Below are positions 1-49,953 of a stretch of DNA of 49,953 bases, in pieces. How positions within the stretch are numbered: the stretch's first letter is position 1; each line of letters starts with the position of its first letter. The DNA is from an uncultured Acetobacteraceae bacterium. Its GTDB lineage: Bacteria > Pseudomonadota > Alphaproteobacteria > Acetobacterales > Acetobacteraceae. The position numbers and the translations under genes are program-made. The stretch lies in contig CAYSTX010000002.1 in assembly GCA_964434035.1 (NCBI GenBank), positions 1-49,953 of the forward strand. The letters run 5' to 3'. The notes under the pieces were generated by a model that saw nothing but the letters and a program-made list of their open reading frames with translations, searched no databases and was not told the origin of the DNA.

Positions 1-302
1 AGCCGCGCGGCCAGGTCGCGGTCGAACGGGACGCCGTTCAGGGTCTGGGTGTTCGCGTTCTTCACGAGCCCCGTCGCCGGGCTGATGACGCCGGGGATCC
101 CGACGCCAACTGGCAGGCGACCCGCGTCAAGCTCGGCCTCCGCCGTCTCGACCATGAAGCCGATCGCCTCGATGGTCGGCGCATACCCGTCCGGCGTCTT
201 CATGCGGCGTCGCAGCAGCAGATCGCCATCCGGCCCAAGCGCCGCCAGCTCAATCTTCGTGCCGCCAAGGTCGACGCCGAGCCGAATGGTGCGCGGGTTC
301 AT
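1..302 (-). CDS. ROK-family sugar kinase (N-acetylglucosamine kinase / fructokinase-like). Only the N-terminal ~100 aa are present; the gene runs off the left edge.
   Basis: Reverse translation from ATG 300-302 gives MNPRTIRLGVDLGGTKIELAALGPDG...GVGIPGVISP...NANTQTLNG. It has the DxGGT ATP-binding motif and GIPG motif of ROK kinases. It is absent from the ORF track because no stop lies in the window. Confidence 0.75.
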   Translation of the reverse strand, partial: MNPRTIRLGVDLGGTKIELAALGPDGDLLLRRRMKTPDGYAPTIEAIGFMVETAEAELDAGRLPVGVGIPGVISPATGLVKNANTQTLNGVPFDRDLAAR

Positions 303-371
303 CACAAGCAATACAGTGCCGCGCGTACGCCCGCTTGCTCAAGCGGCAGGCGCGCGATCAGAGTGCGGTGC

Positions 372-641
372 ATGAGCGAGTCGGTCCTGGACGTTAAGGG
401 GATGAAATGTCCGCTGCCAGTGCTGCGGGCCAACCGGGCGCTGCGGACCATGACGCCGGGCGATCGGCTACGGGTGCTGGCGACGGACCGGGCGGCAGTC
501 TCCGACTTCCAGGCGTTCTGCCGTGACAGCGGCCACGCGCTGCTGGCGTGGAGCGAGGAAGCGGGCGTGTTCTCGTTTGTCATTCGCCGCCGGCCAGACC
601 GGCCGGAGCCCGCCGACGACGCAACGGCGATCCCGCCATGA
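372..641 (+). CDS. TusA/SirA-family sulfurtransferase-like protein
   Basis: LDVKGMKCPLPVL carries the CPxP active-site motif, and the size (~90 aa) fits. ATG 372 is preferred over GTG 363. The stop overlaps the next start (ATGA 638-641). Confidence 0.8.
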   Translation: MSESVLDVKGMKCPLPVLRANRALRTMTPGDRLRVLATDRAAVSDFQAFCRDSGHALLAWSEEAGVFSFVIRRRPDRPEPADDATAIPP

Positions 642-1573
642 CCGCGCTCTTCACCCACCCCGCCTGCCTCGCCCACGACCCAGGCGGCTGGCACCCGGAG
701 TGTCCGGACCGGCTGCGCGCTGTGCTGCTCGCGCTCGAGGACGAGGCGTTCGCGCCGCTGCTCCGCGAGGAGGCGCCGCAAGCGTCGATGGAGTCGCTGC
801 GTCACGTCCACCCGGACCCCTACATCGCGACGATCCTCGCGCCGATGTCCGACACAAGCCTGCCGGTTCCGCTCGACGCCGACACCGTGCTCGGTCCCGG
901 CACGGCGGAGGCGGCACTGCGCGCCGCGGGTGGGGCGGTTGCGGCGGTCGATGCGGTGATGGAGGGCTGGGCACGGAGCGCCTTCGTCGCGACGCGGCCA
1001 CCCGGGCATCACGCGGAGCCGGCGCAGGCAATGGGCTTCTGCTTCTTCGCCAACGCCGCAATCGCCGCCCTGCACGCGCGGGCGCGCTGGGGCATTAAGC
1101 GGGTCGCGGTCGTCGATTTCGACGTGCACCACGGCAACGGAACCGAGGCGGTGTTCGCCGCCGATCCCGACCTTTTTTACGGCTCAAGCCATCAGATGCC
1201 GTGCTATCCGGGCACCGGCAGCCCGCTGAAGCATGGCGCCGCCGGCAACATCCGCAACATGGCGCTCCGCCCCGGCGACGGCAGCGCCGCGTTTCGTGCG
1301 GCGTGGCGCGACGGCATTCTGCCCGACCTCGATCGGTTTGCACCCGAACTGCTGATCATCTCCGCCGGCTTTGACGCACACCGCGCGGACCCGCTCGCCG
1401 AACTGCGGGTCGAGGTGGATGATTTCGCGTGGCTGACGAACGCTCTCGTGGCGCTCGCGGATCGTCGCTGCGGCGGCCGCGTCGTCTCCGTCCTGGAGGG
1501 TGGCTACAATCTCGACGCGCTCGCCCGGTCGGCCGCGGCACACGTGCGCGCGCTGATGCACGCCGACGCGTAG
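638..1573 (+). CDS. Histone deacetylase-family Zn amidohydrolase (AcuC / acetylpolyamine amidohydrolase-like)
   Basis: MTALFTHPACLAHDPG... carries the motifs RPPGHHA, DFDVHHGNGT and EGGYN. The internal ATG at 638 was chosen because of its ATGA overlap with the upstream stop. Confidence 0.85.
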   Translation: MTALFTHPACLAHDPGGWHPECPDRLRAVLLALEDEAFAPLLREEAPQASMESLRHVHPDPYIATILAPMSDTSLPVPLDADTVLGPGTAEAALRAAGGAVAAVDAVMEGWARSAFVATRPPGHHAEPAQAMGFCFFANAAIAALHARARWGIKRVAVVDFDVHHGNGTEAVFAADPDLFYGSSHQMPCYPGTGSPLKHGAAGNIRNMALRPGDGSAAFRAAWRDGILPDLDRFAPELLIISAGFDAHRADPLAELRVEVDDFAWLTNALVALADRRCGGRVVSVLEGGYNLDALARSAAAHVRALMHADA

Positions 1574-1592
1574 GCCGGCCGAGCGCCCCGCG

Positions 1593-2414
1593 TCAGCAGC
1601 GTTTCGGTACTGGGGCGAGGCTCGTCATCTCGCCGTCCATCGTGAAATTGCCGAAGTTCATCGCGAGATCATCGGCGACGCCATTCGCCCAGTAACGCAT
1701 GCTGACCTCGTAATCCGGCGTCTGGCCCTTCGGACCCGGATCGAAGAACGCGAGATGCACGCGCGCACTCGGCAGCGGCGACAGCAGCGGGTACGTCGTC
1801 GCCTCCGGTGGCGCCCATTTCAGCACAACGATCGAGCTGTCCTGCACGCCCGTATCGGTCGTGCCGTCGAACAGCGGTAGCGCGATGAACTTTTTGCCCT
1901 CGGCCGCCGCCGCGATCAGCGCCTCTGTATGCGCCATCGGGAACAGCGTGCCCGGTGGCAGCGGGACCGTCGAATCGTGCGGCTGATCGTAGTGGACGCT
2001 GCCGCCCTTGTCGGGTCCGTCGAGATGCGCCTGCCCGTCGATTTCGCTGGTCACCGCCTCCTCGGTCGTCTGTTTCAGATGAAACCGGAACGAGCGGCCG
2101 TCCTTCGCCTCCCACGTCGCGTAGTCGGAAACCATCTGAACCGGCTGGCCCTGATTGTTGGTGACCGTCATGTCGAGCCGCTGACGGGTCGCCCAGCCGT
2201 CGCAGCTATCCTCGACCTCGTAGGCCATCGTCCCGGTCGCCGACATCACGTCGCCGGAATGCTGCGGGTCGAGCTTCAGCGTGTAGATGGCCCGGTGCGC
2301 CGCCATCCCCGGCAGGGCGGCCGGGTCGGCTGCTTGCGCGACCCCGGTCGCGGCGCCGGCAAGCGAGAAGACAACGGCGCCGACAACGGTCAGGGCGGCT
2401 GGGACAAGGCGCAT
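1593..2414 (-). CDS. DUF1849 / EipB-like periplasmic envelope-integrity protein
   Basis: Signal peptide MRLVPAALTVVGAVVFSLAGAATGVAQA. There are two Cys, one in EDSCDGW and one as the last residue, as in EipB-type proteins. Start placed at the internal Met (2414). Confidence 0.7.
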   Translation of the reverse strand: MRLVPAALTVVGAVVFSLAGAATGVAQAADPAALPGMAAHRAIYTLKLDPQHSGDVMSATGTMAYEVEDSCDGWATRQRLDMTVTNNQGQPVQMVSDYATWEAKDGRSFRFHLKQTTEEAVTSEIDGQAHLDGPDKGGSVHYDQPHDSTVPLPPGTLFPMAHTEALIAAAAEGKKFIALPLFDGTTDTGVQDSSIVVLKWAPPEATTYPLLSPLPSARVHLAFFDPGPKGQTPDYEVSMRYWANGVADDLAMNFGNFTMDGEMTSLAPVPKRC

Positions 2415-2776
2415 GTGGCTGGAACTCCTACTCGACGGCGGATGGGTCATCAGTACGTAAGCCGGGTCGGCCAATCTATCAGGCCGCCACGATCACGTAG
2501 CGTAGCGGAAAGTAACCGTCCGCACGCTGCGCCTGCTCGGACTCGCCCGCCTTGATGACCTGCGATCGGGAACGCCAAGGACGATGGGGATTGCAGTTCC
2601 CGCAAGGTTTCCAATAGTTAACGATCTGCTGCGCGCCTGAGCGGCGCAATCGACTTGCCCAAATTTAATCGAGATTACGGATCTACGGTTGTATTGCACG
2701 GCCGGTTCCTTCCATAATCACGTTCACGTCACCAGCTGACCGCGACGCGAAGCTGCGGCGACGACTGAACCCAGCA

Positions 2777-4168
2777 ATGTCGGAGAGCGCGAAGGTGCTT
2801 GGTTTTGTTGAAATTGTATCTGAGCATCGCGTCGCCGGCTGGGCCTTCGATCCCGATAACCCCGACCGACATGTGCATGTCACGGCATCCCTTGACGGTC
2901 GGCCAATCGGCACCGCGATCGCAGCGGTTGCCCGGCCCGATCTGCACACCGCCGGCGTCGGCGGTGGCGACCATGGGTTTAACATGAGGCTCGAAACGCC
3001 GCTCGCGCCAAGCGCCCTGCCGCGCATCGAGGCGTGGGCCGTGTCGGGCGAGCAGCGGCTCAAGCTGAATTTCTTGCCGAACAGCAACCGCTCCCTTGCC
3101 GACCAGGCGTCCGACCCGCGCGTTCCGGTCGCCGACGTGTCGCAGAAGCCCGTCTTCGTCCTCGGCCCGGCGCGGTCGGGAACCAGCGCGCTGGCGCTGG
3201 GGCTGGTCAAGAGCGGCCATTTCGAGGGCTATGGCGAGGGGCACCTGCTGCCGCTCGCGCTCGACATGCTGGCGACCGTCGACCGGTTCTATGCGCGGCG
3301 GCAGGATTTGCGGAGCTCGGATACGTTGCTCGGCGCCGTCCACATCGAGACGTTTCAACGGATGGTCCGGCGCGGCTTCGTCCAGATGACGAAGGCGGCG
3401 TACCCGACAGGCCGCTGGATCGACAAGACGCCGTCCTCGGCCATGGTCCGCGCGGCGCCGCTGATGCGGGAGATCTGGCCGTCGGCGAAGTTCGTCTTTC
3501 TCAAGCGCCGCGTGATCGAAAACGTCTCCTCGCGTCGGCGAAAATTTCCGCAGGAGACGCTTGAGAACCATTATCGCGACTGGGCCGACGTGCTTTCCGC
3601 CTGGCTGTCGGTGCGCGATCTCCTCGGGGAATCCGCGATAGAGATCGAGCAGTTCGAGATCGCCCATCGCCCCGAGGAAGAGGCCATGCGCATCGCGCGC
3701 TTCCTCGATATGCCCTCCGCCGCGTCCCTCGCCTTCAGCCGCGCCCTCGCCTCCGACCAGCCGGAGCGCACCAGCACGCAGTTCGGGCAGGTCGAGTCGA
3801 TCGACACGCTCAACCTCACGACCGATGAGAAGCGGGAGCTGATGCTGACTTGCGATCCGGTGATGATCGCGTTCGGCTACGGCTACGGGACGGAATACTA
3901 CCGGTTCGAACCGGCGAACGCCGAGCCGGCAATGCAGCCTGTGCTCGAGCCAGGCGTCGAATCGCTCCTCGCTCCGATCCTCGAGCCCGTTGGGGCGCTC
4001 GCGCCGGCCGCGGTGACGACGCATATCGAGTCAGCGATCGTCGCGACCGTGCCGCCGGAAGCGGATGAGGAGCCCGACCCCGCGGTCAACGTCAAGCCGT
4101 CAGACTGCGCGGCCGCCGCCATGAGCGGGGAGCGGCGGCACACGGCCGCGGTGCCCATCCTGAACTGA
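2777..4168 (+). CDS. Sulfotransferase-family protein with an N-terminal beta-rich domain and a low-complexity C-terminal tail
   Basis: VLGPARSGTSAL is a 5'-PAPS-binding loop and FLKRRVIENVSSRRR is a 3'-phosphate-binding R-x7-S motif. The N-terminal ~110 aa carry HRVAGWAFDPDNPD...RPDL...GDHGF. The C-terminal ~90 aa are A/P/E-rich. Confidence 0.7.
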   Translation: MSESAKVLGFVEIVSEHRVAGWAFDPDNPDRHVHVTASLDGRPIGTAIAAVARPDLHTAGVGGGDHGFNMRLETPLAPSALPRIEAWAVSGEQRLKLNFLPNSNRSLADQASDPRVPVADVSQKPVFVLGPARSGTSALALGLVKSGHFEGYGEGHLLPLALDMLATVDRFYARRQDLRSSDTLLGAVHIETFQRMVRRGFVQMTKAAYPTGRWIDKTPSSAMVRAAPLMREIWPSAKFVFLKRRVIENVSSRRRKFPQETLENHYRDWADVLSAWLSVRDLLGESAIEIEQFEIAHRPEEEAMRIARFLDMPSAASLAFSRALASDQPERTSTQFGQVESIDTLNLTTDEKRELMLTCDPVMIAFGYGYGTEYYRFEPANAEPAMQPVLEPGVESLLAPILEPVGALAPAAVTTHIESAIVATVPPEADEEPDPAVNVKPSDCAAAAMSGERRHTAAVPILN

Positions 4169-4179
4169 CGGCCCCGGCC

Positions 4180-5982
4180 TCAGCTCTTGGGCGGAGCCGG
4201 GGACTTTGGGGGCGGCAGATCGAGCTTGATCGACAGCTCGCGCAGCCGCGCGGGCGGCACTTCGGCCGGCGCGCCCATCATCAGATCCTCGCCCTGCTGG
4301 TTCAGCGGGAACAGGATCACCTCACGGATGTTCGGCTCGTCGGCCAGCAGCATCACGATCCGGTCGATGCCGGGAGCCGAGCCGCCGTGCGGCGGCGCGC
4401 CGTAGCGGAACGCGTTCAACATGCCGCCGAACCGTGCCTCCACCTCGCTCTCCGGATAGCCGGCGATCGCGAAGGCGCGGATCATGATGTCGGGACGATG
4501 GTTCCGGATTGCGCCCGACGACAATTCGATACCGTTGCAGACGATATCGTATTGGTACGCCTTGATCGTCAGCGGATCCTGCGTCTCCAACGCCTCCATC
4601 CCGCCCTGCGGCATGCTGAACGGGTTGTGGCTGAAATCGATTTGCCCTGTTTCCTCGTTCAGCTCGTACATCGGAAAATCAGTGATCCAGCAGAACCGGA
4701 ACGCGTCGTGCTCAATCAGGTCGAGCTCGGTTCCGATCTTCGTCCGCACGGTGCCGGCGAACTTCACGGCCGTATCGGCGGGGCCGGCCGCGAAGAACAC
4801 GGCATCGCCTGGCTTGAGGCCGCAGGCGTCGCGGATCGCCGCCGCGCGCTCGGGCTCAAGGTTCCGCGCGATCGGGCCGCGCGCGGCACCTTCCGCGTCA
4901 AACGTGATGTAGCCGAGGCCACCTGCACCCTGCTCGCGCGCCCATTCGTTCAGCTTGTCGAAGAAGCTGCGCGGCCGGTCGCCCGCGCCCGGCGCCGGGA
5001 TTGCACGCACGACGCCGCCCTTGGCCGCGATGCCGGCGAACAGGCCGAACCCGGACCCGGCGAACGACGACGTGACGTCAGTGATGCGGAGCGGATTGCG
5101 AAGGTCCGGCTTGTCGGTGCCGAACTCGAGCAACGCCGTCTCATACGGAATGCGCACGAAGGGTGGCGCGCTGACGGCCCGGCCGCCGCCAAACTCCTCG
5201 AACACGCCCGCCATGATCGGCTCGAGCGTCGCGAATACGTCTTCCTGTGTGACGAAACTCATCTCGAAATCGAGCTGATAGAACTCACCGGGCGAGCGAT
5301 CGGCGCGGCTCGCCTCGTCGCGAAAGCATGGTGCGATCTGAAAATACCGATCGAAACCCGCAACCATCGCAAGCTGTTTGAACTGCTGCGGCGCCTGCGG
5401 CAGCGCGTAGAACTTGCCCGGATGCAGCCGCGACGGCACCAGGAAATCGCGCGCGCCCTCGGGCGAGGAGGCCGTCAGGATCGGCGTCTGAAACTCGGTG
5501 AAGCCCGCCGCGATCATCCGCCGCCGGATCGACGCGATGACACCGGCGCGCAGCATCATGTTTCTGTGCAGCTTCTCGCGCCGCAGATCGATGAAGCGGT
5601 AGCGGAGCCGCGTCTCCTCCGGCGCCCGCTCCTCGCCCATCACCTGCAGCGGCAGCACGTCGGCTGTCGACTGCACGTCGAGGGAGGCGACCCGCAACTC
5701 TATCTCGCCGGTCGGCAGGCGCGGGTTGACCGTGCCTGGCTCGCGGTGGACGACCTCGCCGGTCACCGTGACCACGCTCTCGACCCGAAGCGCGCTCGCC
5801 TGCTCGAACGCGGGGGAGCCGGCGGCGAAGACGCATTGCGTAATGCCGTAATGGTCCCGAAGGTCGATAAACAGCAGGCCGCCATGGTCACGCTTGCTGG
5901 CGACCCAGCCGGACAGCCGCGCGGTGATCCCTGCGTCGTCCGCGCGCAACTCGCCGCAAGTGTGGGTCCGATAGGCATGCAT
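4180..5982 (-). CDS. aspS: Aspartyl-tRNA synthetase
   Basis: 600 aa. N-terminal OB fold ([13 protein letters not shown]...[19 protein letters not shown]) and class II motif [10 protein letters not shown]. Confidence 0.95.
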
Positions 5983-6095
5983 GGGCGACGCTCCGACGGC
6001 GATCAGGGGTGGCGCGGAACAAGCCCTTGGCCGCCCGGCGCGTCAAGGCCGCCCTGGCTTTTGCACCGCACGGCGAGCGTGTTACGAGCACGGTA

Positions 6096-7277
6096 ATGTC
6101 GCGATCACGCACGCCTGCCTTCCCACCACCGACCCTCATCACGACGACCGACGCCCTGGCGGACGCCTGCGCCCGGCTGGCGGGCGAGCAATTCGTCACC
6201 GTCGATACCGAGTTCATGCGGGAGCGGACCTACTGGCCCGAACTCTGCGTCGTGCAGCTCGGCGGGTCGGACGCGGTCTATGTCGTGGACGCGGAGGCCG
6301 ATGGCATCGACCTCGCGCCGCTCGGCGACCTGTTCGCCAACCCGGCGGTGACCAAGGTGTTCCACGCCTGCCGGCAGGACATCGAGATCTTCGTCCTCCG
6401 CTACGGCGCCGTTCCCGTGCCGCTGTTCGACACGCAGGTCGCGGCCATGGTCGCGGGGTTCGGCGATCAGGTCGGCTATGGCGAGCTGGTGGCGGCCCTG
6501 GCGGGCGGGACGATCGACAAGGCGCATCGCTTCAGCGACTGGGCCGCGCGCCCGCTCTCGCCGGCGCAGATCGCCTATGCCGCCGCCGACGTGACGTGGC
6601 TCCGCCCGGTCTATGAGGCGCTGACCGCGCGGCTGGAGCGGGAGGGGCGGCTGCCCTGGGTCGCCGAGGAAATGGCGGCGCTCGCCGACCCCAGCACGTA
6701 CGCGGTCGATCCCGACGCGATGTGGGAGCGCCTTCGCCCCCGCACGAACAACCGTCGGCAGCTCGGAATGCTGCGCGCGGTCGCGGCGTGGCGGGAGCGG
6801 GAAGCGCGGCGCGTCAACATCCCGCGCGGAAGGCTGCTGAAGGACGAGGCGTTGCTCGAGATCGCGGCGACCGCGCCGGAGACCGTCGATGCGCTCGCCC
6901 GCGCCCGCGGCGTCACGCGCGGATTCGCCGAGGGGAAATCGGGCGCGTCCCTGCTCGCGGCGCTAGCCGAAGCACGCGCGTTGCCCGAGGACGCGATGCC
7001 CGAGGTGCAGCGCGGCCGCGACGGCCCCCGCCCCTCGCCCGCACTGGTGGCGCTGCTCAAGGTGCTGCTGGCCGCGAAATGCGAGCAGCACGCGGTCGCG
7101 GCCCGGCTGGTCGCCAGTAGCGAAGACATCGACCGCCTCGCAACCGAGGACGAGCCCGACGTGCCCGCCCTGCACGGCTGGCGGCGCGAAGTGTTCGGTG
7201 AGGACGCGGCGGCGCTGAAGGCAGGAAAGATCGCGCTCGGCGTGGATGGGCGGCGGGTCCGGCTTATTCGGAGCTGA
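6096..7277 (+). CDS. rnd: Ribonuclease D
   Basis: DEDD exonuclease block VTVDTEFMRERTYWPELCVVQL...KVFHACRQDIE...YAAADV plus an HRDC-like C-terminus. Start placed at ATG 6096. Confidence 0.9.
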   Translation: MSRSRTPAFPPPTLITTTDALADACARLAGEQFVTVDTEFMRERTYWPELCVVQLGGSDAVYVVDAEADGIDLAPLGDLFANPAVTKVFHACRQDIEIFVLRYGAVPVPLFDTQVAAMVAGFGDQVGYGELVAALAGGTIDKAHRFSDWAARPLSPAQIAYAAADVTWLRPVYEALTARLEREGRLPWVAEEMAALADPSTYAVDPDAMWERLRPRTNNRRQLGMLRAVAAWREREARRVNIPRGRLLKDEALLEIAATAPETVDALARARGVTRGFAEGKSGASLLAALAEARALPEDAMPEVQRGRDGPRPSPALVALLKVLLAAKCEQHAVAARLVASSEDIDRLATEDEPDVPALHGWRREVFGEDAAALKAGKIALGVDGRRVRLIRS

Positions 7278-7329
7278 GCTGGCTGCAAAGGGCTCACGAC
7301 ATAGAACTGGTGCGAAAGCGCGGTCGCAG

Positions 7330-7476
7330 GATAGCCTAACGAGAAGCTCTCTGGTGCTTGCGCGCTTCGCCTTCGACGCGAACAACCCCGGCCGATGGCT
7401 GTTCCACTGCCACAATATGTTTCACATGGTAACCGGCATGATGACCGAGTTCCGGTATCACGGCATCACGGTCTGA
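7330..7476 (+). pseudogene. C-terminal relic of a multicopper oxidase (CopA/PcoA/CueO-like); only about the last 40-50 codons remain
   Basis: LVLARFAFDANNPGRWLFHCHNMFHMVTGMMTEFRY* contains the HCHxxxHxxxGM type-1/type-3 copper motif that ends multicopper oxidases. No N-terminal domains, start or RBS are present. It sits immediately after the rnd stop. Confidence 0.6.
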
Positions 7477-7508
7477 TCGCCGGCGCTAATGGGCCGGACG
7501 ATTTCGTT

Positions 7509-8987
7509 TCACGCCGCGCCCAGCGTCTCCACGAACGGCTCGAGCCCCAGCGTCTGCGCCAGCATCTCGAGCCGCCGCAGCACGCCGTCGCCCGCGAACA
7601 CGCCAGCCGACGGATCGAGCCGGAGCCGCAGTTGCGTGCCGTCGATCGCGAGCGCGGCGCCCGCGAGTAGCGCCGCCGCGCCGCCCGACAGCGTGTAGGC
7701 AAGCCGCAGCGCCATCCCGAGCGCCTCCGCCCGCCGTGTCGCCACCAGGTCGAGCAACAGGCGCGCGGGCAGCAGCATTGGGCTGTCCGGCTCGGCGTCG
7801 TAACGGATGGCAAGCACGATCGCGAGAAAGGCACGCGCGTGGTGATCGACGCCAATGCCGGGCTGGCGCAGCACGCGATAGAACACCTGCTCGGCGCGGA
7901 ACTCTGGATGGTCGTGGCTACCGATGTCGCTCATCCATGCCGCGGCGGTCCTGAGGCGCCGGACGAACGGACCGTCATCGTCGGCGAACAGCGCGTCAGT
8001 CCACGCGACCAACGCCGGCGGCAGGGTCGCGTCGCGGCCGAGCAGCGTTGCCGCCTCACGGGCGGCGGCCAGCATCGGGTCCTCGCGGCGGACGTCGTCC
8101 GGCAGGCTGCGCTGATACCAGCCTTCGCGCAGGCCGCTCGCGCTGAACACGACGCGCCGAGCACCAGTCGCGCGCAACAAACGGCGCAGCACGACGGCGG
8201 CATACGGCAAATCCTCCACCCGCCGCCGCGCGACGCCCGGCAGCCGCTCCAACCCGCGCCGCCCCGCGCCCGCGATGACGCCGGCAAGGTCGCGCGCCTC
8301 GTCACGATCGACGGTGTAGTGGTGCACGATCGGCAGCGGATATCCGGTCTGCGCCATGTGGATGCGGGCGAGCGATCGCCACGCGCCGCCGACGAGATAA
8401 AGGTCGCGCCCGCTTCCGGCCGACAGCCACGGCACGTCGGCGAGATCCGCCTCGGCGATCGCGCGGGCGCGCACCACGTCCTGCTCGGCGCGCTCGGCGA
8501 GCCGGATGATGCCGAGCGGCAACGTCGCGGCCTCGCCGGGCTCGCCCGTCTCCAGCCGCACCAGCTCGAGCGAGCCACCGCCGATGTCGGCGAGGATGCC
8601 ATCGGCGGCCGGAATACCGCTCAGCACGCCCTCTGCCGACAGCATCGCCTCCTCGCGGCCCGATAATACGCGGACAGGCAGGTCCGGCAGACGTTCGCGG
8701 ATCGCGGCAATGAAGTCGGGACCGTTGGACGCGTCACGGACGGCGGCGGTGGCCAGCACCTCCATCGGCGCCGCCCCCATCGCCCGCGCCAGCGCGCGGT
8801 ACCGGGTCAGCACGGGTAGCGCCTGCGCCATACCCACTCCATCGAGCCGGCCGGTCGACTGCAAGCCGCGACCAAGGCGGAGGACGGCTTTTTCGTTCAG
8901 GACCGACAGCGGATTGCGGCCGTGACCCTCAAAGACAACGAGGCGGACGGAGTTCGATCCAAGATCGACGACAGCGGAGCGCACCAT
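7509..8987 (-). CDS. ppx: Exopolyphosphatase (Ppx/GppA family)
   Basis: VVDLGSNSVRLVVFE...ADIGGGSLE are ASKHA-fold motifs. The start directly abuts the ppk stop. Confidence 0.9.
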   Translation of the reverse strand: MVRSAVVDLGSNSVRLVVFEGHGRNPLSVLNEKAVLRLGRGLQSTGRLDGVGMAQALPVLTRYRALARAMGAAPMEVLATAAVRDASNGPDFIAAIRERLPDLPVRVLSGREEAMLSAEGVLSGIPAADGILADIGGGSLELVRLETGEPGEAATLPLGIIRLAERAEQDVVRARAIAEADLADVPWLSAGSGRDLYLVGGAWRSLARIHMAQTGYPLPIVHHYTVDRDEARDLAGVIAGAGRRGLERLPGVARRRVEDLPYAAVVLRRLLRATGARRVVFSASGLREGWYQRSLPDDVRREDPMLAAAREAATLLGRDATLPPALVAWTDALFADDDGPFVRRLRTAAAWMSDIGSHDHPEFRAEQVFYRVLRQPGIGVDHHARAFLAIVLAIRYDAEPDSPMLLPARLLLDLVATRRAEALGMALRLAYTLSGGAAALLAGAALAIDGTQLRLRLDPSAGVFAGDGVLRRLEMLAQTLGLEPFVETLGAA

Positions 8988-11237
8988 TTAATCCTGCAAG
9001 ACCCGATCTTGTTGACGCCGCTGCGCCGGCGCCACCGCGAGCGAGCCATGCAGGGCCGAGCCGCGCCCGGAGAGCGATGGGTTCGTCATGAAGTAATCGT
9101 GCGCCGATACCGGACGGGTTCCAGGTGAGACGCGCCGCCAATGTCCATCGGCCGCCAAGCTCCACGACTGCATCGTATCGCGCAGGTTTACCACCATGAT
9201 CTGGTCGAGGATTTGCGCGTGCACCGTCGGGTTATGGATTGGCACCAAAGTTTCGACGCGCCAGTCCATGTTGCGAGCCATCCAGTCGGCAGAACTGATG
9301 AACACCCGCGCCTCGCGTGACGGCAAGCGGCGGCCGTTGCCGAACACACAGATCCGCGCGTGTTCGAGAAAACGGCCGACGATGGACTTCACCCGGATCG
9401 TCTCGGACAGCCCCGGCACGCCGGGCCGCAGACAGCAAATGCCGCGGATCACCAGATCGATCTGCACCCCGGCGCGCGAGGCGTCATAGAGCGCGTCGAT
9501 CAACTGGTCATCGACGAGGCTGTTCAGCTTCAGCCAGATCGCCGCCGGCTTGCCCGCGCGCGCATGGGAAATCTCGTCACCGATCAGGCTGAGCAGCGCC
9601 GAGCGCATCGTGAGCGGGCTGTAGGCGAGCGCGTCCATCATCTCCGGCTGCGCATAGCCGGTCATGTAGTTGAACAGCCGCGCGGCGTCCCGCGTCAGGT
9701 CCGGGTCGCAGGTGAAGAACGAGAGGTCCGTGTAGACGCGGGCCGTGATCGGGTGATAGTTGCCGGTGCCGAAATGCGCATACGCGCGCACCGACCCGCC
9801 CTCGCGCCGCACGACCAGAGACAGTTTCGCGTGCGTTTTGAGTTCCGTGAAGCCGAACACGACCTGCACGCCGGCGGCTTCCAGCGTGCGGGCGAGCTTG
9901 ATGTTCGCCTCCTCGTCGAACCGCGCACGCAGCTCGACGAGCGCGGTCACCGACTTTCCTGCCTCCGCCGCCTCGATCAGCGCCTTGACGATCGGGCTGT
10001 CGCGGCTGGTGCGATAAAGCGTCTGCTTGACCGCGACCACGTTCGGGTCGCCCGCTGCTTCGCGTAGAAACTGTACGACGACGTCAAAGCTCTCGAACGG
10101 GTGGTGGACGACGATGTCCTTCGCCCGAATTGCCGCGAAGCAATCGCCGCCGAAATCACGGATGCGTTCCGGAAAGCGCGGCGTGTAGGGCGGGAACAGA
10201 AGGTCCGGCCGATCATCGACGATGAGCTGCTTGACGTCGGCCATGCCGACCAGCCCGTCCTGAATGACGATCTCCTCGGGGCTGGCACCCAACTCGCTCG
10301 CGACCAGCGTGCGCAGCTCCTCCGGCATTTCGCCACCAAGCGACAGATGGATCGCAACCCCGCGTCGCCGCCGCTTCAGCGCCGATTCGTACGACCGGAC
10401 GAGGTCCTCGGCCTCTTCCTCGAACTCGACGTCCGTATCGCGGATCAGCCGGAACATCCCATGCCCGCTCAGTCGGAAGCCCGGGAACAGCCGGCCAAGA
10501 AACAGCAACACCACGTCTTCCAGCATCACGAACCGGATCGACCCGTCGGCCTCCCCCGGCAGGCGCACGAACCGTTCGATCTGGGCCGGCAGCGGAATGA
10601 GCGCCCGCATACCGAGCCCGTCCTCCTCGCGGGCGAGCAGCAACGCGATGACGAGGCCCATGTTCGGAATGAAGGGGAACGGGTGCGCCGGGTCGATCGC
10701 GAGCGGCGTGAGCACGGGAAACACCCGCTCCATAAACCATGCATCGAGCCACGCGACCGCGTCGTCGCTCAGCGTCATAGGGTTGCTGACCTCAATCCCG
10801 TCGACGCGCAGCAGATCGCGCAGCTGCATCCAGGAGCGTTGTTGCTCATGCATCAAAGCCTCGGCGGCGACGCGCACCTCGGCCAGTTGCTGCGCCGGGG
10901 TGCGGCCGTCCGATGAGCGCACGGTGAGGCCGGCTTTCGCCTGCCCGCTCAGACCCGCGACACGCACCGAGTAGAACTCATCAAGGTTCGACGCCGAGAT
11001 CGAAACGAAGCGCAGCCGCTCCAGCAGCGGATGGCGCTGATTGTCCGCCTCTTCGACGACGCGCTGATTGAACGCGAGCCATGAAAGTTCGCGATTGATG
11101 AAACGATCCGGGCTATCCGGCGCGATCGGCTCGACAACCGTCGGCGCGGTCCCCACCGTTGCCAACTCGATGGGCATCGCGGTCGGGCTCACATCAGGGG
11201 AATGCGCCGCTGCGGGCTTACGACGGGTCACGGACAT
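8988..11237 (-). CDS. ppk: Polyphosphate kinase 1
   Basis: 749 aa, with [19 protein letters not shown] and [13 protein letters not shown] (autophosphorylated His region). Confidence 0.95.
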
Positions 11238-11275
11238 GGTTTGGTGCTCACCGATCGGTCTGGAAGGCTCGGACC

Positions 11276-11980
11276 CTACCCCGCCGTGCCGTACGCGGCC
11301 AGCAGGTCCGCCGCCATGCCCCGCGTCACGCGACGGCCCGACGCGAGGGCGAGATGGTCGAGGCGGGACGCGGCGTCCCGCAGCGCCGCCGGTGTGCGCG
11401 GGAGGCGGAGCAACAGGAAATCCTGCACCGGTTCCGGCACCGCGAGCTGCCGGTCCGACAGCAGACGCGCCAGCAGCGCGCGCAGCAAATCGTCGTCGGG
11501 GGCGCGAATGCCGATTGCGGACGCGGCCCGCAGCCGGCTCGCGAGGTCGGGCAACCGCACAGCCCAGAGCGACGGCGGGGTGCGTGCGGCCATCACCACC
11601 TTCTGCCCTCCCTCCTCCGCGGCGTTCAGCAGATGGAGCAGACTTGTCTCATCATCCGGTTGATCGGCGTCGTCGATTGCGACAGGCCCGGTCGGCGCGG
11701 GCGGTAAGCCGATCAGCGCGCGGGCGGGCATGATTGTCGCGCCGGTGCGTGCGGCCCAGAGATGCAGCAGATGCGTCTTTCCGCACCCCGCCTCGCCGAA
11801 AAGGATCAGGCGGTGCGATGGCCAGGGCGTGTCGCCCAGCAGCCACGCGCGCGCCTCGGCGTTGCTGTCGGCTGCGAGGAAGTCCTCAGGGAGATAGAGC
11901 GGTTCGCTCTCGATCGGGAGCGCGAGCTGTCGCGGGGTTGCGGGCTCGTGCACCGGTCGGGTCGGGTCACGCGGTGTCAT
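11276..11980 (-). CDS. hdaA: DnaA-related regulatory-inactivation protein HdaA
   Basis: 234 aa, with Walker A-like [13 protein letters not shown] and DnaA domain III-like architecture. Confidence 0.8.
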
Positions 11981-12000
11981 CCGCTAGCTGATCAGCGCGC

Positions 12001-13221
12001 TTAGGGCGGCGGGTCAAGATAGAGGGGGCTCATCAGATATCGCCGCAGCCAGAACCGGCAGAGTACGCCGATCGTCGCCGCGACCGGCACGGCGAGCATA
12101 ACGCCGACGAACCCGAACGCGGCGCCGCCGGCGAACAGCGCGAAGATCACCCAAACCGCCGGCAACTCCACCCGGTCGCCGAGGAAGCGCGGATAGATCA
12201 CGTAGCCTTCGAGGATCTGACCGACAATCAGCACGACGCCAACCATAATGACGCCGCGCCAGTCCGGAAATTGCGCGAAAGCCAGCCCAATCGCCGATAC
12301 GCCGCCGGTGACCGAGCCGACATACGGAATAAACGACAACAAACCCGCCGCGAGCCCGACGATCAGCCCGAGATCGAGGCCAACCGCTGACAGCGCGACG
12401 GCGTAATAGAGCGCGAGCAACATGCAGCAGAGGATCTGGCCGCGCACCCAGGCCGACAATATGCGGTCAACCTCGTGCGCCTGCGCCCGGATAACACCCG
12501 CATAGCGGCGAGGCAGCCAGGAATCGATGCGGGATACGACCGACGGCCAGTCGCGCAGCAGGTAGAACGCAACCACCGGCGTCACGACCACAAGCGTCAG
12601 GACGTTGAACAGCGCGAAACCGCCGCCGATCACCCGCCCGAGCGCGGTAGCGACGAAGGACAGCATCGCCCCCGCCTGTCCGCCGACCAGATCGCGCAAC
12701 TTGTCGTCGACAACTTCGGGGCCGAATCGCTCCTGCAGATGCGTGACCACGTCGCGTGCCCAGCCTTGCAGCAGCGTCGCGTATTGCGGAACGCGGCCGA
12801 TCAACAGGCCGAGCTGGGCCAGGATCACCGGATACAGCAACAGCGCGAACAGCAAGGTGACGGCGACGAGGCCAACGATCAGCAGCAAGGCGGCCGACCC
12901 GCGCGGAATGCCGGCGCGCGTCAGCCGCGACGCCGGCGGATCGAGGAAATAAGCGATGCCGGCGGCCGCGACGAATGGCAGCAGGACGGACGCGAACAAT
13001 TGCAGCGCGAGCCAGGCCCCGATCAGCAGGCCGCCGAACAGCATCAGCCGCTGCATCCGTGTCGCCGTCGGCGCCGGTGGTGGTGGCGGCGCGGGTGGCG
13101 GGAGCGGCGGTGGCGTCGGCAGCAACGGCTCCTGCCGGACCGGGCGCGTCGGCGGCGCCGGCGGGCGCGCGGCCTGCTGCGGCGGGTCCGCCGCGTCGAC
13201 CCCTGTGTCCGGCGGGGTCAT
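12001..13221 (-). CDS. AI-2E family transporter (PerM/UPF0118) with a polyproline N-terminal extension
   Basis: Multi-TM protein typical of the family. The N-terminus carries TPPPLPPPAPPPPPAP. The start overlaps the upstream stop (ATGA 13218-13221). Confidence 0.8.
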   Translation of the reverse strand: MTPPDTGVDAADPPQQAARPPAPPTRPVRQEPLLPTPPPLPPPAPPPPPAPTATRMQRLMLFGGLLIGAWLALQLFASVLLPFVAAAGIAYFLDPPASRLTRAGIPRGSAALLLIVGLVAVTLLFALLLYPVILAQLGLLIGRVPQYATLLQGWARDVVTHLQERFGPEVVDDKLRDLVGGQAGAMLSFVATALGRVIGGGFALFNVLTLVVVTPVVAFYLLRDWPSVVSRIDSWLPRRYAGVIRAQAHEVDRILSAWVRGQILCCMLLALYYAVALSAVGLDLGLIVGLAAGLLSFIPYVGSVTGGVSAIGLAFAQFPDWRGVIMVGVVLIVGQILEGYVIYPRFLGDRVELPAVWVIFALFAGGAAFGFVGVMLAVPVAATIGVLCRFWLRRYLMSPLYLDPPP

Positions 13222-13835
13222 GTCGTTGCCGTCCCGTCCGTCATCCGCGCCGCCTGACGAACATAGGCCGCGCCGGACAGCAGCGTGCTGGCGGCCACCA
13301 AGAAGACGAGCACGCGCACCAGCGGGGGCTGCGACAGCCCGAATCCGGAAAGCAGCAGCACGAGACCGACCAGCAGAAGCTGCAGCGTCGTGTTGATCTT
13401 CGAGATGAGAAGCGGGCGGATATGCAGCTTATGCCCAAGCACGGACATGGCGATGACTCCGCCGACGATTAGCAGGTCGCGGAAGACGACCAGGATCGCG
13501 AGCCAGTCCGGCAAAAGGTCGACGGCCGCAAGCGTCACGTACATCGACACCAGCAGCGCCTTGTCGGCGATCGGGTCGAGCAGCGCGCCGATATGCGTCG
13601 GCCCCAGCCGCCGCGCGAGCGCCCCATCGATCGCGTCCGAAATGCCGGCCGCGGCAAACACGAAAAACGCCCAGCCCGTATGCGACCGCAGGACCAGCCA
13701 AACGGCCGCTGGAACCGCGCACAGCCGCGCGAAGGTGATCGCGTTTGGAACCAGTTGGAACACGTGGCCAGCCCCGCGCCCCGCACCCGCTGCCGCGCCC
13801 GAGAGCCCGTCCGAAACGTGCCCGCCGTCAGGCAT
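13218..13835 (-). CDS. CDP-alcohol phosphatidyltransferase (PgsA-like)
   Basis: SDAIDGALARRLGPTHIGALLDPIADK matches D-x2-DG-x2-AR...G-x3-D-x3-D. ATG 13835 has a GGAG ~9 nt upstream and is preferred over the ORF-track start at 13913. Confidence 0.8.
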   Translation of the reverse strand: MPDGGHVSDGLSGAAAGAGRGAGHVFQLVPNAITFARLCAVPAAVWLVLRSHTGWAFFVFAAAGISDAIDGALARRLGPTHIGALLDPIADKALLVSMYVTLAAVDLLPDWLAILVVFRDLLIVGGVIAMSVLGHKLHIRPLLISKINTTLQLLLVGLVLLLSGFGLSQPPLVRVLVFLVAASTLLSGAAYVRQAARMTDGTATT

Positions 13836-13964
13836 AACCGTGCTCCACCCGTCGCGGCGCGCCCGGATCATTTGCCGGAGGTGCCGCGCTGTGCTTTGGT
13901 CGGGCGTCGCCATTCGTGATCAGCGCCATGGGCGACAGTCTGACAGCGTTCCGGGATTGGCGCC

Positions 13965-15032
13965 ATGAGCGGTCTTACCTACGGCGCCGCCGGCGTCGAT
14001 ATCGAGGCGGGCGACGCCCTTGTCGACGCGATCGCGCCGCTTGCCCGCGCGACCGCGCGGCCGGGCGTGATGGGCGGTCTGGGCGGATTTGGCGCCCTGT
14101 TCGACCCGCGTGCCGCGGGCTTTTCGGACCCGATCCTGGTCGCCGCGACCGACGGCGTCGGCACCAAGCTCAAAATCGCCATCGAAACCGGCCGGCACGA
14201 CACGGTCGGCATCGATCTTGTCGCAATGTGCGTGAACGACCTCGTGGTGCAGGGTGCGGAACCTCTGTTCTTTCTCGATTACTACGCGTCCGGCCGATTG
14301 GAGGTTGCGGCCGCGCGCGCGGTCGTCGCCGGCATCGCGGCGGGCTGCAAGGAGGCAGGCTGCGCGCTCGTCGGCGGTGAGACGGCCGAGTTGCCGGGCC
14401 TTTATGCGGCGGGCGACTACGACCTCGCGGGCTTCGCCGTCGGCGCGGCCGAGCGCGGGCACCTGCTGCCGCGCGGCGTCGCTTCGGGCGACGTGGTGCT
14501 CGGCCTCGCTTCGAGCGGCGTTCACTCGAACGGGTTCTCGCTCGTCCGCCGTATCGTCGCGGAAAGCGGTCTCGCTTGGGACGCTGGGGCGCCCTTTGCG
14601 CCCGACCGGACGCTCGCCGACGCGCTGCTGACGCCGACGCGGCTTTATGTGCGGTCCGTGCTCGCGCTACTGCGCGCGGGAATGCTGCGGGCGGCGGCGC
14701 ACATCACCGGCGGCGGGTTGCCCGGCAATCTGCCGCGCGTGCTGCCGGACGGGCTCGACGCGGTTTTGACGGCCGACTGGCCAATGCCGCCGGTCTTCGC
14801 CTGGCTCGCCGCGACCGGGCGCGTCGCGGCCGACGAGATGCTGCGCGTCTTCAACTGCGGCATCGGCATGGCGCTCGTGGTCGCTCCTGATGACGCCGAC
14901 GCGGCCATCGCGCTGCTACAGGCCGAGGGCGAAACCGTGCACCGGATCGGAGGGATCGAACCCGCCGGGGCGCCGGGTGCGGCGGCCGCGGCGCGGGTTG
15001 CCGTGCCTGCCGGGCGGCCGCTCCGTCCATGA
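13965..15032 (+). CDS. purM: Phosphoribosylformylglycinamidine cyclo-ligase (AIR synthetase)
   Basis: [17 protein letters not shown]...[10 protein letters not shown]...ATDGVGTKL. Confidence 0.95.
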
Positions 15033-15673
15033 GCCGCCTACGCGGCGCGATCCTTGTCAGCGGTCGCGGATCAAATATGGGCGCGCTGCTGGAGGCGGCG
15101 GCCAATCCCGCGTTTCCGGTCGGCTTCGTCCTCGTCGTGTCGAACCGGCCGGACGCCCCGGCGCTGACCGTCGCGCGCGCCGCCGGGGTCGCGACGGTCG
15201 CGATCGACCACCGCCCGTTCAGCGCCGACCGGGCCGCGCATGAGGCGGCGATCGACGAGGCGCTCATGGCCGCCGGGGTCGAGATCGTGTGCCTTGCCGG
15301 CTACATGCGGCGCCTGACGCCGTTCCTGGTCGGGCGCTGGGCGCGGCGGATGCTGAACATCCACCCGAGCTTGCTGCCGTCCCTGCCCGGCCTCGATACA
15401 CACGAGCGCGCGCTCGCGGCCGGTCTGCGGCTCCACGGATGCACCGTGCATCTGGTGACCGAGACGGTCGATGACGGCCCGATCCTGGGCCAGGCGGCGG
15501 TGCCGGTGCTGCCGGGCGATACGGCGGACACGCTCGCCGCGCGCGTGCTCGCAGCTGAGCATCGTCTTTATCCGGCGACATTGGCGGCACATGTGGTCGG
15601 CGGCCCAGGTGGCGTACCGGATGCGACGGCAGCGCTGCTCAACCCCTTGCCGCTTCGCGCAACGATCCCCTAG
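15029..15673 (+). CDS. purN: Phosphoribosylglycinamide formyltransferase
   Basis: [10 protein letters not shown]...NIHPSLLP...[12 protein letters not shown] overlap with purM. Confidence 0.95.
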
Positions 15674-15703
15674 AACTCGGCCAACCGCCGCGAGGGCGCA
15701 GCC

Positions 15704-15898
15704 ATGGACGAGACGAACAACATGCAAACGTCAGCGACTACCCCAACCACAGTGCCGGTCCCGCCGGCACGGACCGAGACGCCGGAGCAGTTCCTCGACG
15801 AGCGCCGCAAGTTTTGGTCGTTCTTCACCGGCATGCTGACGTTCGGGGTTATTGCTGTCGCGGTGATTCTGATTCTGATGGCATTGTTTCTAGTCTGA
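15704..15898 (+). CDS. Small single-TM membrane protein, possibly aa3-type cytochrome oxidase subunit IV family (COX4_pro_2-like)
   Basis: 64 aa. The C-terminal FWSFFTGMLTFGVIAVAVILILMALFLV resembles the short alphaproteobacterial CoxIV-type proteins. The start is uncertain (Met1 or Met7). Confidence 0.45.
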   Translation: MDETNNMQTSATTPTTVPVPPARTETPEQFLDERRKFWSFFTGMLTFGVIAVAVILILMALFLV

Positions 15899-17015
15899 TC
15901 CGGGCGCGCCGGCCGATCAGGTTGTCACTCAGTCTCCGCGCCGTCCCGACACCGAGCGATACCGTCCAGTCCGGCAACGAAGCGGAATCGATCGCTGACG
16001 GAACCCGCTGCTGCGCGACATAGAGCAGCGGCCACATCGCACCCTGCCGCAGCGCGCCACGTAGGCATCGCCGCGTGATGTCGGTGATCGAGTCATCGAT
16101 GAAGTCGAAGGCCGGCTGTGTCATTTCCTGCCAGCGCAGGCGGACCACGAAGTGCCATCGCAACCGCCGCAGTGCGTCAAGCAACGCATCGAACGTCTCA
16201 CGGCTGTCGATCGGCTGGCGGCCGCCGCAGTGCTGGATGAGCAGGTTCGCGACGGTTTCAGGATCGTTCCCAAAGTCATGCCGCCGCAGCGCCGCGGCGA
16301 GCACCGTCGCCGCGTTCTTCTGCATCGTTGGCTCGACACGCTTCGCCGTGTTGGCCGCGTGGAATCGGTACGTCACAAGTGTCTGCGGCAACTGCACCAT
16401 CGGCCCGATATCCAGCAGCCGGTGATAGAGGTCGTAGTCGTCGGCGTATTCAGTGTGCGGGCGCATGAACACGCCAAGCGTCGGCAGCGTCGCGCGCCTA
16501 AACATCAGGCATGAATAGGCCAGCGGATTCCCGAGATAGAGCAGCCATTCGAGCATCACCGAATTGCCGGCTACGGCACGGCGTGATGGTGACGGCGACA
16601 CATGACCCGGCAAAAGATCCTGGGCGACACAGCTGACGGCGACGATTTCAGGATGGGTTTCGAGATGGGCGGCCTGACGGGCGAGCCGCTCGGGCAGCAT
16701 TATGTCGTCGTGGTCGATCGTCGCGACATAGGTGCCGCGCGCCTCGGCGACCCCGACGTTTCGCGCCGCGACAACGCCGCCATTGGCGGCCGAGCGGATC
16801 AGCCGGATCCGAGGATCGTCGAATCCGGCGACGACATCGACCGTATCGTCCGTCGAGCCGTCGTCGACGATCAGGAACTCGAAATCGGTCCGCGTCTGTC
16901 CGAGCACGGAGCGAATCGTCTCCGCGATCGTTTGGCGACCGTTATAGGTCGTCATCAGAACCGTTATGGTGGGATCGATCGCCACGATCGGGTGACACTC
17001 CGGATGCTCAGCCAA
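15849..17015 (-). CDS. Family 2 glycosyltransferase with a ~200-aa C-terminal region of unknown function
   Basis: VLMTTYNG...FEFLIVDDGSTDDT...ATIDHDD (DxD). The last ~15 codons are A-ending and overlap the convergent small ORF. Confidence 0.8.
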   Translation of the reverse strand: MAEHPECHPIVAIDPTITVLMTTYNGRQTIAETIRSVLGQTRTDFEFLIVDDGSTDDTVDVVAGFDDPRIRLIRSAANGGVVAARNVGVAEARGTYVATIDHDDIMLPERLARQAAHLETHPEIVAVSCVAQDLLPGHVSPSPSRRAVAGNSVMLEWLLYLGNPLAYSCLMFRRATLPTLGVFMRPHTEYADDYDLYHRLLDIGPMVQLPQTLVTYRFHAANTAKRVEPTMQKNAATVLAAALRRHDFGNDPETVANLLIQHCGGRQPIDSRETFDALLDALRRLRWHFVVRLRWQEMTQPAFDFIDDSITDITRRCLRGALRQGAMWPLLYVAQQRVPSAIDSASLPDWTVSLGVGTARRLSDNLIGRRARIRLETMPSESESPRQQ

Positions 17016-17330
17016 TGTGCTCGCTGAGATGGCATGGTGTGACCGCCGGAGCGAACCCGTGTCAACAAATCCCCTCGCAAATTCTGGTTAATCATCAAGG
17101 ATTTATTTGTACCGGTGCGCCGCGTTTCGGCGCCGTCCCGCGACGACTCGCTCCGGCCCGTTGTTGGCGCGGTCACTGATTTGGGTCAATGACCCTTCCA
17201 CCGCGAGCGGTATGTAAGCAGCGGCTTGGCCCGGTATCCGGTCACCGGGATGATGCGCACCAGCCGCGACTGCGCTACACAATTGCGTCAGACGAATAGC
17301 TTGCATCGCCCCCTTTCGTGGAGTCGTCCC

Positions 17331-17948
17331 ATGCGCTACGCCCCCGGCCACCGTCAGGCCACGAAGACGCGGATTTTGCACGCCGCCGGCCGACGCTTCA
17401 GGGCGATGGGATATGGTGGCATCGGGGTCGACGGCCTCGCGCAGGATGCGGGCGTCACGTCGGGCGCGTTTTATGGTCATTTCCGATCGAAGGCGGAGGC
17501 CTTCCGTGAGGCGGTCGTGGCCGGGATGGAGGAGCTGCGGGAGGGCATCATCTCGTTCCAGCGCGAGCATGGCCGGTCCTGGGTCAGCAGCTTCACCGCC
17601 TTTTACTTCGGCCCGAAGCTGCAATGCGAGATGGAGGAAGGCTGCGCTCTCCCGAGCCTGACGCCCGAGGTGAGCCGGGGCGGCGAGGACGTCCGACGCG
17701 CGTTCGAGACCCAGGTGTCGGACATCGCCGCCGTCATCGCCGACGGCATGCCGGAGTCGCAGTCGTGCGGGATGACGCGCCAGGAGATCGCATGGGTCAT
17801 GCTGGCACTCATGTCCGGCGGAACGACACTCGCCCGGGCCGTGCACGACGAGGCGAAGGCCGCCGAGATCGCGCGCGCGGTCAGCCGCGCCGTCGCCACG
17901 ATTGGCGCGCCTGTGGCTGCCGAGGCCGCCACCGCTAGTGCCGGTTAA
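17331..17948 (+). CDS. TetR/AcrR-family transcriptional regulator
   Basis: N-terminal HTH TRILHAAGRRFRAMGYGGIGVDGLAQDAGVTSGAFYGHFRSK. ATG 17331 is preceded by GTGGAG. Confidence 0.8.
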   Translation: MRYAPGHRQATKTRILHAAGRRFRAMGYGGIGVDGLAQDAGVTSGAFYGHFRSKAEAFREAVVAGMEELREGIISFQREHGRSWVSSFTAFYFGPKLQCEMEEGCALPSLTPEVSRGGEDVRRAFETQVSDIAAVIADGMPESQSCGMTRQEIAWVMLALMSGGTTLARAVHDEAKAAEIARAVSRAVATIGAPVAAEAATASAG

Positions 17949-18309
17949 TGGCGTAACGGCCGCCGCCGAACGCGACCACCTGAAGGAAGCCGCCGGCGAT
18001 GGCGACGTTCTTCATGAACTGGATCATCTGCGCGCGATCACCGAAATGGGCATGCGCGACGAGGGCCGTCGCGATCGACCACGCGGCCAGAATGAACGCC
18101 GTCCAGCGTAGCCGCACGCCGAGCACGAACAATGCCGCGACGACCAACTCGACCACGAGCGCCGTCGCATACGCCGCCGGCGGCAACGGCAAACCGTACC
18201 GGTGGAACGAAGCCATGGTCGCGTCCGGCGCCATCAGCTTGCCGTAGCCGGCCCAGAGAAAGAGCGCGGCGAGCAGGACCCGGCCGAGTAGCGCGGCCGC
18301 GTCGCTCAT
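17935..18309 (-). CDS. DoxX-family membrane protein
   Basis: 124 aa with 4 [21 protein letters not shown] is typical DoxX. The start overlaps the ndk stop. Confidence 0.8.
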
Positions 18310-18728
18310 CCGACAATCTCGGTCCCCGCGAAGAAGTAGGCGATCTCGGTCGCAGCGTTCTCGACGCTGTCGGACCCGTGCACCGTGTTCGCCTCGATGC
18401 TTTCGGCGAATTGGGCGCGGATCGTGCCCGGCTCGGCCTTCTTCGGGTCGGTGGCGCCCATCACGGTGCGGTTCCGCGCAACCGCGTCCTCGCCTTCGAG
18501 CACCTGCACGACGACCGGCCCCGAGATCATGAAGCCGACGAGGTCGTTGAAGAAGCCGCGCTCGCGGTGCACGGAATAGAATTGCTCGGCCTGCGCGCGC
18601 GTCAGATGCAGGCGCTTCTGGGCGACGATCCGCAGATCCGCTTTCTCGATCACGGCATTGACCTGGCCGGTGATGTTGCGCCGTGTCGCGTCGGGCTTCA
18701 GGATCGAGAGCGTGCGTTCTGTCGCCAT
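18306..18728 (-). CDS. ndk: Nucleoside diphosphate kinase
   Basis: [14 protein letters not shown]...NTVHGSDS (active-site His), 140 aa. It is the internal portion of the 237-aa track ORF. Confidence 0.95.
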
Positions 18729-18816
18729 TTGAAACGTCCTGATCGGTGATTTGTGGGTCGGGCGTTTAGACGAGCGGGCTTTCGGCCACAAGCCCGGGCG
18801 GAGTAAGCCTCCGCCC

Positions 18817-20703
18817 ATGAGTCTCCTTACGATCGACGACCTGACGGTGCGGATCGGTGGCCGCACGCTGATCGACGGCGCATCACTCGCAATCGAGGCA
18901 GGCAAGCGCGTCGGCCTTGTCGGCCGCAACGGTGCCGGCAAATCGACGCTACTCCGCGTGATCGCGGGTGATCTCGCGGCTGATGGCGGCACAAGCCGGC
19001 TCGCCGCGCGTGCGACCATGGCCGTTGTGCGGCAGGAAGCGCCATCCGGACCGACGTCGCTGCTGGAGACCGTGCTGCAGGGCGATCAGGAACGGCTGCG
19101 GTTGCTCGCCGCCATCGAGACGGCGCCGCCCGAGCAGCTTGCCGAGCTGCACGAGCGGCTACGCGCGATCGACGCCGACGCCGCCCCGTCCCGCGCGGCC
19201 GCGATCCTCGCCGGGCTCGGCTTTGACGAGGCGGCACAAGGGCGGCCAGTCGCCGATTTCTCGGGCGGTTGGCGTATGCGTGTGGCGCTCGCGACCGCGC
19301 TGTTCGCCAACCCGGACCTGCTGCTGCTCGACGAGCCGACGAACCACCTCGATCTCGAGGCGACGATCTGGCTCGAGGGCTGGCTCGCGCGGTTTCCCGG
19401 TGCGGCCCTGATCGTCTCGCACGATCGCGGCCTGCTCGATCGCGCGGTCGAACAGATCGCGCATCTCGATCGCGGCCGACTGACGCTGACGCAGGGCGGG
19501 TTCGAGACGTTCGTCCGCATCCGCGCCGAACACGCAATGCAGCAGGCGCGCGCGGCCGAGCGCGTGGCGGCGACGCGGGCGCATATGCAAGCCTTCGTTG
19601 ACCGCTTCCGCGCGAAAGCGACCAAGGCGCGGCAGGCGCAAGCGCGGCTGAAGGCACTCGCGCGGCTGCCCGAGATCGAGGCAGTCGTCGAAGACGCGCC
19701 GACGCGCTTCGCGTTCCCCGAGCCGCAGCAATTGGCGCCGCCGATCATCGCGCTCGACCGTGTTGCCGTGGGTTACGACGAAAAGCCAGTGCTGCGCGGC
19801 CTGTCGCTTGGCATCGACACGGACGACCGCATTGCGCTGCTCGGCCCGAACGGACGCGGCAAATCTACGTTCGCGAAGCTCCTCGCCGGCCGTCTCGAGC
19901 CGCTGACGGGGGACGTCCGCCGCGCGCCGCGCCTGCGCGTCGGCTATTTCGCGCAGCATCAGTCGGAAGAGCTCGTTCTCGCCGACAGCCCGATCGACCA
20001 CATGGCACGCGCCCTGCCCCGCGCCACGCCAACGGCGGTGCGGGCGCAGCTCGCGCGGTTCGGGCTCGACGCTGACCGCGCCGAGACGCCGGTCGGGCAG
20101 CTCTCGGGCGGGGAGCGGGCGCGGCTGCTGCTGGCGCTCGCGACGCGGGAGGCGCCGAACCTGCTGATTCTGGACGAGCCGACAAACCATCTCGACATCG
20201 ACGCGCGCGACGCACTCGTGCGGGCACTGGCGGATTTTGCGGGGGCCGTGCTGCTCATCAGCCACGACCCGCACCTCGTCTCGCTGGTCGCAGACCGGCT
20301 CTGGCTCGTCGGCGACGGGACGGTGCGGTCGTTCGACGGCGACCTCGACGATTACCGCGCCACCCTTGCCGGAGGCGGCCCGCGCCCGGTGGCGGCCGCT
20401 GGCCGGCCGGCCGACGCCGCGCCGCGCCGCCGCGACGACCGGCGGGACCGAGCGGCCGCGCGGGCGGAAACCGCGCCGCTCCGCCGTGCTGTACGCGACG
20501 CCGAGGCCGCGATTGCCCAGCTCACCGCCGAGCGCTCGAAGATCGAGGCGCAACTCGCTGATCCGACAGTATATTCGCCGGGCGCGAAGGTGATCGACAT
20601 CGCCGCCGCGCGTGCGCGTCTCGCCGCGATTTCGCGTGAGACGGAGGCGGCCGAGACCGCGTGGCTCGCCGCGTCGGAGGCGCTGGAGCAAGCGGCCGAT
20701 TGA
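18817..20703 (+). CDS. ABC-F family ATPase (two ABC domains, no TM domain)
   Basis: Walker [10 protein letters not shown] and GPNGRGKST, signatures FSGGWRMR and LSGGERAR, and a C-terminal coiled tail. Confidence 0.9.
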
Positions 20704-20770
20704 GTGATGAAACCTTCCGGGCCGTAACCTGTTACCGAACCAGAGTCACGCGCTTCCAAAGGGGATCATC

Positions 20771-21448
20771 ATGATCAGTCGTCGCCTCTCCCTCGCTGGA
20801 GCCCTCGTCGCGTTGGCCTCCGTCGGCACGGCGCCGGCGCACGCCCAGTCCGACGAGCAACAGATCGTTGACCACGCGACCACGACCATCAACGACATGC
20901 GGACGGACCAAGCGTTCGGCACCGCGAAGGAGCTGATACGCCGCGCCCGCGCCATCCTCATCGTGCCGAACATCTTCAAGGCCGGCTTCTTCTTCGGCGG
21001 CGAAGGCGGCAATGGGGTTCTGATGGTCCGCGGACCGCATGGCTGGAGCGACCCAGCCTTCTATACGATGGGGTCCGCGTCATTCGGCCTGCAGATCGGC
21101 GCGCAAGTCGCTGAAACTGTGATATTCATCATGTCCGAAAAGGCTTTGAACGGGATCATGCAAGATCGCTTCAAGATCGGTGCTGAGGCGGGCATCACGG
21201 CCGTCACGCTTGGCAGCAACGCCCAGGCGGCCGTCTCGTCCAACGTGAACGCAGATATCTTCGTCTGGGCATCGAGCAGCGGCGCCTACATCGGCCTGAC
21301 GCTGGAAGGCTCGCTGATCGAGCCGCGCCCGTCCTATAACCAGGCCTATTATGGCCGCCCGGTCACGACTGCCGACATCGTGCTTCATCGCAAGGTCAGC
21401 AGCCCGCACGCCGCGCGCCTCGTCTCCGCGGTCAGCGCGCTCGCCTGA
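20771..21448 (+). CDS. Secreted SYLF/Ysc84 (DUF500) lipid-binding domain protein
   Basis: Signal peptide ending in AHAQ, followed by the pattern ILIVPNIFKAGFFFGGEGGNGVLM...GLQIGAQ. Confidence 0.7.
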   Translation: MISRRLSLAGALVALASVGTAPAHAQSDEQQIVDHATTTINDMRTDQAFGTAKELIRRARAILIVPNIFKAGFFFGGEGGNGVLMVRGPHGWSDPAFYTMGSASFGLQIGAQVAETVIFIMSEKALNGIMQDRFKIGAEAGITAVTLGSNAQAAVSSNVNADIFVWASSSGAYIGLTLEGSLIEPRPSYNQAYYGRPVTTADIVLHRKVSSPHAARLVSAVSALA

Positions 21449-21479
21449 GACCCGACGCTAACTAGCCGCCCAACTTGTT

Positions 21480-21512
21480 CCGGCCTGGGCGTCTCGCTCA
21501 GGCCGGATTTTT
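21480..21512 (+). terminator. Rho-independent terminator candidate downstream of the SYLF gene
   Basis: CCGGCCTG (21480-87) pairs with CAGGCCGG (21499-506) across an 11-nt loop, followed by ATTTTT. The 3' arm overlaps the last codons of the convergent 5-FCL gene. Confidence 0.6.
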
Positions 21513-22076
21513 GTAATCACAAAGAATTACACCGCGTTCCGTCGCGACCGCCGGCAGGCGAATGTCCGCCGGACCCGCCGGCACAGACGCCGCTTCCTGC
21601 GCGGAATAGGCGCAGCCGATCCATCGTGTGCCGATCGGTAGCGCGGGCAGCGTGCGGTCATAATAGCCGCCGCCATACCCAAGCCGCCGCCCCGCCCGGT
21701 CGAACGCGAGCAGCGGCACCAGCACGAAATCGGGAACGACCATCGGCGCATCCGGCCCGGGCGCCATCGTGCCGAACCGCTCCTCGACCAGCGCATCTCC
21801 GGGACGCCAGAGGCGGAAGGAGAGCGCGTCACCGAGCCGCGGCGTCACCGGTAGCGCGATCAGGTGCCCGCGTTCCGCAAGCGCCAGAAGCAACGGGCGA
21901 ACGTCGATCTCGTCCCCGAGCGGCCACGTGCCCGCAACGATCGCGCCCGGCGGCGGCGGCATGTCGCGCAGCACGTACTCGGCAAGCAGACCGCCCAGCG
22001 ACGGATCGAGTCCCGCGCGGCGTTCTATCGCCGCCTGTCGCGCGGCCTGCTTCGCGGCGGCGAGTGGATCATGCAT
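21498..22076 (-). CDS. 5-formyltetrahydrofolate cyclo-ligase
   Basis: LVPLLAFDRAGRRLGYGGGYYDRTL is the family signature. It occupies the position downstream of zapA/6S, as ygfA does in E. coli. Confidence 0.85.
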   Translation of the reverse strand: MHDPLAAAKQAARQAAIERRAGLDPSLGGLLAEYVLRDMPPPPGAIVAGTWPLGDEIDVRPLLLALAERGHLIALPVTPRLGDALSFRLWRPGDALVEERFGTMAPGPDAPMVVPDFVLVPLLAFDRAGRRLGYGGGYYDRTLPALPIGTRWIGCAYSAQEAASVPAGPADIRLPAVATERGVILCDYKNPA

Positions 22077-22079
22077 TCA

Positions 22080-22238
22080 GTACGGAGCCGCCATGGCCGT
22101 TGATTTGCCACCCTCCCAGAGCCTGCTTGCGCAGGTGGGCGCCGGATATCGTGACCAGGGTCACGACAGCGCCAGCTCCCGTGGGAGTGCTTATCGGCCC
22201 CGGGGGTGGGCTATCTGACGCACCGGGCAGCCCCGCGG
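22080..22238 (-). ncRNA. ssrS: 6S RNA candidate; boundaries approximate
   Basis: The 164-nt gap between zapA and 5-FCL reproduces the classic zapA-ssrS-ygfA synteny. On the minus strand, 5' GGGGCUGCC pairs with 3' GGCGGCUCC to form a closing stem. Internal hairpins are CCUGC-GCAA-GCAGG and GUGAC-CCUG-GUCAC. Confidence 0.55.
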
Positions 22239-22240
22239 CC

Positions 22241-22588
22241 CTATAGTTGGGCCTGATCGAGACGATCCGCAATCTCTTCCGCCCGCTTGGCGAGCCGTCC
22301 GAGCCGGCGGCCGAGTTTGACGTCGCCCTCCGCGGCCGGGGCCATCTGTGCCTTCGCGAGCGCCGTCTGCATCGTCGCGAACTCGGCTTTCAGGTCGAAC
22401 AATTCGTCCGCCATCATTAGCGCGGCCAGCACCAGCAGCCGGCCTTCGCCGCTCTGCCCCAGCGAGGCTTTTATCCGCTCGATTCGCTGATCGACTTCGG
22501 CGGCCATCGATTGCAGATGCGTCTCCTGCCCGTCCTCGCAGCCGACGGTATAGGGGAAGCCATTGATACGAAGCGTGACCTGGGCCAT
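22241..22588 (-). CDS. zapA: Cell division protein ZapA
   Basis: MAQVTLRINGFPYTVGCEDGQETHLQSMA...RLLVLAALMMADEL. Confidence 0.85.
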   Translation of the reverse strand: MAQVTLRINGFPYTVGCEDGQETHLQSMAAEVDQRIERIKASLGQSGEGRLLVLAALMMADELFDLKAEFATMQTALAKAQMAPAAEGDVKLGRRLGRLAKRAEEIADRLDQAQL

Positions 22589-22598
22589 CGCGATCTCC

Positions 22599-22868
22599 TC
22601 AGTCGAGGTCGGGGTCGGGCTCGGCTGACGCCGACGTCTCTCCCCCGGTTACGCGAGACACCTCGGCGCCAGCAAGAGCGCCCTGCACAAGCGTGATCAA
22701 TTGATCCAGCCGCGCGGCGATGACGCGGAGCCGTTCTTCGGCGGATTCACCGCTTGTCGGGGCGCCTTCCGCGATGACCGGCGGACGCGCGGCGAGCGCT
22801 TGCGCGATCCGCTCCATCGCGCTTTCCAACCGATCCGTGGCGGTCGCCAAGTCGTCGCTTGCCGCCAT
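22599..22868 (-). CDS. DUF4164 / ZauP-like coiled-coil protein upstream of zapA
   Basis: MAASDDLATATDRLESAMERIAQAL... is a short coiled-coil protein in the conserved position upstream of zapA. The start is uncertain (22868 or 22940). Confidence 0.55.
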   Translation of the reverse strand: MAASDDLATATDRLESAMERIAQALAARPPVIAEGAPTSGESAEERLRVIAARLDQLITLVQGALAGAEVSRVTGGETSASAEPDPDLD

Positions 22869-22942
22869 CGATCGACCGATATCCTTGCCTGCCGCTTGAG
22901 ACGTCCGTGCAATCAAAACGTTCAACCGCTTGAAGGTCAAGC

Positions 22943-23365
22943 ATGACAGAGCCGCCGGCCATCGTCATCCACGGCATCGACGATGCGCGCCGCGTCCTAG
23001 CGGCCGGAAGGCCGTTCCGTTTGTTGTCGGCTGCGGACGCGGCCCGGTTCGCCGGCCCCGCTTTTTGGCGCGCTTTAGTCGCTGCGGCGCGGACCGAACC
23101 GGGCGGCGCGCTGATCGCGGACGACATACTCGACTGCGGCGAGGCCGGCGCCGACGCGCTCACCGCAATGCGGCTCGGACAACGCATTCTCGTGCTGCAC
23201 CCGACCTGCCCCGCCTTCGCTAACGTCGCGTCGGCGGCCGCGACAATCGGCGCGCGCATCCTCACCGCGCGCCCGCCGGCGCTCGACATGGCGGCGCGGA
23301 ATGCCAATGCGCAACTCGCCGCTTGGCTGGATCAGCCAGTTGCTGGACGCCCGCTCGACCGATGA
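22943..23365 (+). CDS. Hypothetical protein (140 aa)
   Basis: Strong G/C third-position bias supports coding. I recognise no motif. Confidence 0.5.
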   Translation: MTEPPAIVIHGIDDARRVLAAGRPFRLLSAADAARFAGPAFWRALVAAARTEPGGALIADDILDCGEAGADALTAMRLGQRILVLHPTCPAFANVASAAATIGARILTARPPALDMAARNANAQLAAWLDQPVAGRPLDR

Positions 23366-23425
23366 CAGTTGCGGACGGCTGCGTTAGGACGCGGCACGGC
23401 GATTTCGACCGAGGGAGATAAAGCG

Positions 23426-24346
23426 ATGCGTGTCACCGAGCCAGTCCGCCGGATCCTCGCGAACTACGACAGCGACACGCCAGGGACCCGCGCCAACCTC
23501 GCCCGCATTCTGATGCAGGGGAAGCTCGGCGGCACCGGCAAGCTGGTCATTCTGCCGGTCGATCAGGGCTTCGAGCACGGGCCCGCGCGCAGCTTCGCGC
23601 CGAACCCGGCCGCATATGACCCGCTTTATCACTTCGAACTCGCCCTCGAGGCTGGGCTCAACGCCTACGCCGCTCCGCTCGGCATGATCGAAGCGGGTGC
23701 TTCGACCTACGCCGGTGCGATCCCGACGATCCTGAAGCTCAACAGCAGCAACAGCCTCGCGACGACCAAGGATCAGGCCGTGACCGGCTCGGTCGCCGAC
23801 GCGCTGCGGCTCGGCTGCTCGGCGATCGGCTTCACGATCTACCCCGGCAGCGAATACGCGTTCGACCAAATGGAAGAGCTGCGCGAGCTCGCCGAGGAAG
23901 CGAAATCCGTCGGCCTCGCCGTCGTTGTCTGGAGCTATCCGCGCGGCCCGGCGCTCGACAAGGCGGCGGAAACGGCGGTCGATATCTGCGCGTACGCCGC
24001 GCACATGGCCGCGCTGCTCGGCGCCCACATCATCAAGGTGAAGCCGCCGACCGCGCATATCGGCCTCGATGCCGCGAAGAAGACCTACGAGACACAGCAC
24101 ATCGACGTCTCGACGATGGCCGCGCGCGTCCGCCACGTCGTGCAGGCGTGCTTCGCCGGGAAGCGGATCGTGGTGTTCTCGGGCGGTGAGTCGGCGGAGC
24201 TGGACAATCTCTACGAGACGATCCACGGCCTCCGCGATGGCGGCGCGAACGGCAGCATCATCGGCCGCAACACGTTCCAACGTCCGAAAGAAGAGGCCCT
24301 GGCGATGCTCGCGCACATCATCGACATTTATCAGGGCAAGGCTTGA
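23426..24346 (+). CDS. Class I fructose-bisphosphate aldolase (DhnA/FbaB type)
   Basis: [14 protein letters not shown]...IIKVKPP (Schiff-base Lys region). RBS GAGGGAG lies upstream of ATG 23426. Confidence 0.8.
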
Positions 24347-24993
24347 GCGGCGCGGCGGAAGCGGATCGCTGCCGCCTGTACCTCATCACCCCGCCGACGC
24401 TCGCGGCGAGCTTCGCGGACATGCTCGCCGCCGCGCTTGACGCTGATGACGTCGCGGCGGTGCAGCTCCGTCTGAAGGACGCCGACGACGACGCATGGCG
24501 CCGCGCGATCGACGCGCTTCGGCCGGTCGCGCAATCACGCGGCGTCGCCTTCCTGTTGAACGACCGCGCCGACCTCGTGCGCGGCTCGGGTGCCGACGGC
24601 GTGCATGTCGGACAGACAGACACGCCCGCCCGCGAAGCACGCGCGCTGATCGGCGCGGACGCGACCCTCGGCGTGACGTGCCACGCGAGCCGCGACCTCG
24701 CGATGGCGGCCGGAGAGGATGGTGCGGATTACGTCGCGTTCGGCGCTTTTTATCCGAGCGGCACGAAAGAAACGACCGCTCGCGCCGACGTCGCGCTGCT
24801 CGAATGGTGGCACGAGCTGATGGAGCTGCCGTCGGTCGCGATCGGTGGGATCACGGCGGAAAACTGCGCGCCATTGGTGCGCGCCGGCGCCGATTTTCTC
24901 GCGGTTGTTGGTGCCGTTTGGAACCATCCGGACGGACCGGCTTCAGGCGTGCGGGCGATGGTGAAGGCAATAAGATTGGCTAGCGACCACTAG
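24343..24993 (+). CDS. thiE: Thiamine-phosphate synthase
   Basis: LYLITPP...VQLRLKD...[11 protein letters not shown]...VAIGGI. TTG start overlaps the fba stop. Confidence 0.85.
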
Positions 24994-25050
24994 AGCGGCA
25001 CCGCGGGGGCCGACTCTGCAACGGGTTTTCCCGCCCAGCGTTGCCAGCGC

Positions 25051-27072
25051 ATGGCGGATGATGTCGTCCCCGTCAAAACCGACCAACCGGCTCCCACCAC
25101 GGCGCGCCGCCGGCCCGTCTGGCCCTGGGTTGTCGGCGCGATCGGCCTTGCCCTGCTGGCACTGATCCTGCTGTGGGACTGGGATTGGTTCATCCCGCTC
25201 GTCCAGCGGCAGGCTTCCGCGAGCCTGGGCCGCCCCGTCACCATTGCGCATCTGCATCTCCGCCCCGGCCGCATCACCGAGGTCACGGCGGATGACGTGC
25301 GGATCGCCAATCCGGAGGGCTTTCCGCAGGATCAGGATTTTGCCCGGATCGCCCGCCTGAGAGTCGATGCCAACATGGCCGCCTTACTGCGTACCCGCCA
25401 GATCGTACTGCCGCTGATCGTCCTGGACCGCCTCGTAATTAACGCGACCGCCCTGCCGGATGGCCGCAATAACTGGGCCCTGGCCACCAGCACCGGAAAC
25501 GGCGGCGGCGCCCCGCCCAGGATCGGCACGCTGCGCATCAGCGACGGCCACGCGCATGTGATCTACCCCAGGCTCCGCGCCGATTTCGCCCTGGCCATCG
25601 CCACCCGCCACGGCGCATCGAGCCACGACGATCAGATCGTCGTCGATGCCGACGGCACCTATGCCGGGCAGCCCGTGACGGGACGCTTCATCGGCGGCGC
25701 GCTGCTGTCGCTCCGGGATCCGTCCCGCCCGTATCCGGTCGATCTGCATCTGGCCAATGGCCCGACAAAGCTCGGGCTCGTCGGCACGGTGCAGGATCCG
25801 ATGAAATTCGCCGGGGCCGATCTGCGCCTGACCGCCTCGGGCCCGGACATGTCCCTGCTCTATCCGCTGACCGGCGTGCCGATCCCGCAAACCCCGCCTT
25901 TCACCCTCAACGGCAAGCTGGATTACGCCGACCGCAAAATCCGCTTCAGCCATTTCCAAGGCCGCATGGGCTCCAGCGACCTAGATGGCGAGGTGGATGT
26001 GGACCCGACGGGAGAGCGCCCGGTGGTGCAGGGCGACGTCACCTCCCACCGGGTCAACCTGGTGGATCTCGGCGGCTTCATCGGCGCCCGACCCGGCCCC
26101 CAGGCACCGCCGCCACCCGCACAGGCCCGCGACCGGCTGCTGCCGACCACGCCGATCAACATGCCGAAGCTGCGCGCGGCGGACATGCATATCCGTTATA
26201 ACGGCGAACATATCGAGGGCCGCTCCATCCCCCTCGACTCCCTCCATACCGTGCTCGACGTCGTGGACGGCCACGTCAACGTGCATCCCCTCGATTTCGC
26301 GGTCGGCACCGGGCGGATCGCCAGCGCCGTGGAACTCACGCCGCAGGGCGATCAGCTCCGCGCCAAGGCGCATGTCGACTTCAGCCGGCTGGACCTCGCC
26401 CGCATCATGCAGGCCACCCACACATTCCAGGGCATGGGCACGATCGGCGGCCGCGCCGAGATCGAAACGGTCGGCAACTCCGTTTCCACCTTCATGGGGA
26501 ACGGCAACGGCGAACTGAAGCTCGCGATGGTCGATGGCGGCGCAGTCAGCGCGCTGCTCATAGACTTGGCCGGGCTGCAGTTCGGCAACAGCCTGCTCGC
26601 GGCACTCGGCCTGCCCAATCAGACCCCGGTGCGCTGCTTCGTGACGGACATCGCGCTTGAGCAGGGAATCGCACGGACGAAGGTTCTGCTGCTCGACACC
26701 GGCGAGGCACGGACCCTCGGCGAGGGCACCATCAACTTCCGTGACGAAACCCTGGACTACACGCTGACGACCCGCGCCAAGCATTTCACCATCGGCTCCC
26801 TGCCAGGACCGGTCCACATTGGCGGGCACCTCGTCGATCCGACCATCCTGCCGGGCGCCGAGACCGCGGCGCGAGCCGGCGCCGCCGCCGGACTCGGCGC
26901 CCTGCTGACACCGCTCGGCGCCTTGTTGCCGACGATCCAGTTCGGAATCGGCGAGGATAACGCCTGCACAGGGGCCATCAATGAGGTGCGGCGCCCCATT
27001 GAGGTGCCATCACCCCGCGCGGGCGGGACCAAACGCACCGGGCAAGGCCGGGCCGTGCCGAGTCACCGCTGA
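25051..27072 (+). CDS. AsmA-family envelope protein
   Basis: 673 aa. N-terminal TM anchor followed by LGRPVTIAHLHLRPGRITEVTADDVRIANP, typical of AsmA-family proteins. Confidence 0.8.
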   Translation: MADDVVPVKTDQPAPTTARRRPVWPWVVGAIGLALLALILLWDWDWFIPLVQRQASASLGRPVTIAHLHLRPGRITEVTADDVRIANPEGFPQDQDFARIARLRVDANMAALLRTRQIVLPLIVLDRLVINATALPDGRNNWALATSTGNGGGAPPRIGTLRISDGHAHVIYPRLRADFALAIATRHGASSHDDQIVVDADGTYAGQPVTGRFIGGALLSLRDPSRPYPVDLHLANGPTKLGLVGTVQDPMKFAGADLRLTASGPDMSLLYPLTGVPIPQTPPFTLNGKLDYADRKIRFSHFQGRMGSSDLDGEVDVDPTGERPVVQGDVTSHRVNLVDLGGFIGARPGPQAPPPPAQARDRLLPTTPINMPKLRAADMHIRYNGEHIEGRSIPLDSLHTVLDVVDGHVNVHPLDFAVGTGRIASAVELTPQGDQLRAKAHVDFSRLDLARIMQATHTFQGMGTIGGRAEIETVGNSVSTFMGNGNGELKLAMVDGGAVSALLIDLAGLQFGNSLLAALGLPNQTPVRCFVTDIALEQGIARTKVLLLDTGEARTLGEGTINFRDETLDYTLTTRAKHFTIGSLPGPVHIGGHLVDPTILPGAETAARAGAAAGLGALLTPLGALLPTIQFGIGEDNACTGAINEVRRPIEVPSPRAGGTKRTGQGRAVPSHR

Positions 27073-27141
27073 GGTGCGTGGCGCCATAGCCGGCGCTCAG
27101 GTCGGGGCCTCGCTTGGGTGGGATAGACATTGGCGCGGAAG

Positions 27142-27294
27142 CTAGTGCGCGCCGGTGCCAGTCCCGCTGGCCGGGTTAACGTGCGAGCCGCCGACGGCCT
27201 GTGGAGCGTCCGGCGGGGCGTAGCCGCCATACGGCCACGCGCAGCCGCCGAGCAGCAGGGCACCTAGCACAAAGATGGTGGTGATGCGGTTCAT
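27142..27294 (-). CDS. Small lipoprotein (50 aa)
   Basis: MNRITTIFVLGALLLGGCAW carries the lipobox LLGGC. It is the C-terminal part of a longer track ORF. Confidence 0.5.
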   Translation of the reverse strand: MNRITTIFVLGALLLGGCAWPYGGYAPPDAPQAVGGSHVNPASGTGTGAH

Positions 27295-27344
27295 GCCGCG
27301 CCAACGTCGGGTGCGGCGCGCCGTTGCATCACACTTCGTCGCGC

Positions 27345-27449
27345 CGCTTAGCGTTCGCGGCCGAGCCAGAGCACCCTGATCGATCCGCGACGTGCCTGAT
27401 GGAATCATCGCCAGCCGATCGAACCCGAGCGCGATGCCGGCCGCAGGCG
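27345..27449 (-). pseudogene. Duplicated, frameshifted 3' fragment of epmA (left copy of the direct repeat)
   Basis: 105 nt align with 28089-28192 with 5 substitutions and 1 extra C. The fragment encodes ..PAAGIALGFDRLAMIPSGTSRIDQ followed by a frameshift. Confidence 0.8.
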
Positions 27450-27524
27450 TTCGGGGATAGCTCAGCGGCGCGCGTCGGCTGGCACTACGTCGGACCAAGC
27501 TGCAGCCAAGCCGTTGTATGAACA

Positions 27525-27540
27525 CGGCAAAATTGGCAAA
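27525..27540 (+). promoter_or_regulatory. Shared 16-nt motif CGGCAAAWTTGGCAAA, copy 1 (63 nt upstream of bfr)
   Basis: CGGCAAAATTGGCAAA. The second copy is at 44464-44479. Confidence 0.3.
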
Positions 27541-27602
27541 CTTAGCCGCGGAGAACCGACTGGAGGGAAAGGTCGGTCGGCTTCGGCTGGGGGGTGCGGA
27601 CC

Positions 27603-28085
27603 ATGAAGGGCGACTCCGGAGTCATTGACTACCTCAATAGGGCGCTGCGCCACGAGCTCACGGCAGTCAACCAGTACTGGCTGCACTACCGCCTCCTCGA
27701 CAATTGGGGTTACCGGGCACTTGCCAAGAAATGGCGCGCGGAGTCGATCGAGGAGATGCAACACGCGGACAAGCTCATCGAACGCATCATCTTCCTTGAT
27801 GGGTATCCCAACATGCAGACCCTCGAGGCACTTCATATCGGCCAAACGGTGAAGGAGGTAATCGAGCGGGATTTGCAAGCAGAGATCGAAGCACGTGCAC
27901 TCTACGAAGAGGCCGCGACGCATTGCCACTCCGCGAAGGACTACGTAAGCCGCGATTTATTCGAGAAGCTGATGCACGACGAAGAAGAACACATCGATTT
28001 CCTGGAAACGCAGCTCGACCTGATCGGCAAGCTTGGCCTTGAGCTCTACGCCCAGCATCATATTGGCGAGCTCAGCGACGAGTGA
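27603..28085 (+). CDS. bfr: Bacterioferritin
   Basis: [30 protein letters not shown]...[21 protein letters not shown]...[12 protein letters not shown] carries the ferroxidase ligands and the haem-ligand Met. Codon usage has noticeably more A/T endings than the neighbours. Confidence 0.9.
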
Positions 28086-28088
28086 CGA

Positions 28089-28192
28089 CGCTTAGCGTTC
28101 GCGGCCGAGCCAGAGCACCTGATCGATCCGCGACGCGCCCGATGCAATCATGGCCAACCGATCGAACCCGAGCGCGATGCCGGCCGCAGGCG
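28089..28192. repeat. Right copy of the ~105-bp direct repeat (the functional 3' end of epmA)
   Basis: See 27345-27449. The repeat starts 3 nt beyond the epmA stop codon and covers its last ~33 codons. Confidence 0.8.
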
Positions 28193-29114
28193 GCATCCCA
28201 TGCGCGAGGGCCGCAAGAAAATCCTCGTCGAGCGGCCAGTCGCCATCCGAGCCATACAGTGCTCGCCGCCGCGCCCGATCGTGCAGAAACCGCGCGCGCT
28301 GCTCCGCCGCGTCGGTCAACTCGACGAAGGCGTTGGCAAGCTCGATCCCGCAAACGAACAGCTCGAACCGCTCGGCGACGCGCGGGTCCGCCGGGTCGCG
28401 TCGGGCCAGCGCCGCCTGTGACGCGGGCCAGTGTGTCAGCGCGGTCGGGCGCGCGCGGCCGATTTCGGGCTCGATCCGGCCGAGCAGCAGGCGGAAAAAC
28501 AGGTCTTCCCAGTCCTCCCCATCCCGCAACGCGACCCCGGCAGTATCGGCGAGCGCCTGCGCGTCCCCCTCGGTCGCCAGCACGTCCGGAACCCCAGCGA
28601 AGCGTGAAAACGCGTCCGCCACTGTCAGCCGCTCAACGGCCGACACATCGGTCGTAACGCCGCGACAGGTGACGACCGGCGGCAGGACGGCGCGGAGCAG
28701 CGCGTGCGTCTCGTCGATCAAATCGTCCATGGAAAAGGCGGGACGATACCATTCCAACATCGTGAACTCCGGCGCGTGCAGCTCGCTCCCCTCGCCGTTC
28801 CGCCAGACGCGGGCGAGCTGAAAGATCGGGCCGGCACCCGCGACCAACAGCCGCTTCATCGCGAACTCGGGGCTCGTGTGCAGCCAAAGCGGCACGCGGG
28901 CGCCGTCGGGAGCGATCTGCTCGGTCGCGAACGCCCGCAGATGCACCTCCTCCCCCGGCGCCGGCACCGCATACGGCGTCTCGACCTCCATCACCCCGCG
29001 CGCCGCAAAGAAGGCGCGGGTCGCCGCGACTAGCAGCGCCCGCCGGCGCAGATAGGGCAGCCGCGCGGCGAAGCGGTCAGGGTGCCAGTCGGGGGGTGCG
29101 TCGGGTTGCGGCAT
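28092..29114 (-). CDS. epmA: EF-P--(R)-beta-lysine ligase (PoxA/GenX)
   Basis: Truncated class II LysRS-like protein: RGVMEVETP...TSPEFAMKRLL...FQLARVWRNGE...EFTMLEWY...GIALGFDRL. Start at ATG 29114 inferred by comparison with remembered E. coli EpmA. Confidence 0.8.
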   Translation of the reverse strand: MPQPDAPPDWHPDRFAARLPYLRRRALLVAATRAFFAARGVMEVETPYAVPAPGEEVHLRAFATEQIAPDGARVPLWLHTSPEFAMKRLLVAGAGPIFQLARVWRNGEGSELHAPEFTMLEWYRPAFSMDDLIDETHALLRAVLPPVVTCRGVTTDVSAVERLTVADAFSRFAGVPDVLATEGDAQALADTAGVALRDGEDWEDLFFRLLLGRIEPEIGRARPTALTHWPASQAALARRDPADPRVAERFELFVCGIELANAFVELTDAAEQRARFLHDRARRRALYGSDGDWPLDEDFLAALAHGMPPAAGIALGFDRLAMIASGASRIDQVLWLGRER

Positions 29115-29142
29115 AACGCCGCCCGGCCTACAGCCGCCGGCC

Positions 29143-30213
29143 ATGGACGACAACGTCGCAACGCTCCGTACGCCGGATGCGCTGATCGAGGCCGGCCTGC
29201 TGCCCGAGACCGAGCGGAAAGCCGCCGACGCGGTGGCCGCCCGCTACGCCATCGCCGTGCCCCCAACGCTCGCCGCCCTAATCGAGCGCGCCGACGACCC
29301 GATCGGCCGCCAGTTCCTGCCGCACGCGGACGAACTCATCACCGCGCCGCACGAAAGCGCCGACCCGATCGCCGACGACGCACTGTCGCCCGTGCGCGGC
29401 ATCGTGCACCGCTACGCCGACCGCGCGCTGCTGAAGCCGCTGCTGATCTGCCCCGTCTATTGCCGCTTCTGCTTCCGCCGCGAACACGTCGGCCCCGATG
29501 GCGGCCTGTTGACCGAGGCCGAGCTAGATGCCGCCTTCGCCTGGATCGCGGCGCATCCGGCGGTGACCGAAATTATCCTGACCGGCGGCGACCCGCTGAT
29601 GCTCTCGCCACGCCGTCTCGGCGGCATCATAACGCGCCTGTCCGCCATTCCGCACATCGCCACCATCCGCGTGCACACTCGCGTGCCGGTGGCGACGCCC
29701 GAGCGCGTGACCGACGCGCTAGCCGACGCGCTGGAGACCGACCGCGCGCTGTTCGTGGCCCTCCATGCGAACCACGCGCTCGAATTCACGCCGGCGGCGC
29801 GGGCCGCGATACGCCGGTTGCAAATGCGCACGATCCCGGTGCTCGGCCAATCGGTGCTGCTCGCGGGCGTCAACGATACCGAGGCGGCGCTGGAGGCGCT
29901 GTTTCGGGCCATGATCGCGGCCCGCGTGAAGCCCTATTACCTGCATCAGCTCGACGCCGCCCCCGGCACCGCGCGCTTTCACGTGCCGGTTGAGACCGGG
30001 CGCCGCCTGCTGTCGGCGCTGCGCGGGCGGGTCACGGGGCTCGCCTGGCCGACCTACGTCGTCGATGTGCCGGGCGGGCACGGCAAGGCGCCGGTTGCAC
30101 CGGACCACTGGCTCGGCAACGGGCGCGTGCGCGACGTCGGCGGCACACCCCGCGCGCTTGCCGAGCCCGCGCCCACGCCGCCCCGGCTTGCCGCTCCTGA
30201 CGCTTCGGTCTAG
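29143..30213 (+). CDS. epmB: EF-P beta-lysylation protein EpmB (lysine 2,3-aminomutase-like radical SAM enzyme)
   Basis: CPVYCRFCFRRE is a CxxxCxxC radical-SAM motif. The gene is divergent from epmA and lies upstream of efp. Confidence 0.85.
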   Translation: MDDNVATLRTPDALIEAGLLPETERKAADAVAARYAIAVPPTLAALIERADDPIGRQFLPHADELITAPHESADPIADDALSPVRGIVHRYADRALLKPLLICPVYCRFCFRREHVGPDGGLLTEAELDAAFAWIAAHPAVTEIILTGGDPLMLSPRRLGGIITRLSAIPHIATIRVHTRVPVATPERVTDALADALETDRALFVALHANHALEFTPAARAAIRRLQMRTIPVLGQSVLLAGVNDTEAALEALFRAMIAARVKPYYLHQLDAAPGTARFHVPVETGRRLLSALRGRVTGLAWPTYVVDVPGGHGKAPVAPDHWLGNGRVRDVGGTPRALAEPAPTPPRLAAPDASV

Positions 30214-30250
30214 AAGCCCGGACCTCCCCGAGAAACCCGGAATTGAATCG

Positions 30251-30817
30251 ATGAAGCAGCAGGCAAACCTGATCCGTGCTGGCCAAGTGATTGAGCATGA
30301 AGGCCGTCGTTGGACGGTGCTCAAGCAACAGATCATCACGCCCGGCAAAGGTGGCGCTTTCATCCAGGTCGAAATGCGCGACCTCAAGACCGGCAACAAG
30401 ACGAATGAGCGCTGGCGCACCGCCGATACCGTCGAGCGCCTGATGACCGACAACAAGGAATACACGTACAGCTACACCGACGGCGACAACATGGTCCTGA
30501 TGGACGGCGAGACGTTCGAACAGACGCTCGTGCCGCTCGCGCTGCTTGGCGATGCCGCACCGTTCCTTCAGGACAACATGACGATCGAGGTCGATCTGGT
30601 GGAGGGCGAGCCGGTCGCCGTGCACCTGCCGCCGCAGGCGACGCTCGAGGTGGTTGAGGCCGACCCGGTGACGAAGGGCCAGACGGTCTCCAGCTCCTAC
30701 AAGCCCGCCAAGCTCTCCAACGGCGTGAAGTGCATGGTCCCGCCGTTCATCGAGGTCGGTGAGCGCATTGTCGTGCGGACCGAGGACTCGACCTATGTGG
30801 AGCGAGCAAAGAACTGA
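30251..30817 (+). CDS. efp: Elongation factor P
   Basis: 188 aa. MKQQANLIRAGQVIEHEGRRWTVLKQQIITPGKGGAFIQVEMRDLKTG includes the modifiable Lys in the PGKG loop. Confidence 0.95.
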   Translation: MKQQANLIRAGQVIEHEGRRWTVLKQQIITPGKGGAFIQVEMRDLKTGNKTNERWRTADTVERLMTDNKEYTYSYTDGDNMVLMDGETFEQTLVPLALLGDAAPFLQDNMTIEVDLVEGEPVAVHLPPQATLEVVEADPVTKGQTVSSSYKPAKLSNGVKCMVPPFIEVGERIVVRTEDSTYVERAKN

Positions 30818-30841
30818 GCCGGTAGCGGCGGACAGACGCGC

Positions 30842-31684
30842 ATGGCGCTTCGTCTCTCGCCGACCATGACGATCATGCAGAACGCCGCGCAACGTGCGGC
30901 GAAGCGCCTATTGCGGGATTTTAACGAGGTCGAGCAGCTTCAGGTCAGCGTCAAGGGACCGAGCGACTTCGTGAGCCAGGCCGACCTGCGCGCCGAGCAG
31001 AGCCTGCGCGAGGATCTGACGAAGGCGCGGCCGGGCTACGCGTTCCTGATGGAGGAAAGCGGCGCGCACGGGTCGGAGAACTGGTCGTGGCGCTGGGTGA
31101 TCGATCCGCTCGACGGCACCACCAATTTCCTGCACGGCATCCCGCACTGGGCGATCAGCATCGGGCTCGAGAAGCGGCTGGCCGACGGCACGACCGAAAT
31201 CGCGGCCGGCCTGATCTACGCGCCGGCATCCGACGAGATGTTCTGGGCCGAGAAGGGCGTCGGCGCCTTCGTCAACGAACGGCGGCTCCGCGTCTCGGCG
31301 CGGCGGGAGCTGAAGGACGCGGTTTTCGCGACCGGCATCCCGTTCGCGGCGGTTGCGGACACGAACCGGCTTGCATTCGCGCGCACGCTCGGCACGCTGA
31401 TGCCGATGGTCGCCGGCATTCGGCGATTCGGCGCGGCGGCGCTCGATCTCGCATGGGTCGCGGCTGGCCGGTATGACGGGTATTGGGAACTTGGACTGAA
31501 GCCGTGGGACATGGTGGCGGGTACGCTGATCGTGCGTGAAGCAGGCGGATACGCGACGACACCGACCGGGGCCGACCCGCGGGAAAGCGGCGACGTGGTC
31601 GCGGCTAATACGCATCTGCATGCGGCGCTTTCCCGCATGGTCGCCGAAGGACAGGACGCGGCGCGCGCCCGCTCCGGTTCATGA
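30842..31684 (+). CDS. suhB: Inositol monophosphatase family protein (SuhB)
   Basis: FLMEESG...WVIDPLDGTTNFLHG...WDMVAG. Confidence 0.85.
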   Translation: MALRLSPTMTIMQNAAQRAAKRLLRDFNEVEQLQVSVKGPSDFVSQADLRAEQSLREDLTKARPGYAFLMEESGAHGSENWSWRWVIDPLDGTTNFLHGIPHWAISIGLEKRLADGTTEIAAGLIYAPASDEMFWAEKGVGAFVNERRLRVSARRELKDAVFATGIPFAAVADTNRLAFARTLGTLMPMVAGIRRFGAAALDLAWVAAGRYDGYWELGLKPWDMVAGTLIVREAGGYATTPTGADPRESGDVVAANTHLHAALSRMVAEGQDAARARSGS

Positions 31685-32616
31685 CGCGGGCAATGGATCG
31701 CATACTCGCGGGCCTTCTGGGTTTCGCGCTGATCGCGGCGCCCGGGCCAGTATTGGCGCAGGTGACGGTCGACCTGCATGCGCTCGACGCGCCGTCCGCC
31801 GGCAGCGGCACGACGGAACGGCCCGTGCGGAAACCGGCGGCCCGGCATCAAACGAGACGAGCGGTCACTCATACGCCGGCACGCACCCAGCAGTCGGAGA
31901 CGCCCAAGACCGAGCCGGCCGCGCCGAAGCACGAGACGCCGGCGCCGGTGACGGCCGCGCCGACGGCCCCGTCCGCTCCGGCCCCATCCGCGTCCGCCGC
32001 CGCCAAGCCGGCCGCCGCGCCCCCGCCAGCCGCAACCCTGCCCTCCGCGCCACCGCCCGAGGTGTCACTGACGCCCAACGCGCCGCCCATCCCCGCACCG
32101 GCCGTTCCGGCGCCCGTGCCGTCCGCCGCCGCGCTGCCGTCTTCAACCGCGACGCCGACCGCCGGTGGGCTCCGCGTCAACTTCCCGCCGGGCGAGAGCA
32201 CGGTCGGGCCCGACAGCGCCGCCGCGCTGAAGCATCTCGCTTCCGCCGCGAAGGCGAAGGGCGCCAGCGCCTCGTTTAACGTCGTCGCCTACGCCCCAGG
32301 CTCGCCGTCCGACCCGTCGACGGCGCGGAGGCTGTCGTTGTCGCGGGCTCTCGCGGTCCGCGCGTCGCTCATCGCGGCGGGCGTGGACGGGGCTAACATC
32401 TATGTGCGCGCACTCGGTGAACCGCCCGCCAGCGCGCCGGGAGGCGCGGACCGCGCCGACATCACCGTGCTCGGCGCCAACATCGCCGCGCCGGCCGCCG
32501 CCACGCAGCCTCCCGCCGCGCCCGCACCGTCCGCATCCGCGCCACCGGCCCCGGCCGAACCGCCGCTGACGCCGTCGCGCCCGCCGACAACGCCCCCGCC
32601 GGCTCCCGCGCGATGA
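31681..32616 (+). CDS. Secreted Pro/Ala-rich protein with a degenerate OmpA-like peptidoglycan-binding domain
   Basis: Signal peptide ILAGLLGFALIAAPGPVLAQ, then a ~130-aa P/A/T-rich linker. The OmpA-like core is VNFPPGESTV...FNVVAYAPGSPSDPSTARRLSLSRALAVRASLIAAGV...IYVRALGE. ATGA overlap with suhB. Confidence 0.65.
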   Translation: MTRAMDRILAGLLGFALIAAPGPVLAQVTVDLHALDAPSAGSGTTERPVRKPAARHQTRRAVTHTPARTQQSETPKTEPAAPKHETPAPVTAAPTAPSAPAPSASAAAKPAAAPPPAATLPSAPPPEVSLTPNAPPIPAPAVPAPVPSAAALPSSTATPTAGGLRVNFPPGESTVGPDSAAALKHLASAAKAKGASASFNVVAYAPGSPSDPSTARRLSLSRALAVRASLIAAGVDGANIYVRALGEPPASAPGGADRADITVLGANIAAPAAATQPPAAPAPSASAPPAPAEPPLTPSRPPTTPPPAPAR

Positions 32617-33776
32617 CCAATCCCGGCGGCTACCTGCTGCGGATGCTCGTGTTTCTGGTCGCTGTCGCGGCCGTCGCCGGGCTTCTCTCGCCGGTGCTGC
32701 TGGTTGCGTTCCACAACAATCCCATCCTGAACAGCTTCATCCTGACGGTGCTGGTCATCGGTATCGCCTGGAACCTCTTTCAGGTACGTCGGCTGCGGCC
32801 CGAGGTTGCGTGGCTCGAGACCTGGCAGCAGGCGCGCACCCGCCTCGCCGCCCTGCCTTCGCCACGCCTGCTCGCGCCGATGGCAAACATGCTTGCCGCG
32901 CGCGAGGGCCGTGGCCGCGACGGTGAGCATCGTATCACGCTGTCCACGACCGCGATGCGCACCCTGCTCGACGGCATCGCCTCCCGCCTCGATGAGAGCC
33001 GGGAGCTGTCGCGCTACATGACCGGGTTGATGATTTTTCTCGGCCTGCTCGGCACGTTCTGGGGCCTGCTGAAAACCGTCGCGGCGGTCGGCGACGTCAT
33101 CAACGACATGACGGTCGGCTCGGGCGACGTCTCGGCGATGTTCGCGCAGCTGAAGGGCGGGCTCGTGCAGCCTCTCAAGGGCATGGGCACGGCGTTTTCG
33201 GCGTCGATGTTCGGCCTCGCTGGCGCGCTCGTGCTCGGCTTCCTCGACCTTACGGCCGGGCAGGCGCAAAATCGCTTCTTCAACGAGCTGGAAGAATGGC
33301 TCGCTGGGCTCACTCGCCTTTCCTCCGGTGCGATCGCCGAGGGCGACGGGTCGATCCCGGTCTATGTGCAAGCGCTGCTCGAACAGACGGCCGAGAACAT
33401 GGAGGCGCTGCAACGCGTTATGTCGCGCGGGGAGGAAAGCCGGACGGCCGCCAATACCGCCGTGGTCGGGCTGACGGAACGCATCGCGAGCCTCTCCGAC
33501 ACGATGCGCGCGAACCAGCAATTGATGCTACGCATCGCCGAGATGCAGGCGCAGCTCGGCCCCGCGCTGCAAAAGCTGACCGACCAGCGGCCTCGGCATG
33601 ATGGCGGCGGCTTCGATGAAGCGACTCGCGTCCACCTGCGGTCGATCGAGATGCTGCTGACGCGCCTGCTCGCTGAGACCGAACAGGGCCGCGTGCAGAG
33701 CACGGCCGAGCTTCGCAACGACATCCGTATCCTGACCCGCACAGTAGCGGCGCTCGCCGAGGAGGCGCCACGCTGA
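32613..33776 (+). CDS. MotA/TolQ/ExbB-family proton-channel protein with a ~165-aa helical C-terminal tail
   Basis: Four predicted TM helices. GLLGTFWGLLKTV and GMGTAFSASMFGLAGALVLGFLD are channel signatures. ATGA overlap upstream and TGATG overlap downstream. Confidence 0.8.
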   Translation: MTNPGGYLLRMLVFLVAVAAVAGLLSPVLLVAFHNNPILNSFILTVLVIGIAWNLFQVRRLRPEVAWLETWQQARTRLAALPSPRLLAPMANMLAAREGRGRDGEHRITLSTTAMRTLLDGIASRLDESRELSRYMTGLMIFLGLLGTFWGLLKTVAAVGDVINDMTVGSGDVSAMFAQLKGGLVQPLKGMGTAFSASMFGLAGALVLGFLDLTAGQAQNRFFNELEEWLAGLTRLSSGAIAEGDGSIPVYVQALLEQTAENMEALQRVMSRGEESRTAANTAVVGLTERIASLSDTMRANQQLMLRIAEMQAQLGPALQKLTDQRPRHDGGGFDEATRVHLRSIEMLLTRLLAETEQGRVQSTAELRNDIRILTRTVAALAEEAPR

Positions 33777-35056
33777 TGGCGCTTCGCCGACGCGGTGGCG
33801 GCGGGAACGGGCTGGACGCATGGCCGGGCTACGTCGACGCGCTCTCGACGCTGCTCATGGTCATCATCTTCGTGCTGCTGGTGTTCGTGCTGGCGCAGGC
33901 GTTCCTGTCCGTGGCGCTGTCCGGTCGTGACCGCGCGCTCGATCAGGCGAACCAGCAGCTCGCCGAGTTGTCCGACATGCTCTCGCTGGAACGCGGGCGC
34001 ACCGCCGACCTGACGCTGTCGGTCGCGACGCTCAGCAAGCAGTTGCAGACGGCCACGTCCGCTCGCGACAGCCTGACCTCGCAGCTCGCCGCCGCGCAGG
34101 CCGCCGCAGCCGCGTCCGCCACGCAGGTCACGCAGCTTCAGGCGGCGCTTGCCGCCGGCACGACGCGGGCGGAGACGGCCGAGCAGCAGGCCAAATCGCT
34201 CGCCGCCGCGCTCGCCGAACGCGACGCGACGATCAAGGCCGACCGCGCGACGATCGAGGCGCGGCTGTCCGATCTCGCGCGGCTGACCGAGCAGACGAAG
34301 GCGCTGACGGCACTCCGGGACGAATTGCAAAAACAGGCCGCCGACGCCGCCGCGCGCGCGACCACCGAAGCCGAACGGCGCGCCGCGACGGAGAAGATGC
34401 TTTCGGACGAAAAGAACCTCGGCGACAGCGCGCGGGCACAGATCGCGCTCCTGAACGCACAGGTCGCGCAGCTTCGCGCGCAGCTCGGGCAATTGTCGAA
34501 GGATCTGAACCTCGCGCAATCGGCGATGAGCGACAAGGACACGCAGATTGCCAATCTCGGGCAGCGGCTGAACGCGGCGCTCGCGTCGAAGGTCGAGGAA
34601 TTGCAGCAGTATCGGAGCGAATTCTTCGGCAAGCTCCGCGCCCTGCTCGCCGGCCGCCCGGGGATCAGCATCGTCGGCGACCGTTTCGTGTTTCAGAGCG
34701 AGGTGCTGTTTCCGGTCGGCAGCGCCGAGCTGACGCCGGCCGGCGTGGACCAGATCAACGCGCTCGCGACCACGATCAAGCAGATCGCGTCCGAAATTCC
34801 ACCCAACCTGCCCTGGGTCATGCGCATCGACGGCCATGCGGACCGCCAACCCGTGAGCGGCGGCGCTTTCGCGAGCAACTGGGAGCTATCGGCCGAACGT
34901 GCGATCAACGTGGTGAAGCTGCTCGTCATCGAGGGAGTGCCGCCCGAGCACCTCGCCGCCGCGGCGTTCTCCGAATATCAGCCGATCGACACCGCTGACA
35001 CGCCCGCCGCGTTCGCTAAGAACCGCCGTATCGAACTGCGTCTGACGGACCGCTAG
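33776..35056 (+). CDS. MotB-type membrane anchor with a long coiled coil and a C-terminal OmpA/MotB peptidoglycan-binding domain
   Basis: WPGYVDALSTLLMVIIFVLLVF is a TM helix with Asp, as in MotB YADFMT. About 230 aa of A/Q/L/T-rich repeats follow. The C-terminus carries FVFQSEVLFPVGSAELTP...IDGHAD...NWELSAERA...NRRIELRL. Confidence 0.8.
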   Translation: MALRRRGGGGNGLDAWPGYVDALSTLLMVIIFVLLVFVLAQAFLSVALSGRDRALDQANQQLAELSDMLSLERGRTADLTLSVATLSKQLQTATSARDSLTSQLAAAQAAAAASATQVTQLQAALAAGTTRAETAEQQAKSLAAALAERDATIKADRATIEARLSDLARLTEQTKALTALRDELQKQAADAAARATTEAERRAATEKMLSDEKNLGDSARAQIALLNAQVAQLRAQLGQLSKDLNLAQSAMSDKDTQIANLGQRLNAALASKVEELQQYRSEFFGKLRALLAGRPGISIVGDRFVFQSEVLFPVGSAELTPAGVDQINALATTIKQIASEIPPNLPWVMRIDGHADRQPVSGGAFASNWELSAERAINVVKLLVIEGVPPEHLAAAAFSEYQPIDTADTPAAFAKNRRIELRLTDR

Positions 35057-35071
35057 CCCGCAAGCACGGCC

Positions 35072-35809
35072 TCAGAACAGCGGACGTGTCTTGGTGTGCA
35101 CGGGCCCGATCCGAGCGAGCATCGCGAGCGCGGGCTCATCGAGAGATGACAGTTTCCCGCCCGACAGCTCCAGCAGCTTCCGCTTCCTTATCACCTGCAG
35201 CGTCCGGTTGACGTGAACAATTGAGAGGCCGAGCGCGTCCGCAATGTGGGTCTGTGTCAACGGGAAGGCGAGTGCGCCGTTTGTAACCATCCCGAGCTGT
35301 TCCGACCGCCGCCAGAGCAGCAGGATGAGGGCTGCCGTCCGCTCGAGCGCAGTGCGCCGCCCGACCGACAGCAGGCCCTCATCGACGATGTGTTCCTCGA
35401 CTGCCGACAGCCATGTGAGATCGAACGCAAGGTCCGGGAAGTGCTTGAAAATCTCCCACACCCGGTCGCGCGAAAAAGCGCAGAGCCGCACATCCGTCAG
35501 CGCCTCGATCCCGTGCGTTGCCGCATCGAATAGTTTCGCCTGTAATCCGATGAGATCGCCCGGCAGCAACACGTTGAGGATCTGACGCCGACCGCCCGGT
35601 AGCGTCTTGAAACGGAACGCCCAACCGTTTAGCAGCGTAAACAGCCGATCCGCCTTATCGCCCTCGCGCAGAATGATCGAGCCGGCGGGCGCCACCGCCT
35701 CACCGACCTTCAGATTTTGGATGAAATCAATCTCGGCATCCGTATTCGAACGAAATGCCTCGCGATTGCGTAACGGACAGAAACGACAGGGGACGACTTG
35801 AATCATCAT
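35072..35809 (-). CDS. Crp/Fnr-family transcriptional regulator
   Basis: cNMP-binding-like beta-roll (ILREGDKADRLFTLLNGWAFRFK) and C-terminal HTH THIADALGLSIVHVNRTLQVI. N-terminal PCRFCP. Start at the MM pair (35809). Many T/A-ending codons. Confidence 0.8.
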   Translation of the reverse strand: MMIQVVPCRFCPLRNREAFRSNTDAEIDFIQNLKVGEAVAPAGSIILREGDKADRLFTLLNGWAFRFKTLPGGRRQILNVLLPGDLIGLQAKLFDAATHGIEALTDVRLCAFSRDRVWEIFKHFPDLAFDLTWLSAVEEHIVDEGLLSVGRRTALERTAALILLLWRRSEQLGMVTNGALAFPLTQTHIADALGLSIVHVNRTLQVIRKRKLLELSGGKLSSLDEPALAMLARIGPVHTKTRPLF

Positions 35810-35910
35810 CTTGCTTTTGTCGATCGTCCTGGCGTTATCGCGGTTTAGGCCCCACGCGCACGTGATATAACCTATGTTATTACAAGGCACACTCGGACTT
35901 TCGGTCAACG

Positions 35911-35923
35911 TTGCGCTTTGCAA
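35911..35923. promoter_or_regulatory. Candidate Crp/Fnr-type palindromic box in the divergent promoter region
   Basis: TTGCGCTTTGCAA has TTGC/GCAA arms, but the spacing is one base short of the canonical 14-mer. Confidence 0.2.
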
Positions 35924-35995
35924 TAGCGGAGGTACGGAAGCGGGACTTCGGCCTGGGTTATCCGGCTCCCGCACCGTGCAGGGAGGCTACAGACA

Positions 35996-36982
35996 GTGGA
36001 GCTTTGGCAACCTTGGATCAGCCGACTACGCGGTCGGCTGGCCTATCGTATCGCACTCACGATCGGCCTCTTCGCGCTGGCGCTCGGCGTTCGTTTCGTT
36101 ACTATGAAACAAGGGTACCCATTCCTCACGTTCTTCCCGGCGGTGGTCGTGATCACCGCGCTCGCCGGCTGGCTACCTGGGCTCCTCGCCGCGATCGGCG
36201 GCGGTATTGCCGCGTGGACGCTCTTCATGCCGCAGTCGCCAGCTACGTCGGCGGCTGACAACGTGCTTGCGCTCGCATTCTACGCCGCAACGTCGGCAAT
36301 TTATATCCTTGTGGTCGAGGCGCTGTTTCGCCTGTCGTCCCGTCTGGCCGACTCGCGGGCCGAGGCGCTGCTTCTGGCCGAGGAGCAGCGGCTGATGGTG
36401 CATGAAATCCAGCACAGGACCGCGAACACAATGCAGTTCGTCTCGTCGCTGCTGACGATGCAGTCGCGACGCATCCTCGACGCTCAAACGGCGCGCGCGG
36501 CGTTCACCGAAGCGATAAGGCGCCTCGACGTGCTAGCGCGCGTGCACCGGCGCCTGACTGTTCCGGCCGAATCGACGCTCGCCGCCAGCGCCATGCTGGA
36601 GGGGGTCTGCTGCGACCTGGTCGAGGCGATCGCGGGGGAGCGGCCGATCGTGCTCCGCACGGATATTGCGGCCGTCAGCGTCAAGCCGTCGCAACTGACG
36701 CCGCTCGCACTGCTCGCGACCGAACTCATCAGCAACGCGGTCAAGCACGCCTTCCCGGGCGACCGCGGCGGCACGATCGCGCTGACGCTTCAGCGATGGG
36801 GGCCGACACATCTGGTGCTGGAGGTGCGCGACAACGGCTGCGGACCGTCGTCCGAGATGTCTCCGGCGTCCGGGCAAACACTTGGAATGCGCGTCATCCA
36901 ATCCCTGGCAAAGCAGCTCGACGGAAAGCTCACCATCACCGAGGACCAGGGCACGGTCGCGCGCCTCATTTTTCCCGCTTGA
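35996..36982 (+). CDS. Sensor histidine kinase, HisKA_2/HWE class, with a DUF4118-like membrane N-terminus
   Basis: H-box HEIQHRTANTMQFVSSLL, plus the ATPase motifs ELISNAVKHAF, VRDNGCG and GMRVIQSL. GTG start. Confidence 0.8.
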   Translation: MELWQPWISRLRGRLAYRIALTIGLFALALGVRFVTMKQGYPFLTFFPAVVVITALAGWLPGLLAAIGGGIAAWTLFMPQSPATSAADNVLALAFYAATSAIYILVVEALFRLSSRLADSRAEALLLAEEQRLMVHEIQHRTANTMQFVSSLLTMQSRRILDAQTARAAFTEAIRRLDVLARVHRRLTVPAESTLAASAMLEGVCCDLVEAIAGERPIVLRTDIAAVSVKPSQLTPLALLATELISNAVKHAFPGDRGGTIALTLQRWGPTHLVLEVRDNGCGPSSEMSPASGQTLGMRVIQSLAKQLDGKLTITEDQGTVARLIFPA

Positions 36983-37037
36983 TCGAGGCTCTTCCCGCCG
37001 TCATTCAAGTGGTCTGGCGCGGGGGAGGGATCGGGCG

Positions 37038-38303
37038 ATGCAGGCGGCGATGCGTGTGGCCGAACTTGTCAACGAGCAGCGGCAATGGGACCGGCTGATG
37101 GCGATGGCCGCTATCGGCGCGATCCCGGATGACGGCGTCAACCGCGCCTGTCTGACACCGCTCGACCGCACGGCGCGCCGTTTGTTGATCGGCTGGGCGG
37201 AGGCGTCCGGGGCGCACGTCACGGTCGACGAGGCCGCCAATCTCTGGCTGCGGGTGGACGGCGCCGACAAGTCCGCCGCGCCCGTCATCACCGGCAGCCA
37301 CATGGACACGCAGCCGAATGGCGGCCGGTTCGACGGCATCTATGGCGTTATCGCCGGGCTCGAAGTCCTGTCCGCTCTGAAGGATGCCGGCGTGACGCCG
37401 CCACGGCCGATCGAGGTCGTCGCGTGGACGAACGAGGAAGGCGGCCGCTTCGCCCCAGGTTGCATGGGCAGCATGGCGTGGAGCGGCTATCGCGCGCTGT
37501 CCGCGTTCGCCGACATCCGCGACCCCGACGGCGTGCGTTTTGCCGACGCGCTGGCCGAGCACCTGGCGGCGGAAGCCGACCTGCCGCGCCGGCCGCTCGG
37601 CGTCGCGCCCGGCGCACCCCGGCCGCACGCGTATCTTGAAGCGCATATCGAGCAAGGGCCGCTGCTGGAGGCCGCGCATGAGGACATCGGCGCGGTGACG
37701 GGCATTCAGGGTTGCCGCTGGTTCACCGTGACCCTCACCGGCCGCACCGCGCACGCCGGCACCACCCCGCTCGCCCGCCGCGCCGACGCGGTGCAGGACA
37801 TGGTTCGCGCGATCACGGCGCTCAACGCGCTGATGACCGACCCCGATGACGTGTTGCGGTTCACGGTCGGGCGCATCGTCGTCGCACCGAACACGTCGAA
37901 CTCGGTCGCCGACCGCGCGCAATTCACGATCGACTTCCGCCACCCGGACGCCGGCGTGCTCGGCGCGCGCGGCGACTTAATTGCCGCGACCGTTCGACAT
38001 GCGGTGCGCGACGCGGGCGTCACGGTCGAGGAGACGTTCCGTGCCGAACCAGTCCGATTCGCGCCCGACGTCATCCGCGCCGTCGAGTCGGCGTCGGAGG
38101 CGCTCGGTCTAACCTGTCGCGCGATGCCGTCGGGGGCGTTTCACGACGCGCAATTCATGGTGCCGATCGCGCCCTCTGGGATGCTGTTCGTGCCTTGCCG
38201 CGACGGCGTTAGTCACAATCCAGCCGAGTATTCGACGCCATCGGCGCTGGGGGCGGGCAGCCGTGCGCTCGCCCACGCCCTCGTATCGCTCGCGACAGGG
38301 TGA
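37038..38303 (+). CDS. M20-family Zn amidohydrolase (allantoate / N-carbamoyl-amino-acid amidohydrolase type)
   Basis: ITGSHMDTQPNGGRFDG...WTNEEGGRF...AHIEQGP. Start at ATG 37038. Confidence 0.85.
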   Translation: MQAAMRVAELVNEQRQWDRLMAMAAIGAIPDDGVNRACLTPLDRTARRLLIGWAEASGAHVTVDEAANLWLRVDGADKSAAPVITGSHMDTQPNGGRFDGIYGVIAGLEVLSALKDAGVTPPRPIEVVAWTNEEGGRFAPGCMGSMAWSGYRALSAFADIRDPDGVRFADALAEHLAAEADLPRRPLGVAPGAPRPHAYLEAHIEQGPLLEAAHEDIGAVTGIQGCRWFTVTLTGRTAHAGTTPLARRADAVQDMVRAITALNALMTDPDDVLRFTVGRIVVAPNTSNSVADRAQFTIDFRHPDAGVLGARGDLIAATVRHAVRDAGVTVEETFRAEPVRFAPDVIRAVESASEALGLTCRAMPSGAFHDAQFMVPIAPSGMLFVPCRDGVSHNPAEYSTPSALGAGSRALAHALVSLATG

Positions 38304-38332
38304 CCTTTTGCAGCTCTACTTGCCGTGGTCCC

Positions 38333-38393
38333 GCCACAATCGGGTCCCAGGTATTGTGGCTGATAACGGAGGCGCGGAGCGTCCGCGACCTCC
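38333..38393 (+). other. Two consecutive stable hairpins between the amidohydrolase gene and the repeat-protein gene (terminator or leader structure)
   Basis: GCCACAAT (38333-40) pairs with ATTGTGGC (38353-60). GGAGGCGCGGA pairs with TCCGCGACCTCC (38368-93) with one bulge. No U-tract follows. Confidence 0.3.
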
Positions 38394-38415
38394 ATCAAAC
38401 AGTGTGAGGATTACG

Positions 38416-38754
38416 ATGGTCAGCAAGACGGCGACCCGGCTTCTAATCGCGGTTCCACTCGCGGCGGGTCTGCTCGCGGCTGGCGCGCCGAAGGCCGAGG
38501 CCGAGTGGCATGGTGGCGGCTGGCATGGTGGCGGCTGGCATGGCGGCGGCTGGCACGAACACCACGGCGGCTGGGGCTGGGGTCCTGGCGCGGTAGTCGC
38601 CGGCACGGTGCTCGGCCTTGGCGTGGGCGCTGCACTCGCCGGCGCTTATGCGCCGCCGCCGCCCGTCTATTACGCGCCGCCGCCGGTGGTCTATGCACCG
38701 CCGCCGACCGTGTACTACGCGCCGCCGCCGGCTTATTACTACCCGCGCTACTAA
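38416..38754 (+). CDS. Small secreted/membrane repeat protein: (WHGGG)x3, a Gly-zipper hydrophobic segment and YAPPP repeats
   Basis: Signal peptide MVSKTATRLLIAVPLAAGLLAAGAPKAEA, then EWHGGGWHGGGWHGGGWHEHHGGWGWGPG, AVVAGTVLGLGVGAALAG, and APPPPVYYAPPPVVYAPPPTVYYAPPPAYYYPRY. Confidence 0.6.
   Translation: MVSKTATRLLIAVPLAAGLLAAGAPKAEAEWHGGGWHGGGWHGGGWHEHHGGWGWGPGAVVAGTVLGLGVGAALAGAYAPPPPVYYAPPPVVYAPPPTVYYAPPPAYYYPRY
38506..38550 (+). repeat. 15-bp tandem repeat x3 (TGGCATGGTGGCGGC) encoding WHGGG units
   Basis: Two identical copies and one copy with a single synonymous change, read directly from the sequence. Confidence 0.9.
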
Positions 38755-38764
38755 CCCGCCCGCG

Positions 38765-39823
38765 TTACAGCGCGCCTGACCAGCTCTGCACCAACAGGCT
38801 GGTCAGCGCGACAATGGCCCAGGTTCCGCACCCAAGCAGAAGCGGACGTGGCCCCGCACCGGCAAACGCACGCCAGTGCCCCTGCAGCCCAACCGCCGCG
38901 AGCGCGACAACCATCACGAACCGAGCAAGCGTCTGCACCGGCGCCGCGTAGGGGCCGATCAGCCCAATCGTGTTGATGAGCGAGGCGACCAGAAAGAGCC
39001 CGATGAAGCTCGGCAGCGCCCGGCGCAGCCGTGTGCCCAATGACCCGGTCGGCGCATCGGCCGTCTTGTCGATGAATGGCATGAGCAGGCCGAGCACTAG
39101 CACCATCGGCACGATAAACGTCGTGCGGGTAAGCTTCACGACTGTCGCAAACGTCCCAGCTGCGTGGCTGTAGGCGAAGCCCGCGGCGACCACGGCCGAC
39201 GTGTCATTGACCGCCGTGCCGGCCCATTCGCCGAACCCTTGATCGCTCAGGCCCATGAGGTGTCCGGCGGCCGGAAAGAGGAACACGGCCAGCATGTTGA
39301 AGAAGAAGATGACCGAGATGGAATAGGCGATCTCGTCCGTCTTCGCGCGCACGACAGGCGCCACGGCGGCGATGGCGGACGCGCCGCAGATCGTCGTCCC
39401 CGCGCCGATCAGCAGCCGCATCCGCCAATCGATCCCGAGCGCGCGCCCGACGAGCAGCGCGAACGCGAACCCGGCCGTGAGCGTCGACAGCAGCAGCGCA
39501 AGCGAGCCGACGCCGACCCGCTCCACGTCATGCAGATTGAGCGTCGCGCCGAGCAGTACGATGCCGGTCTTGAGCGCGAGGCCGCTCACCTCCCTCGTCC
39601 GCAGCCGCCGGCCGAGCGCCGGTCCGCCGGCCATGTTGGCGATAAGCACGCCGATGGCGATCGCGAAGATCGGCGCACCAACCGTCGGCATCTCGGCCCC
39701 GAGTAGCCAGGCGGCGACCGCGATCGCAAGCGCGGCGCCGAACCCGGGTGCGAGATCGAGAAGCGGGGTCGCCCGCGCGGGCGTGGCTGCGGCTGGGCGG
39801 GCGGGCGACGTCGGTGCATCCAT
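38765..39823 (-). CDS. YeiH/UPF0324-family membrane protein (putative sulfate exporter family)
   Basis: Multi-TM protein with a GIVLLGATLNL..-type pattern. Start placed at MDAPTS (39823) to avoid overlap with the divergent gene. Confidence 0.75.
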   Translation of the reverse strand: MDAPTSPARPAAATPARATPLLDLAPGFGAALAIAVAAWLLGAEMPTVGAPIFAIAIGVLIANMAGGPALGRRLRTREVSGLALKTGIVLLGATLNLHDVERVGVGSLALLLSTLTAGFAFALLVGRALGIDWRMRLLIGAGTTICGASAIAAVAPVVRAKTDEIAYSISVIFFFNMLAVFLFPAAGHLMGLSDQGFGEWAGTAVNDTSAVVAAGFAYSHAAGTFATVVKLTRTTFIVPMVLVLGLLMPFIDKTADAPTGSLGTRLRRALPSFIGLFLVASLINTIGLIGPYAAPVQTLARFVMVVALAAVGLQGHWRAFAGAGPRPLLLGCGTWAIVALTSLLVQSWSGAL

Positions 39824-39897
39824 AGAAGCCAATATGCGGCGCACCCGCGGCACAGTCGAGATGACGAGCGCCTGCCCCACGACAGGCGCGGAACGGC

Positions 39898-40719
39898 GTG
39901 GCACGATCGGGGGAACGAAAACCAAACGTCAGCGCCGCGATCCCCGGCTGGACACCGCCCTTGCCGCCACCCGAAACGACGAAGCCCCTCTCCCCGGCCG
40001 CCGCTGAGGCCGACAGCGCCGCCGCGATCAGCGCCCCGCTCCGGCGGCTCGGCCTGCTTGGCCGGATCGTCGCCGCCCGGCCGCGCCTGTTTATCGGCGC
40101 CCTGGTCGGCATCGTCATGCTGTTCGTACTGCCGCGTAGCTGGGCCTCCCACACGCGCGGCATCGCCGCATGGGATTGCGGCGTCTTTGTCTATGTCGCG
40201 CTGTCGCTCAGCCTGTTTCTCAGCGACACGCCAAGCGAGCAGATGGCCGCCGCCGCCGAGGCGCAGGAGGAGGGCGAGTGGACCATTTTCGCGATCACCG
40301 TCTGCGTCCTCCTCGCAAGCATCGCCGCGATGGCCGTGCTGTTCAGTGGCCTCAAGGACGTGGCCGCCGAGATCCGCTCCGCGCATGTGGTGCTCGGCGC
40401 CGCAACCCTGTTGCTCTCATGGATGATGGCGCACACGACCTTCGCGTTCCGCTATGCACACGAATTCTACGAAAGAGATGAGACCAGCACGCGCGAGGAC
40501 GGCTGCGCGGGCGGGCTCGAGTTTCCGCACGAGCCGCACCCGCTCTATGCGGACTTCATGTATTTCTCGCTCGTCCTCGGCATGACGTTTCAGGTGTCGG
40601 ACGTGCAAATCACCTCGCGCAAGTTCCGCAAGCTCGCTGCGCTGCACGGGCTGATCTCGTTCCTGTTCAATGCGTCGATTATCGCGATGACCGTCAACAT
40701 CGCGGCCGGGCTGGTGTGA
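39898..40719 (+). CDS. DUF1345-family membrane protein
   Basis: LLSWMMAHTTFAFRYAHEFY...GLEFP...PLYADFMYFSLVLGMTFQVSDV. The GTG start is uncertain. Confidence 0.65.
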   Translation: MARSGERKPNVSAAIPGWTPPLPPPETTKPLSPAAAEADSAAAISAPLRRLGLLGRIVAARPRLFIGALVGIVMLFVLPRSWASHTRGIAAWDCGVFVYVALSLSLFLSDTPSEQMAAAAEAQEEGEWTIFAITVCVLLASIAAMAVLFSGLKDVAAEIRSAHVVLGAATLLLSWMMAHTTFAFRYAHEFYERDETSTREDGCAGGLEFPHEPHPLYADFMYFSLVLGMTFQVSDVQITSRKFRKLAALHGLISFLFNASIIAMTVNIAAGLV

Positions 40720-40724
40720 TGCGT

Positions 40725-40922
40725 TCAGCGGCCGGATACTACCGCGGAGCAATCTCGCCGCCCGGCCATCAGGCAGTCCTCGACTGCCGCCTTGTGATGC
40801 AGCATGTGCACGAGGAACAGCCCGAGCACGAGCACCAGCAGCGCCGCCGCAAGCCCGGCGAGCGCGGTCGACTGACGGTCGTCACCCTCGGGGTCGGGAC
40901 GCTGTCCCCTGTTCGCGCTCAT
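40725..40922 (-). CDS. Small single-TM protein with a C-terminal Cys pair (65 aa)
   Basis: MSANRGQRPDPEGDDRQSTALAGLAAALLVLVLGLFLVHMLHHKAAVEDCLMAGRRDCSAVVSGR. It has strong G/C third-position bias. The DCxxxGRxxC tail recalls small conserved alphaproteobacterial proteins. Confidence 0.45.
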   Translation of the reverse strand: MSANRGQRPDPEGDDRQSTALAGLAAALLVLVLGLFLVHMLHHKAAVEDCLMAGRRDCSAVVSGR

Positions 40923-40948
40923 CGCTCGCCGCCTCTCAGGCCCGCTAT

Positions 40949-42409
40949 ATGGCAACGCGCGGCGATCCGCACGAGTGGTTTGCGCGCGTGATCCTGCTGC
41001 TGTCGGCCGCGCCACTGCTGGTGCTCGTCGGGCTGCTGGCAAGCGGGCGGGTCGGGCCGTCCGTCGCGGTTCTGGCGGCCATCGCGGCGACGGTCCCTGC
41101 GTTCCTTGGCGTGCTGCCGGAAGGCGCCGGTATCGCGCCCACGATCCTGGTCCGCGTCGTTGAAGCCGCGTGGCTCGCGTTTACGCCGGTCGGAATCGTC
41201 GTCGGCGGCCTGCTGTTTCATGCCGCCGTCGCGCGCGAGGAAACGGCCATCCGAGACGAAGCCAGCACGCGTGATCCGGGCCGGTTATTGACGATTGTTT
41301 TCTTCCTCGGCCCGTTCCTCGAAAGCGTCACCGGCTTTGGCGTGGGCGTCGTCTTCGCGGCGAGCGCGCTGCGGCGCGCGGGTTTCGCGGCCGCGCCGCT
41401 CGCCGCCTTCGCGCTGTTCGCGCTGATGATTATCCCCTGGGGCGGGCTCGGTCCCGGCACGGCCCTCGGCGCGGCGCTGGCCGGGGTCGACCCGCAGGCC
41501 GTCGGGATCGCCAACTCATTCCTGTCGGCGCTGTTCCTGCTCGCGATGGTTCCGGTCTTCTGGCGCGTTGCCGCGGCGTCCGGCCAACCGGTGCCGGCGG
41601 CGGCAAGGCCGGGGCAACTCGGCGCAGTCGCCTGCATCGGCCTGCTGCTGATCGCGGCGAACCGTCTGCTGCCGTGGGAGGTCGCCGGAATCGTCGCGAC
41701 CGGGCCGCTGCTTGGCTGGCGGCTCTGGCAAGCCGATCCGCCACGGCGGCCCGAGGATCGCCGCCGCGCGCTCGCCGCCGCCCTACCCTATCTTGTGCTG
41801 ACATCCGTCCTGCTCGGGCTGCGCCTGGCGCGGTTCCTGCCCGCCGTCGCGCCGTTCCCCGGCCTGCCCGCGATTGGGCTCGGCAGCCCGATGATGGCGC
41901 TCGGCGGCGTCGCGGTCCTGTTTCTGCTACGCCGGCATGATGGCGGCCGGGTCGCGGTGGGCGCACTCCGGCGTGCCCGCCGTCCGGTGCTGGTGATCTT
42001 CCTCTACGTCGTGTTCTCGCGCCTCCTGATCGGCGCCGGCATCCCCGGCCGCCTCGCGGAGGCGCTCGCCGCCGCGTTCGGCTCGTTCGCTCCTTACGCC
42101 TCGCCGCTACTCGCCGCCGCGTCTGGCTTCGTCATCGGCACCAATGTGGGTGCCAACAGCACCATGATGCCGCTGCAGGCGATGCTCGGCCGGATCGCCG
42201 GCTTCCCGCCCGTGCTGCTGCCAGCCATTCAGAATTTTTCGACATCGGCCTGCATGGTCATGGCACCGCAGAACGTGGCACTGGCACTGGCGGTCGGCGC
42301 GGACGGAAGCGGCGGCGCTTCACGGCCGGCCGCCGTCTGGCGGCTATTGTGGCCGATCGCGCCAATTGCGGTCGCGATCGGCCTCATCGGCATTATCGTC
42401 GGCCAATGA
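40949..42409 (+). CDS. L-lactate permease (LctP) family transporter, short form
   Basis: FFLGPFLESVTGFGVGVVFAASAL... and ...GTNVGANSTMMPLQA... align by eye with E. coli LldP FLEGAAGFGAPVAI and GSDTSSNALFAALQA. Confidence 0.75.
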   Translation: MATRGDPHEWFARVILLLSAAPLLVLVGLLASGRVGPSVAVLAAIAATVPAFLGVLPEGAGIAPTILVRVVEAAWLAFTPVGIVVGGLLFHAAVAREETAIRDEASTRDPGRLLTIVFFLGPFLESVTGFGVGVVFAASALRRAGFAAAPLAAFALFALMIIPWGGLGPGTALGAALAGVDPQAVGIANSFLSALFLLAMVPVFWRVAAASGQPVPAAARPGQLGAVACIGLLLIAANRLLPWEVAGIVATGPLLGWRLWQADPPRRPEDRRRALAAALPYLVLTSVLLGLRLARFLPAVAPFPGLPAIGLGSPMMALGGVAVLFLLRRHDGGRVAVGALRRARRPVLVIFLYVVFSRLLIGAGIPGRLAEALAAAFGSFAPYASPLLAAASGFVIGTNVGANSTMMPLQAMLGRIAGFPPVLLPAIQNFSTSACMVMAPQNVALALAVGADGSGGASRPAAVWRLLWPIAPIAVAIGLIGIIVGQ

Positions 42410-43032
42410 GCCGCGCCGCCCGCCTGCATCTCGGACGTGATCCCGCTTTCGCCACGCTGATCGGCCAGATCGGTCCCTGCACGCTGCGGATCGACCGCAC
42501 GCGCTCCCCGTACGAGGCGCTGGTCCGCGCCGTGGCGCATCAGCAGCTCCACGCACGCGCCGCCGCCGCGATGCTCGCCCGCCTGTCCGCGCTCTGCGCC
42601 GTGGGCGATATTCCGGCACCGGAACTTCTGCTGTCCGTTGGCGACACCCCGCTCCGCGCCTGCGGGTTCTCCGCGACAAAGATCGCCGCACTCCGCGACA
42701 TCGCCGCCCGCACGATCGACGGCACCGTTCCGACGCGCCGGACCGCGATGCGTCTCTCGGACGCAGCGCTGATTAAGCGGCTGACTATCATTCGCGGCGT
42801 CGGGCGATGGACGGTCGAGATGATCCTGATCTCGACGCTCGGCCGGCCCGACGTGCTGCCGGTCGATGATTTCGGCGTGCGGGAAGGCTACCGGCTGATG
42901 CACGCGCTCGACAAACAACCGAGCCCGCGCGCGATGAGCGCAATCGGCGAAGCGTGGTCGCCGCACCGCAGCATCGCCGCGTGGTATCTGTGGCGCTACG
43001 TCGATGCCGTGCGGGCGGCGGCGCAGGCGTAG
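42406..43032 (+). CDS. alkA: DNA-3-methyladenine glycosylase II (HhH-GPD family)
   Basis: LTIIRGVGRWTVEMILI (HhH) and LPVDDFGVREG (catalytic Asp). ATGA overlap with the permease stop. Confidence 0.85.
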   Translation: MSRAARLHLGRDPAFATLIGQIGPCTLRIDRTRSPYEALVRAVAHQQLHARAAAAMLARLSALCAVGDIPAPELLLSVGDTPLRACGFSATKIAALRDIAARTIDGTVPTRRTAMRLSDAALIKRLTIIRGVGRWTVEMILISTLGRPDVLPVDDFGVREGYRLMHALDKQPSPRAMSAIGEAWSPHRSIAAWYLWRYVDAVRAAAQA

Positions 43033-43047
43033 TCATCCGAAACGCCA

Positions 43048-43377
43048 TCAACGCTCCGTCGGCCGTCGCGCACCCTTCCCGGTCCCCATCGCCCGGCTCT
43101 CGCGCTTGAACGGACGGCTGACGGGGCAGACTTCCTGCACGAAGCCGTTCAGCGTGTTGACGATGTTCTCGGGTACCTGCCGATAGAACACGTACTGGCC
43201 GCGCTTCTCGCTCGTCACCAGTCCCGCCGCCTCCAGGATCGACAGATGCTGCGAAATCGACGGCTTCGACATGCTGAACCGCGACGCGATCTCGCCGGCG
43301 CTGAGTTCGGCATGCGCGAGGTAAGCGAGGATCTTGCGCCGGACCGAGGACGACAGTGCTTCGAAAACGGGTTGCAT
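43048..43377 (-). CDS. ArsR/SmtB-family transcriptional regulator
   Basis: RRKILAYLAHAELSAGEIASRFSMSKPSISQHLSILEAAGLV is a winged HTH. Confidence 0.85.
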   Translation of the reverse strand: MQPVFEALSSSVRRKILAYLAHAELSAGEIASRFSMSKPSISQHLSILEAAGLVTSEKRGQYVFYRQVPENIVNTLNGFVQEVCPVSRPFKRESRAMGTGKGARRPTER

Positions 43378-43387
43378 GTGTGCGCGT

Positions 43388-43442
43388 CATCCTATTGCCC
43401 GCCATCCTACTGCCCATCAGGTGATTAGGCGATCACCTAATC
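43388..43442. promoter_or_regulatory. Candidate operator region: 13-bp direct repeat pair followed by two interleaved 7-bp inverted repeats
   Basis: CATCCTATTGCCC (43388-400) and CATCCTACTGCCC (43403-415) form the direct repeat. AGGTGAT (43419-25) pairs with ATCACCT (43432-38), and GATTAGG (43423-29) pairs with CCTAATC (43436-42). It lies between the arsR-like and desaturase-like genes. Confidence 0.35.
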
Positions 43443-43507
43443 GTTGACAACGCGCTGGTTGCGTAGTTCGCTAATTGCCTAAATCGGCAAGTTCCGGAAC
43501 CCGCGTC

Positions 43508-44410
43508 ATGGAATGCTCATCGACACCACGCATGATCGCTGCGCCCGAGACGTCGGCGCTCGACGGGCACGTCGTCTGGTCACCGGCGCGCTCCCTCTGG
43601 ACCGGCGGCATGACCGTGGTGGCGCTCGCATTCGCGCCCCTCGCCGTCACGCCGGGTGCGGTGCTGCTGTTCCTTGCGACCAGCGCACTCACGCTCTGCG
43701 CCGGACACTCGATCGGGCTCCATCGGCTGCTGATCCACCGGAGCTTTTCGGCGCCGCTCTGGGTCGAACGCGTCCTCGTCTATCTCGGCACGCTGGTCGG
43801 CATGGCGGGACCACTCGGGATGGTGCGGCTGCATGACACGCGTGACTGGGCGCAGCGGCAAGCCGCATGTCACGACTTCCACGCGCATCGCGCGCACCCG
43901 ATCCGCGACGTGTGGTGGCAGATGCACTGCCGGCTTGCGCTCACGCACCCGCCGAGTTTCGTGCCGGAGGAGCGGCTTCGGCACGATAGCTTCCTGCGCT
44001 GGCTCGAAGCGACCTGGATGGCTCAGCAGATCCCGCTCGCGCTGGCCTTCTTTGCCATCGGCGGTCTGCCGTGGCTGGTCTGGGGCGTTCCCGTGCGGAT
44101 CGCGGTCAGCCTAACCGGGCACTGGCTGGTCGGGCATGAGACCCACCGGCGCGGACCGCAGGGTTGGGTCGTCGACGGCGTCGCGGTGCAGGGACACGAC
44201 TTGCCGGCGGCCGCCTTCATCACGTTCGGCGAGGCCTGGCACGGCAATCACCATGCGTGGCCCGAGTCCGCCCGACTCGGCATCGCGCCGGGACAGCACG
44301 ATCCGGGCTGGTGGACGTTGCTGGCGCTGCGGCGGCTCGGCCTTGTCTCCGGCCTGAAACAGCCATCCGATTTGCAGGCGCGGCCGGGCCTTCGTCGCGT
44401 CGAGGCCTGA
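43508..44410 (+). CDS. Membrane fatty-acid (acyl-CoA/acyl-lipid delta-9-like) desaturase family protein with a divergent second His box
   Basis: GHSIGLHRLLIHRSF is box 1. FGEAWHGNHHAWPESARLG is box 3, resembling GEGWHNNHHAFPxSAR. The middle box is atypical (HDTRDW...HDFHAHRAH). Confidence 0.7.
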   Translation: MECSSTPRMIAAPETSALDGHVVWSPARSLWTGGMTVVALAFAPLAVTPGAVLLFLATSALTLCAGHSIGLHRLLIHRSFSAPLWVERVLVYLGTLVGMAGPLGMVRLHDTRDWAQRQAACHDFHAHRAHPIRDVWWQMHCRLALTHPPSFVPEERLRHDSFLRWLEATWMAQQIPLALAFFAIGGLPWLVWGVPVRIAVSLTGHWLVGHETHRRGPQGWVVDGVAVQGHDLPAAAFITFGEAWHGNHHAWPESARLGIAPGQHDPGWWTLLALRRLGLVSGLKQPSDLQARPGLRRVEA

Positions 44411-44463
44411 GGACCGACGCCGTCCCCAAAGCCGTATCGAGCAGCTTCACCGATCAAACTCAT

Positions 44464-44479
44464 CGGCAAATTTGGCAAA
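44464..44479 (+). promoter_or_regulatory. Shared 16-nt motif CGGCAAAWTTGGCAAA, copy 2 (82 nt upstream of sorA)
   Basis: CGGCAAATTTGGCAAA, 15/16 identical to 27525-27540, on the same strand and in the same position class. Confidence 0.3.
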
Positions 44480-44560
44480 ACCTCCCCGTCGGCCAGTGCT
44501 ACATTCCGCCCAGCTACGGGAAAACGCCGCCGGCGAAGCGGCACAAAGGATGGCATCACC

Positions 44561-45793
44561 ATGCACGATGACGGGCCGGGTCTTTTGCCGCTGAACCGGA
44601 GGCGGATGCTGGGCGGCCTCGCCGCTTTCGCCGCCGCCGCGCCACACCTCGCGCACGCGGCGGATACCGTGTCGCTCGGCCTGCCGGGCGGGCCGGATCA
44701 GCGGCAGATCACGACCGAGTTTCCGCAAAAGGGCCGGATGATCCTGCAGCGTACCCGCCCGCCGCTGCTCGAGACGCCGTTCGCCGTGTTCGACAAAGGT
44801 GTTTTCACGCCGAACGATTCGTTCTTCGTCCGCTGGCACTGGGCGGTGATCCCGACGAGCGTTGACGTCACGTCCTTCCGGCTTGCCGTGCGCGGGCAGG
44901 TCAACCAAACCCTCTCCCTGACGCTCGCCGACATCCTTGCGATGCCGCGGTTCGAAATCGCGGCCATCAACCAGTGTTCCGGCAACTCGCGCGGCTTCTT
45001 CCAGCCACGTGTCCCCGGCGGGGAATGGGGCAACGGCGCGATGGGCAACGCGAAGTGGACCGGCGTGCGGCTGCGGGACGTGCTCGACCGGGCGGGCGTC
45101 AAAGCCGGCGCGACGGGTGTCCGCTTCAACGGTCTCGATGAGCCCGTTATTCCGTCAGCGCCCGATTACATGAAGTCGCTCGACATCGATCACGCGCGCA
45201 ATGGCGAGGTCATGATCGCCTATCAGATGAACGGCGCACAATTGCCGTTGCTGAACGGCTTTCCGATCCGCCTCATCGTGCCCGGTTGGTATTCGACCTA
45301 CTGGGTCAAGATGCTGAACGACATCGAGGTGCTCAATGCGCCCGACGACAATTACTGGATGGCAACGGCCTACCGCATACCCGATACGCCGGGCGGCAAC
45401 GTCAAACCGGGCCAGACCGGGTTCAAGACCGTGCCAATCAATCGCATGGTGCCGCGCTCGTTCATCACCAATCACGCAAACGGCGACCATGTTCCGCACG
45501 GCCAGCCGGTTCTGCTACGCGGCATCGCGTTCGGCGGCGACAGCGGCGTGAAGTCGGTGGATGTTTCGGCCGACGACGGACACAATTGGCGGCCGGCGGA
45601 GCTTGGGCGCGACGAGGGCAAATACGGCTTCCGCCGCTGGACCGCGCACGTCACCCCGCCGCGTTCGGGCACGCTCACGGTGATGGTCCGCTGCACCAAC
45701 ACCAATGGGCTCGTCCAACCGGCGGAGCCGGTCTGGAACAGCTCCGGTTTCATGCAAAACGTTATTCAGAGCACGCAGCTGACGGTCGCCTGA
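44561..45793 (+). CDS. sorA: Sulfite dehydrogenase molybdopterin subunit (SorA / sulfite oxidase family)
   Basis: Tat-type signal LNRRRMLGGLAAFAAAAPHLAHA. INQCSGNSRGFF contains the Mo-ligand Cys. A C-terminal dimerisation domain is present. Confidence 0.85.
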   Translation: MHDDGPGLLPLNRRRMLGGLAAFAAAAPHLAHAADTVSLGLPGGPDQRQITTEFPQKGRMILQRTRPPLLETPFAVFDKGVFTPNDSFFVRWHWAVIPTSVDVTSFRLAVRGQVNQTLSLTLADILAMPRFEIAAINQCSGNSRGFFQPRVPGGEWGNGAMGNAKWTGVRLRDVLDRAGVKAGATGVRFNGLDEPVIPSAPDYMKSLDIDHARNGEVMIAYQMNGAQLPLLNGFPIRLIVPGWYSTYWVKMLNDIEVLNAPDDNYWMATAYRIPDTPGGNVKPGQTGFKTVPINRMVPRSFITNHANGDHVPHGQPVLLRGIAFGGDSGVKSVDVSADDGHNWRPAELGRDEGKYGFRRWTAHVTPPRSGTLTVMVRCTNTNGLVQPAEPVWNSSGFMQNVIQSTQLTVA

Positions 45794-45815
45794 AGCGCAA
45801 ACGAAAGGAACTCCC

Positions 45816-46190
45816 GTGTCACGTTCGACAAAATCGCTTGCGTGCGGCGCCGCTGCCGCTTTGCTGTCACTCAGCGTGCCAGTACTGGCGGCACCACCCT
45901 CGGATGCCTCCGGAACGGTCGCGGCCAAAGGGGTCACGCTGCGGAGCGAAAGCGTGTCTTTCCCGACCAGTAGCCAGATCTTTCCGGGCGGCGCGCGCGC
46001 CAACATCGCCAACGCCAACTGCCTCACGTGCCACTCGGCCGACATGGTCCTGACACAGCCGAAACTATCGGAGTCAGACTGGACGGCCGAAGTCAACAAG
46101 ATGCGGACCGTCTACAAGGCGCCGATCAAGGAGAGCGACGTGCCGGCGATCGTCGCCTATCTCGCGACGCTCAATCCGGGCGGCTCATAG
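45816..46190 (+). CDS. sorB: Monohaem cytochrome c subunit (SorB-like)
   Basis: Signal peptide, CLTCH haem motif, and RBS AAAGGAA before the GTG start. It lies 22 nt after sorA. Confidence 0.8.
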   Translation: MSRSTKSLACGAAAALLSLSVPVLAAPPSDASGTVAAKGVTLRSESVSFPTSSQIFPGGARANIANANCLTCHSADMVLTQPKLSESDWTAEVNKMRTVYKAPIKESDVPAIVAYLATLNPGGS

Positions 46191-46196
46191 CGCGCG

Positions 46197-46964
46197 CTAC
46201 CCCGCCGACCGCATAAACGCGAGCACGGCGGCGGCAACAGCGTCCGGATTCTCGGCATGCAGCCAGTGGCCGGCATCCGGGATGGTGACAATTTCGGCCG
46301 CCGGGAACGCAGCGCGGATCGCCGGGATGTCGTCGTCGCGCACATAGTTCGACCGCGCGCCGCGAATGAACACGGTCGGGCCTGTGTACCGGGCGCCGAA
46401 CGGCGCATCCCACCCCTCAATCCGCGACAGCGCGGCGCGAATCTCTGCTAGCCCGATCCGCCAGCCGCCGCCCGCGCCGAACCGCGCGTTCTGCAACAGA
46501 AACGCGCGCAGGCTCGGATCGGACACCTCCGCCGACAGTGCGAGATCCGCCTCGGCCCGCGTCATCGCCGCAGGGTCGAGCGTCGCCATTGCCGCGGCAA
46601 GTGGCCCGAAATTCGGCGGATTGGGAACGGGCGCGATGTCGGCGACGATCAGCCGCTCGACACGGTCCGGCCGTCCCAGCGCGAGCCGCATCGCGACCTT
46701 CCCGCCCATCGAGTGGCCGAGCATCGCGGCCGTCGCGATGCCGCGCGCGTCCATCGTCTCGGCCACGTCATCGGCCATCACCGCGTAATCCATCGAATCG
46801 GCGTGCGGGCTGCCGCCATGATTGCGGAGGTCGAGCGACAGCACGCGCCACCCGTCCGCGACAAGCGGCCGCGCGAGCGCACCGAGGTTGCGGGACTGAC
46901 CAAACAAACCGTGCAGCAAGACGATTGCCGGGCCTTCTCCCTGGTCGGTGCCGGACAGAATCAT
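46197..46964 (-). CDS. Alpha/beta hydrolase (YbfF-like esterase)
   Basis: IVLLHGLFG...GHSMGG (nucleophile elbow)...AGHWLHAE. Confidence 0.8.
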   Translation of the reverse strand: MILSGTDQGEGPAIVLLHGLFGQSRNLGALARPLVADGWRVLSLDLRNHGGSPHADSMDYAVMADDVAETMDARGIATAAMLGHSMGGKVAMRLALGRPDRVERLIVADIAPVPNPPNFGPLAAAMATLDPAAMTRAEADLALSAEVSDPSLRAFLLQNARFGAGGGWRIGLAEIRAALSRIEGWDAPFGARYTGPTVFIRGARSNYVRDDDIPAIRAAFPAAEIVTIPDAGHWLHAENPDAVAAAVLAFMRSAG

Positions 46965-46976
46965 GCGCGCCGATCC

Positions 46977-47993
46977 TTACGCGGCGGGAAAGGTCAGCAT
47001 GATCTTCCCGATATGCGCGCTGCTTTCCATCAGCCGGTGCGCGTCGGCCACGCGGTCGATCGGGAAGGCCGCATGGATAACCGGGCCGCACCGCCCGTCC
47101 TCCAGCAACGGCCAGACGTGAGTACGGAGCGCGTCCGCGATAGCCCCCTTCTCCGCCGCCGTGCGCGGCCGCATGGTCGAGCCGGTGACCGTCAGGCGGC
47201 GGAGCATGATCGGCATAAGGTCGAGGTTTTCCACCTTCGAGCCTTCCAGGAACGCGATCTGCACCAGCCGTCCATCGCGGGCGAGGCAGCGTAGATTGCG
47301 TGCGGTGTACGGGGCGCCGACTATGTCGAGCACAACATCGACGCCGCGCCGGTCCGTCAGGCGCGCGATCTCGTCGGCAAAATCCGCGGTGCGGTAATTG
47401 ATCGCGTGCGCGGCGCCGAGCTTTTCGCAGGCTGCGCATTTCTCAGCCGATCCGGCGGTGGCGTAGGCGGTCGCACCGAACGCGACGGCGAGCTGGATTG
47501 CGGTGACGCCGATCCCCGACGTGCCGCCATGGATCAGCGCGCTTTCCCCGGAAGCGAGCCGACCGTGGCCGAACAGGTTGGCCCAGACGGTGAAATACGC
47601 CTCGGGCAACGCCGCCGCGCGTACCGCGTCATAACCGGCGGGCCAGGGCAGGCATTGCGTTGCGGGCGCGACGCAATACTCGGCGTAGCCACCACCGTTC
47701 ACCAACGCGCAAACGCGGTCGCCAAGTGCAAACCCGCGCGCGTCCGCGCCGAGTGCCGCGACCGTGCCCGCGACCTCGAGCCCGAGCACCGGACTGGCGT
47801 CGGGCGGCGGCGGGTATTTACCGAGGCGTTGCTGAATGTCCGGCCGGTTGACCCCGGCGGCGGCGACGCGGATCAGAATGTCGGCCGGTCCTGGCGTCGG
47901 CACCGGCGTCTGCACGAGGCGAAGAACCTCAGGCCCGCCCGGCCCCGCCGTGCCAACCACCGTCATTGTTGCCGGAACCGCCAAGCCAGTCAT
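46977..47993 (-). CDS. qor: NAD(P)H:quinone oxidoreductase (zeta-crystallin/PIG3 family)
   Basis: GGPEVL...AAGVNRPD...GLEVAG...[19 protein letters not shown] 47993 has AAGGA 7 nt upstream. Confidence 0.85.
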
Positions 47994-48069
47994 CGCCGCA
48001 TCCTTTGTCCGCATCCGCCATCGAGACGCCCACTGTCTCGCATCGGCGGGCCGAGGAAAAGCGCGCGGC

Positions 48070-48696
48070 TCAGGTGTGCGCGTTCGAGGCCTCAAGCCAA
48101 TCCGGCGGCAGCCAGGCCCGCGTGACCTGCCAAGCCCCGTGCCGCAGGTCCAGCTGCAAGCGGATGCGTCCCGCCATACCGGCGGTGTGCAGTGCGACGA
48201 CGAAACGTGTCGGGCCCGCGAACATGGCGCGATCGAGCGCAACCGACGAGAATGATGGCCTGGTCGCCCGCTGCAGCAACATATCCGATGGGGTCGCGAA
48301 AACCGGCCGCAAAGCGAGCGCGAGGCGCTGCGGCGTCACCATGTTGTCGATCTCGTTCGACGCGATGCCCCGGACGAAGGACGAGCCAAAGGGCGGCAGG
48401 GCAGTCGGGGCGGCGGCCTTCTGCGCGGGCGGCGTCGAGGAATCTTCGAGCACCCCATCGCAAATGTCTTCTTTGATGCCCTCGCGAACGTCGTCCCAGT
48501 CAACGAGGGTGGCGAGGGTCGCGGCGTCACCGCTCAGAGCGGCCGCACGCAACCGGTAGAGCGCGACGTAAGGCGACGCGGCGTAAAGCGCCAATGCGAC
48601 CACCGCCGCACCAACCGCGCCCCGTCGGACACGCGCCGCGATGGAGGATCGTCGGCCGCATCCGGCTTCATCCTGGATCTGCCTCATTCGCCCCAC
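48070..48696 (-). CDS. DUF2939-like membrane-anchored protein
   Basis: N-terminal TM followed by [39 protein letters not shown], typical of the DUF2939 N-terminus. Confidence 0.55.
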
Positions 48697-48898
48697 CTCG
48701 CCGATTTCACGGCTCTTTCCGATGCGTTGCGTGCGTTTGGCACGCCCTTTCGGCGCAGCGTCTCGCAGTCTCCAATGCGTAGCAGCCCTTCAATCTCGCA
48801 CATTACATCAACAGCTTGCGACATTCTATGCCGCATCGGCAACGCCTCAATCCTACTTTAGTTCACTGAATCGACGGTAAAACCTGCATCTGGGGCAT

Positions 48899-49953
48899 TC
48901 AGGGCACAGACTCGGTGCCCGTCCGACCGTCGGTTGCGAAACAGAGAACGCGGCATTCAGCACCGAGCCCGAGCGCTTCGCGGCAAGCCGGGTCTGATGC
49001 CGCCAGCAGTAGCCCGCCGAGCCCGGCCGCGCCGCCCTCATCCGCCGCAACACCCGCCGCATGCAGCAGCCGCATCGCACCGGTTGCAGCCGCGTCGGGG
49101 ATCGCCAGGAACGCCGCCGCCGCGCGCTCCAGCTCCCGCCAGGCGAGCAGGCTCGGCTCGGCGCAGGCGAAACCGGCCATGACCGTCGGTAGCTCGCCCG
49201 GAACGGCGGTAAGAGCGCCGGCGGCGGCGCTCGCCATCAGGCAGGCGGCGTGCTCGGACTCGACGATCAGGAGCGCCGGCGCGCCGAACCGCAGTCGCCC
49301 CTCGACCGACACCGAGGCCGCGACCGCGCCCACCCCGGCCTGGATCACGAGATGTGTCGGCGGCGGCCCTGTCCACTGCGCAGCCGCCTCCTCCACCATC
49401 AGCCGGTAGCCCTGCATCACATCCACCGGAACCGTGACGTAGCCGGGCCACGACGTCTCAGCGACGACATGCCAGCCCTCCGTCGCCGCATTCGCGATAC
49501 AGGCGCGGACGCTCTCGTCGTAAGTCGCACCGGCCCGTCTGATTTCGGCCCCGTAACGCGCGATCGCCGCGACCTGGGCGACGCTGACACCATCATGCAC
49601 GAACACGACCGCGCGACAGCCGAAGCGCCGCGCGCCCCAGGCAACGGACACGCCGTGGTTGCCAACGGCTGCGCAGGCGACGGTAATCGCGGTGGTCGCG
49701 GCGGCATGAACGCCTGACTCAAGGTCGGCGGCGCCAGCGTTGACCGCGATGCCAGCACGCGCCAGTTGCCCTGCAAGCAGTAGTTGAACCGCATAGGCAC
49801 CGCCGAGCGCTTTGACGCTGCCTATCTCGAAACGGGCGGTCTCGTCCTTGATCCGAAGCACGCCGAGCCCGGCCGCGTCGGCGAGTTCCGGCAGGTCGAC
49901 CAGCGGCGTCGGCGCATAGCCGGGCCAGCGCGTGATTTCGGCGCGCGCCCGCC
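48899..49953 (-). CDS. Diaminopropionate ammonia-lyase-like PLP enzyme; the N-terminus lies beyond the right edge
   Basis: ..WPGYAPTPLVDLPELADAAGLGVLRIKDETARFEIGSVKALGGAYA.. includes the PLP-Lys region. The reading frame stays open to the window end. Confidence 0.7.
   Translation of the reverse strand, partial: RARAEITRWPGYAPTPLVDLPELADAAGLGVLRIKDETARFEIGSVKALGGAYAVQLLLAGQLARAGIAVNAGAADLESGVHAAATTAITVACAAVGNHGVSVAWGARRFGCRAVVFVHDGVSVAQVAAIARYGAEIRRAGATYDESVRACIANAATEGWHVVAETSWPGYVTVPVDVMQGYRLMVEEAAAQWTGPPPTHLVIQAGVGAVAASVSVEGRLRFGAPALLIVESEHAACLMASAAAGALTAVPGELPTVMAGFACAEPSLLAWRELERAAAAFLAIPDAAATGAMRLLHAAGVAADEGGAAGLGGLLLAASDPACREALGLGAECRVLCFATDGRTGTESVP

What the first reader, a model, noticed from the sequence alone, without database searches (positions are those of the whole stretch)
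31681..35056. Orphan stator-like module: OmpA-domain protein, MotA/ExbB channel with helical tail, and coiled-coil MotB-type PG anchor
Seen in sequence: three ORFs are chained to suhB and to each other by overlaps (ATGA 31681-84, ATGA 32613-16, TGATG 33774-78), which argues for co-translation. Gene 2 has four predicted TM helices and the channel signatures GLLGTFWGL and GTAFSASMFGLAGALVLG. It also has a ~165-aa helical cytoplasmic tail that, as far as I recall, canonical MotA, TolQ and ExbB lack. Gene 3 has the MotB-type TM helix with an Asp (YVDALSTLL, compare MotB YADFMT). It then has ~230 aa of A/Q/L/T-rich coiled coil before an OmpA/MotB peptidoglycan-binding domain (NWELSAERA, NRRIELRL). 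Gene 1 is a secreted Pro/Ala-rich protein with a second, degenerate OmpA-like domain. Established knowledge: MotAB, PomAB, ExbBD, TolQR, AglRQS, GldLM and ZorAB are ion-driven 5:2 motors, each tied to a specific partner set. None of those partners (fliG/fliM, tolA/tolB/pal, tonB/exbD, zorC/D/E) is in this 50-kb window. Inference: this is an uncharacterised ion-driven, PG-anchored envelope motor or tether. The periplasmic coiled coil could span or gauge the periplasm. The function is unknown.
Basis: partly seen in the sequence, partly recalled or inferred. Interest (0 to 1): 0.7.

Follow-up and report, generated by a model that had tools for sequence, protein, structure and literature searches.

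The report
Non-flagellar stator-like envelope motor operon
Three overlapping genes encode a widespread but mechanistically unexplained relative of the proton-driven MotAB/ExbBD/ZorAB membrane motors, fixed to the cell wall by a long rigid stalk and carrying a conserved tail inside the cell; its counterpart in a non-flagellated vinegar bacterium changes cell length when over-produced.

Summary
ORFs g1 (31681-32616), g2 (32613-33776) and g3 (33776-35056) overlap suhB and each other exactly as described.

- **g2** has four TM helices. It belongs to the MotA/ExbB/TolQ superfamily, closest to ZorA, ExbB and TolQ rather than flagellar MotA. It has a conserved 172-aa cytoplasmic helical tail.
- **g3** is a MotB-type subunit. 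Its TM Asp21 is invariant in 74 of 74 orthologues and its OmpA-type peptidoglycan-binding motifs are canonical.
- **g3 stalk** keeps one heptad phase throughout. Its length varies more than three-fold between species, almost always in whole heptads.
- **g1** is a secreted Pro/Ala-rich protein with a degenerate OmpA-like domain. It lies upstream of g2 in 66 of 80 related loci.

The g2-g3 pair is vertically inherited next to efp-suhB across Acetobacterales, Rhodospirillales and Sinorhizobium. No flagellar, Tol, Ton or Zorya partners lie in the window.

It is not wholly unstudied. It is orthologous to the "motA/motB" genes of non-flagellated Komagataeibacter hansenii. Overexpression there elongates or chains cells, and disruption mutants were obtained.

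I read it as a new architectural variant of the 5:2 ion-driven motors. The output partner and physiological role remain unknown.

The parts
30842..31684 (+). suhB (inositol monophosphatase family). It is the upstream gene, and its stop overlaps the g1 start (ATGA).
   Evidence: Pfam Inositol_P at 213.6 bits. Overlap checked. efp-suhB lies upstream of g2 in most related loci.
31681..32616 (+). g1: secreted Pro/Ala-rich protein with a degenerate OmpA-like domain. Signal peptide is aa 1-26 (31681-31758). OmpA-like domain is aa 168-247 (32182-32421).
   Evidence: Pfam OmpA at 36.4 bits, above the 27.2 cutoff. A g1-like ORF lies directly upstream of g2 in 66 of 80 loci. Orthologues keep RRxSLxRA but lack the GHxD Asp and NRR.
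32613..33257 (+). g2 membrane core (aa 1-215). It has four TM helices and an A-subunit fold like ExbB, TolQ and ZorA. Channel motifs are GLLGTFWGL (33042-33068) and PLxGMGTAFSxS.
   Evidence: Hydropathy. Pfam MotA_ExbB scores 18.6 bits for this protein (cutoff 22.9), but 36 of 44 family members match at E<=0.01. All 44 match PADLOC ZorA models. The top 45 Foldseek PDB hits are all ExbB, ZorA or TolQ. Invariant residues are G144, G147, T148, G151, L152, P187, M191, F195, G201 and L202.
33258..33776 (+). g2 cytoplasmic tail (aa 216-387, plus stop codon). It is a conserved helical hairpin, H251-324 plus H336-383.
   Evidence: AF2 model with pLDDT of about 65-75 in the tail helices. The tail is conserved down to about 33% overall identity. 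The module is tandemly duplicated in 580-614-aa family members.
33776..33919 (+). g3 N-terminus and single TM helix. The invariant Asp21 codon is at 33836-33838, within the motif WPG[YF]VD.
   Evidence: Asp is present in 74 of 74 aligned orthologues. W, P, G, V, D and Q41 are invariant or nearly invariant.
33920..34645 (+). g3 periplasmic coiled-coil stalk (aa ~49-290).
   Evidence: The heptad register is constant across residues 49-270. The Asp-to-GDRF spacing is an exact multiple of 7 in 57 of 72 orthologues, and 7n+4 in 8 more, over a range of 182-553 residues.
34706..35056 (+). g3 OmpA/MotB-type peptidoglycan-binding domain (aa 311-417), the rest of the protein, and the stop codon.
   Evidence: Pfam OmpA at 53.4 bits. 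NCBIfam NF006543 (PRK09039.1-2) at 487.5 bits, above the 305 cutoff. The best PDB sequence matches are MotB and PomB C-terminal domains. GH[AT]D, NWELSxxRA and NRRIE are invariant or nearly invariant in 75 sequences.

Best explanation
g2 and g3 encode the two subunits of a non-flagellar, ion-driven motor of the MotAB/ExbBD/TolQR/ZorAB kind. It is probably an A5B2 complex.

**Shown:**
- g2 has the ExbB/TolQ/ZorA-type channel core and motifs.
- g3 has a single TM helix with an invariant Asp and a canonical peptidoglycan-binding domain.
- The two genes are translationally overlapped and co-inherited.

**Inferred mechanism:**
- A g3 dimer forms a continuous parallel coiled-coil rod. In this genome it is about 250 residues, or roughly 35-38 nm if straight.
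- The OmpA-like heads at the end of the rod fix it to the sacculus.
- Protons passing Asp21 drive the g2 pentamer to rotate around the fixed g3 TM helices.
- The mechanical output is delivered in the cytoplasm by the conserved helical tail bundle of g2, as proposed for ZorA. The partner is not yet identified.
- g1 is a periplasmic paralogue of the g3 head that has lost key peptidoglycan-binding residues. It probably modulates or caps the g3 head in Acetobacterales and Rhodospirillales.

**Physiological role (weakest step):** housekeeping envelope or cell-division function rather than motility or phage defence. This rests on core-genome synteny and on the cell-length and chaining phenotypes of the Komagataeibacter orthologues.
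For: **Superfamily and closest relatives.**
- Pfam MotA_ExbB matches 36 of 44 family members, best E=1e-8.
- PADLOC ZorA models match 44 of 44, best E=1e-15.
- The top 45 Foldseek PDB hits are all ExbB, ZorA or TolQ, with probability about 0.9-1.0. ZorA 8vvn has the highest identity at 21%. PomA scores only 0.2-0.4.
- ZorA 8vvn aligns LGVIGTFMGL and AFLTSVWGVA to the g2 motifs.

**B subunit.**
- Asp21 is invariant in 74 of 74 orthologues.
- The peptidoglycan-binding motifs are invariant or nearly invariant.
- The MotB and PomB C-terminal domains are the best PDB sequence hits.

**Coupling and inheritance.**
- ATGA and TGATG overlaps link the genes.
- g2-g3 are adjacent in 77 of 80 loci; the exceptions have little or no downstream sequence. 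They are also adjacent in Sinorhizobium and Nitrococcus.
- Both genes are present though unlinked in L083.

**Rigid stalk.** The heptad register is constant, and indels come in whole heptads or stutters.

**Tail as functional output.** It is conserved at about 33% overall identity, helical and modularly duplicated in long variants.

**Non-flagellar, non-defence.**
- The orthologue is present, with the same epmA-epmB-efp-suhB-g1-g2-g3 order, in Komagataeibacter/Novacetimonas hansenii. PMC6570709 and PMC6315621 report that this organism has no flagellar genes.
- No phage or plasmid association was found.
- No Zor, Tol, Ton or Fli genes are in the window.

**Phenotype.** Overexpression gives elongated or chained cells and more colony spreading. 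Disruption mutants were obtained and gave denser cellulose (PMC6570709, PMC7347698).
Against: - No experiment shows ion flow, rotation or 5:2 stoichiometry, and no multimer model could be run here.
- The window protein itself falls below Pfam's MotA_ExbB gathering score (18.6 against 22.9).
- Foldseek E-values are weak (about 3e-3) and TM-scores are low, because the monomer model is extended.
- g3 has no Pfam MotB_plug hit. A profile of its TM region finds no MotB, ZorB or ExbD chain in the PDB.
- The published phenotypes come from plasmid overexpression and may be unspecific membrane-protein stress.
- The polar GFP foci include a C-terminal, hence periplasmic, GFP fusion to MotB. Such a fusion should not fluoresce if correctly exported, so the foci may be aggregates.
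- A rod of 27-80 nm cannot stand perpendicular in a periplasm of about 30 nm, so the geometry is unresolved.
- No cytoplasmic partner is known.
Confidence: 0.6

Rival explanations
1. Envelope-surveillance signalling device, a housekeeping counterpart of Zorya ZorAB. The long g3 stalk reports the state or distance of the sacculus. Engagement with peptidoglycan gates ion flow. Rotation of the g2 tail then recruits or activates a cytoplasmic factor encoded elsewhere, for example an envelope-stress or division regulator.
For: - ZorA is the closest HMM relative, matching 44 of 44 members. It is also the only relevant PDB sequence hit (8vvn).
- Like ZorA, g2 carries a conserved cytoplasmic helical tail. 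The tail can be lengthened by module duplication.
- The g3 head is a canonical peptidoglycan binder.
- In S. meliloti a ChvI-bound DNA fragment lies inside SMc03993 (PMC3687685). By gene numbering relative to rgsF = SMc03995, that gene is probably the g2 orthologue.
Against: - No effector gene is linked in any locus examined.
- The tail is 172 aa, against roughly 500 aa in ZorA as I recall.
- The identification of SMc03993 with g2 is inferred, not shown.
- No stress or signalling phenotype has been reported.
Confidence: 0.2
2. Tol-Pal-like mechanical system. The motor uses the proton gradient to pull or organise envelope layers at the division site and new poles. The g3 stalk and g1 link the inner membrane, the sacculus and perhaps the outer membrane.
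For: - Foldseek matches TolQ and ExbB as well as it matches ZorA.
- Overexpression in K. hansenii gives long cells in chains with visible septa, and polar or bipolar foci. The authors compare this to tolQ/tolR overexpression (PMC6570709).
- In S. meliloti the pair lies two genes from rgsF, an essential growth-zone and septum protein.
Against: - The B subunit is MotB-type, not ExbD/TolR-type.
- No TolA- or TonB-like anchored transducer is present.
- rgsF adjacency is not seen in the other 85 loci.
- The overexpression phenotype and the GFP foci may be artefacts.
- Disruption mutants were obtained, so the pair appears dispensable in culture (PMC7347698).
Confidence: 0.2
3. Passive inner-membrane-to-peptidoglycan tether or periplasmic scaffold. 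The channel features are evolutionary relics, and the coiled coil provides structure, like a periplasmic cytoskeleton.
For: - The heptad-perfect coiled coil is very long.
- A g3 homologue has a weak precomputed Pfam hit to the crescentin rod, Rod_CreS.
- The peptidoglycan-binding head is conserved.
Against: - The TM Asp is invariant (74 of 74), as are the Gly/Thr/Ser channel motifs across more than 40 sequences down to 33% identity. Relics would decay.
- The cytoplasmic tail is conserved, which a tether would not need.
Confidence: 0.1
4. True flagellar stator paralogue, as the NCBI product name 'flagellar motor protein MotA' implies, or the motor of an unknown surface motility.
For: - The four-TM topology matches MotA.
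- NCBI names g2 relatives MotA.
- One distant pair lies next to fliK-flgD-flgE, on the opposite strand.
- Overexpression increased colony spreading three-fold in K. hansenii (PMC6570709).
Against: - The pair is conserved in Komagataeibacter, which is reported to have no flagellar or pilus genes (PMC6570709, PMC6315621).
- By fold and HMM it is closer to ExbB, TolQ and ZorA. PomA has a Foldseek probability of only 0.2-0.4.
- There is no MotB_plug match.
- The neighbourhood is efp-suhB, not flagellar genes, in most of the loci.
- Spreading on soft agar can follow from changes in cell shape or cellulose.
Confidence: 0.04

Closest known systems
Zorya ZorA/ZorB (anti-phage 5:2 motor; e.g. PDB 8vvn, Shewanella type I ZorAB)
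   Same: - ZorA models are the best HMM relatives of g2 (E=5e-12 for this protein, 44 of 44 family members).
- 8vvn is the only relevant PDB sequence hit. It is second-ranked in Foldseek and has the highest identity, 21%.
- The A subunit carries a cytoplasmic helical tail.
- The B subunit has a TM Asp and an OmpA-like peptidoglycan-binding domain (ZorB3 model, E=3.5e-22).
   Different: - No ZorC, D, E, F or G effectors are present.
- The pair is inherited vertically in a housekeeping neighbourhood, not in a defence island. No phage hits were found, and the only hits in the plasmid collection are mislabelled Sinorhizobium/Shinella chromosome-size records.
- The tail is 172 aa, against roughly 500 aa in ZorA as I recall.
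- g2 has an extra N-terminal TM helix.
- g3 inserts a 180-550-residue coiled coil between the TM helix and the peptidoglycan-binding domain.
- The HMM match covers only the TM core (ZorA1 profile positions 105-228 of 683).
ExbB-ExbD and TolQ-TolR (Ton and Tol-Pal motors)
   Same: - Most of the Foldseek hits are ExbB or TolQ (5sv0, 9ddo, 9ddn, 8odt, 8vlw), with probability about 0.9-1.0.
- The GLLGTxxG motif in the penultimate TM helix resembles theirs.
- The function is non-flagellar.
- The overexpression phenotype, elongated and chained cells, resembles that of tolQR (PMC6570709).
   Different: - The B subunit is MotB-type with an OmpA domain, not ExbD/TolR.
- There is no TolA or TonB transducer, and no tolB or pal nearby.
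- g2 has four TM helices instead of three.
- g2 has a C-terminal tail.
Flagellar MotA-MotB / PomA-PomB stator
   Same: - The four-TM topology has a cytoplasmic loop between TM2 and TM3.
- The B subunit has an [YF][AV]D-type TM Asp and an OmpA-like C-terminal domain. The best PDB sequence matches to that domain are MotB and PomB.
- The A gene is directly followed by the B gene.
   Different: - The pair is present in a non-flagellated genus.
- Foldseek ranks PomA far below ExbB and ZorA.
- There is no MotB_plug match.
- A long coiled coil replaces the short MotB linker.
- g2 has a cytoplasmic tail.
- No flagellar genes are in the neighbourhood.
Komagataeibacter (Novacetimonas) hansenii 'MotA' (348 aa) and 'MotB' (321 aa) of Jacek et al. 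2018/2019
   Same: - They are orthologues. K. hansenii MotA is 53% identical to g2 over its full length (E=4e-110).
- The gene order is identical: epmA(-)-epmB-efp-suhB-g1-g2-g3.
- The architectures match: four TM helices, and one TM helix plus an OmpA domain.
   Different: - The tail is shorter by about 40 residues and the stalk is shorter.
- The published work is phenotypic only (overexpression, disruption, GFP). It interprets the genes as motility-related.
- g1, the stalk periodicity and the ZorA/ExbB affinity were not described.
NCBIfam PRK09039 subfamilies (NF006542-NF006546, 'peptidoglycan -binding protein')
   Same: g3 scores 487.5 bits against NF006543, above the 305 cutoff. It is therefore a member of an existing annotation family.
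   Different: The family name gives no function. The model does not link the protein to its MotA-like partner.

Membership tests
MotA/ExbB/TolQ superfamily (Pfam PF01618) | HMM match to PF01618 at or above the gathering score | tested here: inconclusive
   The window protein scores 18.6 bits against a cutoff of 22.9. However, 36 of 44 diverse family members match at E<=0.01, best 1.1e-8.
MotA/ExbB/TolQ superfamily (Pfam PF01618) | A-subunit fold | tested here: met
   The top 45 Foldseek PDB hits are all ExbB, ZorA or TolQ chains, with probability 0.9-1.0. The model has pLDDT 80-89 in the TM core. E-values are only about 3e-3.
MotA/ExbB/TolQ superfamily (Pfam PF01618) | Conserved polar and Gly motifs in the last two TM helices | tested here: met
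   G144, G147, T148, G151, L152, P187, M191, F195, G201 and L202 are invariant, and S196 and S198 are at least 90% conserved, in 44 sequences. The motifs align to ZorA 8vvn.
MotA/ExbB/TolQ superfamily (Pfam PF01618) | Adjacent B-subunit gene with a single TM helix and a conserved acidic residue | tested here: met
   The TGATG overlap links the genes. Asp21 is invariant in 74 of 74 orthologues. The genes are adjacent in 77 of 80 loci.
MotA/ExbB/TolQ superfamily (Pfam PF01618) | A5B2 stoichiometry and ion-driven rotation | not testable with these tools
   No multimer prediction or experiment was available.
Flagellar stator MotAB/PomAB | Works with a flagellar rotor (FliG), and so occurs only in flagellated organisms | tested here: not met
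   The orthologous operon is present in K. hansenii. That organism is reported to lack flagellar genes (PMC6570709, PMC6315621). No fli, flg or mot genes are in the window.
Flagellar stator MotAB/PomAB | MotB plug region (Pfam MotB_plug) after the TM helix | tested here: not met
   g3 has no MotB_plug hit at E<=1. The coiled coil starts directly after the TM helix.
Flagellar stator MotAB/PomAB | A-subunit fold closest to MotA or PomA | tested here: not met
   PomA chains rank 46th or lower, with probability 0.18-0.38.
Zorya anti-phage system | ZorA and ZorB homologues | tested here: inconclusive
   PADLOC ZorA1 gives E=5e-12, but only over profile positions 105-228 of 683. ZorB3 gives E=3.5e-22 over the OmpA domain.
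Zorya anti-phage system | Linked effector genes (ZorC/ZorD, ZorE, or ZorF/ZorG) | tested here: not met
   The neighbours are suhB upstream and a convergent Crp/Fnr regulator downstream. No linked effector-like gene recurs next to the pair in the related loci.
Zorya anti-phage system | Patchy distribution in defence islands or mobile elements | tested here: not met
   Synteny with efp-suhB is conserved across orders. GC content equals that of the flanks. There are no phage hits.
Ton/Tol systems (ExbBD-TonB, TolQRA-Pal) | ExbD/TolR-type B subunit plus a membrane-anchored TonB or TolA transducer | tested here: not met
   g3 matches OmpA and MotB-type models only. g1 has a cleavable signal peptide rather than a TonB/TolA-type anchor (sequence). 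No tonB, tolA, tolB or pal gene is in the window.
NCBIfam NF006543 (PRK09039.1-2, peptidoglycan-binding protein) | Score above the curated cutoff | tested here: met
   487.5 bits against a cutoff of 305.

The most novel reading that the evidence does not exclude
This is a vertically inherited, housekeeping sister of the Zorya ZorAB motor. The heptad-phased g3 stalk couples the state of the sacculus to proton-driven rotation of the g2 pentamer. The cytoplasmic tail of g2 acts as a rotary signal or force transmitter to a core cellular process such as division, polar growth or the envelope-stress response. If so, tail-bearing 5:2 motors would be a general way of passing mechanical information from cell wall to cytoplasm, and not only a defence invention. 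The whole-heptad length changes of the stalk would be a natural tuning knob.
Probability: 0.2. Interest if true: 0.8.

Novelty: new variant of a known kind. Interest (0 to 1): 0.55.

Why it matters
**Scale of the gap.** Five or six families of 5:2 ion-driven motors have been worked out, and each revealed a new way to use the proton gradient outside the cytoplasm. This family is large: about 2,600 clusters at 50% identity, and 8,000 or more sequences. It sits in a housekeeping, vertically inherited neighbourhood in many Alphaproteobacteria, including the acetic acid bacteria, Azospirillum and Sinorhizobium. No mechanism, partner or role has been established.

**Unusual architecture.** It combines a MotB-type cell-wall anchor on a rigid stalk of tunable length with a ZorA-like cytoplasmic tail. 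That makes it a tractable test of whether tail-bearing stators are general transducers from wall to cytoplasm.

**Applied relevance.** Changing its expression alters cell length and the microstructure of bacterial cellulose in Komagataeibacter.

Tried and rejected
- **Rgs polar-growth proteins of S. meliloti.** I suspected one of them might be the MotA-like or OmpA-like protein. The paper shows RgsB, C and F are other proteins. Only genomic proximity to rgsF in Sinorhizobium holds, and it does not hold in the other loci.
- **PapS of Rhodospirillum rubrum** (an OmpA-like lipoprotein) is unrelated.
- **First AF2 run.** It used 39 close homologues and gave pLDDT 54, so it was not used. A deeper alignment gave 68.7.
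- **PDB profile searches.** The full-length g2 profile was swamped by coiled-coil noise such as apolipoproteins and chemoreceptors. The TM-core-only profile found only ZorA 8vvn, at E=0.29. The g3 TM-region profile found nothing relevant.
- **Exact-sequence look-up** of the window g2 found no record.
- **Promoter and terminator scan** of 28900-35300 found no sigma-70-like site and no + strand terminator, which is uninformative.
- **Flagellar link.** One distant locus has the pair next to fliK-flgD-flgE. I treated this as coincidence because no other locus shows it.
- **Literature.** Searches for ZorA-like housekeeping homologues, PRK09039 and the SMc03991-4 locus tags found no mechanistic study. 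Subscription-only work, such as Jacek et al. 2019 in New Biotechnology on the disruption mutants, was seen only through a review.

Full report
**1. The observation**

| Gene | Coordinates | Length |
|---|---|---|
| g1 | 31681-32616 | 311 aa |
| g2 | 32613-33776 | 387 aa |
| g3 | 33776-35056 | 426 aa |

- All three are on the + strand, directly after suhB (30842-31684; Pfam Inositol_P 213.6 bits).
- The junctions read ATGA, ATGA and TGATG.
- GC content of the region (0.68-0.70) equals that of the flanks.
- g3 is followed 16 bases later by a convergent Crp/Fnr gene, so g3 ends the transcription unit.

**2. g2, the A subunit**

Topology and family:
- Hydropathy gives four TM segments at about residues 8-33, 37-59, 135-159 and 193-215. 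An Arg-rich loop (60-134) points to an N-in, MotA-like topology with a cytoplasmic tail.
- Pfam MotA_ExbB scores 18.6 bits, below the gathering score of 22.9.
- PADLOC ZorA1 gives E=5e-12.

Size and conservation of the family:
- A full HMMER scan of 1.84 billion representatives found 2589 relatives at E<=1e-3 and 540 at E<=1e-30. Most are about 380 aa and match end to end, tail included, down to about 33% identity.
- In an alignment of 44 diverse members, these residues are invariant: N40, G50, W67, G144, G147, T148, G151, L152, P187, M191, F195, G201 and L202.
- Of these 44, 36 hit Pfam MotA_ExbB (best E=1e-8) and all 44 hit ZorA models (best E=1e-15).

Structure:
- An AF2 model from 89 homologues has pLDDT 68.7 overall and 80-89 in the TM core. 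It shows the tail as a helical hairpin, H251-324 plus H336-383.
- Its 45 best Foldseek matches in the PDB are all ExbB, ZorA (8vvn, 21% identity, the highest) or TolQ chains. PomA comes far behind.
- Against PDB sequences, only ZorA 8vvn is relevant. It aligns LGVIGTFMGL and AFLTSVWGVA to the g2 motifs.
- Longer family members (580-614 aa) carry two or three tandem copies of the tail module.

Conclusion: g2 is an ExbB/TolQ/ZorA-branch A subunit with an extra N-terminal TM helix and a modular cytoplasmic tail.

**3. g3, the B subunit**

- g3 matches NCBIfam NF006543 (PRK09039.1-2, "peptidoglycan -binding protein") at 487.5 bits, above the 305 cutoff.
- Pfam OmpA matches residues 311-417.
- The best PDB sequence matches are MotB and PomB C-terminal domains.
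- In 74 orthologues taken from the related loci, W16, P17, G18, V20 and D21 of the motif WPG[YF]VD are each present in all 74.
- GH[AT]D, NWELSxxRA and NRRIE are invariant or nearly invariant in 75 sequences.
- There is no MotB_plug match.

The stalk is the feature I find most informative.
- In the window protein the heptad register is constant from about residue 49 to 270.
- Across orthologues, the distance from the TM Asp to the conserved GDRF motif at the start of the OmpA domain ranges from 182 to 553 residues.
- That distance is an exact multiple of 7 in 57 of 72 proteins, and 7n+4 (a classical stutter) in 8 more. This measure uses no alignment.
- An alignment-based count gave 59 of 75 in one residue class, binomial P about 1e-35. 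Counting each distinct length once gave 27 of 43, P about 4e-13. Shared ancestry inflates these numbers.
- The rule also holds in S. meliloti (196), Nitrococcus (294) and the window (280).

My inference is a continuous parallel coiled-coil rod, in phase with both the TM helix and the head. Its length is free to vary (roughly 27-80 nm if straight) but its phase is not. That argues against a fixed periplasmic ruler. It also means the rod cannot stand perpendicular in a normal periplasm.

**4. g1**

- g1 has a typical cleavable signal peptide (VLA|QV).
- Pro/Ala-rich spacers flank an OmpA-like domain (Pfam 36.4 bits against a 27.2 cutoff).
- A profile of this domain finds a homologous ORF directly upstream of g2 in 66 of 80 loci. 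The same profile also hits the g3 head at 50-70 bits, so the two domains are paralogues.
- g1 orthologues keep RRxSLxRA. They replace the GHxD Asp with Ala and lack NRR. From established work on OmpA-like domains, those residues bind diaminopimelate, so peptidoglycan binding is probably weakened or altered.
- g1 is absent from the Sinorhizobium, Nitrococcus and several Rhodospirillales loci. It is an accessory to the core pair.

**5. Distribution and context**

The best 80 are Acetobacteraceae, Azospirillum, Nitrospirillum, Defluviicoccus, Kiloniella, Gluconobacter, Acetobacter, Asaia and others.
- g2-g3 are adjacent in 77 of 80 loci, and the three exceptions have little or no downstream sequence. 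efp-suhB lies upstream in most loci.
- Individual loci:

| Locus | Arrangement |
|---|---|
| S. meliloti (a chromosome filed as a plasmid record) | thiE-rgsF-suhB-g2-g3 |
| A 35%-identical relative | still follows efp-suhB |
| A Nitrococcus MAG | the pair alone |
| One small-genome alphaproteobacterium | the two genes 5 kb apart |

- There are no hits in phage genomes.
- Pfam scans of the likely genes over the whole window show housekeeping genes only: ppk, ppx, aspS, rnd, hda, purMN, thiE, an AsmA-family gene, epmA, epmB and efp. No Fli, Tol, Ton or Zor components appear.

**6. Prior work**

- A literature search turned up Jacek et al. (PMC6570709, PMC6315621; reviewed in PMC7347698). They studied the only MotA/MotB-like genes of non-flagellated Komagataeibacter hansenii.
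- Those genes encode a 348-aa protein with four TM helices and a 321-aa protein with one TM helix and an OmpA domain.
- I confirmed orthology. The 348-aa N. hansenii protein (P0530, accession EFG85642.1 among others) is 53% identical to g2 over its whole length (E=4e-110). Its locus reads epmA(-)-epmB-efp-suhB-g1-g2-g3, the same as the window.
- Reported phenotypes:
  - Overexpression gives cells about twice as long, often in chains with septa.
  - Overexpression gives three-fold more colony spreading, and thicker, looser cellulose ribbons.
  - Disruption mutants were obtained and make denser cellulose.
  - GFP fusions form polar foci.
- The authors left the function open.
- Caveats, from my own knowledge:
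  - Overexpressing a membrane protein can elongate cells unspecifically.
  - A C-terminal GFP on the B subunit would be periplasmic and should not fluoresce if exported by Sec. The polar foci may therefore be aggregates.

**7. Interpretation**

- **Best supported (confidence about 0.6 for the core):** a non-flagellar, peptidoglycan-anchored, ion-driven A5B2-type motor. Its stator element is the g3 rod and its output is the g2 cytoplasmic tail. It has a housekeeping envelope or division role.
- **Shown:** family membership at superfamily level, conservation of the catalytic Asp and channel motifs, a canonical peptidoglycan-binding head, coupling and co-inheritance of the genes, and non-flagellar, non-defence context.
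- **Inferred:** stoichiometry, rotation, which part moves, and the physiological role.
- **Rivals:**
  - a ZorAB-like surveillance or signalling device without a linked effector;
  - a Tol-like mechanical role at septum and poles;
  - a passive tether, disfavoured by the invariant Asp and motifs;
  - a real flagellar or motility stator, disfavoured by its presence in a non-flagellate and by the fold ranking.

**8. Comparison and novelty**

- It works like a MotAB/ZorAB-type stator, but it fails the defining tests for each named system:
  - no rotor and no plug (flagellar);
  - no effectors and no island-like distribution (Zorya);
  - no ExbD/TolR-type B subunit and no TolA or TonB (Tol, Ton).
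- g3 is a member of an existing, function-less annotation family (PRK09039). The pair has a phenotypic literature in one genus.
- I therefore rate it a new variant of a known kind, not categorically new and not already explained.
- Interest is 0.55:
  - It is a large, conserved, tractable family whose architecture combines a MotB-type anchor, a phase-locked stalk of variable length and a ZorA-like tail.
  - Many uncharacterised stator homologues are already known to exist (PMC12505986).
  - Nothing here yet identifies the output.

Noticed in passing
g3 orthologues in L001-L087; window 33920-34645: The coiled-coil stalk of g3 changes length between species almost only in whole heptads. The Asp-to-GDRF spacing is 7n in 57 of 72 proteins and 7n+4 in 8 more, over a range of 182-553 residues.
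   Followed up: yes
P0291, P0122, P0148 (g2 relatives of 580-614 aa): Some family members carry two or three tandem copies of the cytoplasmic tail module. P0148 repeats an LAHLRxLDQxxRQLVxLTEARP-like unit about six times. Tail length is therefore evolvable, as in ZorA.
   Followed up: partly
L086 (S. meliloti CP090106.1, labelled 'plasmid pSymB' but 3.7 Mb): In Sinorhizobium the g2-g3 pair follows suhB and lies two genes from rgsF (SMc03995), an essential growth-zone protein. A ChvI-bound DNA fragment was reported inside SMc03993 (PMC3687685), which by numbering is probably g2. The record appears to be a chromosome mislabelled as a plasmid.
   Followed up: partly
L081/L082 3303-7087 and 8001-10171: In one distant lineage the g2-g3 pair lies next to fliK-flgD-flgE, transcribed divergently. 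This was seen in no other locus.
   Followed up: no
L084 and L083: L084 has efp-suhB-g2 but no adjacent g3. L083 has g2 and a g3 homologue 5 kb apart on opposite strands. The pair can therefore be unlinked in some, possibly reduced, genomes.
   Followed up: partly
window 28092-30817: epmA (PoxA-like, - strand), epmB (lysine 2,3-aminomutase-like) and efp are clustered. That is a complete EF-P beta-lysylation set immediately upstream of suhB. The same order occurs in K. hansenii and many Acetobacteraceae loci.
   Followed up: partly
window 1593-2474 (-) and 25051-27072 (+): Two other envelope-related genes are in the window. One is an EipB-like protein (Pfam EipB_like, 249.8 bits). The other is an AsmA-family protein (128 bits), which lies between thiE and epmA.
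   Followed up: no
window 20419-20499 (-): ARAGORN calls a tRNA-Gly(TCC) on the minus strand. It lies inside the 3' part of the ABC-F ATPase ORF (18751-20703, +). Either the ORF is shorter than listed or the tRNA call is spurious.
   Followed up: no
database annotations of g2 relatives: Public names for this family are inconsistent and probably misleading. NCBI calls it 'flagellar motor protein MotA', JGI 'methyl-accepting chemotaxis protein', and other records 'UPF0136' or 'hypothetical'. The chemoreceptor label probably comes from the helical-hairpin tail.
   Followed up: partly
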